In this document: positions 1-39,945 of the stretch, piece after piece
How positions within the stretch are numbered: position 1 is the stretch's first letter
Layout of the letters: every line of letters begins with the position of its first letter
Assembly (NCBI GenBank): GCA_051439605.1
Contig: JBFRWN010000042.1
Coordinates: 1-39,945 of the forward strand
Source: Synechococcus sp.
GTDB taxonomy: Bacteria; Cyanobacteriota; Cyanobacteriia; Thermostichales; PCC-7336
Length of the DNA stretch: 39,945 nt
Direction of reading: 5' to 3'
The notes under the pieces: model-generated
What the model saw: only the letters and a program-made list of their open reading frames with translations
The model's database searches: none
What the model was told of the DNA's origin: nothing
Made by a program: the position numbers and the translations under genes

Positions 1-1593
1 CCCATTGGCAATCATCTGAATTGCTCGAGGAGCACCGGGGTCAAACCCGCCGAAATCCCACGACAGCGGATCTTTAGGATCGACCAGCGAGATGCGGTAG
101 GGGGCCAACGTGACGTAAATCGCCTTGGCATTGGGGTTCACCTTGCGACGATATGCCGCCAGCGCTTGGCTGGGGTGCCGACGACCGGCCCAAGACTCCG
201 AATCCGTCCAAAAGCAGATGACATCAGCCCAGAACTGCTTCTTAATCGCCCAATCGTAGGCCACCGAAGCATCCGTCCCGCCAAAATTATGGCGGTTTGT
301 CTTCTGCATCGCCGAGTGGAAACTATCCCGAGCCGTAATGCCCAGATCCTTGAACGTAGTGGCGAATCCGCGAATGGCGAAGTTATCCTCCGCCTTCGCC
401 GTCACCAATGCCATCACCGTGGCAATTTCGCAGCAGGTCAAGTTCACCGAGCTGACGGTGTAATAGGACATCGACCCCGATACATCCACCGCATGCAAGA
501 AGGTTTTGCCCGTAGGCTCCACTGTCTCGAAAGACAGCTCCAGAGCTTTTTCCAGAATGTCGCAAATGCGGGGGATGGGGTCCCAAGACTTTTTGCTGCG
601 ACCCACGCGCCCGCCGGAGCGGTAGGTCTTCAGCGCCTTGAGGACGTCTATGGGGTGAATGCGACCCTTGCGCAGGCGATCACGACTGGTCAGCACTGTC
701 GCCACCCGCTTCAAGTTCTTGGACTTATGCGCCCGCAACACGCCAATCTCCGTCAGAGAGCCAAGATTGCGCAACAGTGCCCCAATCGGCATGTCCTCAA
801 ACAACAACTGCCATACCCGCTCGTCCATCTTCCCGATGGGAGCCACCATTTCGTGGGTCAAGCGACCCTCGGCGATCGCCATGCAGGTGCTTTCGGGATT
901 GCGCTTCAGCCATTCGTACCACCAGATTTGCGACAGGGGGCCGGTGGGAACCTGCTTGGGCAAGTCCTCCCAGCCATGCACCACCCAGTCGTACAGCGCC
1001 TGATGCTCTGGCGTGGCAGGCTTGGCGTGGAACAATCGCAAGGCATCCCGATTCGTGAATCCGTGCCGTTGCTGGTATTTCAGCAATTGGTATGCCAACT
1101 GCTTCACATCCGGCTTAGACAGCCAGCTTTTCCCGCATTCCCGCACCACTTTGCCGAAACCGCGCAAGGATTTGGTGTAGTTCAACCATTCGTAGAAATG
1201 GCTACCGGTGCGGACGACTTTGGGGAAAATTTCCATGAATGCCCGCTTTGCAGCAGGAGAATCCCCCATCGACAGCAAGACCAGAGCGAAGAGGGGAGCG
1301 CTGTTGTTGATGGAACGGCCATCGCTAGCTGCGACAATTTCGCAAGCGGTGCGATCGGGGTCTTCGTCAACGCAGGCGAGCACTACGTCCGTGAAGTCAC
1401 CCGTCAGATCGTGCTTGTCTGCGTAGTAGGTGCTTTGGGCAGTACCGATCAGCAAGCAGCGGGTGAGCATTTTCCAACTGCCCGGATCGAACATGTAACC
1501 GCCCGATCGCCCCTGTACCATTTCGCGATCGCGCCCCGGAATGGGCTGAGACTGAGGGGTAGCGGTGGGTGAAGTGAAAAATTCGTATGTCAT
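1..1593 (-). CDS. rsr: Ro60/Rsr TROVE-domain RNA-binding protein with C-terminal vWA domain; 3'-partial, continues past the left edge
   Basis: Manual translation from ATG at 1593 (GGAGAAG upstream): MTYEFFTSPTATPQSQPIPGRDREMVQGRSGGYMFD...LTRCLLIGTAQSTYYA...VVRTGSHFYEW...RGFGKVVR...LAYQLLKYQQRHGFTNRDALRLFH...VDVSGSM...FGGTDAS...WTDSESWAG...HPSQALAAYRRKVNPNAK...GFDPGAPRAIQMIANG. These are Ro60-family motifs including a MIDAS DxSxS. The start, MIDAS and window-edge segments share one frame (531 codons). Confidence 0.95.
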   Translation of the reverse strand, partial: MTYEFFTSPTATPQSQPIPGRDREMVQGRSGGYMFDPGSWKMLTRCLLIGTAQSTYYADKHDLTGDFTDVVLACVDEDPDRTACEIVAASDGRSINNSAPLFALVLLSMGDSPAAKRAFMEIFPKVVRTGSHFYEWLNYTKSLRGFGKVVRECGKSWLSKPDVKQLAYQLLKYQQRHGFTNRDALRLFHAKPATPEHQALYDWVVHGWEDLPKQVPTGPLSQIWWYEWLKRNPESTCMAIAEGRLTHEMVAPIGKMDERVWQLLFEDMPIGALLRNLGSLTEIGVLRAHKSKNLKRVATVLTSRDRLRKGRIHPIDVLKALKTYRSGGRVGRSKKSWDPIPRICDILEKALELSFETVEPTGKTFLHAVDVSGSMSYYTVSSVNLTCCEIATVMALVTAKAEDNFAIRGFATTFKDLGITARDSFHSAMQKTNRHNFGGTDASVAYDWAIKKQFWADVICFWTDSESWAGRRHPSQALAAYRRKVNPNAKAIYVTLAPYRISLVDPKDPLSWDFGGFDPGAPRAIQMIANG

Positions 1594-1645
1594 AACGCTT
1601 CTCCGTCCCTGATGGGATATGTGAAAGGTGTCCCCAAACGGGGAA

Positions 1646-1766
1646 GGGAGACGGGCGGGATTCGAACCCGCATCTCGGCGGACAAAGGGGGGTCGTCCAT
1701 AGCGATAACCTTTGTCCTTCGGCCCTAACGGGCGATGGTGCGCTCTACCGTTGAGCTACCGACTCC
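1646..1766 (-). ncRNA. Y-RNA-like tRNA mimic, copy E1 (closest to rsr)
   Basis: Minus strand: (G)GAGTCGG TA GCTC-AACGGTA-GAGC ... GGGCCGAAG ... GGTTATCG ... GAGAT GCGGG-TTCGAAT-CCCGC CCGTCTC C. Has acceptor stem, D arm and T arm, but no 7-nt anticodon loop. Confidence 0.8.
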
Positions 1767-1785
1767 ATAGAGTTTGGAAATGTGT

Positions 1786-1888
1786 TGGACGGGAGGGGAC
1801 TCGAACCCCTGACCGGTAATCCTCGGTCTTCGACCCCGAAAGGTAAGGAGCGATCGAGGTACTGCTCTGCCCACTGAGCTACCCGCCC
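1786..1888 (-). ncRNA. Y-RNA-like tRNA mimic, copy E2
   Basis: GGGCGGG TA GCTC-AGTGGGCA-GAGC ... CTT ACCT-TTCG-GGGT CG AAG ... CGGTC AGGGG-TTCGAGT-CCCCT CCCGTCC A. 7-bp acceptor stem; long bulged hairpin with GTCGAAG in place of the anticodon arm. Confidence 0.85.
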
Positions 1889-1912
1889 AAGATTGTTTCG
1901 ATTGGTGTTGTC

Positions 1913-2035
1913 TGGTGGACGGAGGGGGATTTGAACCCCCATCTCCCGCTTGGAAGGCGATAACCCCGATTCGGCGACCCTTGCGGGTAAATGGGTGAAA
2001 AGGGAAAAGGTGTTCTGCCGTTAAACTATCCGCCC
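1913..2035 (-). ncRNA. Y-RNA-like tRNA mimic, copy E3, encoded CCA end
   Basis: GGGCGGA TA GTTT-AACGGCA-GAAC ... ATTT ACCC-GCAA-GGGT CGCC GAAT ... GGTTATCG ... GAGAT GGGGG-TTCAAAT-CCCCC TCCGTCC A CCA. Confidence 0.85.
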
Positions 2036-2045
2036 AAGTTGTAAC

Positions 2046-2147
2046 TGGTGGACGAGTGGGGAGTCGAACCCCGTCTTGCCATGACCGATAACCTTCACTC
2101 GGCGACCCTTGCGGGTAAGTGATGAATAAAGGGGAAGAAACTCGCCC
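2046..2147 (-). ncRNA. Y-RNA-like tRNA mimic, copy E4, D-armless, encoded CCA end
   Basis: GGGCGAG TTTCTTCCCC... CACTT ACCC-GCAA-GGGT CGCC GAGTG AA GGTTATCG ... GGGG-TTCGACT-CCCC A CTCGTCC A CCA. Acceptor stem and T arm present; no D stem recognisable. Confidence 0.8.
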
Positions 2148-2155
2148 AAGTGGTG

Positions 2156-2284
2156 TGTAGTGGAGGAGGACTCGAACCTCCAGATGACGCAGTTCCAGCG
2201 ATAACCCTCACTCTTCGACCCAATGGGTAAGGTTTGAACGAGGCAATTCGACTGCCGCCTTTACCAATTTGGCCACCCACTACA
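2156..2284 (-). ncRNA. Y-RNA-like tRNA mimic, copy E5 (first in the array)
   Basis: TGTAGTGGG TG GCC-AAATTGGTAAA-GGC G GCAGT ... CTT ACCC-ATT-GGGT CG AAG ... GGTTATCG ... ACTGC GTCATCT GGAGG-TTCGAGT-CCTCC TCCACTACA. The 5-bp anticodon-stem equivalent GCAGT/ACTGC encloses a 57-nt insert. Confidence 0.85.
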
Positions 2285-2353
2285 GGTGTTGCGATTCGGT
2301 TCGCTTGGCTTTCGCCGCCCGTCCCTCATCGACATCCCAAGACTAAGGGCGGT

Positions 2354-2454
2354 AGTTGCCCCCATTCGAATTTGAAGAATGTCACCTCAAACGCATACGC
2401 TACAACGGATTGCAGTTAGGGGGGCATGTTGAAGTTGGGGGTACCCCCTAACTT
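2354..2454. promoter_or_regulatory. Candidate operator boxes (GGGGGYA x4) in the divergent Y-RNA/rsr and NACHT intergenic region
   Basis: TGCCCCC 2357-2363, AGTTAGGGGGGCA 2414-2426, near-palindrome AAGTTGGGGG-TA-CCCCCTAACTT 2432-2454. Function is inferred from position only. Confidence 0.4.
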
Positions 2455-2472
2455 TGTTTGCGGATTCACTTA

Positions 2473-5349
2473 ATGCCAAAGCAAAGCTACGGACCATTGA
2501 CCAAAGAGCGATCGCGATTGCTCCTGTTTTCCCTGCTAGATTTCGCCAATGACAGTCTGGATACAGACGAGAGACAGCTGGATCTGCTGCGATCGCACCT
2601 ACAAACCCACTGGCAATCCTCCACCCGCCTAGTCGTTCGTACCAAACTTCGCTATCTGCAAGCCCTTTCCAAACTGGCCAGTGCGGGGGAGGGCCTCTCC
2701 CTACCCCACATCAAGGCAGCTCTCAAACATCTGGCCGAGTTTGTCGGCATTTTGGAAGACAACCGCACCGTCAAGCGGGGTTCCGACCAATGGCATTTCA
2801 CTCTGAGATGGTGGCGCGATCGCTGGGAACGGGAGGCTAATCTAGCTCACTTCGATCGCGCATGGGAAGCCAACCGACCGGATCGCGTCCAAGAGTCCTC
2901 TAACCCAGAGCAAGAGACTGAGACAGCAAGCAAAATCGGCGATCGCTGGCAACAGCTATGCAGAGAAGCCTTAGACACTCGACTGACCAGTAACCCTATG
3001 ACTGCTGGGGATGGAATGGCGTTTGAGTTGGGGGAAGTGTACGTCCCGCTGGGGGTAGCCGAGCGAAAGTCGAGATCGCAGGAGGAAGAAGACTGCGAGG
3101 CTCGGGTGTACGAACCGGCAGAGCTGCTAGATCGGCTCAAGGCATCTGAGGAACCCGTTCGGGCAGCAATTGTAGGGGAACCGGGGGCAGGGAAGACGAC
3201 TCTGTTGCAGCAGTTGGCGATCGCGCTGTTGCAGACTCCCGATGCGATGCCCATTTGGATTTCGCTGGCGGATTTGGAAGGGCAATCGTTAGAGACCTAT
3301 CTGACGCAGACTTGGCTGCGCCAAGCGCTGCGAGTTTTTCAGGTGCCGACTGAGACAGTGGAACAGTTTGCAGCTCAATTTCAGCAGGGACGCGTGTGGT
3401 TGCTATTGGATGCGGTCGATGAGTTGGGGGGAGAGGGTAGCGGTGCGATCGCGTGGCTGGCAAGGGAGTTGAAGGGCTGGCTTTCTGAGGCCCATGTGGC
3501 ACTTACCTGTCGCCTCAATATTTGGGATGCCGGAAAAAATACGCTGGCCACGTGCCAAACCTTTCGCTGCATCAGTTTTAGCGATGGGACGGGTTCGGGC
3601 AGCAATCAGGTGCAGGAGTTTATTCGGCGCTGGTTTAAAGATGATGAAGCAAGGGGGGAGAAGCTTTGTCGGCGGTTAGAGCAGCGCAGCCTGCGGCGCA
3701 TTCGAGAGCTGGTGCGCCATCCGCTATACCTGGCCCTGCTGTGCTGCACTTGGGCATCTGCAAAGGGAAAATTACCCGCGACGAAAGCAAGCTTGTACCG
3801 CCAGTTTGCGATCGCCCATTACGAGTGGAAGCAGGATTTATTTCCCACAACGTTGGTTCAGCGGCGGGAGCTCAATAAAGCGCTGTCAGAACTGGCACTA
3901 GCCGCTATGAAGCAGTCTCCCCCCAGCTTCCGCTTGCTCCGCTCCTTCATCGATCGCCAATTCCCCGATCGCCCAGAATTGCTTACTCTAGCGCTGCAAC
4001 TGGGTTGGCTGAACAAAGTAGGCTGTTCGGATGTCCATGCCGAACCGATTTACTCCTTTTATCACCCCACGTTTCAAGAGTATTTTGCCGCTCGGGCCAT
4101 CTCAACCTGGCAAGAGTTCTTTGCGCTAGAGACAGCGGCAGGAACTGTCGCCCCCATCTTCATGCCCATCTGGCACGAGACAATTTTGCTGTGGGTGGGG
4201 CGGGACGACATAGCCGCAGAAGATAAGACCGAATTCACCGATCGGCTCGTTTCTTTCAACGATTGCTGCGGCGGGCTATACAGTTACCGCACAAAGTTTC
4301 TGGCAGCTCGCGGCCTGACAGAAATGAGCGAGTATCCCGGCGCTGACGCTCTCGTGAAACACCTTATCCGGTGGCGTTTTGCGAAGCCCGATCGTGTCCC
4401 TCAACTACCCGGTCCGATCGTCGAGCAAGCGGGCATCGCCCTTTCGCGCACCGATCGGAGTTTAAGCATTCCCGCCCTAGAATCCTTTCTCCAAACCGCC
4501 AACCAACCTCTAGAAAAGTGGCTGGCGGCCCACAGCTTGGGCAAAAACTACGACCCTGGCAACCCAATTGCCATCTCCACCCTCACCCAGCTGTTGCAAC
4601 AGGAGCACCCTCCACTGTTTCGCCTCAACTTCATCCGTAGCTTAGAAGCCGTCGATCCGGGCAATCCTCTAGTGCAGGTGGGACTAATCGACATCCTCAA
4701 AACAGAAAGTAAACCCAGCATCTTGCGCAAAGCCGCCAACCGTCTAGCCAAGGTCGATCCCGACAATCCCCTCGCGCGCAATACCTTGAAGGTGTTGCTA
4801 TCCCAAACCGACGATCCCCGAGTGCGCAGCAATATCCTGACCAACCTACAACAACTTGACCATCCGCAGTCCCCAACGATCTCCAACGGAAACGCACCCA
4901 CAAAATCTGCTAAGCGCCAAAAAAACGAACCCGATCGAGATAAGCTAATTGCCAACCTATTAACCAAGTTGGACAGTAGCAACGATCTAGCCCACCGCAT
5001 CCGAGTTGCAGGAAAACTAGGCCAATGTTGTCCGGACCATCCGCAGGTCACGACTATCCTCCTGGATGTCCTCAGCACCAGTCGCAGCAAAGCCATGCTC
5101 AAGTCTGCAGTGGACCAATTGCGAGATGTAATGGAGGGCGATCGCCTGCTCGATCTCATCCCAGCCGTGCGCGATATCTACCTGAGTAATCCCGCCAAAT
5201 CGGAGCGATCGCGCCAATCCTACCGCCTCCTGTGGTACTGGTCCGCCACTATTCCCCTGCCAGATTTCCAGCGCCAATGGCAACTTCCCGTCACCAAATT
5301 CCGCAACCCCGTTCGCCCACCTGAGATCTCGAAAACCTCCCCTCCATAG
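2473..5349 (+). CDS. NACHT (STAND) NTPase with uncharacterised N-terminal domain and C-terminal HEAT-like repeats
   Basis: Walker A GEPGAGKTT, Walker B VWLLLDAVDE, HPLYLALLC, YSFYHPTFQEYFAA, and repeated 'DPGNP' helical units. ATG 2473 preferred over TTG 2458. Confidence 0.9.
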   Translation: MPKQSYGPLTKERSRLLLFSLLDFANDSLDTDERQLDLLRSHLQTHWQSSTRLVVRTKLRYLQALSKLASAGEGLSLPHIKAALKHLAEFVGILEDNRTVKRGSDQWHFTLRWWRDRWEREANLAHFDRAWEANRPDRVQESSNPEQETETASKIGDRWQQLCREALDTRLTSNPMTAGDGMAFELGEVYVPLGVAERKSRSQEEEDCEARVYEPAELLDRLKASEEPVRAAIVGEPGAGKTTLLQQLAIALLQTPDAMPIWISLADLEGQSLETYLTQTWLRQALRVFQVPTETVEQFAAQFQQGRVWLLLDAVDELGGEGSGAIAWLARELKGWLSEAHVALTCRLNIWDAGKNTLATCQTFRCISFSDGTGSGSNQVQEFIRRWFKDDEARGEKLCRRLEQRSLRRIRELVRHPLYLALLCCTWASAKGKLPATKASLYRQFAIAHYEWKQDLFPTTLVQRRELNKALSELALAAMKQSPPSFRLLRSFIDRQFPDRPELLTLALQLGWLNKVGCSDVHAEPIYSFYHPTFQEYFAARAISTWQEFFALETAAGTVAPIFMPIWHETILLWVGRDDIAAEDKTEFTDRLVSFNDCCGGLYSYRTKFLAARGLTEMSEYPGADALVKHLIRWRFAKPDRVPQLPGPIVEQAGIALSRTDRSLSIPALESFLQTANQPLEKWLAAHSLGKNYDPGNPIAISTLTQLLQQEHPPLFRLNFIRSLEAVDPGNPLVQVGLIDILKTESKPSILRKAANRLAKVDPDNPLARNTLKVLLSQTDDPRVRSNILTNLQQLDHPQSPTISNGNAPTKSAKRQKNEPDRDKLIANLLTKLDSSNDLAHRIRVAGKLGQCCPDHPQVTTILLDVLSTSRSKAMLKSAVDQLRDVMEGDRLLDLIPAVRDIYLSNPAKSERSRQSYRLLWYWSATIPLPDFQRQWQLPVTKFRNPVRPPEISKTSPP

Positions 5350-5400
5350 AATTCTCCATACGCACCGATCTAATCTTCTTTGTCCCGCATGGGTCTTCTC

Positions 5401-5468
5401 GGAGGGGGTCCGGGGGAAGTGCCTCGTCCCCCGGTCGCGGGAGCGCGAGGGGGTCCACCCGCCCTCGC
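5401..5468. repeat. GC-rich double-hairpin element (possible small dispersed repeat or terminator)
   Basis: CCGGGGGA(5410-5417)/TCCCCCGG(5427-5434) and GCGAGGG(5445-5451)/CCCTCGC(5462-5468); direct repeat GAGGGGGTCC at 5402 and 5447. Confidence 0.5.
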
Positions 5469-5632
5469 AACCTCCCAGCTTCAGCAGAGCCACTTAATCC
5501 CTTCTTGCCCAAAATGAACCAAGCGAATTCCAAGCGATTTCTTTACCAGGCAGTGCGATCGCATGGAGCTAGCAACTACGATCGAGTATCCCTGTGGTGT
5601 CCGGAATGAGTGTGTAATGCGGATGGGCGATC

Positions 5633-7339
5633 GTGGCTAAGACTCAACAACGCATGGGACTACTGCCCGGCTTGCAAAGGTTGCTGACCTACCGTTCTCA
5701 ATGGTTGCGAGGAGATGTGCTAGCCGGATTAACCGTGGCAGCTTACCTAATACCGCAATGCATGGCCTATGGAGAGTTGGCAGGAGTGCAGCCAGTAGCG
5801 GGTCTGTGGGGAATCTTGCCTGCCATGTTGGTGTATGCGTTGTTGGGCTCATCTCCCCAACTTTCAGTGGGCCCAGAATCGACGACAGCAGTGATGACTG
5901 CAGTCGCGATTGCCCCGCTGGCCGCCCAAACAGGAATGGAACCTTCAGGCATCGCAGCGGTATTGGCCGTCATGGTGGGGGTAATTTGTGCGATCGCCTT
6001 CGTCACCCGCCTCGGCTTCCTGGCCAACCTACTTTCCAAACCCATCTTGATAGGGTACATGGCTGGAGTGGCAGTGCTGATGATGGCAGGTCAGTTGGGC
6101 AAAGTCAGCGGTCTCTCGTTACAGTCCCCAACGGTGTATGGCGAAATAGGAGAGTTTTTTAAGCACCTGAACGCAGTTCATCTACCCACCCTGCTTTTGG
6201 CAGGGCTGGTATTAGCCTTTCTACTCATCTTTCAGAGACGCTACCCAACCGCTCCGGGGGCTCTGTTAGCGGTGTTGCTGGCAACGACGATCGTGGCAAT
6301 TTTCCATCTGGACGATCGCGGTTTATCGGTAGTGGGACAAATTCCAGCGGGTTTACCTCGATTCAGCATTCCACATTTGGATAGCTCGATCCTGTTGCCG
6401 TTATTGGCCTCCGCTTGCGGAATTGCGATTGTGGGCTATTCGGACAATGTACTAACCGCGCGGGCGTTTGCGACCCGAAATGGCTATCGCATCGATACCA
6501 ACCAAGAGCTGTTGGCGTTGGGGGTGGCGAATATTGGAGCGGGGCTAACACAGGGATTTCCCCTCAGCAGTAGCGGCAGCCGGACAGCTTTGGGGGATGC
6601 GTCGGGCAGCCAGTCGCAGCTGTTTTCGCTAGTGGCGTTTGCAGTAGTCGTCGCAGTACTGCTGTTTTTGCGACCGTTGCTAGCGCTGTTTCCGATGGCG
6701 GCGTTGGGGGCCATCGTCATTTATGCAGCGCTGCGGTTGATTGAAATTCCCGAGTTTGTGCGGCTGTGGCACTTTCGCAAGACAGAGTTTTTGTTGGCGA
6801 TCGTGACGACGGTGGGGGTATTGGCCACTGACATCCTAGTGGGGGTGGGTGTCGCAGTCATCCTATCCATTCTGGATTTGTTGGTGCGGGTGGCGCGACC
6901 TTACGATGCGGTGTTGGGTCAGGTGCAGGGTTTGGAGGGCTGGCACGATGTGGCGGATTGGGAGAAATCCAAGACGGTACCTGGTTTACTCATTTACCGC
7001 TACGATGCACCCATTTTTTTCGCGAATGCAGAGGATTTTAAGCAACGGGCGCTGGATGCGATTGAGGGGCAGGCAGAGGAAGTGAAGTGGTTTGTGCTGA
7101 ATGCAGAGTCAATCTCCGAAATAGATATCACCGCCCACGACATGTTGCAGGAGTTTTGGTCAGAGCTGGCGGGTCGGGGAATTCGGTTTGGGATGGCGGA
7201 AGTCAAGCAGGATTTGTACGGTCAGTTAAGGCGATCGGGATTGCTAGCGGAGATTGGGGAAGATAGTATTTTTCCAACGATTGGGGACGCGGTGCAGGAG
7301 TTTGAGGGGCGGAACGATCGGAGAACGGCTACTCCATAA
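5633..7339 (+). CDS. SulP/SLC26 family anion transporter with STAS domain
   Basis: LRGDVLAGLTVAAYLIPQCMAYGELAG, GSSPQLSVGP, NQELLALG, SSSGSRT; C-terminal YRYDAPIFFANAE...IDIT STAS motif. Start could be ATG 5654. Confidence 0.95.
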   Translation: MAKTQQRMGLLPGLQRLLTYRSQWLRGDVLAGLTVAAYLIPQCMAYGELAGVQPVAGLWGILPAMLVYALLGSSPQLSVGPESTTAVMTAVAIAPLAAQTGMEPSGIAAVLAVMVGVICAIAFVTRLGFLANLLSKPILIGYMAGVAVLMMAGQLGKVSGLSLQSPTVYGEIGEFFKHLNAVHLPTLLLAGLVLAFLLIFQRRYPTAPGALLAVLLATTIVAIFHLDDRGLSVVGQIPAGLPRFSIPHLDSSILLPLLASACGIAIVGYSDNVLTARAFATRNGYRIDTNQELLALGVANIGAGLTQGFPLSSSGSRTALGDASGSQSQLFSLVAFAVVVAVLLFLRPLLALFPMAALGAIVIYAALRLIEIPEFVRLWHFRKTEFLLAIVTTVGVLATDILVGVGVAVILSILDLLVRVARPYDAVLGQVQGLEGWHDVADWEKSKTVPGLLIYRYDAPIFFANAEDFKQRALDAIEGQAEEVKWFVLNAESISEIDITAHDMLQEFWSELAGRGIRFGMAEVKQDLYGQLRRSGLLAEIGEDSIFPTIGDAVQEFEGRNDRRTATP

Positions 7340-7385
7340 TTTAGGTAACTAAGCGTTCAAGAGTCTGTTAGTTGGGAAAAGCTTC

Positions 7386-7478
7386 ATGGCAACCCTGACT
7401 GAAATTGAAGCCGCCATTCAGCAACTTCCTGAGAAAGAGCTGCACTAGCTGGCAACATGGCCGCAGACCTATGGTTGA
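7386..7478 (+). pseudogene. Remnant of a small antitoxin-like gene (N-terminal part)
   Basis: ATG 7386 reads MATLTEIEAAIQQLPEKELH*LATWPQTYG* with an internal TAG at 7446. It resembles small cyanobacterial antitoxin-like proteins and aligns with the remnant at 8511. Confidence 0.55.
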
Positions 7479-7523
7479 TGCAATGAGTCTCTTTAAAACC
7501 CACTTCATCTCAGAGGTTCAACC

Positions 7524-8234
7524 GTGGCAACCAATTCAAAAAAAACAGCACTGGTGACAGGCGGAAATCGCGGTATCGGCTTTGCCATTTGCCAAGGGCT
7601 CTTAGCTCGAGGATTTGATGTCATTCTGGCAGCCCGATCGCCAGAAAAAGGCCAAGCTGCAGTCGCCAAACTCTCTGCCGGGGGAAAGAGCGTTACCTTT
7701 TTGCAACTGGACATGGATAGCGATGCCAGTATTGAGCAAGCCACCACTCAACTTAGTCAAGCGATCGAAAAACTGGACATCCTCATCAACAACGCAGGCA
7801 TTTACCCAGACCATGGGGCAACCATCCTGACCGCCTCTCGCGCACTTCTGACTCGTACCATGAACACCAACAGCTTTGGCCCAATCAAACTGATTCAAAA
7901 CCTATTGCCTCTACTGGAAAAGGCAGAGGATGCCCGCATCATCAACATATCCAGCGGTAATGGTCAGCTAGATGGACTTAGCACTAGTGCCCCCAGTTAT
8001 TCCCTGTCAAAATTGGCCCTCAATGGCATAACCATTTTGATGGCAGACGCCCTGCGGAATCGGAACATCGCCGTTTACTCCATGTGTCCGGGCTGGGTGA
8101 GAACTGACATGGGGGGTCAGGCCGCCCCCCGATCTCCCGAAGAAGGAGCAGACACAGCTATATGGTTGGCAACAGAAGGCACACTTGAACAAAGCGGGCA
8201 ATTCTTTCGCGATCGCCAACCCCAACCCTTCTAA
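7524..8234 (+). CDS. Short-chain dehydrogenase/reductase (carbonyl reductase-like)
   Basis: TGGNRGIG, LINNAG, YSLSK catalytic motif, CPGWVRTDMGG. Confidence 0.95.
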   Translation: MATNSKKTALVTGGNRGIGFAICQGLLARGFDVILAARSPEKGQAAVAKLSAGGKSVTFLQLDMDSDASIEQATTQLSQAIEKLDILINNAGIYPDHGATILTASRALLTRTMNTNSFGPIKLIQNLLPLLEKAEDARIINISSGNGQLDGLSTSAPSYSLSKLALNGITILMADALRNRNIAVYSMCPGWVRTDMGGQAAPRSPEEGADTAIWLATEGTLEQSGQFFRDRQPQPF

Positions 8235-8260
8235 ACCATGCAAAACTCTTACTGAGCCCC

Positions 8261-8476
8261 CTATTCCCCTTCAATTTCTCTCAGCACAGATTTCGCCAAC
8301 GGCTTATTTTTAAACTACACCACCGGCACCGGAATATCCTGAAACTTCACCCCAGCCTTCTCCAAATTCAACCGCTCCGAAACCGCCAGAGTTAAATCCT
8401 CTCGCTGAGACTACTGCATCTGCGAAAACTTCTGGCGCAAGTACTTCGGCCCTCCAATAACCCACAATCTCGAGCA
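8261..8476 (-). pseudogene. Decayed duplicate of the 3' end of the DUF790 gene
   Basis: 8281-8476 aligns by eye with 10166-10360 and translates to ...V*FKNKPLAKSVLREIEGE* (TGG changed to TAG). Confidence 0.9.
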
Positions 8477-8510
8477 ATCTCAATCATCCATTAAGTTATT
8501 TCTTAAGACC

Positions 8511-8756
8511 GAGCTTCACCAGCTTGTAGTGCGGCTACAAATCTATGTGGATGATGAATGGAATCAGAGCTAGAAGAGTGTTGAGAAGCTGGGAAGTTAG
8601 ACAGACTCATTGCTCAAGCCAAAGCCGATATTTTTTCGGGAACCGAAAGCGAGCTAGATGAGGTTCTCTACAAAGCCTAATTTTTGGGTGGCTTATCCGC
8701 TACTCCCCGACCGAATAAAACAGTAAGCTTACAACGCTTATCAATTTCGGAGATAA
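8511..8756 (+). pseudogene. Decayed type II toxin-antitoxin pair (antitoxin C-terminal part plus RelE/ParE-like toxin N-terminal part)
   Basis: ELHQLVVRLQIYVDDEWNQ, then frameshift/stop, then EAGKLDRLIAQAKADIFSGTESELDEVLYKA* (stop 8680). An overlapping ATG at 8658 gives MRFSTKPNFWVAYPLLPDRIKQ*AYNAYQFRR*. Confidence 0.55.
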
Positions 8757-8944
8757 GCTCCTTGTCTTCATTGCTATATGAAGCATTACCCTAATGCTGG
8801 ATTTAGATTAATAAACTTAAGGATGGCTTGGCTACTATCATCATTTTAAGAAAGGCTACATGTTCTTCTAGATATCAGTAAAAAACGTATTATCGATATG
8901 ATACATCTAGTAATTAGACGAAAGAATTCAATTCCTCGAACTGC

Positions 8945-10060
8945 TTGAAGCAATCTCATGTTTTCACGCACGATCTATATTGTCCACGTTGGGAAAATCT
9001 TAAGCTTGAACTTTTGGAGTTCTCCATGACAAAATTATTTCAGTTTCACTCTTACGTTCTAGAAGAGGGCAGCTTTTTCCTTTTGGAGAGACTAAGTAAG
9101 AGTCATTCAATTTATACATCTAATTTTAAAGAAGTTAAAACAAATATATTTAATTCGGCAGGATTGTTTTTGCTTGGAATGGCAATCTCTCTATCATTCA
9201 GTCAAGCCTCCAAGGCTCAGGTGAGCGCCGAAATGTGTTCCGATTTTCCAGAGAACTCCAATACTTGCGCATGGTTTTGCTCCAGTTTCCCCTATAACTC
9301 CCGATGCGAGCCTCTTTTTTTCGGCAAATACGATCGCCAAATCATTAGGGAGTCTTCCTACCCATGGAGTGCCATAGGAACCTTAAAGAATCGATATGGC
9401 GGTCATTGTACTGGGACCTTTGTCGCCCCAAGACTAGTTTTAACAGCAGCCCATTGCTTATATGAGAAAAACAGTAGAGGTTATGGGAATCAGTTTAATG
9501 CTAAGGAGCTTGAATATTTTGCTGGTCCGAGTGAAGCAGAGAGAGTTGTAAGTTCCTCAATCACTGATATTTTTATTGCTCCAGGCTTCAATCCTGATTT
9601 ATTTGAAGAGAACTCAGAAGTTGATGGGCTTGATTGGGCCTTCCTGACATTAGATAAAGAACTTGGTTCCGAGTTTGGAACTATTAATATATTTTCAATC
9701 GAAAAGAGAACTCTTGAAACTGCAATTGTCGAGTCGTGGTCTATTAGCCAAGCTGGATATGGTGGCGAAGAAGCCGATAAGTTGTCTGCACATTTTAACT
9801 GTCAAATAATTGATTTTTTTGAAGACAACACTTTGTTTCACGAGTGCGATGCGCTTTGGGGCGATAGTGGCTCGCCGCTTTTGGTTCGAAATGGAAATAA
9901 TTATCAAGTTTTAGCAATTGATTCTAAATTCAGTTCATATAAGGACGAGTCAGATCTTCGGCTTAAGGCAGTTGATGCTCGAGCATTCTACGAGACCTAT
10001 TTAGAATTGACTGATTCTACAGAAGAATCCTTGACTGAATCATTTGCTTCGGGAGAGTAA
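8945..10060 (+). CDS. Trypsin-like (V8/glutamyl endopeptidase-type) serine protease, probably secreted
   Basis: YPWSAIG, CTGTFV, LTAAHC (His), DWAFL (Asp), GDSGSP (Ser). Signal-like segment AGLFLLGMAISLSFSQASKA suggests the true start is later (9026 or beyond). Visibly AT-rich. Confidence 0.9.
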   Translation: MKQSHVFTHDLYCPRWENLKLELLEFSMTKLFQFHSYVLEEGSFFLLERLSKSHSIYTSNFKEVKTNIFNSAGLFLLGMAISLSFSQASKAQVSAEMCSDFPENSNTCAWFCSSFPYNSRCEPLFFGKYDRQIIRESSYPWSAIGTLKNRYGGHCTGTFVAPRLVLTAAHCLYEKNSRGYGNQFNAKELEYFAGPSEAERVVSSSITDIFIAPGFNPDLFEENSEVDGLDWAFLTLDKELGSEFGTINIFSIEKRTLETAIVESWSISQAGYGGEEADKLSAHFNCQIIDFFEDNTLFHECDALWGDSGSPLLVRNGNNYQVLAIDSKFSSYKDESDLRLKAVDARAFYETYLELTDSTEESLTESFASGE

Positions 10061-10142
10061 GTCGATTTCCGCCGATCTCCTGACTAGCTGAAAAGATTCA
10101 GATAGAAATCCAAATGGAAGGAGGTTAAGGACCCCGATAACG

Positions 10143-11366
10143 TCAGGAGAGATTTTGAAGTTCCTTCAGTACTGATTTCGCCAACAGCTTATTTTTAAAC
10201 CACACCACCGGCACCGGAATATCCTGCACCTTCACCCCAGCCTTCTCCAAATTCAACCGTTCCGACACCGCCAGAATTAAGTCGTCGCGCTGAGCCTGCC
10301 TCACCTGTGCAAATTTCTTGCGCAAATACTCCGGTCGCCAGTAACCCACGATTTCTAGCAGCAGCGATCGCCCATCTGGATGGACCAACCGAAAATCCGG
10401 AATCATCACGCTGCCCGGAATCGGAATTAAATCCACCTCCCGCTCCAGCCTCCAGTCCGTCTTTAGCTTCTGCCACCCCGCCGCAAACGACTCCTCCACC
10501 ATGCTGTCAAACGGCTTCCCAGGCGGATAGTGGGTCACCAATCCGCAGTTGGAATCTAACGAATATCGATAGGGCTTGTACTCCTGCGTGTAGAAATCTT
10601 TCACCCGCAATGTGGCCTCCATGTTCCACTTTGTGACATGCAACAGTGCCGGTAATAGCTTAGCGATCGCCAGTCCGTATCGCGTACTGGGCTTAAACAG
10701 GCTTGTAGGTCCATCCACCGTAATTGTGAACCCGCGATCGGCATCCCCCTCGATATACGACATCAATTGGAAGAGTTTGAGATAGCGAAACAACAGCTTG
10801 TATTCCCCCGGATCGTTGCGATGGGCATTCAGCGTCATCTGTGTCGCCTTGTAAAAAATCCCCTGCACTTGCGACAGATTAAACCGATGAATCAACGCTT
10901 CCGGTGTGGGCGGCTCAAACTGCGTCAGAATCCGGTTTTCTTGCAAATCCGCATATAGCCCCTTGCGAATTTCCTCTGGAAATACCTCGCGATCGCACTC
11001 CTGTGTCAGCTCTGTCGCCAGCGTCGCCAGCGTTCCCTCAGCATTCTGAGGAATGGGCGTTGTCTTGGCCGCTAACCCAAACACCCGCTGGCGCAACAGC
11101 GGCGGTTCGATGGGGCTGACAATGTCGAACGTGCAAAAGCTGCTTTTGAGAATGTGGGCCAGCCCCCGCCGCAGTCGGTAATCGGGGCTATCGCCCTCTA
11201 GCTCTTGCAGGAGCCGGTCCAGATGCCCCTGCGTCTCTCCTTGGGCGGATTCGGACGTAGAGATCAGGTCAGAGGCGATTGCCAAATGCTTGCGATCCAG
11301 CTGAAGCCGCTGCGGCACCACCGTCTCGCCACTGCGTCGAAAACTCAATAACTCGCTGGGTAACAA
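10143..11366 (-). CDS. DUF790 family protein (Bax1-like PD-(D/E)xK endonuclease)
   Basis: LPSELL start, LYADL, DGPTSLF...TRYG, FDSMVE...F, VMIPDFRL...LEIVGYWRPEYL. TTG 11366 preferred over 11453. Confidence 0.9.
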   Translation of the reverse strand: MLPSELLSFRRSGETVVPQRLQLDRKHLAIASDLISTSESAQGETQGHLDRLLQELEGDSPDYRLRRGLAHILKSSFCTFDIVSPIEPPLLRQRVFGLAAKTTPIPQNAEGTLATLATELTQECDREVFPEEIRKGLYADLQENRILTQFEPPTPEALIHRFNLSQVQGIFYKATQMTLNAHRNDPGEYKLLFRYLKLFQLMSYIEGDADRGFTITVDGPTSLFKPSTRYGLAIAKLLPALLHVTKWNMEATLRVKDFYTQEYKPYRYSLDSNCGLVTHYPPGKPFDSMVEESFAAGWQKLKTDWRLEREVDLIPIPGSVMIPDFRLVHPDGRSLLLEIVGYWRPEYLRKKFAQVRQAQRDDLILAVSERLNLEKAGVKVQDIPVPVVWFKNKLLAKSVLKELQNLS

Positions 11367-11493
11367 ATCTATGGCTCTCGGGCGATCGACTGCTGCCATT
11401 CTATAGAGGGTTTCCCGCATAGACAGCCGCTCGGCTCTACCAAGCTTTCCCATAAGCTAGGCTGGGAAATGCTGTTTCCGTTCATCGCCCACT

Positions 11494-14103
11494 ATGGCAG
11501 TCATCGATATCGACCGACTGATCGACACCGACATCATGCGGCCTGCCCGCTATTTGGGCAATGAATTTGGAGCCGTCCATCGGGACTGGAACAGCGCCAC
11601 CGTCCGTTGGGTGCTGACTTATCCCGAGCTATACGAAGTGGGAGCCTCCAACTCCGGTCACATCATTCTCTACAACATCCTCAACGCCCAACCCCGCCAA
11701 CTGTGCGATCGCACCTACCTGCCCGGTAACGACCTCAGCGATCGTATGAAAGCCAATAATGTCCCCCTGTTCGCCGTCGAATCTCGCCGCGATATCAAAG
11801 AATTCGACCTCATTGGCTTCAGCCTCGCCTACGAACTAGGGGGCAGCAACGTTTTAGAAATGCTCAGCCTAGCGGGTATTCCCCTCACCTGGCAGGAGCG
11901 CAATACCTTCGATGTCGCCATCTACCCGCTGGTATTTGCTGGCGGTCCCACTGCCACCTCTAATCCAGAGCCGTTTGCAGAATTCTTCGATTTCTTTGTA
12001 TTGGGGGATGGAGAGGAAGTTCTGCCAGAAATTGGCTTGGTGGTTGAAGAAGGACTCGCAGCCGGTCTGACCCGCCGCGAACTGCTGCTGGACCTAGCCC
12101 AAGTGCCAGGGGTGTACGTACCGCAGTTTTACGACGGTCTAGAGCCGAAGCCGTTAGTGGCAGGGGTTCCTGAGAAAGTGGTGCGCCGCGTCGCTACCCC
12201 GATGCCCCAATATGCCATTGGCGGCCCAGTGCCCTATGTCGAAACTGTTCACGATCGCCTCAGTCTGGAAGTGCGTCGCGGCTGTACCCGAGGCTGTCGC
12301 TTTTGTCAGCCGGGCATGCTCACCCGCCCTGCCCGCGACACCGAACCGGAGGATGCAATCGAAGCGATTGCCAGCGGTCTGCAAAAAACCGGCTACGACG
12401 AATTCTCCCTCTCCTCCCTCAGCTGCTCTGACTATCTGGCCTTACCTGCCGTAGGAGCGGAACTGCACAATCGCCTCGGTCCCACCAACATCAATTTGTC
12501 TCTGCCCAGTCAGCGGGTGGACCGCTTCGACGAAAATATTGCCGCCATGATGGGGGGCACTCGCCGCCCCACCCTCACCTTTGCCCCCGAAGCAGGTACC
12601 CAGCGGATGCGGGATGTGATTAATAAGGGCTTGACCAACGCAGAATTGGTGCGGGGGGTTAAGACGGCTGCGGAACAGGGATGGGACAAGGTCAAACTCT
12701 ATTTCATGATTGGCCTGCCCGGAGAAACTGATGTAGATGTGGTAGGCATTGCCGAAACCATTGCCATGCTGCAGCGGGAATGTCGCCCTGCCAGCGGTCG
12801 CAAACTCAAGGTGAACGTCACCATTTCCAACTTCACTCCCAAACCCCATACCCCCTTCCAGTGGCATCGGGTGGATCACGCCGATATCGAGAAGAAGCAA
12901 AAGCTCTTGAAGGAGCAATTCCGCAAAATGCGGGGGGTGAAGGCTAACTTCACTGACATTCGCTTCTCCATGCTGGAGGACTTTATCGGTAAAGGCGATC
13001 GCCGTCTCAGCCGCACTATCTATCAAGCTTGGGCCAACGGAGCTGGTATGGATAGCTGGTGGGAGGGAATCGATGCCGCCTACAACGCCTGGGTCACCGC
13101 CTACCGCCAAAGCGTCCCCGATGCTGTCTTAGCGGGTACGGATGAGCATCCACAGTTACCCACTTTTTCCTACGGTATTGACGACCCCCTCCCCTGGGAT
13201 CGCATCGATACGGGGATTAGTAAAGATTGGTTGAAGCAGGACTGGGCCAACGCGCTAGAAGCCGCCACCGTCCCCGATTGCTCGTTCGAAAGCTGTTCCC
13301 ACTGTGGTATCTGCGGTGTGGATTTCGGCCACAATATTGTCATTCCCGCCCTGCCCGTACCGGCGATCGCCGAGAAGTCCACGGGGGCAGAACGCCCAAA
13401 GGCTGTCCAGCGGTTCCGCATTACATTTGCAAAACAGGGGAACATGCGCTTGGTGGGGCACCTCGATTTACTGCGGCTGTGGGAGCGTGCCTGCCGTCGA
13501 GCCCAACTGCCCCTCGCCTTCAGCGGAGGCTTTCACCCCTCCCCCCGCATCTCCACCGCCAGTGCTCTTGCCCTCGGCCACGTCAGCAAAGGGGAAGTTT
13601 TGGACATTGAACTGATTGAAAAGCTTCCCATCGCATCGCTTGAAGCAGTGTTATCTGCGCAGCTTCCTTCAGAGCTGGAGATTGTGAACATCACCGAACT
13701 GGCCTTAGATGCCCCCTCGGCCACTAAAGCACTGGTGGCGGCAGACTATCGCCTTGAGATAGAATCCAAACAAGTAGAAGGCACTCACCCGAGAGAAGCG
13801 CACTCGTTTGTTGATTGGGATGGGGCGATCGCGGTAATTCTTTCCCAACAGGAAATCTGGCTGGATAAAGTGTCCAAATCCGGCAAAGCCTACCGCGTCA
13901 ATGGCCGTGAATTGCTCTATCAATTGTCTCTCGAGCATGGCGAAGAAAACCAGGCAACCCTAAGCTACCGAGGCTGCTGTCGCAATGATGGCACGATGTT
14001 GAGGCCGGAACAGGTGGTAATCATGCTGGGTCAATATCTACCCAAAAGCTTAGATGTCCAACTGAGATTTGTAGAGCGCCAGCAACTCATTTTTCAAAGT
14101 TGA
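11494..14103 (+). CDS. B12-binding radical SAM protein (TIGR03960-type) fused to the radical SAM-linked domain (TIGR03936/DUF2344-type)
   Basis: PARYLGNE, RRGCTRGCRFC CxxxCxxC, TFAPEAG, KLYFMIGLPGE, KPHTPFQW; C-terminal GHLDLLR...FSGGFHPSP. Confidence 0.92.
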   Translation: MAVIDIDRLIDTDIMRPARYLGNEFGAVHRDWNSATVRWVLTYPELYEVGASNSGHIILYNILNAQPRQLCDRTYLPGNDLSDRMKANNVPLFAVESRRDIKEFDLIGFSLAYELGGSNVLEMLSLAGIPLTWQERNTFDVAIYPLVFAGGPTATSNPEPFAEFFDFFVLGDGEEVLPEIGLVVEEGLAAGLTRRELLLDLAQVPGVYVPQFYDGLEPKPLVAGVPEKVVRRVATPMPQYAIGGPVPYVETVHDRLSLEVRRGCTRGCRFCQPGMLTRPARDTEPEDAIEAIASGLQKTGYDEFSLSSLSCSDYLALPAVGAELHNRLGPTNINLSLPSQRVDRFDENIAAMMGGTRRPTLTFAPEAGTQRMRDVINKGLTNAELVRGVKTAAEQGWDKVKLYFMIGLPGETDVDVVGIAETIAMLQRECRPASGRKLKVNVTISNFTPKPHTPFQWHRVDHADIEKKQKLLKEQFRKMRGVKANFTDIRFSMLEDFIGKGDRRLSRTIYQAWANGAGMDSWWEGIDAAYNAWVTAYRQSVPDAVLAGTDEHPQLPTFSYGIDDPLPWDRIDTGISKDWLKQDWANALEAATVPDCSFESCSHCGICGVDFGHNIVIPALPVPAIAEKSTGAERPKAVQRFRITFAKQGNMRLVGHLDLLRLWERACRRAQLPLAFSGGFHPSPRISTASALALGHVSKGEVLDIELIEKLPIASLEAVLSAQLPSELEIVNITELALDAPSATKALVAADYRLEIESKQVEGTHPREAHSFVDWDGAIAVILSQQEIWLDKVSKSGKAYRVNGRELLYQLSLEHGEENQATLSYRGCCRNDGTMLRPEQVVIMLGQYLPKSLDVQLRFVERQQLIFQS

Positions 14104-14191
14104 CGATCGCTTTTCTAAGAGAATATCTAGATTTTCTGGAATTTTCTTAAAACTTACTCAAGTTCTCTGCAAACATTTCACAGCATGGCGC

Positions 14192-14929
14192 TATAATTTT
14201 GTTCATGCTAGCTATGCACGAGTGGGGCGAAGCCATTGCATTCTGGCATCTGGCAGCAACATGCTTGAATCTGCCATCGAGAGACTGGAGCTAGGTTTAA
14301 TACCGCGATGTCTTGCCCTCGGTAGGTGGGTCGAGGTTATGAAGGCCTAAGGTTATTGGGCCACCCGACTGGCCGCTGACCCAGCCGTCTGGGTCCTGGG
14401 TAAAAATCGAGGTATTTTTCGATAGGAATTTTCCTGCTCTAGATGTGAATTGGCGAGCTGGCTTGCCGATTTAGGATGCTTGTAGCATCCGTCTTCTTTT
14501 GATGTAAAGCAGCGGCAGTGGGTTCACTGTCCTTCAAAGACTGCTATTTTCTATCAGCATTGTTTGAGAAGTATCAAGCGGCTGCGGCCTCCCAGTCCCA
14601 CTGTATTAGGGGGATGAGTAATGGCCTGAAGCTTGCGGTTGGCAAGCCTCTCACCATTTATCTGCTGTTGGGAAGTGACGGAGTTCCAGGCTGACTTGTT
14701 TGTAGCACGGCCTGTATTCATTCCATCCCCAACTACTGCAATATCTGGCGCATTTAGGGGGAAGTGACGCAGAGCTTACCTATTGGCTCCAGACGAAATA
14801 CGGCATCGTTAAAGTCTGTTCGGGCCCAGCCTGCAGCCCCTTGCCACTCAGGTTGCCAGCTCATCGAATCCACATCATCCTGCCCCATTGCGGGCTACCT
14901 GCAGGTTTCCTGCAATCCTTGAGGACTCT
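14192..14929 (+). promoter_or_regulatory. Putative rne promoter (-10 TATAAT) and long structured 5' leader
   Basis: TATAAT at 14192-14197 in an 826-bp gap between the radical SAM stop and the rne ATG; hairpins such as GGATGCT-TGT-AGCATCC 14474-14490; GAGGA RBS 14921-14925. Confidence 0.5.
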
Positions 14930-16990
14930 ATGTCGAAGCAAATTATTATCGGAGAGCAGCACCGCATCGCTGCAGTATTTTCAGAAGATCGCATTCAGGA
15001 ATTAGTTGTTGCCAGCGGACACCACCAGGTTGGTGACGTTTATGTTGGGTTAGTGGAAAACGTTCTCCCCAGTATCGACGCGGCATTTATCAATATTGGT
15101 AACCCAGAAAAGAACGGGTTTATCCACGTCAGCGACCTCGGCCCCGCCCGCCTCAAGCGCAGCAGCGCCCACATTACCGAGTTAGTCACCCCCCAACAAA
15201 AGGTGTTGGTACAGGTAATGAAGGAGCCCACCGGCAATAAAGGGCCGCGTCTGACAGGCAACTTATCTTTCCCTGGCCGTTACCTCGTGCTGATGCCCTC
15301 CGGACGAGGGGTTAACTTGTCCTCTCGCATCCGCAATGAGGAAGAACGCAACCGCCTCAAGTCCCTTGCCATCCTGATAAAGCCCCCACAAATGGGACTC
15401 ATGGTTCGCACCGAAGCGGACGGAATGCCGGAAGAAAGCATCATTGAAGACCTCGAAATTCTCAAGAAGCAGTGGGAAAACATTCAGCAGGAGTACAACT
15501 CTACCCGCTCCCCCAGTCTGCTCAATCGCGATATTGACTTCATTCAACGGGTTTTGCGGGATGCGTTTAACGATAACGTCAACCGCATTGTGGTGGACTC
15601 TCAGGAGGGGGTGACCCGCGTTCGCAAGCACTTGCAAAGTTGGAATAAAGGTCGCATCCCCTCTGGTGTCGCCATCGACCTGCACAGGGAATCCACCCCC
15701 ATTTTTGACTATTACCGCGTCAACGCTGCTATTCGCGAAGCACTGCGCCCCCGAGTCGATCTGCCCTCCGGTGGATACATTATTATTGAACCCACCGAGG
15801 CGTTAACTGTGGTGGACGTCAACTCTGGTTCGTTCACGCGATCGGCCACCTCCCGCGAGACGGTGTTGTGGACCAACTGCGAGGCAGCAACAGAAATTGC
15901 CCACCAAATGCGCCTGCGCAATATTGCTGGGGTGATTGTGGTGGACTTCATCGATATGGATTCCCGCCGCGATCAGCTGCAAGTGCTAGAGCATTTCAAC
16001 AAGGCCCTGCGAACGGATAAGGCTCGCCCACAAATCGCCCAACTGTCCGAACTGGGTCTCGTGGAACTAACCCGCAAGCGCCAGGGACAGAGCCTGTACG
16101 AAGTATTCGGTCGCCCCTGTCCTACCTGCGAAGGATTGGGACTTTTGGCTCACCTTCCCGGTCAACATCCCGAACTCAATCAAACTCCCTTCGACCATTC
16201 CGTTACATATGCCTCTGCGGTTCTGGCCGCTGATGTCTCTGAGACCCCAGAAGTCACCCCCGAATCTCGCATTGGGGTGGGTGGAGAACGCAATGGGGGT
16301 TACCGCCGTCGAGGACGTTACGGCAGCAGTACCCCTAGCCGCGCTGTCGCCAGCTCATCGATCCCCGAAAATCTCTATCAGGGTCGCCGCCGCCGCACCA
16401 CTGCTGCACCCTCTACACAGCGCGTTGAGCCCCCGACAAAAATTGTTTCCGAACCCACCCCCTTAGCCTCCGACACTAGCGAAACCCCTGCAGGGCCGAC
16501 ACCACCTCCCACAAAAAAATCCCCCCGCAAGGTGATTCAGGTGGAGATGACTCCCCTACAACAGCAGGTTTACTCAGAAATGGGTATTTCACCGCTGGCC
16601 CTGCTGGATGAACCCATCAAAACGGGTCGGGACACTGTCGTAGCAGTGACCTTACCGGGCCAACCTCTAGCCGAGGTGATGGAGGCCGAAATAGACGAGG
16701 ATACTAAACCTGACGAAAGGCATGCAGAGGGGAGCGATCGCGATGCTGGGGTTCTGGATCTCAGTCAGTTGGAGCTGTCTCCAGACATTACCAAACAGGC
16801 TAACATCGACGACATTGCCGAAGAGGGAATTCCTCCAGAAGGCTTTAGTAAAGTAGAGCCACCTGAACTGAGTGCTGGGGAACAGGGTGAATTAGATGGT
16901 AGCCAAGAGGATCGTAGCGCCGACGTGAAGCCCAAGAATCAATCCCCCGCTGCCTCCCGTCGTCGCAGGTCTCGTAGCACTAGCGAGTAG
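14930..16990 (+). CDS. rne: Ribonuclease E (cyanobacterial Rne/Rng family)
   Basis: MSKQIIIGEQHRIAAVF start, S1 domain, VVDVNSGSF, DFIDM, CPTCEG zinc link, disordered C-terminal half ending in an Arg-rich RRRRSRST motif. Confidence 0.97.
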   Translation: MSKQIIIGEQHRIAAVFSEDRIQELVVASGHHQVGDVYVGLVENVLPSIDAAFINIGNPEKNGFIHVSDLGPARLKRSSAHITELVTPQQKVLVQVMKEPTGNKGPRLTGNLSFPGRYLVLMPSGRGVNLSSRIRNEEERNRLKSLAILIKPPQMGLMVRTEADGMPEESIIEDLEILKKQWENIQQEYNSTRSPSLLNRDIDFIQRVLRDAFNDNVNRIVVDSQEGVTRVRKHLQSWNKGRIPSGVAIDLHRESTPIFDYYRVNAAIREALRPRVDLPSGGYIIIEPTEALTVVDVNSGSFTRSATSRETVLWTNCEAATEIAHQMRLRNIAGVIVVDFIDMDSRRDQLQVLEHFNKALRTDKARPQIAQLSELGLVELTRKRQGQSLYEVFGRPCPTCEGLGLLAHLPGQHPELNQTPFDHSVTYASAVLAADVSETPEVTPESRIGVGGERNGGYRRRGRYGSSTPSRAVASSSIPENLYQGRRRRTTAAPSTQRVEPPTKIVSEPTPLASDTSETPAGPTPPPTKKSPRKVIQVEMTPLQQQVYSEMGISPLALLDEPIKTGRDTVVAVTLPGQPLAEVMEAEIDEDTKPDERHAEGSDRDAGVLDLSQLELSPDITKQANIDDIAEEGIPPEGFSKVEPPELSAGEQGELDGSQEDRSADVKPKNQSPAASRRRRSRSTSE

Positions 16991-17128
16991 CCAATCTCAG
17001 TTCATTTCCCTATCCACACACTCGAAGGGGGGCTCGAGCGTGGTATTTGTCTCGATCGCGACGGGTGTCCTCAAGGTGACTAAGCTGTGAGATAAAGTAG
17101 CCCTACTCTCTATCGGGTGGAGTCATAG

Positions 17129-18946
17129 ATGGAAATCTGGCCAGCGATCGGGATAGCTGCATTCCTACGCAAAATATGGCGGAATTTGCTTGGGGACTGG
17201 CGATCGCCGTTCGTCGTTATGCTGCTCTGCTGCGGATTGCTGGGCTGCAGTCTCTCCCCCGACGATCTCGAGCGCCCCTATTTGCTGGTATCGGAACTCA
17301 GCGACCCGGCAACATTTAATTACTATCTGTCCAACGATGCAGGTTCTCGGGCAGTGCTGGGCCCCACCCTAACCGGCTTGACTCGCCTCGATCGCGACAC
17401 CCTAGAGTGGGTGCCCGATTTGGCCGAGGGATGGGAGGTATACGACGACGGTCTGCGCCTGGTCTTCACCCTCAGGCCCGATCTGCGCTGGTCGGATGGT
17501 GAACCTCTCACAATTGAAGATGTTCGCTTCACGTTTGAAGATCTAATTTTTAACGAGAATATTCCGACCTCCAGTCGCGATGTCATGCGGATCGGGGAAG
17601 CCCAAACGTTGCCCGACCTCCGTGTTGTGGGCGAACGACAAATCGAATTTATTCTCCCCGAGCCGTTTGCCCCCTTCCTGCAGGTGGTCGGCACCCCCAT
17701 CGTGCCCAAACACATTTTGGCCAGCACGATCGAGCAGCAGGACTCAGAAGGAAATTCACTCTTCCGCACAACTTGGGGGCAAGACACTCCAGTTGACCAG
17801 TTGGTCGGCAATGGCCCCTTTGTGCTGTCTGCCTATAGCCCTAACCAGCGGGTGGAATATCAGCCCAATCCCTACTATTTCAGGCAAGGGGAAAATGGGA
17901 GTTCGTTACCCAAGCTGCAGCGATTTGTGCGCCAAATTGTCGCGTCCCAAGACAATCAACTGCTGCAATTTCGCTCGGGCAGCCTCGATTTTTACACCCT
18001 GAGAGGGAGCGATTTTCAGTTGCTCAAGCAGGAGGAGGAGAAGGGAGGCTTCACCATCCACAATCTCGGCCCCACCCTGAATAACAGCTTCTTTTGCTTT
18101 AATCAATCCGCCGGACGGAACCGTGAAACGGGCAAACCGCTGGTAGATCCCATCAAGAGTCGTTGGTTTAGGGATGTCACCTTTCGACAGGCAGTCTCCT
18201 TCGCGGTTCACCGCCAGCGTTGGATCGATAGCGTTCTGCGGGGGTTAGGAGCCCCACAAATCTCCCCGATTTCCCCTGCCAGCCCCTTCCATTTGAGTGC
18301 CGAGGATGGGTCTTTGCCCCTCTATCCCTACGATCCCGAGCGGGCTAAGCAGCTGTTGATCGATGGGGGATATCGCTATAACTCCAAGGGTCGCCTGCTG
18401 GATTCCGAGGGGAACTTCGTCCGGTTCACCCTGAATACGAACGTGGGAAACAGCGAGCGGGAGGCCATTGGCGCACAAATCGTATCGGATTTGGATCGCG
18501 TTGGGATCACCGTTGACTTTGTGCCGATTGAATTTGGCACGCTGGTGAATCAAATTACCAACACCTACGATTGGGATGCGGTGATGTTGAGTTTAGGGGG
18601 GGGAGGGATAGAACCCAATAGCGGAGCGAACGTGTGGCGCAATACCGGCAAGTTACATTTGTGGAATCCCGCAGGGGGGGACGGCCAGGAGATTGTCGAT
18701 CGCGTCGTCACCGACTGGGAAAGAGAAATTGACGATATTTTCAGCCAGGGAACCAAGGAACTGGACTTCGCCAAACGCAAGCAGCTTTACGATCGCTTTC
18801 AGGTCATTGTCCAGGAACAGCTCCCCCTGATTAGCACAGTCAATCCCCTCAGTCTGGTGGCTGTTCGCGATCGCGTCATCAATGCCGATCCCCACCCAAT
18901 TTTGGGAGACCTATGGAATTTAGACGAACTCATTATCGTGCCCTAA
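17129..18946 (+). CDS. ABC transporter substrate-binding lipoprotein, family 5 (peptide/nickel)
   Basis: LLGC lipobox, SDPATFN, PDLAEGWE, LRWSDGEPLTIEDVRFT, VGNGPF, NPYYF. Confidence 0.93.
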   Translation: MEIWPAIGIAAFLRKIWRNLLGDWRSPFVVMLLCCGLLGCSLSPDDLERPYLLVSELSDPATFNYYLSNDAGSRAVLGPTLTGLTRLDRDTLEWVPDLAEGWEVYDDGLRLVFTLRPDLRWSDGEPLTIEDVRFTFEDLIFNENIPTSSRDVMRIGEAQTLPDLRVVGERQIEFILPEPFAPFLQVVGTPIVPKHILASTIEQQDSEGNSLFRTTWGQDTPVDQLVGNGPFVLSAYSPNQRVEYQPNPYYFRQGENGSSLPKLQRFVRQIVASQDNQLLQFRSGSLDFYTLRGSDFQLLKQEEEKGGFTIHNLGPTLNNSFFCFNQSAGRNRETGKPLVDPIKSRWFRDVTFRQAVSFAVHRQRWIDSVLRGLGAPQISPISPASPFHLSAEDGSLPLYPYDPERAKQLLIDGGYRYNSKGRLLDSEGNFVRFTLNTNVGNSEREAIGAQIVSDLDRVGITVDFVPIEFGTLVNQITNTYDWDAVMLSLGGGGIEPNSGANVWRNTGKLHLWNPAGGDGQEIVDRVVTDWEREIDDIFSQGTKELDFAKRKQLYDRFQVIVQEQLPLISTVNPLSLVAVRDRVINADPHPILGDLWNLDELIIVP

Positions 18947-19065
18947 GCCAAACGGGCCCGTTTGAACTCGACTCAACGCAAGTCAAACCGAAGCAACTCC
19001 CCCTCCCCTCAGACCGTTCTCAGCTAGCTACATTAGGATAGCCGCAGCATTGTTTTGCAACCTCT

Positions 19066-19740
19066 ATGGTTTCCACCCCCACCACCACTCGCCAACCCGC
19101 CAGCCTCATCGTGGATGCCAGCGGCATCTCGCAACCCATGGGCCAACCCCCCAGCCAACTCCGCCGCTTCCCCCACCGCAGCCCCTATCGTCTCTATCGC
19201 TTCCTCAGCGATCTGGATGACTTAGTAGAGAACGTCAAAGACGATCGCGATCGCCTACGCATCGGATCCGAGCTAGTCCGACGACTGCTCAAACAGGCGA
19301 CCTGGATCGCCGATACATTGCCCATGCCCAGCGAAAACACCGGCTGGGCCGTCCATTCCCTTTACAAAGAGCCAGACTACCCCTTCACCATCCAAACCGT
19401 CTCTTGGCTACCCGGAAGCCCTTCCCCTGTCCACAACCACGCCACCTGGAGCTTAGTGGCCCTGATGGGGGACGAGTCCGCAGGACGAGAGCGCAACCGG
19501 CTCTGGAAGCGAGTGGACGATCGCTCCCGCAAAGGCTACGCCCAGCTGGAACTAGCGGAGGAAAAACTCCTCTATCCCGGAGACATTATTGGCTTTACCC
19601 CCAATGCCATCCATAGCGTGGAGCAGGAGGTTGCACCAGATTCTTGGTTCCCCACCTTCACCTTTAACATCTACGGGGAAACTCATTACCCCAATCGATT
19701 CGAGTACGACCCCGATCGCAACACCGTCAGTAATTTCTAG
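19066..19740 (+). CDS. Cysteine dioxygenase-like cupin
   Basis: WLPGSPSPVHNHATW and AIHSVE metal-binding His motifs; FNIYG. Confidence 0.8.
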   Translation: MVSTPTTTRQPASLIVDASGISQPMGQPPSQLRRFPHRSPYRLYRFLSDLDDLVENVKDDRDRLRIGSELVRRLLKQATWIADTLPMPSENTGWAVHSLYKEPDYPFTIQTVSWLPGSPSPVHNHATWSLVALMGDESAGRERNRLWKRVDDRSRKGYAQLELAEEKLLYPGDIIGFTPNAIHSVEQEVAPDSWFPTFTFNIYGETHYPNRFEYDPDRNTVSNF

Positions 19741-19845
19741 AATTAGCGTGTTCGCGAGATCTGCACGATGACCGCTACCTAACGAGAGAAGCCCATTGAG
19801 AATCTCTGGGTGGGGAATACTGAGTTTGGGATAGCTTAGAAACCA

Positions 19846-22122
19846 ATGTTCACTAAACTCCCCATTGCCGACGTTCCCCCCGAGCGGCTAGCCGCCCTCG
19901 AAACCATTCGCCTGCAGTTGCGGGAAAAGCAGCGAGTCCTGGCGGATTGGTCCGGCGGGCCAATGGCTATATCGGCAGTGCCTGGGGCTGGCAAGTCCAC
20001 CGGCATGGCAGGGGCCGCCGCGATCGCCATTGCCACCCACCAACTCCATCGCCACAAACAACTGTTGGTGGTCACCTTCACCCGATCCGCCGCCGCCCAA
20101 ATCCGCAACAAAATCCGCCAACACTTGCAATTGCTCAAGCTGCCGATGGGGGGCTTTTCCGTTTACACCATCCACAGCCTGAGTTTAGCGATCGCCCACC
20201 AACATCCAGACCTGTCGGGGATCGACGAAAGCATCTCTATTGTTTCGGAGGCGGAAAAGCGCCGTTTGCTGGCGACTGCCTGCGATCGCTGGATAGAAAA
20301 CAATCCGCAGCTATTTCAGGAACTGTTGGAGGGAGGGGGCTTTGACGGGGAAGAAAGCGAGCGGCAGCGGCGGGTGACAGTGTTGCGGACAGAGATTCTG
20401 CCGGATATTGCCCGCACCCTGATCCCAGAGGCTAAAAGTTCTGACCTATCCCCCCATCAACTGCAAACCATTGCCCGCCTGCCCATTCGTCAGGTAGAAG
20501 CCCCCGATGGAGAAGACTGGCTGCTGCCTCAGTACCCCATCCTAGACATTGCCGCAGAGCTATACCGACAATACGAAACCCTGCGGCAGGAGCGTCACCG
20601 AATTGACTACGACGACATGTCCAGGGCCGCCCTACGGGCTTTGGCCCACCCGCTAGTGCGGGAACAGTGGCAGCGACAGGTGTTTGCGGTGTTTGAGGAT
20701 GAGGCTCAGGATTCCAGCCTACAACAGCAACAGTTGCTGGAACTCTTGGCCCTCGATCCGGTTTCCGGTCAGGTTAACTTCGTGCGCGTGGGGGATTCCA
20801 ATCAAGCGATTAATTCCACCTTTACCCCCGCCGATCCCTTCTTCTTTCGCAAATTCTGCGACAATTGCCGCTCTCAGGGTGGCTTCCACGAGATGACAGA
20901 AGCGGGCCGCAGCCACCACCAAATTATTGCCGCCGCCAACCAGCTGCACCGGCAGGCCAACCAGCTTAGGGAGTGGGGCAGCAGCATTCCGTTCCGCATC
21001 CAAGATATTCATCCAGCCCCTCTTGGCGATCCGCAACCGAACGCCAACCCCGATGGGCCTGGCGTTGAATTGCACTTCCCCGCCAGTATCGTGACGGAGG
21101 CTACGTTAATCGGCGATCGCATCTCCCAACTACTGCAGGGAGACCCCAAGGGGAATGCCGCCGTCCTAGTGCGCTACAAATCTCAAGTGCAGTTCCTGTA
21201 CCGACAGCTCAAGTCGGTGGCCAAGTCCGCTGGTTTCCAGCTCTACGATGCAGGCCAGTCGGGGCGGCGATCGCAGGTACCCATCGAGCTATTGGCTCTG
21301 ATGCAGTGGCTCAATCGCCCCCATTCCCCCCAATTTTTGCATGCTGCCCTAGAGGTGCTACACGGTCGCAGCATCATTCCCAAACTCAACTACAGCCGTC
21401 TCTCCGGCATCCCCGAACAGTTTCTCTACCCAGGGCCGCTCGCTCCAGACCTGGAGTCCGCAGCAGTGCCCGTGCAGAAGCTTTGCCGCAGTTTGCTCAA
21501 AGCCAGTCTAGAACTCACCCCCACTGCCCTGCTGACGTTCTTGGCCCTAGCCCTGAAATACGATGCTAACGAGTTGGCTACCACCGACAAATTGGGCGAT
21601 CGCATCGGTCGTCAACTGGGGCTGGCGCCCTCACTGCGGCAATCAGTGGACAACCTGCAAGAAATTGTCGCTGATGCAGACTTTTCCCCCCTGGAGTCAG
21701 ATGCCGACACCCTGTATACCCGTCCCAATCAGCTCACTCTGATGACCCTCCACAGTGCCAAAGGGCTGGATTGGGATTACGTCTTTCTACCGTTCGTGCA
21801 CGAACGGACGTTTCCAGGGGATGTGCAGGCGTTTGTGCCGCAGGGGCACCGGTTTATCGGGGAATTTAACCTCACAGATGTAGCCCGGGCACAGTTGCGT
21901 GCCCACCTACACGAGCGGGAGATTCCCGATATTTTGACAGCTCAACGGCAGGCACATCAGCTCAAGGGGGCCGAGGAACTGCGCCTCCTGTACGTGGGCA
22001 TGACGCGGGCTAAGCAGCTGTTGCACATCAGCGCTGCTCGAGAAGCTCCGTTTACCTGGTCCAATATCAGCAATCTCTCTCCCCAGTCCCCGTCCCCACT
22101 GCTGGCTAGTCTGACACCTTGA
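19846..22122 (+). CDS. UvrD/REP-family SF1 ATP-dependent helicase
   Basis: AVPGAGKS, VVTFTRSAA, TIHSL, EDEAQD, VGDSNQAIN, TLHSAKGLDWD, EELRLLYVGMTRAK. Confidence 0.93.
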   Translation: MFTKLPIADVPPERLAALETIRLQLREKQRVLADWSGGPMAISAVPGAGKSTGMAGAAAIAIATHQLHRHKQLLVVTFTRSAAAQIRNKIRQHLQLLKLPMGGFSVYTIHSLSLAIAHQHPDLSGIDESISIVSEAEKRRLLATACDRWIENNPQLFQELLEGGGFDGEESERQRRVTVLRTEILPDIARTLIPEAKSSDLSPHQLQTIARLPIRQVEAPDGEDWLLPQYPILDIAAELYRQYETLRQERHRIDYDDMSRAALRALAHPLVREQWQRQVFAVFEDEAQDSSLQQQQLLELLALDPVSGQVNFVRVGDSNQAINSTFTPADPFFFRKFCDNCRSQGGFHEMTEAGRSHHQIIAAANQLHRQANQLREWGSSIPFRIQDIHPAPLGDPQPNANPDGPGVELHFPASIVTEATLIGDRISQLLQGDPKGNAAVLVRYKSQVQFLYRQLKSVAKSAGFQLYDAGQSGRRSQVPIELLALMQWLNRPHSPQFLHAALEVLHGRSIIPKLNYSRLSGIPEQFLYPGPLAPDLESAAVPVQKLCRSLLKASLELTPTALLTFLALALKYDANELATTDKLGDRIGRQLGLAPSLRQSVDNLQEIVADADFSPLESDADTLYTRPNQLTLMTLHSAKGLDWDYVFLPFVHERTFPGDVQAFVPQGHRFIGEFNLTDVARAQLRAHLHEREIPDILTAQRQAHQLKGAEELRLLYVGMTRAKQLLHISAAREAPFTWSNISNLSPQSPSPLLASLTP

Positions 22123-22147
22123 TAATCCCTTCTCCGTGGCAGTCGCA

Positions 22148-23113
22148 TCACGCAGAAAGAGATTTTAGATCGCATAAAACATCCTCTGCGGTGGCGTAGC
22201 GCGATCGCCAGTCCTGTTGCACCATCTTGCTCAAAATGGAGGATAGCCCGGGACCAATGGAATAAGTATCGAGGGACACCGGTCCCTCTGCTCCGCCATC
22301 GTGGAGATGGTAAGCGGGAATCCCCGAAATCGCTTCCAAGGCCACTATCCCTAAAGCATAAATGTCGCTATTCATGCGCGGTTTCCCCTGCATCTGTTCT
22401 GGGGATGCATACCCTCGCGAACCAATTGCCGTGGACGTGTTCCCCCATTGCCCCAGTAACTGCTTGGCTGCCCCAAAATCAATCAGGCAAAAGGTTTGGG
22501 AGGGGAGGGCCCGCACAATGTTCGAAGGCTTGATATCCCGATGAATAATGCCGCGGTTGTGAATAAAGCGCAACACGTCCAGCATCTGCTGCAAAAACTC
22601 GATGGTGTGGTGCTCGCTCCAGCAGCGCCCTGCCACCAGTAATTCTTTAAGAGAGGCCCCTTCGATATAGTCCAGCACGATATAGAAACCGCCATCCCCT
22701 TCAAAAGACTCCAGCAAGCGAGGAAGTTGGGGATGTTTCCCCAGCTTGGTCAAGATGCGAGCTTCGCGATACAAGAAACGCTGTCGGAGAACATCTGTAT
22801 CGTTGCTCGTCCCCTCTGCGTATCCTGTGGTCCCCTCAAGCCCTCCCCTGGGGGCTATGAGCTGCTTAATGACACATTGGTGGCTGGAGGGATGTAGAGG
22901 ATCGAAAGCCAGATAAGTGGTACCGAATCCCCCTTGAGAGATCGCGTGCAGAATCTGGTAGTGACGCACCTGTGGCCGGGGGGTTGCGGAAGGGGTCGCT
23001 ATACGCCAAGCCTCGGACCCTAAGGCACGGTAAAGCACAGAATTCGGGGCTAGCGCCTGGTGGGGTTGCGTTAGTGCCGAACTATCGGGGATGGTGTGGG
23101 GATCGATAGACAT
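22148..23113 (-). CDS. Serine/threonine protein kinase (Hanks type, kinase domain only)
   Basis: QGGFGTTY, CVIKQL, IHRDIKPSN, IDFG, YASPE, DIYALG. Confidence 0.95.
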   Translation of the reverse strand: MSIDPHTIPDSSALTQPHQALAPNSVLYRALGSEAWRIATPSATPRPQVRHYQILHAISQGGFGTTYLAFDPLHPSSHQCVIKQLIAPRGGLEGTTGYAEGTSNDTDVLRQRFLYREARILTKLGKHPQLPRLLESFEGDGGFYIVLDYIEGASLKELLVAGRCWSEHHTIEFLQQMLDVLRFIHNRGIIHRDIKPSNIVRALPSQTFCLIDFGAAKQLLGQWGNTSTAIGSRGYASPEQMQGKPRMNSDIYALGIVALEAISGIPAYHLHDGGAEGPVSLDTYSIGPGLSSILSKMVQQDWRSRYATAEDVLCDLKSLSA

Positions 23114-23352
23114 TGGCCCATTAGCGTTCGTGCGCTAATCGTTGGACTGGCGGTGGAATGGGACTGTACTGGCGCTTCCGAATACTTATTTCAACAGCAT
23201 CCGTGCTTAATGAACCATCAATCCCACGTAGATTCACTTGCCATGCTCTCGCTGGGACTAGCCTATCTCAATAGCAGTGCCTGCCGTATCCTCCAATACC
23301 TGTGGCCATTTCAGACTTGCACAGCGGTTTAAAACTTGTCTGTGGAACTCAT

Positions 23353-24855
23353 TCATTCATTTGCCTTGAATTGTTCGCCCTCTAGCTTTTTAATGCGCTC
23401 GCAAACTGATGCTGCCTTTCGAGTCTTATTGGAGAAAGACAGGAGAGGATCGGGAAAGTTTTGCAGGCGATCGCAAGCCACTTGTAGCCAACCGAGCCAA
23501 GACTCTTGCCCGGGCTTCACCATTGCGTTAAGGTCGCGTAAATCCCACATCCAAACCTTTCCTGCTAGCGTTCCGCAAACTATCTGGGTTCCGTCTTGGG
23601 CGACAGCCATTGCGGATACGCCATCAGCATGAGATGCCCGCATTTGTCGCAGAAGGCTACCGCGAGCATCCCAATGGGCCAGCTGAGGACCCCAGCCTGT
23701 AGACACCATTCCCCCTGCAGCATCAAACCCCACTGCTGTCACTGGTCCTTGATGAGCCTGCCAACTAAACCCTTGTTCAGCTGCCACATCCCACACAAAC
23801 AATTTTCCCCCCCAACTACCGCATAAGACGCGTTCCCCCGAACGATCGGCAGCCACACTGAGCAATTCGTCCAGTTCAAGCTCCTGTGGTGGATTAAGTT
23901 GAGCGTGAATTCGGTCCACTAACCGTTGTTTGTGTATGTCCCACATATACAAATACCCATCGCCCCCGGCCCCCAACAGCCAGCGACCCAATGGGTCGAA
24001 CTGCAGCTGATGAATTAAGCCTCCCTGCCCCGCAAGGGCCAACTGTGGCTGACCGTCCAGCGTCCAGAGCTGGACCGCCAAATCGGTACCTGTGGTGGCC
24101 AGAATAGTTCCATCAGGTGTCAACCCCAACGATAAAATCGCCCCTTCGTGACTCTGCTTGGATTGACTGATTGCTTCACCCATCCCGCTCCACAGCTGCC
24201 ACGTGCCATCGCTGCACCCGGTCACTAACTGTTGCCCCAAGGGGCCAAATGTCAGCGTTTGAACGAAACCGGTTTGGCAAGCCTGCCACTGGTGAAGAAC
24301 ACTGTTCTGTCGAGCGATCGACGAGATCTTTATCAGCGAGATATCCCCCGTTTCGCCGGCCACCGCCATCTGCTCACCGTTAGGGCTGATGGCGATCCCC
24401 TCTACCTTGCCAGTCCCCAAAGAGATGCTTCCTACCTGTCTTGCCCCCTCCAATGCCTGCTGCAACATCTGCTTCGCTGCAGGCGTCACCGTTTCCAAAC
24501 TCTCAAGACAGTCTCCTACTCGACATACCGCCTCGCACAATCTATCTAAGCTGCGCTGCTGCTCTTCGATGGGTTCAATGTCCTCTGCAGAAGCTGTCTG
24601 GTGCACCTGAGACAGCTTCTGGGTCATTATCTGCCACTCGTGCTCGTCACTGCGACGGATGTATTCCTGCACATTCGCAGGTAGTTCGCGGGCGATCTCA
24701 GGCATTTGCTGACGGGTCTGTTGCAAAAGTTCGCCGCAAAGTAACAGGTCCTCACAAGGGGTCTGCTGCCATTGTTGCCAAGCTTCGGTGATGCGATCGC
24801 GGAGATGAGGGGCTATAGAGTTACTGTTGCTGGAGTCCGTACCGCTAGAATTCAT
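23353..24855 (-). CDS. WD40-repeat protein with helical N-terminal region
   Basis: Repeated units such as AISPNGEQMA, TFGPLGQQLVTG..DGTWQLW, HEGAILSL, HQGPVTAV, HADGVSAM...WMWD. Confidence 0.9.
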   Translation of the reverse strand: MNSSGTDSSNSNSIAPHLRDRITEAWQQWQQTPCEDLLLCGELLQQTRQQMPEIARELPANVQEYIRRSDEHEWQIMTQKLSQVHQTASAEDIEPIEEQQRSLDRLCEAVCRVGDCLESLETVTPAAKQMLQQALEGARQVGSISLGTGKVEGIAISPNGEQMAVAGETGDISLIKISSIARQNSVLHQWQACQTGFVQTLTFGPLGQQLVTGCSDGTWQLWSGMGEAISQSKQSHEGAILSLGLTPDGTILATTGTDLAVQLWTLDGQPQLALAGQGGLIHQLQFDPLGRWLLGAGGDGYLYMWDIHKQRLVDRIHAQLNPPQELELDELLSVAADRSGERVLCGSWGGKLFVWDVAAEQGFSWQAHQGPVTAVGFDAAGGMVSTGWGPQLAHWDARGSLLRQMRASHADGVSAMAVAQDGTQIVCGTLAGKVWMWDLRDLNAMVKPGQESWLGWLQVACDRLQNFPDPLLSFSNKTRKAASVCERIKKLEGEQFKANE

Positions 24856-24981
24856 GCCACTGATTTCTGGAAAATTGGATGTCCTCCTCCGTTACGGAGT
24901 GGCCGCTCATAAGAGTCATCGAGCGACAGAGTGGTTATATACAACAGTAGTCGGTCACAGTTCGGTCTCCATCAGCCAGCG

Positions 24982-25461
24982 TCAGCGAATAAAGCGATCG
25001 AGTGCCTTTTTGAGTTCGTCCAATTCCACTTTGATATCTCCACTTTCGGCGGCATGGGCAATACATTCGGTGATGTGATCGTCGAGGATCAGCCGCGCAA
25101 CACGGTCTAGTGCCCCCCGCACTGCGGCAATTTGCAACAGTACATCGGGGCAGGGCTCGTGCCGATCGATCATTGTGCGAATGCCGCGCACGTGCCCTTC
25201 AATTCGGGCTAGACGGTTAATCAATTTTCTCTGGGCATTGGGATCGTGGACGTGCGGATGGGCTTTTGTTTGGGTGGATAGGGGCGTACCTTGCGATGAG
25301 ATGCTCGGGGAAGAAAGGGGTAACTCCTCTAGAAAGCTGTCGTCAATGATGTCTGCATGGGGGTCTTGAAGACCTATCAGGTCTTGAGAATCAGGATGAG
25401 TCTTAGGGCGATCGCCCGATTGTGACTCTGGACGGTTAGAGGCAGCTGAAGAGGTTGACAT
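24982..25461 (-). CDS. inrS: CsoR/RcnR-family metal-sensing repressor, InrS-like
   Basis: HPHVH...LINRLARIEGHVRGI...CPDVLLQIAAVRGALDRVARLILDDHITEC...ELKKALDRF closely matches cyanobacterial InrS as I recall it. Start uncertain; ATG 25461 chosen. Confidence 0.85.
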   Translation of the reverse strand: MSTSSAASNRPESQSGDRPKTHPDSQDLIGLQDPHADIIDDSFLEELPLSSPSISSQGTPLSTQTKAHPHVHDPNAQRKLINRLARIEGHVRGIRTMIDRHEPCPDVLLQIAAVRGALDRVARLILDDHITECIAHAAESGDIKVELDELKKALDRFIR

Positions 25462-25699
25462 GGTCGATGAAATGCAAAGGGTCAGGGTGATACGGGCTCT
25501 CATCCTAACTGAGATTTGGTGACCCACCCATTGGTTAAATAGTCGCCCACAGCCACCATTGCTCCATTGCTGAATATTCTATTGCCAAACTCTGGGACGC
25601 CCAGCAATTCAGGTCAATTTCAGTCCGGAGAGGATTCCACAACGAGCCAACATTTAACGGCAGCAGTCTACAGTGCCCGCTTTAGCACCAGACAACCGA

Positions 25700-26206
25700 T
25701 TAATATCCTGCCGGAAATTCAATAGGTTCTTCGGGTTCTGGGTGAAACTCGATGCTGGAATTGGTGGAACCGGACGGGAGATGAATAATCCGGTCGGGGG
25801 TCACCGGCACCATGTTTTCCCTTTGTGCTTGCTCGCGGAATGAATTATCAAACGACTCCGCAATAATCTTCAGATCCGGCTCCTCCCGCCTTAGCTTTGC
25901 CATCCGGCTGTAGAGATCGCGCCATTCCTGCTGGCTTTTGACCGCATCAACGTAGACAACTAACGACCCGACTGTTGCGAGTAGTGCAGCTCCAGCCACC
26001 ACCGTTTTCACCAGCTTCAGCCCCCTTAACCAGGCCGGCGATCGCGTTGGACGCGGAGCAAAATCAAGCACTTGTGCCGGCTGCACCGTTAGAGGTGTCT
26101 GTGTGGAACGAGAGGCGCGACGATGGCGACGACGATGGGGAGCCTGTGGCTCGTATTTCGGTAGTGGTAAAACCATGGGGGAACTAACTGTGGGTGAGGC
26201 GGGCAC
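25700..26206 (-). CDS. Single-pass membrane protein, cyanobacterial FtsL-like
   Basis: Basic/Pro-rich N-terminus, one TM segment (VVAGAALLATVGSLVVY), coiled-coil SQQEWRDLYSRMAKLRREE, MVPVTPDRIIHL, ends FPAGY; lies downstream of rsmH. Confidence 0.6.
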   Translation of the reverse strand: MPASPTVSSPMVLPLPKYEPQAPHRRRHRRASRSTQTPLTVQPAQVLDFAPRPTRSPAWLRGLKLVKTVVAGAALLATVGSLVVYVDAVKSQQEWRDLYSRMAKLRREEPDLKIIAESFDNSFREQAQRENMVPVTPDRIIHLPSGSTNSSIEFHPEPEEPIEFPAGY

Positions 26207-26421
26207 TAATCAAGAGGAGAGCCGAATCAATTGCTGCGCCGAATCAATCCATGCATGGAAGGGGGTGTATGCATTCCTGGCGCTGGGCAACCAGATATCT
26301 AAAAACCTCCAATCGGCTAATCCAAAAACGATCGTTCCAGATAGCTGCCAAAAAGGACGCTATGTCATCCGGGGAAATCATTCAGGGAAAAACCACGCGA
26401 TCTGGACGCAAAAACAGCAAC

Positions 26422-27312
26422 CTAGGGCAGTCGCTGGGCTACCCTTAGCTTTGCCGATCGCGCCCGAGGATTAGAGCGCAGTTCCGCTTCGCTAGCTTGT
26501 AAGGGTTTTTTAGTGAGCACTTTGAGGCGCTCATCCTGACGAAACCCCCACTTAACTCGGCGATCCTCAAGGCTATGGAAACTAATAATAGCCAGTCTTC
26601 CGGTGGGGCGCAGCCAGTCGGGGGCAGTTGCCAAGAAGCGATCGAGGACGTCCAATTCACCGTTGACGGCGATGCGCAACGCCTGAAACACCCGCGTGGC
26701 AGGATGAATCCGCCCGTAGCGAGCTTTGCCGGGGACGGACTCTCGAATGGCTTCCGCCAGTTGTGTTGTGGAGGAAAAGGGCCGCCGGGCAACGATTTGG
26801 CGGGCTATGCGTTTCGAAAATCGTTCTTCCCCATATTCTGAAAAAATTTTAACAAGCTCCCATTCATCTCGGTAATTCACCCAATCGGCTGCGGTTTCCC
26901 CACCGCTCTTGGGGTTCATGCGCATGTCAAGGGGGGCATCGTGGCGGAAGCTAAATCCTCGCTCGGGGCGCTCGAGTTGCGGCGAACTCACTCCAAGGTC
27001 GGCCAGGATTCCGTCAAACAGTTCGCTGGGTTTATAGTCCGCAAAGTTAGTGTGGAGAAATTGAAGGTCGACCTCGGGGGCCTCCACATACTCTGCCAAC
27101 CGTTCCCGAGCGGCTGCCAGCGCCTCCACATCTTGGTCAAGTGCCACAACATGCCTAGCCCCTGCTTCAATGAGCGCTAACGTATGTCCACCGCCGCCAA
27201 CAGTTGCATCTAAATACCGGCCCTCGGAATTGACATTGAGATAGGAGATTGACTCCTCCCGCAACACCGTCACATGTGCAAACGAACGTTCCAATAACCA
27301 GCACCTACTCAA
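26422..27312 (-). CDS. rsmH: 16S rRNA C1402 N4-methyltransferase
   Basis: [61 protein letters not shown]. True start may be a few codons later. Confidence 0.97.
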
Positions 27313-27402
27313 GCACTTCTATTGTCCCCATTGATTGTCTCGAATGACGATGTTTGAAATCGGTCTCTTGGTGAGCGGAGGTGACCGATTAGTTCTACAG
27401 CG

Positions 27403-28953
27403 TTACTCCTCAAAATCCCCACCCGAGCCGTATTTCCAGGCTTGCAGGCGCTGGTGCCAGCGGTATTTCGGGCGATCGGGAAGAACATCAATTGCCGGTT
27501 TCAGGGCGCGCCCCACAGGATTCAAGAGACTGTATAGACCCAATGCAGCATAATGCCCTGTCCATTCCACCAAAGCGGGTATGCCCACTTGAGGCAGAAC
27601 TTTCAAGGTAATGATGGGGTCGATCGCCGTTGTCCTCAGCAACGCCTGCGCCAGCGCGGGGAACTGAACCACATCCTGCAAGAAGGGTTTGAGGACGCCC
27701 TCCCCCGCCTCTTGCATGGCCTTAAACACCGCGACAAGCAGCTGGTTGATGCGATCGGGGGGCAGCTGCTGTCCCATTCGGGCGCTCATCGAGCGCTGAA
27801 ATAGCCAAGTCACCGCCAAATTGGGTTGATAGGGCTGGAGCAGGTTGAGATCCCGTTGCCGCAACGCATCCGCCCGCAGTGCCTCGTCGATGCCAGCCGT
27901 CAGGCGAGATAGGTGGCGCAGCATTGCTCCAAAACCGCCAAAGCTGAGGGGAGACTGACTGCCGCTGCTGTCTCCAATGGGCAGAATACGATCGCTCGGT
28001 GCTCCCAGTGGGCTATTGCGATAGCAAGGGAAAAAGCCGAATAGGGCCCGTTGCCAGTCAAGTTGGTCAAGCTCGATCCCTTGATAGCTGGGCAGCAGAC
28101 GGAGATATTCCTCAAAAAAGTCTTCAAGGCTGGGACGATCGGGGTGGGCGTCTAGATAGGTGAACATGTAGGTGGTACGGCCGTCATGAGCAGGAAACGC
28201 CTCCCAGAAATACTGGCATTGCCCCGTCATCGGGGTAAACGACACCAGCAAATCCCCTGTCTCGTTATGGGGATATCCTTGGGCGCAGGTACCGACCACC
28301 GCGCAAATGGCATCCGGCTTTTGACCCTGGCGCGCTTGTCGAGCAATTGGTGAAAAATGCCCCATCGCATCTAACAAGAGTCGAGACGTGATGCGGCGAT
28401 CTCCAACCAATATTTCCACTCCATCGGGATGCACAACCCCTTGCTGCAACGGACAATGTTCCAGCAGTTCCCCTCCACACCTTATAAAGCTGTCTTTGAG
28501 GCGATCGAGCAAGTACATCGGACTGACCCCGATGTTGAGCACGTCCCGCACCCACACATCCTCTCCGCCATAAAAGCTGAGTCGCAGCGGATTAAACTCT
28601 GTCGAGATCGCCTCCTCTAGCTCCTCTTCGGTCAAGAGCTCAAGTTCCACCAAGACCCGCAGCTCTTTGCGGGAAATATTCCATTCTTGTGTCCGCCCCT
28701 TCAGTTCTCCCCGCTCCAGCACCGCCACCCGCCATCCTCGCCGAGCCAGTGCTGCCCCCATGACAATGCCGAGGGTGCCACCGGCGATCGCCACATCAAA
28801 CTGGCATTCCCCCACAGGCTCCTGGCTCTCGATCAGCACGTCTGGAGTGGAAAATGTTCCCTGTCGGATAGCGGCCCAAGTGGCATCTGCCCGCTGTAAA
28901 TTCTCGTAAACGTTGCCCGGCAAGGAAGTAAGAATGTCTCGAGTGAGGGTCAT
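27403..28953 (-). CDS. cruP: FAD-dependent oxidoreductase, CruA/CruP lycopene cyclase family (CruP-like)
   Basis: DVAIAGGTLG, GRTQEWNISR, LLLDAMGHFSPI, QYFWEAFP, GDSSGSQSPLSFGGFG, PFLQDVVQF, WKYGSGGD. Confidence 0.8.
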   Translation of the reverse strand: MTLTRDILTSLPGNVYENLQRADATWAAIRQGTFSTPDVLIESQEPVGECQFDVAIAGGTLGIVMGAALARRGWRVAVLERGELKGRTQEWNISRKELRVLVELELLTEEELEEAISTEFNPLRLSFYGGEDVWVRDVLNIGVSPMYLLDRLKDSFIRCGGELLEHCPLQQGVVHPDGVEILVGDRRITSRLLLDAMGHFSPIARQARQGQKPDAICAVVGTCAQGYPHNETGDLLVSFTPMTGQCQYFWEAFPAHDGRTTYMFTYLDAHPDRPSLEDFFEEYLRLLPSYQGIELDQLDWQRALFGFFPCYRNSPLGAPSDRILPIGDSSGSQSPLSFGGFGAMLRHLSRLTAGIDEALRADALRQRDLNLLQPYQPNLAVTWLFQRSMSARMGQQLPPDRINQLLVAVFKAMQEAGEGVLKPFLQDVVQFPALAQALLRTTAIDPIITLKVLPQVGIPALVEWTGHYAALGLYSLLNPVGRALKPAIDVLPDRPKYRWHQRLQAWKYGSGGDFEE

Positions 28954-29329
28954 GGTGTGCAATAGAGGGTCGCTACGATCCTAGTGGATTGGCAAGGGTC
29001 TTGGCTGCTTTGCCAAAGTGTGGGGCGATCGGATATTGAATCGGATGTCGAGTCAAGCTGTTTGGGACGCTGGATAGAGACCCGGCACTTGAATATCTGC
29101 TCGTCGAACGCACCGTTTACCCAACCTTGCTGAGTATCCCTTTTGAGGCACGGAACCCGTAAAATTTCATGTAGTAAAAGCTGGTTTTCGGACACAATCA
29201 AAACAGTCACAGTAAGATATCTCAATCGCAAGGATCGTTGTACCCAGAGTAGAAAACTCGTTCTTATCTCTTTTGGTCAATGAGTGAATCTATGTTCTAA
29301 AAACAACGCCGTTTTTCTGAGGGCAATTC

Positions 29330-30268
29330 ATGTACGTGATAACGAATAGAAATTTACAAGAGAATGAATCTCCAGAAAAAAGATTTGGTATCTCATTTAA
29401 TAATGAAGGGCCGGGCATCTTGCGTCTGGCTAAGGCATCTAAAGAAGACGGAAAATGGACAGTAGAGATTCTCAACGATCGCGAAGTCTATAAAGGAGAA
29501 GAGATGTTTGCCAGCGAGGCAGCATTTCTCAAAACTCAAGATTTAATGTGCCGCGAGCAAAAAAACTGCTTGATATTTTGCCATGGTTTTAATACTAGCT
29601 TCAAAGGAGCATTGGAGGCCGCTTACCGGATTGAACAGACCTATGACTTAGAAGTTGCTCTATTTACGTGGCCTTCTGATGGGCATCCCCTCAATTATCT
29701 GAACGATAAGGAACAAGCATCGGAATCGTTTTTGGCCTTCGATCGGTTTTTCGAGAAACTGGGGGGCTATTTCCGAAAGCATCGCGATAATGATTGCGGT
29801 CAGAAATTTAGTCTAGCCATGCATAGTATGGGTAACTACTTATTAGAAAACTTAGTCGAGTCGTCCGCCTATCAAGGGGAGACGCACTTTTTAGACAACA
29901 TCATTATGTTGTCTGCAGATGTGAATAATCCGGGCCATGAAGTTTGGGTCAACCAAGTAAAAGTACGCAACCGATTGTTTATTTCAATTAACGAAGACGA
30001 TAATGCACTGAACCTTGCAGATAATAAGTCTGGAAGAGAGCAGCAGGCCCGTTTGGGAAATACTGCGCGCAATCTTATATCTCCCAATGCGTTCTACATT
30101 AACTTCACTGATGCCGAGCGTGTGAAGCGAAGACATAACTACTTCACGGATGAAAGGGCGCTGAGGAACGAACGGGTCAAAGACTTTTTTCAAGTCGCTT
30201 TCAATGGAGGGCGAGCAGAACGAGGGCTGAGGTTCGACTCTGCTATTGGTGCATATATTGTCACGTAA
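29330..30268 (+). CDS. Alpha/beta hydrolase, DUF900 family
   Basis: YVITNR, FCHGFNTSF, FTWPSDG, AMHSMGN nucleophile elbow, DDNAL, RLG, HNYF. Confidence 0.85.
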   Translation: MYVITNRNLQENESPEKRFGISFNNEGPGILRLAKASKEDGKWTVEILNDREVYKGEEMFASEAAFLKTQDLMCREQKNCLIFCHGFNTSFKGALEAAYRIEQTYDLEVALFTWPSDGHPLNYLNDKEQASESFLAFDRFFEKLGGYFRKHRDNDCGQKFSLAMHSMGNYLLENLVESSAYQGETHFLDNIIMLSADVNNPGHEVWVNQVKVRNRLFISINEDDNALNLADNKSGREQQARLGNTARNLISPNAFYINFTDAERVKRRHNYFTDERALRNERVKDFFQVAFNGGRAERGLRFDSAIGAYIVT

Positions 30269-30316
30269 CCCCTTCTGGTTTTAGTGTCGAAGGGCATCGA
30301 TCGCGAGGGGAATTGC

Positions 30317-30715
30317 ATGAAATCGCTCGAACAACTGGCAGAGGTCATCCGCGAGGACTACCAACGATTTCCCCACAACCAGACCTACGATATCTATGCC
30401 GATGATGTCTATTTTAAAGACCCACTCACTACATTTCGCGGGCTGGATGCCTACAAACGCAATATTGCCTTTATTGCCAAGTGGTTTGGAGATCCCCTGC
30501 TTGAGTTGCATTCGCTAGAGACGAAAGACCACCAGATCGTGACCCACTGGACGCTGACCTGGACGACTCCCTTACCCTGGAAGCCGCGGATCGGCATTCC
30601 CGGTTGGAGCGAGTTGACCGTTGGCGATCGCGGTCTGATTGACTCCCACATCGATTATTGGGATTGCTCGAAGCTGGATGTCCTGAAACAGCATTTTTGG
30701 CCACATGAACGCTAG
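30317..30715 (+). CDS. DUF2358 (SnoaL/NTF2-like) protein
   Basis: IYADDVYFKDP...FRG, WTTPLPWKPRI, SHIDYWDCS. ATG 30317 follows GAGGGG. Confidence 0.85.
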   Translation: MKSLEQLAEVIREDYQRFPHNQTYDIYADDVYFKDPLTTFRGLDAYKRNIAFIAKWFGDPLLELHSLETKDHQIVTHWTLTWTTPLPWKPRIGIPGWSELTVGDRGLIDSHIDYWDCSKLDVLKQHFWPHER

Positions 30716-30775
30716 AGGATGGACTCCTATCCCCCCAGTGCCGCTAAGCTGTGGTTCTTAATTGAGGAGCAGGTG

Positions 30776-31132
30776 TTGCAAGACAAAATTCACGTTTCCG
30801 ACATTCTTTGCTACGGCTACACTGGTCTGTTGCCAGAGGAGCAAGTTTTAGGGCAGTGGTTTGCGGTGAATCTGACGTTATGGACTGATTTACGAGCAGC
30901 AGAGAAGAGTGACGATATCGATGATACAGTCAATTACGTTTCGGCAATTGAGGCAGTCAAGGACGTCGTAAAGCTGCAAAAGTTTAAGACCATTGAGGCA
31001 CTGGCCAAGGCCGTCTCTGATGAATTATTAGCTCTCTGTGGGGTAGAGAAGGTGACAGTACACCTGACTAAATGTTCGCCACCCATACCTGATTTTGACG
31101 GTCAAGTGGCAGTAGAGATGACCCGTCCGTAA
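30776..31132 (+). CDS. folB: Dihydroneopterin aldolase
   Basis: YGYTGLLPEEQVLGQWF, SDDIDDTVNY, TIEALA, PPIPDFDG.V.VE. GAGGAG at 30764-30769 favours a start at 30776. Confidence 0.93.
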   Translation: MQDKIHVSDILCYGYTGLLPEEQVLGQWFAVNLTLWTDLRAAEKSDDIDDTVNYVSAIEAVKDVVKLQKFKTIEALAKAVSDELLALCGVEKVTVHLTKCSPPIPDFDGQVAVEMTRP

Positions 31133-31330
31133 GCGGGCTGCGACAGTAGATTAATGTGTACCCATCGACGCAGCCCAACCCTTGCAGGTGAACGATTATG
31201 GCAATCGTCAAATCGCTCAGGACAATCGACGACCATAACGCTTGCTAGGCCTTAAATTAGCCGAACAGACTGAAATGGCCAATGCGATCGCTTTAGCGTA
31301 CCAACCCTTGCTCCAGGCGATAGTGACTGT

Positions 31331-34300
31331 TTAGGTGTGCTCAGGGAGGGGAACGAGTAACTGAGCAATTGTTCCCGTCCCCGTTTTACGGGCGCACCAC
31401 CTAATTTCTCCACCAATCAATTCCGCCCGATAGCGCATGTTTAGCAATCCATGGGAACCTTCGCGGGTCGGGTTGTCTGGCATTCCCCGCCCATTATCGA
31501 TCACTTTTACATCGAGGAGATCGCCATTCATCCGAATGCTGCAATCGACGCGGGTGGCACCAGCATGTTTGACCACATTATTAAGGGCCTCCTGCACGAT
31601 GCGAAACAGCGTGCTTTGGGCCAGAGGCTCCAAACGGTCCAGTTCTCCATTGGTCCGATCTTCAAATCGGGTCAGCAGGGTTGTGGCCGATCGCTGAGCC
31701 GCTCGTTCGAGCAAACTGCGGAGTGCAGACCCTAAATTAAAGGCACGCATGGCGGTAGGTTGCAGGTCTTCCACAATGCATCGCAGCTCGGCAATCGTAT
31801 CTTCTAGCTGTTGGCTAATGTTGGCAATTTCCCGCTGCTGTTCTTTTAGCGTCATCCCGCTGGTATGGGTATCCCCGCTTTGTGCTTCGCTTCTTTTCTC
31901 TACCGTCGTGCCTGCTTGCGCTACCTCTTCCCCACTGTCGGAAGGAGAGGCAAGATCTGTGGGGATGAGTGAGGCTAATTGACGCATCTTGCGGGACATA
32001 GCCCCAAGATCGGCGATGGTTTGATCGTGTAAATCGGCTGCCAGCCGTTTACTCTCGGCTTCGCGCCCCTCTGTTAATCCCCTCATGGCTGCGGCTAAAG
32101 CATCTCGCATTCTAGCTTGTTCGGAAAACTGGGTGCGCTGAACGGCTACAGCGGTCATGTCGGCGATCGCCTCCAACAGCTCTAGTTCGGCGGGGGAAAA
32201 CCGTGGGCTCGTCAGATTAGCCTTGCTTTCTGAAGATGGAGATACATGCAGCGTCGTACACAATACCCCCAACACATCCTCCCCAATGGTGACCGGCACG
32301 GCCACCAGAGCAGAAATCCCAGCCTGCAGTAAATTTTGACGCGCTTGTGGGGAAATGGGGTACTTACGCACATCCTCAATCTGCAAACTTTCCCGTTGCC
32401 CGTAGCAGATCATCAGCAGTAGCCAGCTCAAATCGGAGACAACGTCCCCATCCGCCATTTGGCTTCGACTGACTCCACTTTCCAGTGAGGGGTCTTCTTC
32501 CAATTCCCTGTCTCGGTCCGCGCTATTCCCTCGAGCGATCCTGGCTGAATTAATAGTGTCGGGGGACGCACCATCTGGCGGACTAGTATCTCGTAAGAAG
32601 CTCTGGGCCAATTGAAACTGAGCCGGTTTGCCAACTGATGTTTCAGCGGTGGATGAACCAATATTTGCCTGAATTTTGGCCTCAATTTGCTGCTGCAGAT
32701 CCTCAGAAGATAATTGGGCCAATTGGGCAGCTTGCTGCGAGGATAGGGTGATAAAGTCACACCGATCGACCCCTAAGCTATCTGCCATCCCCTCTAGGGC
32801 AATCCGGATAATACCCTCCACCTCATAGGTCCCAGTCAGTTCCTGGGCCAGTTTGCGTAACAGCATTTCCCGCTGGGCCAGACGACTAACTCGTTCGTAC
32901 AATTGAGCTTGTTTAAGGGCGATACCTGCCTGTTCGGCAACGGCGATCGCCAACAAAAACTTCTCGTGGGGAAATACTCTCTCTTTGCGAGAGGCAATCA
33001 TGATAATGGTCCCCATGAGTTCCCCTGCCTGTAGAAGAGGAATCAGGGCACAGGCGCGGTTCACGGGCAGTTGAAAAAATTCCAGTTCTGCCTCGGACAT
33101 GCGGGCAAGGTCTTCAGGTTCTAACTGCAGTGGATAGCCATTGGCCAGAGTTTCGTATAAAGTCAGCGGGCGTATGTCCGGTCCTTCGGAGGGGAAAGAG
33201 GGGGGAGAAGTCGTAGTACCGTCGTATAGCTGGATGGTGCATTTCTTCAGTTCTAATGTGGCCGCTAAAGATTGCTCAATAGATTCCAACACCTGCGTAG
33301 GATCGAGAGAGTTGCGGATATCGGCACTAATTTCGTTCAGTAGCGCCTCCTGCTTCGCCTGCTGCTGAGTTTTTTGGTAAAGCCGAGATTGATTAATCGC
33401 AATGGTGAGTTGTTCTGCCACTGCCTTTAAGAGCTTGCGATCGGCTTCGCTCCACTGGGTGGTGTTGTGTGAATAGACGATGCTACCTGGAGTTTTCGCT
33501 GTTTTATTTCCCTCTGTGGTGTCAACCTTTGATGCGGAGTAGTCAATCGTCGGAGTCCGTTCGGAGGATTCTTCATACTGAAGTGTAGAGACGACGGAAT
33601 AATCGGACCTGCACCGGTGAACGCTCAGGATGCCATAGTAGTCTTGCCCTAGATTCATCCCAGCCACGATCAAGGATTGCACCCCTGCCCGCTGCAACGC
33701 GCGTCGGTTTCTAGGCTCGATATCGTCCAGGGATGACCATTCCTGAATCACGATGGCTTCGTCAGGGCGAAACAGTTTCAACGCTAGGGCATTACCTGCC
33801 AGGGAGACTTCGCGGTTCAGCCAAGAGTCTATCCCTGTCTGGGCAAATGCATAGCGATAGGTGGCAGACATGAGGCTGGAGTTCCCAAACAAAAATTGTG
33901 CCCGACTGGCCTGTAGAGCTTCCCCCACCTCTGTGACGGCTGCCTGCAAGATCTCGTCCAGGTTGAGGGAGTACCGAATCCGATCCGTCATTCGGTACAG
34001 CAAAGCCTGCCGTTCCGCCTGTTGTTGGAATTGCTCTAATAGTTTTGCCTTGTTGAGGGTTACTGCCACTTGGGAGGCGATCGTTTTTAGTAGCTCTAGC
34101 TGACCTTCTTCAAGTGGCAACTCTTCTTGCCACCCCAACAACAAATACGCTAAGAGTTGTTCCTGACCCGCTTCTTTCAGAACGACAGGTACAGAAACAG
34201 TCACCCGATATCCTGCCGATACTAACCTCTGGCGCAGTGTCAGATGTTCATCTTCAATCGCCAACATATCTTGGCAGGCGATGGTGTGGGATTGTGGCGT

Positions 34301-35125
34301 AGGGCCGTAGTTGCTCACCCATTGCGATAAGTCCCGCACATTGAGCGAGTTGAGGTCTGAGTTCTCAGAGGAAAACCACTGTGGGGCGATCGCGAGTGGC
34401 TCGTGGGGGGACTCTGGCAGCAGGAGTACCTGGACGCGATCGCAGTCAAAGGCCGATCCGACAGCTGCCACTGTCTTCTCTAACAACTCTGAAACACCGA
34501 CAGCACTGCGCAGCTTTTGCCCCACTTCTCTTAATAGGGTTTCTTGCTGAGCCTGTTGTCGCAACAGGTGGGCTTGGCGTGCCGTAGCGATCGCGCTGGA
34601 AGTATGGGTGCAGATAAACTGCAATACCTCCAAAAATTCTGGTTCGAGGGTGTGATGGCTAAAAACCGCTACGCATCCGATCAGATCGGTCCCTAGGGTG
34701 ATGGGGTAACCCGCAAACCCCACCAGGTGTTCTGCTTCAATCCATTCGGGACTTTGGATCCAGGGTTCAGCTTTGAGATGGTTGCTGAGCTTTGGGGTCC
34801 GACTGCTGACCAGTGCCCCAATAGGACTTTCATCCGGCACCAAGTGGCTAATTTGGGCCAGTGCCGGACTGACCAATCCAGCATGAGCCTGCATGACTAA
34901 TGCATCATCGGCAGCATCGTAAAACCAAACAAAAGCAGAGGCAAGTTCCAATTCGTGAACCAACCCCGAAGCAAGTCGACGTGCCACCTCTATGGGGTCT
35001 TCCTGTAAGTGCAATTCTTGGGTAACGGGATCGCGCCATACCCCCAAACTTTCAACCACAACATTTGCCGACTGGAGCTGGTCAAGCAGGCGCTGGGTGG
35101 AGTTCGAGGATTCAGTCACAGGCAT
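31331..35125 (-). CDS. Cytoplasmic multi-GAF sensor histidine kinase (NarX/HisKA_3 type)
   Basis: About five GAF-like repeats with 'AQQE.LL' linkers, H-box RLAADLHDQ, FRIVQEALNNVVKHA, DNGRG, GLLNMRYRAELIGG. No obvious TM segment. Confidence 0.92.
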   Translation of the reverse strand: MPVTESSNSTQRLLDQLQSANVVVESLGVWRDPVTQELHLQEDPIEVARRLASGLVHELELASAFVWFYDAADDALVMQAHAGLVSPALAQISHLVPDESPIGALVSSRTPKLSNHLKAEPWIQSPEWIEAEHLVGFAGYPITLGTDLIGCVAVFSHHTLEPEFLEVLQFICTHTSSAIATARQAHLLRQQAQQETLLREVGQKLRSAVGVSELLEKTVAAVGSAFDCDRVQVLLLPESPHEPLAIAPQWFSSENSDLNSLNVRDLSQWVSNYGPTPQSHTIACQDMLAIEDEHLTLRQRLVSAGYRVTVSVPVVLKEAGQEQLLAYLLLGWQEELPLEEGQLELLKTIASQVAVTLNKAKLLEQFQQQAERQALLYRMTDRIRYSLNLDEILQAAVTEVGEALQASRAQFLFGNSSLMSATYRYAFAQTGIDSWLNREVSLAGNALALKLFRPDEAIVIQEWSSLDDIEPRNRRALQRAGVQSLIVAGMNLGQDYYGILSVHRCRSDYSVVSTLQYEESSERTPTIDYSASKVDTTEGNKTAKTPGSIVYSHNTTQWSEADRKLLKAVAEQLTIAINQSRLYQKTQQQAKQEALLNEISADIRNSLDPTQVLESIEQSLAATLELKKCTIQLYDGTTTSPPSFPSEGPDIRPLTLYETLANGYPLQLEPEDLARMSEAELEFFQLPVNRACALIPLLQAGELMGTIIMIASRKERVFPHEKFLLAIAVAEQAGIALKQAQLYERVSRLAQREMLLRKLAQELTGTYEVEGIIRIALEGMADSLGVDRCDFITLSSQQAAQLAQLSSEDLQQQIEAKIQANIGSSTAETSVGKPAQFQLAQSFLRDTSPPDGASPDTINSARIARGNSADRDRELEEDPSLESGVSRSQMADGDVVSDLSWLLLMICYGQRESLQIEDVRKYPISPQARQNLLQAGISALVAVPVTIGEDVLGVLCTTLHVSPSSESKANLTSPRFSPAELELLEAIADMTAVAVQRTQFSEQARMRDALAAAMRGLTEGREAESKRLAADLHDQTIADLGAMSRKMRQLASLIPTDLASPSDSGEEVAQAGTTVEKRSEAQSGDTHTSGMTLKEQQREIANISQQLEDTIAELRCIVEDLQPTAMRAFNLGSALRSLLERAAQRSATTLLTRFEDRTNGELDRLEPLAQSTLFRIVQEALNNVVKHAGATRVDCSIRMNGDLLDVKVIDNGRGMPDNPTREGSHGLLNMRYRAELIGGEIRWCARKTGTGTIAQLLVPLPEHT

Positions 35126-35443
35126 CGGATCGAATCACTGTTCCTAAACTATACGCACTCGTAGCCTTATGCACTGGGAACTCAACGCATTCACATTCAC
35201 GGTTTTAACCCCAACTACCCATGTAATTGACCGATGATGATAACAGATGACCGCTCGTCATAACTGGTCAAATGGAATGAGTCGGGGCATAGAAGTGAAA
35301 GTCCAGTCAAAAGAACGGTTATATTTTTAATAGCAAAAATACCTATCTTCAAAAGATTTTTATTCCTAGTATTAACGAGCTGAATTAAATATTGGCGGCT
35401 ACAATTGCCACATTTCAATGTTCAAAAGTACGAGGAATAAGCA

Positions 35444-36010
35444 ATGCTAAAACCCTATGTTTTGGCTTGTGCTGTGGTAGGGATTCTGGCCCCAACAGTA
35501 GCACTTGCCTACGGAGAGCCTCGTATTGTCCCTGATTATCCGTTCTATTTCGACAACAATGTTCTCGATCGCTATCCTACTGCGACGGTCGTTAAAGTGT
35601 TAAGCGGTAATCAAGTGGTGGTCCACGTGAAGGGGGAGCAGCAGTTGCGGGTGATTCAACTGGCCGGCGTCCGCAATGTGGGCGACTATGCCCCCGAAAT
35701 CGAGCAGCAAGCGATCGCGGCCATCAAAGATTCAATGCTTCACCAGGAGATTCGTCTGGAGGGAGACAACTTCCAGCGTAGTCCAGCCGGAACGGGGACG
35801 GTACAAGCCTATCTCTGGCTGAACGGCATTCAGATGAACGAGGAGTTAATCCGCAGCGGTCTAGCGACGGTAGAAGGCTACAGCTTCAACAACCGACGGG
35901 ACAATTTTCTTAGGGGCGTGCAGGATGAGGCTATCTTGAATCGAGTTGGCGTATGGTCGTCACAGCCAGATGGACGCACTGAGGCAGAAGTGTTAGACAT
36001 CCCCGACTAG
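35444..36010 (+). CDS. Secreted thermonuclease (SNase)-fold protein with degenerate active site
   Basis: Signal peptide; ATVVKVLSGN, IQLAGV, AYLWLNG.QMNEELIRSGLA, QDEA..NRVGVWS match the SNase fold. Confidence 0.8.
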   Translation: MLKPYVLACAVVGILAPTVALAYGEPRIVPDYPFYFDNNVLDRYPTATVVKVLSGNQVVVHVKGEQQLRVIQLAGVRNVGDYAPEIEQQAIAAIKDSMLHQEIRLEGDNFQRSPAGTGTVQAYLWLNGIQMNEELIRSGLATVEGYSFNNRRDNFLRGVQDEAILNRVGVWSSQPDGRTEAEVLDIPD

Positions 36011-36236
36011 CTTCAACGAATCCAATCCGGTCCAACGAAAGGAAATCTGTGGGATTTTTTTGAATAATTCCTCGCAAGTTAGCCACGATCTGCTGGTATT
36101 TTGCTGTCCGTACTCGGGATATTTCAGTTTTACCGTGGATTTTTCTCCAGTCGGGGAAAAAGCGTATGACAGGTCCTTAGCGGCTTATCATTTGCGTATC
36201 TAATTTGTACTGGAATCTGTTCGTACCGCGATATTC

Positions 36237-37235
36237 ATGAAGGCACAAATCATCAAAGCGTATGGTGAATCAAGTCAGTTTGAAGTGGTGGAGCTACCTC
36301 GCCCCAGCGTTCCCACCGGCCACCTACTGATTCGGGTGGCCGCCAGTAGCGTTAACCCAGTGGACTACAAAATTCGCCAACACGGTCCAGATTTTGCCCC
36401 TGCCCTTCCCGCTATTTTGCATGGTGATGTGGCGGGTTACGTGGAGGAAATTGGCCCCAAAGTAAAGGGGTTTAGCCTTGGAGACGAAGTCTATGCCTGT
36501 GCGGGAGGAGTGCGGGGATCGGCGGGGGCACTGGCTGAATTTATGGTGGCGGATGCAGCGTTAGTGGCTCACAAACCTGAATCCTTGACAATGGGAAGTG
36601 CGGCTGCGCTACCACTGGTGGGTATTACCGCCTGGGAAAGCCTGATCGATCGCGCCAAAATCTCTTCTCACCGCCAGAAAGTGCTCGTGCATGGTGGCAC
36701 TGGAGGGGTGGGTCATATGGGGGTCCAGCTGGCCAAATGGATCGGATGTAAGGTCTACACCACTGTTTCCTCCCCGCAAAAAGCAGAGCTTGCCCTTGAT
36801 TTGGGGGCCGATGTGGCGATCGACTATCGAGCTCGGTCGGTCGCGGACTATGTACAAGAATACACAAATGGTAGGGGGTTCGACGTGGTATTTGACACGG
36901 TTGGTGGAGAGCATTTGCTGAAATCGTTTGAAGCTGCTGCTTATGGAGGAGTGGTTTCCTGTATCTCCACCCGCAAATCCGTAGATTTAAGTTTGATGCA
37001 CGCCAAAGGATTGACCCTGCATGTGATTTTTATGCTGTTGCCGTTGTTGCACAACAAGGGACGAAAGAGGCACGGCAAAATCCTCAAGCGAATTGCCGCA
37101 CTAGTCGATGCTGGACAAGTTCGTCCGCTACTAGACAGGTTGTCTTTTAGTTTTGCCACTGTCCAAACCGCCCATAACTACCTGGCTTCGGGGAAGGCCA
37201 TTGGCAAAGTGGTGCTGCGGCAAGACTGCTGGTAG
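36237..37235 (+). CDS. MDR-superfamily NADPH:quinone reductase-like oxidoreductase
   Basis: ASSVNPVDYKIR, LHGDVAG, AAALPLVGITAW, VLVHGGTGGVG, FDVVFDTVGG, GKVVL. Confidence 0.92.
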   Translation: MKAQIIKAYGESSQFEVVELPRPSVPTGHLLIRVAASSVNPVDYKIRQHGPDFAPALPAILHGDVAGYVEEIGPKVKGFSLGDEVYACAGGVRGSAGALAEFMVADAALVAHKPESLTMGSAAALPLVGITAWESLIDRAKISSHRQKVLVHGGTGGVGHMGVQLAKWIGCKVYTTVSSPQKAELALDLGADVAIDYRARSVADYVQEYTNGRGFDVVFDTVGGEHLLKSFEAAAYGGVVSCISTRKSVDLSLMHAKGLTLHVIFMLLPLLHNKGRKRHGKILKRIAALVDAGQVRPLLDRLSFSFATVQTAHNYLASGKAIGKVVLRQDCW

Positions 37236-37290
37236 AGGCAATCGCAAGAGCGCGTTGAAGGATAAACAACACAGCTGAAATGCTAGGTGC

Positions 37291-39945
37291 TTAGAGCTTT
37301 TCTAACCGCGCCGTCAGAATTTCAGCCTGTTTTTGCAATTCTGCCAGCGATTGACGGTTTGCTTCTACTACGTCTGCCGGAGCACGGTTGACAAAATTGG
37401 GGTTATTCAGACGACCGTTAATTCCTTTCATTTCCCCTTCAATCTTGCCTAAGTCCTTACGCAGCTTGGCTTTGAGAGCCTCAATATCCACTAGCCCTGC
37501 TAGTGGCATGAGCACCTGGATGGTTCCCACCACCCCCGCTGCTACCTGCTTCAGCTCCTCCTCCAGGACCGACACAATAGTTAGGTTTTCCACCTTCGCT
37601 AGCCGCTTGATGTAATCCTGCGAACGAGTGAGTACCGCCCGTTCCGCTTCGTTTTCGCTCTGGAAAATAACGGCAATCGTTTGATTCGGCTTGATGCTGG
37701 CTTCCGCCCGCAAATTACGCACGGTGCGAATCGCATCGATCGCCAACTGGAAATCGGCCTCCAGCTGTTTGTCGATCTCCGTTGCGGTGGCAGTGGGGTA
37801 GGGCTCTACCGAGATCGAGGTTTTGGCCCCTGCCTGCGTGAGAGTTTGCCAAATTTCTTCGGTGAGGTGAGGCATCCAAGGATGCAGCATTCTCAGCATG
37901 CCTTCTAGCACTTGGGCGAGGACCTGCTGTGCCGTCAGCTTGGATTGTGCGTCGTCGCTCCAGAGGCGGGATTTAACCAGTTCGATATACCAATCGCAAA
38001 AGTCATCCCAAATAAAGCTGTAAACCACCCGGGCTCCGTCCCCCATGCCGTAGTTATCCAGCAGGCGGCTAACCTCTTGAACGGTGGAGGCATACCGAGA
38101 TAGAATCCAGCGATCGCTCAGCTCCAGTGCGTCAGGGTCGGGGGGTCCCAGCTGTTCCGGGGTCTTGCCCTCTAGATTCATGAGGACGAAGCGGGAAGCA
38201 TTCCAGATTTTGTTGGCGAAATTGCGGGCTGCTTCCACCGTGGAGGATTCGCCAGTTTTGCGATCGTAGGCCAAGCGGATATCTTGGCCGGTGCCAATCA
38301 CCTCCTTCACTAGGGCAAACCGCAAGGCATCGGTGCCGTACTTGTCCATCAGCTCAAGTGGATCGATGCCGTTCCCCTTTGACTTCGACATTTTTGAGCC
38401 GTTTTCGTCGAGTACGAGCCCATTGATATACACATCTTTGAAGGGTAGCGTGTGTGCCAACTCCGAACTCATCATCGTCATGCGGGCCACCCAGAAGAAG
38501 ATGATGTCGAAGCCAGTGGACATCAGGGTGTTGGGGAAGTAGCGATCGAAGTCTTCGGTGGTATCCGGCCAGCCCAGGGTGGAAAAGGGCCACAGACCGG
38601 AGGAGAACCAGGTGTCTAGAACATCTTCTTCTTGGACGAGTTCGACATCGGCACCGAATTTCTCTCGCGCTTTTTCTTGGGCTTCTTCCAGGTTGCGGGC
38701 AACAACGTAGTTTTGAGGGTTGTCGTCGCCTTTGACGTACCAAGCGGGAATTTGGTGGCCCCACCACAGTTGGCGAGAGACGCACCAGGGGCGCAGCTTG
38801 GCTAGCCAGCCTTCGTAGACTTTGGTCCACTTTTCGGGGATGAAGGCGGGGTCGTGCTGGGTTTGGGAGGATTCCAGGCAGGACTTGGCCATGCCGCTGA
38901 CGTCGCAGAACCACTGGATGGAGAGGAAAGGTTCGACGGGGACTTTGCCACGATCGCTGTAGGGGACGGAGTGGGTGTAGTCTTCGATTTTGTCTAGCAG
39001 GCTGTTGTCTTCGAACCACTTGACAACGGCTTTGCGGGCGTCGAAGCGATCGAGCCCCTGCATGATGCCGCCGTTCTCGTTGATGGAGCCATCCTTATTC
39101 AGGATGTTGATGAAGGGGAGGTTGTGGCGCTTGCCGATTTCGAAGTCGTTGGGGTCGTGGGCGGGGGTGATTTTGACGCAGCCCGAGCCGAATTCTGGAT
39201 CGACGTAGTCGTCTGCCACGATGGGGATGAGACGATCTTGGATGGGCAGGCGGATGTGCTTGCCGACTAGATCTTTGTAGCGATCGTCGTTGGGGTTTAT
39301 GGCGACGGCGGTGTCCCCCAGCATGGTTTCGGGGCGGGTGGTGGCGACAACGAGGTAGCGTTCCGGGTCGTCGGACAGCGGATAGCGGAAGTGCCACAAA
39401 TGGGACTGAATTTCTTTGTTTTCAACTTCGATATCCGACACCGCTGTCTGGGTGGCCGGACACCAGTTGACCAGGTACTCGCCGCGATAAATCAGTCCTT
39501 CTTCGTAGAACCGGACAAAGGCTTCGATGACTGCTTTGTTCAGCCCTTCATCCATCGTGAACCGTTCGCGGCTCCAGTCGAGGGAGAGGCCGAGACGGCG
39601 TAGCTGTCCGGTAATCGAGCCGTGGGAAAAGTGCTTCCACTCCCAGGCTTGTTTGAGGAATTCTTCGCGGCCTAAATCGAAGCGGGTTTTTCCGTCTTGA
39701 CGCAGCTTGTTCTCCAAGATGGCGTGGACGGCAATGGAGGCGTGGTCGGTGCCGGGAACCCAGAGGACGTTGTAGCCGCGCATGCGTTTGTAGCGGGTGA
39801 TGACGTCGGGCAGGGTGAAGGCGAAGGCGTGACCCATGTGCAGACTGCCGGTGACGTTGGGGGGGGGCAGTACCATGCTGAAGGCTTCGCCGGGTTGTTT
39901 GGGGTCGGCGACGTACACTCCCTTTTCTTCCCAGAATTGCTGCCA
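37291..39945 (-). CDS. valS: Valine--tRNA ligase; 5'-partial, begins beyond the right edge
   Basis: [43 protein letters not shown]-terminal coiled coil. The frame stays open to the window end ([14 protein letters not shown]). Confidence 0.98.

Follow-up and report, generated by a model that had tools for sequence, protein, structure and literature searches.

Bacterial Y RNAs have been described as circularly permuted tRNA mimics. In the 39,945-base stretch of DNA analysed here (the window), we found, upstream of rsr, an array of five units that probably (at about 0.75) represent tRNA-shaped relatives of YrlA, likely co-transcribed with rsr and cut by RNase P and RNase Z, for which binding to the Rsr ring via a capped helix is predicted. 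The RNA is of a known kind, and what is new is its topology, not the size of the array. Each unit contains a Y-RNA-type module made up of a GNCGAA-type strand and the sequence GGUUAUCG, with a Ro-type helix capped by a loop of 3-4 nt (Table 1).

Table 1. Coordinates of the array, its flanks and rsr in the window
Feature	Position	Strand	Description	Acceptor helix; discriminator	Module
rsr (Ro60 orthologue)	1..1593	-	ATG at 1593; 531 codons to contig edge		
Gap between E1 and rsr start	1594..1646	-	53 nt; GGAG Shine-Dalgarno-like site		
E1	1647-1765	-	119 nt, type II; D arm, T arm	GAGUCGG/CCGUCUC, one U.U mismatch; C	about 1736-1679; lower hairpin with cap, GCCC-GUUA-GGGC, followed by GCCGAAG and by upper stem GGACAAAGG (1717-1709) pairing with downstream CCUUUGUCC (1687-1679)
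E2	1786-1888	-	103 nt, type I; without encoded CCA	GGGCGGG/CCCGUCC (G3.U70); A	1859-1814, continuous with anticodon stem; CCUCG...ACCU-UUCG-GGGU-C-GAAG...CGAGG-AUUACCG
E3	1916-2035 (1913-2035 with CCA)	-	120 nt + encoded CCA 1915-1913; type I	GGGCGGA/UCCGUCC (G3.U70); A	about 2005-1958; cap ACCC-GCAA-GGGU
E4	2049-2147 (2046-2147 with CCA)	-	99 nt + encoded CCA 2048-2046; type I, without D arm	GGGCGAG/CUCGUCC (G3.U70); A	about 2132-2086
E5	2157-2283 (2156-2283 with A2156)	-	type I; without CCA; D arm with long D loop	8 bp (2283-2276 with 2164-2157), then A2156	2243-2199; CCUCGUUC...ACCC-AUU-GGGU-C-GAAG-AGUGAGG-GUUAUCG
Conserved leader 5′ of array	2284..2460	-	81% column identity, three genomes of the genus		

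The original prediction had described five co-oriented units of about 100-130 nt, and direct reading of the minus strand gave five units of 99-127 nt each. The details given with it were recovered as well: measured from the discriminator, the short spacers are 9, 13, 27 and 20 nt long, the array ends 53 nt before the rsr ATG (about 50 nt had been proposed), and the acceptor stems formed from each unit's own ends pair at 7/7, 7/7, 7/7, 7/7 and 6/7 positions. The T loops, predicted as TTCRANT, read UUCGAGU, UUCGACU, UUCAAAU, UUCGAGU and UUCGAAU; the four expected D arms are those of E5, E3, E2 and E1, E4 being without one; and the cap loops of the hairpins are, as listed there, GUUA, UUCG, GCAA, GCAA and AUU. 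The plus-strand motif cgataacc does start at 1703, 1958, 2086 and 2199, with GGAUUACCG as the variant in E2, and the 20-mer said to be common to E3 and E4 is identical between 1971-1990 and 2099-2118. An orthologue of E4 that also has no D arm was located in a genome of the same genus (L002:796-892). The proposal that a hairpin replaces the anticodon region held in part: a capped hairpin is found there, but the description is too simple, since E3 keeps an anticodon-arm-like hairpin after its module (1960-1945; 7-nt loop CUUCCAA) and E1 has a second architecture, with a strand 3′ of GGUUAUCG as the partner of the upper stem. Comparison of the predicted structures revealed two architectures, a long hairpin in type I (E2-E5) and a three-way arrangement in type II (E1). 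The lower helix is UUACCC / GGGU-C-GA in the window, and its common cyanobacterial form is CUUGCCU / AGGC-C-GA, with a bulged C.

The order of the parts was examined with 87 T arms picked by pattern in 42 cyanobacterial rsr loci, in which the 7 nt following the T stem were paired either with an upstream 7-mer (61-113 nt ahead of the T arm, with U8 and a D arm after it) or with any 7-mer within 150 nt downstream. The upstream partner paired better in 73 cases, with 9 ties and 5 worse. In the window, the acceptor strands paired within their own unit at 7, 7, 7, 7 and 6 of 7 positions versus 4, 6, 7 and 5 of 7 with the next unit, and because the array opens with the 5′ strand of an acceptor and closes with the 3′ strand of one, no half units remain. 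Among 50 type I units, 93.6% of the cells were paired, compared with 80.5% after shuffling and 41-55% with the partners slid, and both-sided changes were observed in 29 of 36 pairs, with related genomes in the set being non-independent samples and with the counts for the acceptor and T stems inflated because these stems had in part been chosen by their pairing during collection of the units. The unbiased parts of the test are the upstream-versus-downstream pairing and the fixed U8 register; outside the selected helices, covariation was found in the upper stem (7/9 pairs), the capped lower helix (4/6) and the 2-bp remnant of the anticodon stem (2/2). Type II also showed covariation, in a set of 27 units. 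Of the type I units, 31 of 50 have GNRA cap loops, as do 17 of 27 of type II. In the 50-unit alignment, U8, A14, G18 and the UUC..A of the T loop do not vary and A21 hardly varies, with D and T arms and tRNA invariants as in YrlA. These alignments reveal a tRNA order of the parts with a capped lower helix, an upper stem and a conserved GGUUAUCG junction.

Chen et al. 2014 read the same strands in the canonical YrlA order. In that case each RNA would begin at the GNCGAA strand of one unit, pass through its T arm and a long 'acceptor stem-loop' (the spacer together with the two acceptor strands) into the D arm of the following unit, and stop at the UUACCC strand there. This is the frame of the published seed and Table S1, and it is exactly the frame in which the Rfam YrlA model weakly aligns, its two matches (26.3 and 23.7 bits) straddling unit boundaries. 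Furthermore, conservation of the Ro strands from unit to unit would permit cross-unit pairing, and the E3-E2 junction fits either topology because the E3 acceptor 3′ strand pairs 7/7 with the E2 5′ strand. We nevertheless consider this order highly improbable: the RNA ends would fall within 3-4 nt loops of GNRA/UNCG type, the units at either end of the array would be orphan halves, cross-unit acceptor pairing is poorer in 73/87 cases, several of the coordinates in the published table extend into the rsr start (distances -20 to -42), and the YrlA scores are far under the gathering score of 69, with no match at cut-off in 18 loci.

That the units are homologues of YrlA is supported by their resemblance to this RNA (RF02553; Salmonella Typhimurium, Mycobacterium smegmatis), which includes the neighbouring rsr, the GNCGAA-type strand with a GGUUAYC-like junction after it, the small 'V' hairpin, the T arm, the acceptor-like stem, the D arm and the tRNA invariants. 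The motif named for the Ro-binding strand, GNCGAAN0-1G (Chen et al. 2014, PMC4201824), occurs exactly in E1 (GCCGAAG) and in E2 and E5 (GUCGAAG), while E3 (GCCGAAUCG) and E4 (GCCGAGUG) deviate, and in the published YrlA-II seed the cyanobacterial strand (GGUCGAA..GAGGGUUAUCG) is aligned with the YrlA of Salmonella and M. smegmatis. The arrangement of the units is the reverse of that in YrlA: YrlA as described forms its Ro helix from its own 5′ and 3′ ends and has a loop-closed acceptor stem, whereas in the units the Ro helix is capped (3-4 nt) and the acceptor is open in the gene. In M. smegmatis YrlA, an RNase P cut in the 7-bp acceptor stem together with CCA leads to a secondarily open acceptor end (PMC4201824; bioRxiv 10.1101/312249). 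Cyanobacterial members listed in the YrlA seed are Calothrix PCC 7507, Stanieria PCC 7437 and Gloeocapsa PCC 73106 (PMC4201824, Suppl. text 2). Chen et al. 2014 list 1-3 cyanobacterial 'YrlA' entries per genome, often with contiguous coordinates, Nostoc punctiforme PCC 73102 and Synechococcus PCC 7002 being among the cyanobacteria in Table S1. These entries have the strand and the position upstream of rsr in common with our units and are, on these features, almost certainly the same RNA genes. They were drawn in YrlA order with a 'longer acceptor stem', the ends being stated there as undetermined (PMC4201824), and each therefore spans two neighbouring units; the description published with them mentions neither a tRNA order nor a capped helix, and it is silent on the two architectures and on ends of alanine type. 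In the literature searches, the works bearing on the tRNA order were Chen 2014 and Wang 2018 only, a 2026 tRNA-mimic preprint and a 2025 phage Ro60 paper being without treatment of it.

Metazoan Y RNAs and D. radiodurans Yrn1 resemble the units in that the two strands of the bulged lower helix look conserved and an upper stem follows, but, unlike the units, they form the helix from their termini and are without a complete tRNA body. The bulged-C register of the units presumably resembles that of metazoan Y RNAs, and C for U at alignment column 70 in two units supports a register with G85 paired.

A covariance model (R1), trained on 50 units including E5, E3 and E2 and leaving out E4 and E1, matched exactly the five units in the window, with 98.7 bits for E3, 91.4 for E5, 83.5 for E2 and, for the two untrained units, 57.1 (E1) and 56.2 (E4). 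In the window's own genome, the long matches were the five units alone, the other 31 matches being tRNAs of 72-89 nt. Single-sequence folding energies were unexceptional (z = -2.6, -1.7, -0.6, -1.6 and -0.6) and the minimum-energy fold of E2 departs from the conserved fold; with these weak z-scores and the deviant fold, comparative structure was relied on. Among the matches listed by Rfam for 1500-2500 at E<=10, the metazoan Y_RNA family was absent, and candidates for tmRNA, permuted tmRNA and other families were rejected as T arms alone (tmRNA, 16 bits).

The Rfam tRNA model (RF00005, cut-off 29) recognized the cloverleaf core of acceptor, D and T arms in E2 (46.6 bits) and E1 (41.9 bits), reading through inserts of 41 and 63 nt; 14 units in related loci also scored above the cut-off, and in its third match the small hairpin of E3 was aligned as the anticodon arm. 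By these scores and the E3 hairpin, the units could be taken for decoding tRNA genes, or decayed copies of a tRNA array, carrying a removable insertion or intron. Such an identity is extremely unlikely, since the insert is the most conserved part of the units and bears the Ro motif, lies at position 26/27 or in place of the anticodon loop and not at 37/38, and is, at about 45-60 nt, too short for a group I intron. Directly after position 26, where a tRNA has a 5-bp anticodon arm with a 7-nt loop, there is the insert of 41-63 nt, and E3 is the only unit with a hairpin of anticodon type, in a displaced position. Moreover, the genome already has 42 ordinary tRNA genes, against which BLAST of the units gave generic D-/T-arm matches and no recent copy; ARAGORN reported 0 tRNAs and no tmRNA in the window; and in 41 related genomes units were found beside rsr only (R1, E<=1e-11).

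tRNA-shaped units are general at cyanobacterial rsr loci, 41 of 42 having 1-6 of them. At E<=1e-11, R1 matches were obtained in 9 of the 41 related genomes, comprising all rsr-bearing ones (9/9) and none of the rsr-less ones (0/32), and every strong match in these 9 genomes was on the rsr contig. Thus, the linkage of the predicted units to rsr is strict. The free acceptor end and loop-closed Ro-type helix that the original prediction had assigned to YrlA-type homologues are supported by covariation, by the own-versus-next acceptor test and by this linkage, and its overall reading as YrlA homologues in tRNA order stands on the same evidence; what was not borne out, besides the simple replacement of the anticodon, were the report of a permuted YrlA in Gloeobacter, which was not found (the word occurs 0 times in the text of Wang 2018 and in the main text and Table S1 of Chen 2014), and the five-member array as the main novelty, given that 3-6 units are present at 29 of 42 rsr loci and that Table S1 of Chen 2014 already contains 2-3 adjacent entries per cyanobacterium.

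Like YrlA (RF02553), which is encoded no more than a few kb from rsr, the array is close to this gene, occupying the region 53-690 nt upstream of it. The rsr stop codon is past window position 1; Pfam searches of the product returned vWA_Ro60 (1.1e-36) and TROVE (8.2e-18), and residues 1-531 are 66-84% identical to the Rsr of relatives. It was also noticed that rtcB lies directly 3′ of rsr in a same-genus relative; the search of the window's own assembly gave only a paralogue of 33% identity, on another contig, and the rsr contig stops at the 3′ end of the gene. The gap between E1 and rsr contains a small hairpin, CCCC-GUUU-GGGG (1643-1632), without a U tract, and a scan of 1500-2600 revealed no terminator on the RNA strand, the gap between E1 and rsr included, and no promoter-like site, with no sigma-70-type match in the leader. 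The leader has a hairpin, AAGUUAGGGGG-UA-CCCCCAACUU (about 2462-2438), in which comparison of three genomes of the genus shows a compensatory change. It also has a third segment, CCCCCCUAACU, with which the first arm of the hairpin may pair alternatively. A sixth unit or YrlB-like RNA in 2284-2460 was considered and rejected, the sequence GGCGAAAG being unconserved in the genus and R1 giving no match there.

The orientation shared with rsr, the lack of a terminator after E1 and the fixed short distance of the last unit from the start codon (in the window's relatives its T arm is at -81 to -94, and many Nostocales-like loci have it at -123) would also suit an array that is the structured 5′ leader on the rsr mRNA, bound by Rsr for autoregulation and not yielding separate RNAs. 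We regard this as very unlikely in view of the complete tRNA processing signals and encoded CCA of the units, the conservation of paralogue classes across genera and the discrete nature of Y RNAs wherever tested, as reported in Chen 2014 (PMC4201824). The two are not exclusive either, as processing would free the RNAs and trim the rsr mRNA alike.

For the units as discrete tRNA-shaped RNAs, we propose that the array from E5 to E1 and rsr are likely on one transcript, from which RNase P and RNase Z would release the units like tRNAs, as suggested by acceptor stems of 7-8 bp, T stems of 5 bp and encoded CCA. The capped helix, in the place of the anticodon arm, would bind the Rsr ring, because its GNCGAA strand is homologous to that of YrlA RNAs which co-immunoprecipitate with Rsr. 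By analogy with other Y RNAs, recruiting or gating a partner of Ro60 in RNA surveillance or repair would fall to the non-Ro part, which here is the whole tRNA body with its free 3′ end. Public RNA data contained one metatranscriptome run with a single 161-nt contig (1996-2150, 85% likeness) bridging E4-E3, which is uninformative on ends, strand and expression.

The combination of G1-C72, G2-C71, G3.U70 and A73 (plus CCA) is the textbook identity set of AlaRS and is also used by tmRNA. The four elements are all present in E2-E4, CCA being encoded in E3 and E4, and G3.U70, A73 and the gene-encoded CCA are kept in two different stem registers. CCA is encoded in 57 of 129 units versus 2 clear cases among the 42 ordinary tRNA genes of the window's genome. 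The alanine-like acceptor end of E2-E4 is thus shared with tmRNA and tRNA-Ala, whereas the units differ from tmRNA in being without a tag reading frame and without an ARAGORN tmRNA call. With this acceptor set charging is a possibility, and that cyanobacterial Ro60 uses tRNA-form Y RNAs, some of them charged with alanine by AlaRS, is offered as a tentative and rather unlikely proposal. An aminoacylated Y RNA, if true, would connect EF-Tu, the ribosome or the tRNA-repair machinery with the Ro60 ring, as tmRNA ties rescue to translation.

The units make up a phylum-level set with plain tRNA order, a capped Ro helix and a free, often CCA-encoded end, and this unpermuted form is to be weighed against the published proposal that YrlA originated from a dimeric tRNA precursor. 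Annotation can be corrected accordingly, as the Rfam YrlA model misses the units, the tRNA model half-catches them and the coordinates in the published table straddle two units. The role of the tRNA part of these RNAs may now be approached by standard tRNA biochemistry.

Position 1 of the window is the contig end, where the sequence stops within rsr, the gene for the Ro60 orthologue Rsr; residues 1-531 of the protein were 66-84% identical to Rsr of relatives. The 690 nt upstream of rsr contain five tRNA-shaped units in the same orientation, designated E5 to E1 with E1 nearest rsr, separated in that order by 9, 13, 27 and 20 nt, with 53 nt between the end of E1 and the rsr ATG. Direct reading located the cgataacc copies, the 20-mer common to E3 and E4, the cap loops and the four D arms exactly where the original prediction had placed them, and the array is a real feature. 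ARAGORN made no tRNA call on the window. Of the two Rfam searches that had been proposed, that with the tRNA model was positive, matching E2 and E1 end to end above the cut-off and spanning inserts of 41 and 63 nt, whereas that with the model of the bacterial Y RNA YrlA (RF02553) was negative, with scores of 26.3 and 23.7 where 69 bits are required. A 161-nt marine-sediment metatranscriptome contig matched E4, the spacer after it and the 5' portion of E3, differing from the window by a single base change and a single deletion.

Features of the rsr region, with rtcB of a same-genus genome
Feature	Coordinates	Strand	Remarks
rsr	1..1593	minus	Pfam vWA_Ro60 1.1e-36, TROVE 8.2e-18
E1	1647-1765	minus	type II; Rfam tRNA 41.9 bits
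E2	1786-1888	minus	type I; Rfam tRNA 46.6 bits
E3	1916-2035	minus	type I
E3 post-module hairpin	1945-1960		loop CUUCCAA
Metatranscriptome contig match	1996-2150		
E4	2049-2147	minus	type I, without D arm
E5	2157-2282	minus	type I; ends per model; G2283-C2157 pair gives 8-bp stem
Leader	2284-2462	minus	G5/C5 hairpin
Divergent neighbour	2458-5349	plus	963-aa STAND NTPase; EAD4 (4.7e-32), NACHT, HEAT repeats
Three-gene stretch	10143-16990		DUF790 gene (minus), then radical-SAM/DUF2344 gene, then RNase E/G gene
rtcB, genome G001	L003:139-1464	same as rsr	Pfam RtcB 2e-124

The YrlA alignments straddled the units, extending from one T arm across the spacer to the D arm of the adjacent unit, as expected if each RNA ran from one unit into the following one, with a Ro helix formed by its ends and a loop-closed acceptor-like stem. 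In the tRNA order, the acceptor stem is formed by each unit's own ends and the Ro-type helix is loop-capped. Searches for Rsr were positive in 9 of 41 relatives; a phylum-wide sample of 401 genomes contained 42 with the protein, 7 of them with distant versions (34-37% identity), and the upstream 2.5 kb was taken for 40 of the rsr-bearing genomes. A simple pattern detected 87 T arms in 42 loci with high-identity Rsr, and the 7 nt 3' of each T stem were tested for pairing with every 7-mer within 150 nt on either side. Pairing favoured the upstream partner, in the same unit, in 73 cases and a downstream one in 5, with 9 ties; except in five cases, the upstream partner was situated 61-113 nt 5' of the T arm, and it was directly followed by the invariant U8 and a D arm, a register independent of the pairing criterion. 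In the window, own-unit pairing amounted to 7, 7, 7, 7 and 6 of 7, versus 4, 6, 7 and 5 of 7 with the 5' strand of the next unit. Moreover, the array opens on the 5' strand of one acceptor stem and closes on the 3' strand of another; the tRNA order therefore accounts for all of it, whereas the YrlA order would orphan two half units.

Units were obtained for 81 of the 87 T arms, and 61 were left once near-duplicates had been removed; 50 formed the alignment of type I (long-hairpin) units, the 11 omitted being 8 E1-like and 3 odd or short ones. RNAalifold gave 27 pairs for type I, 24 with double changes. A fuller structure had 36 pairs, 29 with double-sided change, and 93.6% of cells paired, compared with 80.5% in shuffles and 41-55% when partners were slid. 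Pairing of the acceptor and T stems was partly a selection criterion during collection; in helices outside this selection, covariation was found in 7/9 pairs of the upper stem, 4/6 of the capped lower helix and 2/2 of the anticodon-stem remnant. Based on alignment and covariation, the order of type I is acceptor stem, U8, D arm and position 26; two anticodon-stem pairs and an A-rich linker; the upper-stem 5' strand; the lower helix with a cap loop of 3-4 nt (GNRA in 31/50); a bulged C and a GA(A/C)G strand; the upper-stem 3' strand and junction GUUA; and a small hairpin starting with UCG, five variable-loop bases, T arm, acceptor 3' strand and discriminator. The orthologue of E4 in a same-genus genome also had no D arm. 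In 27 aligned type II (E1-like, three-way) units, the lower hairpin was capped as in type I, and the upper stem, the pairing of which covaries, had its partner strand 3' of GGUUAUCG. The comparative evidence thus supports the central claim of the original prediction, that the units are tRNA-order Y RNAs with a capped Ro helix.

In many loci the small hairpin that follows GGUUA, 3' of the module, is often anticodon-arm-like, with a 7-nt loop (C-U-NNN-A-A/C; 5 nt in other units), and could represent either a remnant anticodon arm or the YrlA 'V' arm. In Nostocales-like arrays, the type II units farthest from rsr (L013, L014, L016, L018-L022, L025-L027, L029, L030, L034, L037) had T loops without the UUC signature, UAAAAAU and UGCAAAU being examples; their 7-8 bp acceptor stems were kept, and CCA was encoded in most.

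R1, a covariance model built from the 50 type I units, recovered the five units of the window and nothing else there; E4 and E1, both outside its training set, were among them. Genome-wide these were the only long matches, the other 31 being ordinary tRNAs of 72-89 nt (<=51 bits). Among the 41 related genomes, matches with E<=1e-11 occurred in the same 9 that possess rsr, always on the rsr contig. Over 48 loci R1 gave 132 matches, of which 8 were set aside: 5 in distant-Rsr loci (four tRNA-sized, one weak of 165 nt), two 87-nt matches and one partial match. Among the 42 loci with high-identity Rsr, a few counted matches being weak (28-35 bits), 0, 1, 2, 3, 4, 5 and 6 units were counted in 1, 4, 8, 13, 12, 2 and 2 loci, respectively; five members, regarded earlier as the main new aspect, are therefore at the high end and not unique. 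In 18 loci, the Rfam tRNA model caught 14 units and the YrlA model none at its cut-off. The architecture of the units is demonstrated, as are its conservation and linkage to rsr.

CCA was encoded in 57/129 units, after a 7-bp stem and discriminator in 20 and after an 8-bp stem and one base in 37; clear CCA encoding was found in 2/42 ordinary tRNA genes of this genome. In the 37 distinct stems that bear CCA, with pairs numbered starting at CCA, G.U occurred at pair 3 in 15, at pairs 4, 5, 6 and 7 in 4, 1, 2 and 3, respectively, and at pairs 1 and 2 in none, with discriminator A in 26/37; in CCA-less stems it occurred at pair 3 in 6/46. These counts overstate independence because the genomes are related. 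E2, E3 and E4 possess G1-C72, G2-C71, G3.U70 and A73, and CCA is encoded in E3 and E4; these features make up the identity set that textbooks give for AlaRS. Such alanine-type ends, with G3.U70, A73 and encoded CCA, recur in units of 20/41 rsr loci (window 1786-2147 and L002, L003, L008, L010, L015, L016, L019-L023, L025, L026, L028, L030, L032, L035, L040, L042), the register being one of 7 bp in the window's lineage and one of 8 bp, with G-1:C73 followed by A and CCA, in Nostocales-like genomes. Inheritance from an ancestor of the alanine type would be enough to account for this pattern. Because the wobble nevertheless persists in both registers while the pairs around it covary, possible alanine charging of the units is worth testing.

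In the same-genus genome G001, rtcB lies 27 nt 3' of rsr, an adjacency like that in the Salmonella operon rsr-yrlBA-rtcBA. In the window's assembly the contig stops at rsr, and the only RtcB, 33% identical, is encoded elsewhere. The leader is kept within the genus, and its hairpin shows a compensatory change; a third segment is complementary to the first hairpin arm, suggesting a possible alternative-pairing switch, and a conserved TTCGAA..TAGTCT could be a candidate promoter. The domains of the divergent neighbour are those of conflict or defence sensors, and 10143-16990 looks like ordinary housekeeping context.

By analogy, we infer that the units are processed and bound by Rsr. The array and rsr would form one transcript, since a scan revealed no terminator-like site between them and, in relatives, the spacing between the last unit and the start codon is short and constant. 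Other Y RNAs attach to the outside of the Ro ring by their terminal helix; here the capped bulged helix would bind the outer face of the Rsr ring, and the tRNA body may recruit or gate a partner. RNase P and RNase Z would release the units, as in tRNA-mRNA operons. According to Chen et al. (2014, PMC4201824), M. smegmatis YrlA undergoes an RNase P cut and CCA addition.

That report defines YrlA by GNCGAAN0-1G together with tRNA-like D, T and acceptor parts; the motif is exact in E1, E2 and E5 and variant in E3 and E4. Three cyanobacterial sequences in its YrlA-II seed alignment have the same strand as the units and are drawn starting at the Ro strand and continuing over the T arm, '...CCA' and a long spacer to the D arm that follows; according to the legend of Fig. 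S1, RNA ends were not determined and structures were adjusted toward other YrlAs. Cyanobacterial entries of Table S1 often adjoin one another (three in Stanieria, two in several Nostoc), and several run 20-42 nt into the rsr start, which is what a half-unit frame shift would give. The genes were thus catalogued in 2014, without description of the tRNA order, and a full-text literature search, with the 2020 Annual Review outside its scope, found no such description. The array is a variant of the Y RNA kind, differing from known YrlA in its tRNA order and capped Ro helix.

Follow-up and report, generated by a model that had tools for sequence, protein, structure and literature searches.

The region between positions 1786 and 2147 of the window, i.e. 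of the whole stretch of 39,945 nucleotides analyzed in this work, appears to include three of five tandem genes for tRNA-shaped Y RNAs, and on balance the acceptor ends of these three RNAs (E2, E3 and E4) are likely to be charged by the alanyl-tRNA synthetase (AlaRS). In each of these RNAs the ends of a 7-bp acceptor stem would be free, and a T arm is present, accompanied in E2 and E3 by a D arm; the anticodon stem-loop is replaced by a putative Ro60-binding helix, closed by a loop, that carries the sequences GNCGAA... and GGGUUAUCG.

The five units (E1 to E5) are located 54–690 nt upstream of rsr and on the same strand as this gene (Table 1). The product of the rsr reading frame matches the Pfam domains vWA_Ro60 (1.1e-36) and TROVE (8.2e-18), and its residues 1–531 are 66–84% identical to the rsr products of relatives. 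A unit of the E1 type adjoins rsr in most of the loci. E4 has no D arm, and orthologues of E4 that also lack this arm were found in three other loci (L002, L011 and L014). E1 and E5, both with C73 and a G at position −1, do not carry the alanine set that is described below for the three central units. In a scan of positions 1500–2600 no promoter-like site was detected, and a terminator scan of the same region gave none on the array strand and a single site on the plus strand, inside the neighboring gene; given that no terminator-like site was found on the strand shared by the array and rsr, the units are probably co-transcribed with rsr. In one public metatranscriptome run, available as contigs and from a library that may contain DNA, a fraction of 0.10 of the sampled words was found; a 161-nt contig of this run spans positions 1996–2150, that is E4 and the first ~40 nt of E3, and like any contig it carries no information on ends, strand or level.

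Table 1. Positions of rsr and of the five RNA units located upstream of it in the window.
Feature	Positions	Strand	Support and characteristics
rsr (Ro60 orthologue)	1..1593	minus	ATG at 1593-1591; frame runs off the start of the window and contig
Spacer between E1 and rsr start	1594..1646	minus	Small CCCC-GUUU-GGGG hairpin; GGAG before the ATG
E1 (rsr-proximal)	1647..1766 (5' end 1766/1765)	minus	Rfam tRNA 41.9 bits; exact GNCGAAN0-1G; covariance model R1 46.6 bits; stem GAGUCGG/CCGUCUC, mismatched at U4-U69; G(-1) (1766) facing C73 (1647); tail CUUCC, CCA not encoded
E2	1786..1888	minus	Rfam tRNA 46.6 bits; D arm; putative Ro hairpin and variable region at ~1863-1811; T arm from 1810; A73 at 1786
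E3	1913..2035	minus	Rfam tRNA 30.1 bits (part of E3); covariance model R1 107.7 bits; alignment A2 with covariation; D arm GUUU/GAAC; putative Ro hairpin and extra hairpin at ~2011-1941; A73 at 1916; CCA encoded at 1915-1913
E4	2046..2147	minus	Covariance model R1 51.4 bits; putative Ro hairpin (ACCC-GCAA-GGGU...) within 2140-2074; T arm from ~2073; A73 at 2049; CCA encoded at 2048-2046
E5 (distal)	2157..2283	minus	Covariance model R1 66 bits; nearest host tRNA is tRNA-Leu; stem UAGUGGG/UCCACUA, extended to 8 pairs by G(-1) (2283) facing C73 (2157); A-U as third pair from the end; D arm of class II type; tail ACACCA

E1, E2 and a part of E3 score at or above the gathering score of the Rfam tRNA model (29 bits), and the matches skip 41–63 nt at the position of the anticodon arm. 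A tRNA identity for E1–E5 was discarded because the units do not have the anticodon stem-loop of the cloverleaf and pass the tRNA model only by skipping this segment; ARAGORN predicted no gene in the window, neither tRNA nor tmRNA. A tmRNA identity was also rejected, since the matches of the window to the Rfam tmRNA model (16.1 and 12.8 bits) are below its threshold of 47 bits, ARAGORN made no such call, and the true tmRNA of the host is encoded on a different contig (C77).

The segment that takes the place of the anticodon arm has the same organization in every unit: a short loop-closed helix (ACCC-GCAA-GGGU in E3 and E4), followed by sequences of the G(N)CGAA type and of the GGGUUAUCG type. 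The motif GNCGAAN0-1G has been named for the Ro60-binding module (PMC4201824); it is exact in E1, E2 and E5, and near-matches are present in E3 (GCCGAAUCG) and E4 (GCCGAGUG). Among the 265 unique elements called in 89 rsr loci, including the best 80 of 372 (see below), the exact motif is present in 92 and the shorter GNCGA in 216. The GGGUUAUCG block is common to the units and to the published YrlA alignment (PMC4201824, supplement text 2), in which the entries from Calothrix, Stanieria and Gloeocapsa begin with the same G(N)CGAA- and GGGUUAUCG-type sequences. As the units carry the sequences of the YrlA Ro60 module, they can be assigned to the YrlA family of Y RNAs. The claim of the original prediction that E2–E4 lack an anticodon was borne out, and the predicted Ro60-binding module that it placed at the anticodon position appears to be homologous to the 5' strand of the published YrlA modules. 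With the covariance model R1, built from an alignment of related units (A2), all five units were recovered in the host genome; of the 18 matches at E<=0.01, 13 are of the size of a tRNA and the remaining five, which exceed 100 nt, lie in the array, so that no further Y-type unit was found with this model in the genome.

These results also bear on the idea that the units are ordinary or degenerate tRNA-Ala genes with an intron or another insertion in the anticodon loop, to which we assign a practically negligible probability. Such genes would explain the Rfam tRNA matches interrupted by 41–63 nt at the anticodon position; however, no anticodon stem-loop is left around the insert and ARAGORN called none of the units. 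The insert itself is a conserved, covarying module common to YrlA, and it is far shorter than the group I introns known to us from bacterial tRNA genes, which counts against an intron. Furthermore, such units accompany rsr at 87 of the 89 loci (including the best 80 of 372), and the genome has two tRNA-Ala genes of its own.

The order of the parts along the RNA is decisive for whether there is an acceptor end to be charged. YrlA has been described as a circularly permuted tRNA mimic, in which the RNA ends in the Ro60 stem, a loop closes the acceptor stem, and the molecule "lacks a free CCA end" (10.1101/312249); for some cyanobacterial YrlAs a "longer" or "much longer" acceptor stem was reported (PMC4201824; 10.1101/312249). 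If the units of the window had to be read in this register, the RNA would span two units: it would start with the GNCGAA strand of the first, continue with the T arm of that unit and a long stem-loop made from the spacer, and reach the D arm of the second, and its closed acceptor stem-loop would offer no free end to charge. In agreement with this, the Rfam YrlA model (RF02553) matches the window only in the permuted register, from the T arm of one unit across the spacer into the D arm of the unit that follows. These matches are weak, however, with 26.3 and 23.7 bits they are far under the gathering score of 69 bits, and they include only positions 26–82 of the model. The Calothrix, Stanieria and Gloeocapsa sequences were also set in the permuted register in the 2014 alignment (PMC4201824), and the 161-nt metatranscriptome contig bridges E4 into E3, although it is uninformative on the mature ends.

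Both registers were compared with a procedure designed not to presuppose either of them. For 274 unique anchors from the 89 rsr loci (including the best 80 of 372), each defined by a T arm closely preceded by a Y motif, the best complement to the 7 nt that follow the T arm was searched in the 150 nt upstream, which correspond to the own unit, and in the 150 nt downstream, which correspond to the next one. Within this sample (best 80 of 372 included), the pairing with the own unit was perfect for 246 of the 274 anchors, with one mismatch in 20 and two in 8, in contrast with the pairing with the next unit, which was perfect for only 38; here 126 anchors had one mismatch, 99 had two and 11 had three. 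The same preference is seen in the window, where the pairs altered in E3 and E4 can form only inside a unit; when the 3' strand of E4 is placed on the 5' strand of E3 an A-C mismatch results.

The fold in this order was analyzed with alignment A2, which comprises 26 units of one architecture; since all its members were picked for the presence of G.U and ACCA, it is informative on the fold and not on the G.U pair. RNAalifold predicted six helices, namely the acceptor stem, the D arm, a two-part Ro helix with a 5-nt loop, an extra hairpin and the T arm, with 98.6% of the cells paired. Double-sided changes were observed in 15 of the 33 pairs, compared with 6.3 +/- 1.2 in shuffled alignments (0 of 500 as high), and in at most 5 pairs when the partners were slid. 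The strands of the Ro helix thus covary within the unit, joined by a short loop. In addition, several loci gave just one called element, which is unreadable in the permuted order, and CCA is encoded directly after the discriminator. Taken with the pairing counts, these observations leave very little credence to the permuted reading of the units, and the tRNA order is well supported by the covariation and pairing patterns. Judged from their sequences, E1–E5 are YrlA-family Y RNAs in tRNA order, i.e. a circular permutation of the published form. In the published cyanobacterial entries, the Ro strand of one unit is followed by the T arm, the 3' acceptor strand with CCA and the spacer, and then by the 5' acceptor strand and the D arm of the adjoining unit (PMC4201824); this reading across the spacer explains the "longer" acceptor stem of cyanobacteria. 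This suggests that the published cyanobacterial YrlA gene models were drawn in the wrong register, and if so, other processing sites and other RNA species would be predicted from them.

In the tRNA order, the three central units end in acceptor stems that were read directly on the minus strand and re-derived with a script: GGGCGGG/CCCGUCC in E2, followed by A73 and ACAC; GGGCGGA/UCCGUCC-A-CCA in E3; and GGGCGAG/CUCGUCC-A-CCA in E4. These are the stems and the discriminator of the original prediction, and G1-C72, G2-C71, G3.U70, C4-G69 and A73 are common to the three units. The compensatory changes that it pointed out were found as well (A7-U66 in E3, A6-U67 in E4, where E2 has G-C). Its statement that these RNAs carry the full AlaRS identity set stands for G3.U70, A73, G1-C72 and G2-C71, and fails at the fourth pair, which is C4-G69 in the units and G4-C69 in the alanine set of the host; both tRNA-Ala genes and the tmRNA of the host begin with GGGG. 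Among E2–E4, CCA is encoded in E3 and E4 only; E2 ends in A-ACA and would need CCA addition, and its orthologues in loci L002, L003 and L011 end in ACCA. In the host genome, 38 tRNAs were parsed (41 records, 3 of them unparsable), and of these the two tRNA-Ala alone have G3.U70; CCA is encoded in only about 2 of 42 tRNA genes, tRNA-Ile and tRNA-Ala on contig C135, as read by eye from the printed ends. E2 is the unit most similar to the host tRNAs, and its closest match is tRNA-Ala(UGC), with a score of 33 versus 29 for the next one, which fits either descent from tRNA-Ala or convergence of the two sequences. Given that E2–E4 are paralogues within the window, they count as one event plus retention.

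The relevance of the G.U pair was evaluated in homologous arrays. Ro60 was found in 9 of 41 close relatives and in 372 stretches of a species-level genome collection, of which the best 80 were used; together with the window they form a first sample of 89 loci, in which a few contigs are included twice. Elements were called by a T-loop pattern with G53-C61, at most one mismatch each in the T stem and in the acceptor stem, and exactly one Y motif. In this sample, with the best 80 of 372, the caller, which mis-assigns some 5' strands, yielded 283 elements in 87 of the 89 loci, corresponding to 265 unique sequences. Pairs were numbered from the helix end, the discriminator was taken as the base before an encoded CCA, and the mature ends are predicted throughout. 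CCA is encoded in 92 of the 265 unique elements (89 loci, best 80 of 372 included), and 42 of these 92 have G.U at pair 3, compared with 2, 1, 2, 2, 7 and 4 at pairs 1, 2, 4, 5, 6 and 7, respectively; in the elements without CCA from the same loci, G.U is at pair 3 in 10 of 173. The discriminator is A in all 42 G.U elements with CCA, and 38 of the 42 have U at position −1 of the leader. Because the elements are related to each other, these figures are counts and not independent events.

The 42 elements show two lengths of the acceptor stem, 13 with 7 bp and 29 with 8 bp (best 80 of 372 included). The 7-bp forms occur in the genus of the window, in Limnothrix-labelled MAGs and in others, and the 8-bp form, with the pairs G-C, U-A, G.U, G-C, ... 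(GUGGCGGG/UCCGCUAC-ACCA), was found in records of Nostoc, Calothrix, Aulosira, Trichormus, Desmonostoc, Heteroscytonema, Gloeocapsa, Aliterella, Elainella and Coleofasciculaceae. With the mature ends assumed here, pair 2 of the 8-bp stems is U-A and not G-C, and the G.U of these stems corresponds to the tRNA position 2:71, so that what is kept is its distance to the 3' end and not to the T arm. This behavior fits a reader that measures from the 3' end, as AlaRS reads tRNA-Ala. The G.U pair is found in 18 distinct stem haplotypes with compensatory changes at other positions, for instance C-G versus U-A at pair 5.

A second, even sample consisted of 401 genomes distributed across the phylum, 42 of them with Ro60; 40 of the 41 loci other than the window were examined, the one left out (G032) being a locus already present in the first sample as L004. 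This sample overlaps the first collection and is not independent of it. The caller found 80 elements in 34 of the 40 loci, and among the 40 elements with CCA, G.U is at pair 3 in 23, versus 0–4 at any other pair. The class defined by G.U and ACCA was present in 16 of these 40 loci, and in 29 of the 89 loci of the first sample (best 80 of 372 included); it is therefore not a general property of rsr arrays. G3.U70 and A73 were also seen at two further loci of the even sample, where CCA is not encoded; the stems at one of these loci, GGGGCAG/CUGCUCC, are of the tRNA-Ala/tmRNA type. No credible element was detected with the caller at the six rsr loci from the other class in the phylum (34–37% Ro60 identity) and in G246; as the caller was built on cyanobacterial motifs, this result says nothing about those lineages.

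The variation at pair 3 was followed in a stem family defined by the first five bases of the 5' strand, with G or A allowed at the third, which includes 57 elements from 35 loci. Pair 3 is G.U in 44 of them, A-U in 7 and G-C in 6, and 7 of the 35 loci keep no G.U copy with CCA (best 80 of 372 included). Pair 3:70 thus does not vary freely among homologues, given that G.U is strongly enriched there and tied to the helix end and to the ACCA tail. The comparison of the predicted elements shows that a G.U pair linked to the helix end and to an A discriminator is conserved across homologues.

The G3.U70 pair is the main determinant for AlaRS and acts independently of the anticodon; acceptor minihelices and tmRNA are charged through it. 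Since AlaRS reads G3.U70 and A73 without an anticodon, it would recognize the ends of E2–E4 and probably charge them. Several observations weaken this alanine reading or count against it: pair 3:70 is not invariant, the G.U and ACCA class is confined to a minority of the rsr loci, the 8-bp stems have U-A at pair 2, E2 does not encode CCA, pair 4:69 is C-G and not G-C as in the host, and E3 and E4 do not have the exact GNCGAAN0-1G motif. The interpretation originally proposed, of an anticodon-less RNA that joins the major AlaRS determinants to a Ro60-type module, is kept in part, with the reservation that 3:70 admits A-U and G-C and that 4:69 is unlike that of the host tRNA-Ala.

The same marks could instead serve a tRNA-like maturation or the stability of the RNA, or be the relic of a tRNA-Ala; in this case, the RNAs would be cut by RNase P and bear CCA without being charged in the cell, and the G.U pair would be inherited from a tRNA-Ala ancestor or would aid a processing enzyme. 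We consider this explanation unlikely, though of appreciable weight. It would account for the proximity of E2 to tRNA-Ala(UGC), for the many loci without the G.U and ACCA class, and for the replacement of G.U in 13 of the 57 members of the stem family (best 80 of 372 included). Moreover, G.U is also common at the innermost pair of the stem, where it was found in 28 of the 173 elements without CCA and in 6 of the 18 haplotypes, these with 8-bp stems (best 80 of 372 included). On the other hand, a neutral G.U should decay, and other interior pairs are G.U in just 1–7 of the 92 elements with CCA (best 80 of 372 included); in addition, the pair stays with the helix end in stems lengthened to 8 pairs, and it is accompanied by an A discriminator in every one of the 42 cases. 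We know of no processing enzyme that needs G3.U70, which also counts against a role restricted to maturation.

Another explanation that relies on the same conservation data is that the acceptor end binds AlaRS, or an editing factor of the AlaX or DTD type, without being charged, and tethers it to Ro60 or titrates it. Y RNAs have been described as tethers, e.g. of PNPase in Deinococcus, and the host has one full AlaRS and one AlaX-like frame. These two frames are located on other contigs, however, and no linkage to the array was seen; furthermore, an encoded free ACCA end suits a substrate that can be charged and would be superfluous for a pure binding decoy. For these reasons, we regard binding without charging as improbable.

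According to the alanylation reading, the array would be transcribed, probably together with rsr, and the units would be excised by the tRNA-processing enzymes, with RNase P forming the 5' end, while the 3' end would be trimmed or receive CCA. Ro60 would presumably bind to the hairpin, and AlaRS would read G3.U70, A73 and CCA of E2–E4 and most likely charge them. The charged end might protect the 3' end of the RNA, tether Ro60 to proteins that handle tRNAs, or report the charging state. Protection of the 3' end was already suggested by the authors of the 2014 study, who reported that in vivo RNase P cleaves YrlA of M. smegmatis and CCA is added to it, and who considered that it might be aminoacylated (PMC4201824). 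Ribosome rescue, a decoy for nucleases and the donation of alanine had been put forward for the units of the window; nothing in our analysis specifically favors any of them.

When compared with known systems, the units share with YrlA, as described in RF02553, PMC4201824 and 10.1101/312249, the location next to rsr, the tRNA-like D and T arms, the acceptor-type stem, and the GNCGAA and GGUUAUC sequences of a Ro60 module that extends from the position of the anticodon stem. They differ in having a loop at the end of the Ro stem and an open acceptor stem, frequently with an encoded CCA, whereas YrlA ends in the Ro60 stem and has a closed acceptor; the low Rfam score and the match restricted to the permuted register reflect a difference as well. 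In M. smegmatis, the 7-bp acceptor stem of YrlA is opened by RNase P in vivo and CCA is then added (PMC4201824); that RNA is made in permuted form and becomes two base-paired halves, and its acceptor has G3-C70 in the published alignment, as read by eye, and not G.U. In contrast, the free end of the units described here would be built into the order of the gene and carries the alanine marks. With tRNA-Ala the units have in common G1-C72, G2-C71, G3.U70, A73, the T arm, the D arm (E2 and E3) and CCA; they differ from it by the lack of an anticodon arm, C-G at 4:69, the Ro60-type hairpin and, for E4, the absence of the D arm. The resemblance to tmRNA claimed in the original prediction is restricted to the acceptor end: the tRNA-like domain of tmRNA, which is charged by AlaRS and, like E4, has no D stem, also consists of an acceptor and a T arm with G3.U70 and ACCA and no anticodon, but the units have neither the mRNA-like reading frame nor the pseudoknots, and no link to SmpB.

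More tentatively, the Ro60 particles might contain aminoacylated Y RNAs that mimic several tRNA identities independent of the anticodon, so that charging, EF-Tu or the ribosome would be coupled to the Ro60-dependent surveillance of RNA; this broader proposal is conceivable, and we hold it as doubtful. The proposed mimics would include an alanine class (G.U as third pair and A-CCA), a histidine-like class, in which a G at −1 opposite C73 followed by CCA was observed in 10 of 10 elements, and a leucine- or serine-like class with class II features, exemplified by E5.

In a search of the open-access literature, no paper was found that links U70 or AlaRS to bacterial Y RNAs, or that names the locus tags of six cyanobacterial rsr genes; the 2014 study raises aminoacylation only as a possibility, and for YrlA of M. 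smegmatis (PMC4201824). Bacterial Y RNAs are known as tRNA mimics, and the form described so far has no free acceptor end. The present analysis indicates that in a large group of cyanobacteria the Y RNAs would keep the free end of a tRNA, and that a major class of them keeps, at a fixed distance from the 3' end, the base pair that AlaRS requires. The purpose of the tRNA-like part of these molecules may in this way be turned into a direct question, that is, whether the RNAs bound by Ro60 are charged with alanine.

Approximately half of the unique tRNA-shaped elements collected from 89 cyanobacterial loci of rsr, the Ro60 gene (a set that includes the best 80 of 372 stretches), carry a G at position -1 opposite C73 (134 of 265), which extends the acceptor helix to 8 bp. 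This G(-1):C73 arrangement is the identity mark of histidine. Among the same 265 elements, all those that combine C73 with an encoded CCA show G(-1):C73 followed immediately by the CCA (10/10), and none of these ten has G.U at pair 3, the AlaRS-type mark. The rsr-proximal class, represented in the window by E1, also has G(-1):C73, and it is characterized by a conserved CCUU(U/C) tail and the lack of CCA.

In the Nostoc-type loci a further conserved unit is located directly 3' of rsr, approximately 1650-1760 nt past the rsr start (L017, L019, L020, L027, L032 and about 30 more loci). It is about 105-110 nt long, lacks a D arm, and its stem (GGCGGGU.../ACCCGCC) is followed by T or G. This unit is not visible in the window, since rsr itself is truncated there by the beginning of the contig. 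On the other side of the array, a gene encoding a STAND NTPase is divergently oriented, and a perfect palindrome lies between this gene and E5, the distal unit. No evident link to the Y RNA array was seen in the window for the RNase E/G and valyl-tRNA synthetase-type genes.

Features of the window and of the compared locus L129
Feature	Position	Strand	Remarks
E1	1647-1766		G(-1):C73
E5	2157-2283		G(-1):C73
Perfect palindrome	about 2424-2449		AAGUUGGGGGUACCCCCAACUU; between E5 and the STAND NTPase gene
STAND NTPase gene	2458-5349	+	963 aa; EAD4, NACHT, HEAT repeats
RNase E/G family protein gene	14888-16990	+	
Valyl-tRNA synthetase-type enzyme gene	37291-39918	-	
L129	G240:C227:27808-30138		three units with G3.U70 and A73

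Apart from a single substituted base and a single 1-nt gap, a 161-nt contig from the marine-sediment metatranscriptome run X1 matches positions 1996-2150 of the window, which cover E4 and the beginning of E3; the array of a close relative is therefore present in the X1 library.

In the published YrlA-II alignment (PMC4201824, supplement text 2), the cyanobacterial sequences are set in the permuted register, each spanning two units. The Chondromyces row of that supplementary text also looks like a unit in tRNA order, with G-CCA at its end; this order may thus extend beyond the cyanobacteria.

The three units of L129 have the stems GGGGCAG/CUGCUCC or GAGGCAG/CUGCUUC and no encoded CCA; two of the three share their stem type, GGGGC.., with tRNA-Ala and tmRNA. 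Among E5 and elements of L005, L006, L008, L018, L040, L041 and additional loci, some units show a D arm of class II type, with UGGCGGA.. or UGGCCAA.., and some have a long extra arm 5' of the T arm; the host tRNA nearest to E5 is tRNA-Leu. Judging from these sequence features, the Y RNA arrays seem to mix mimics of several tRNA types.
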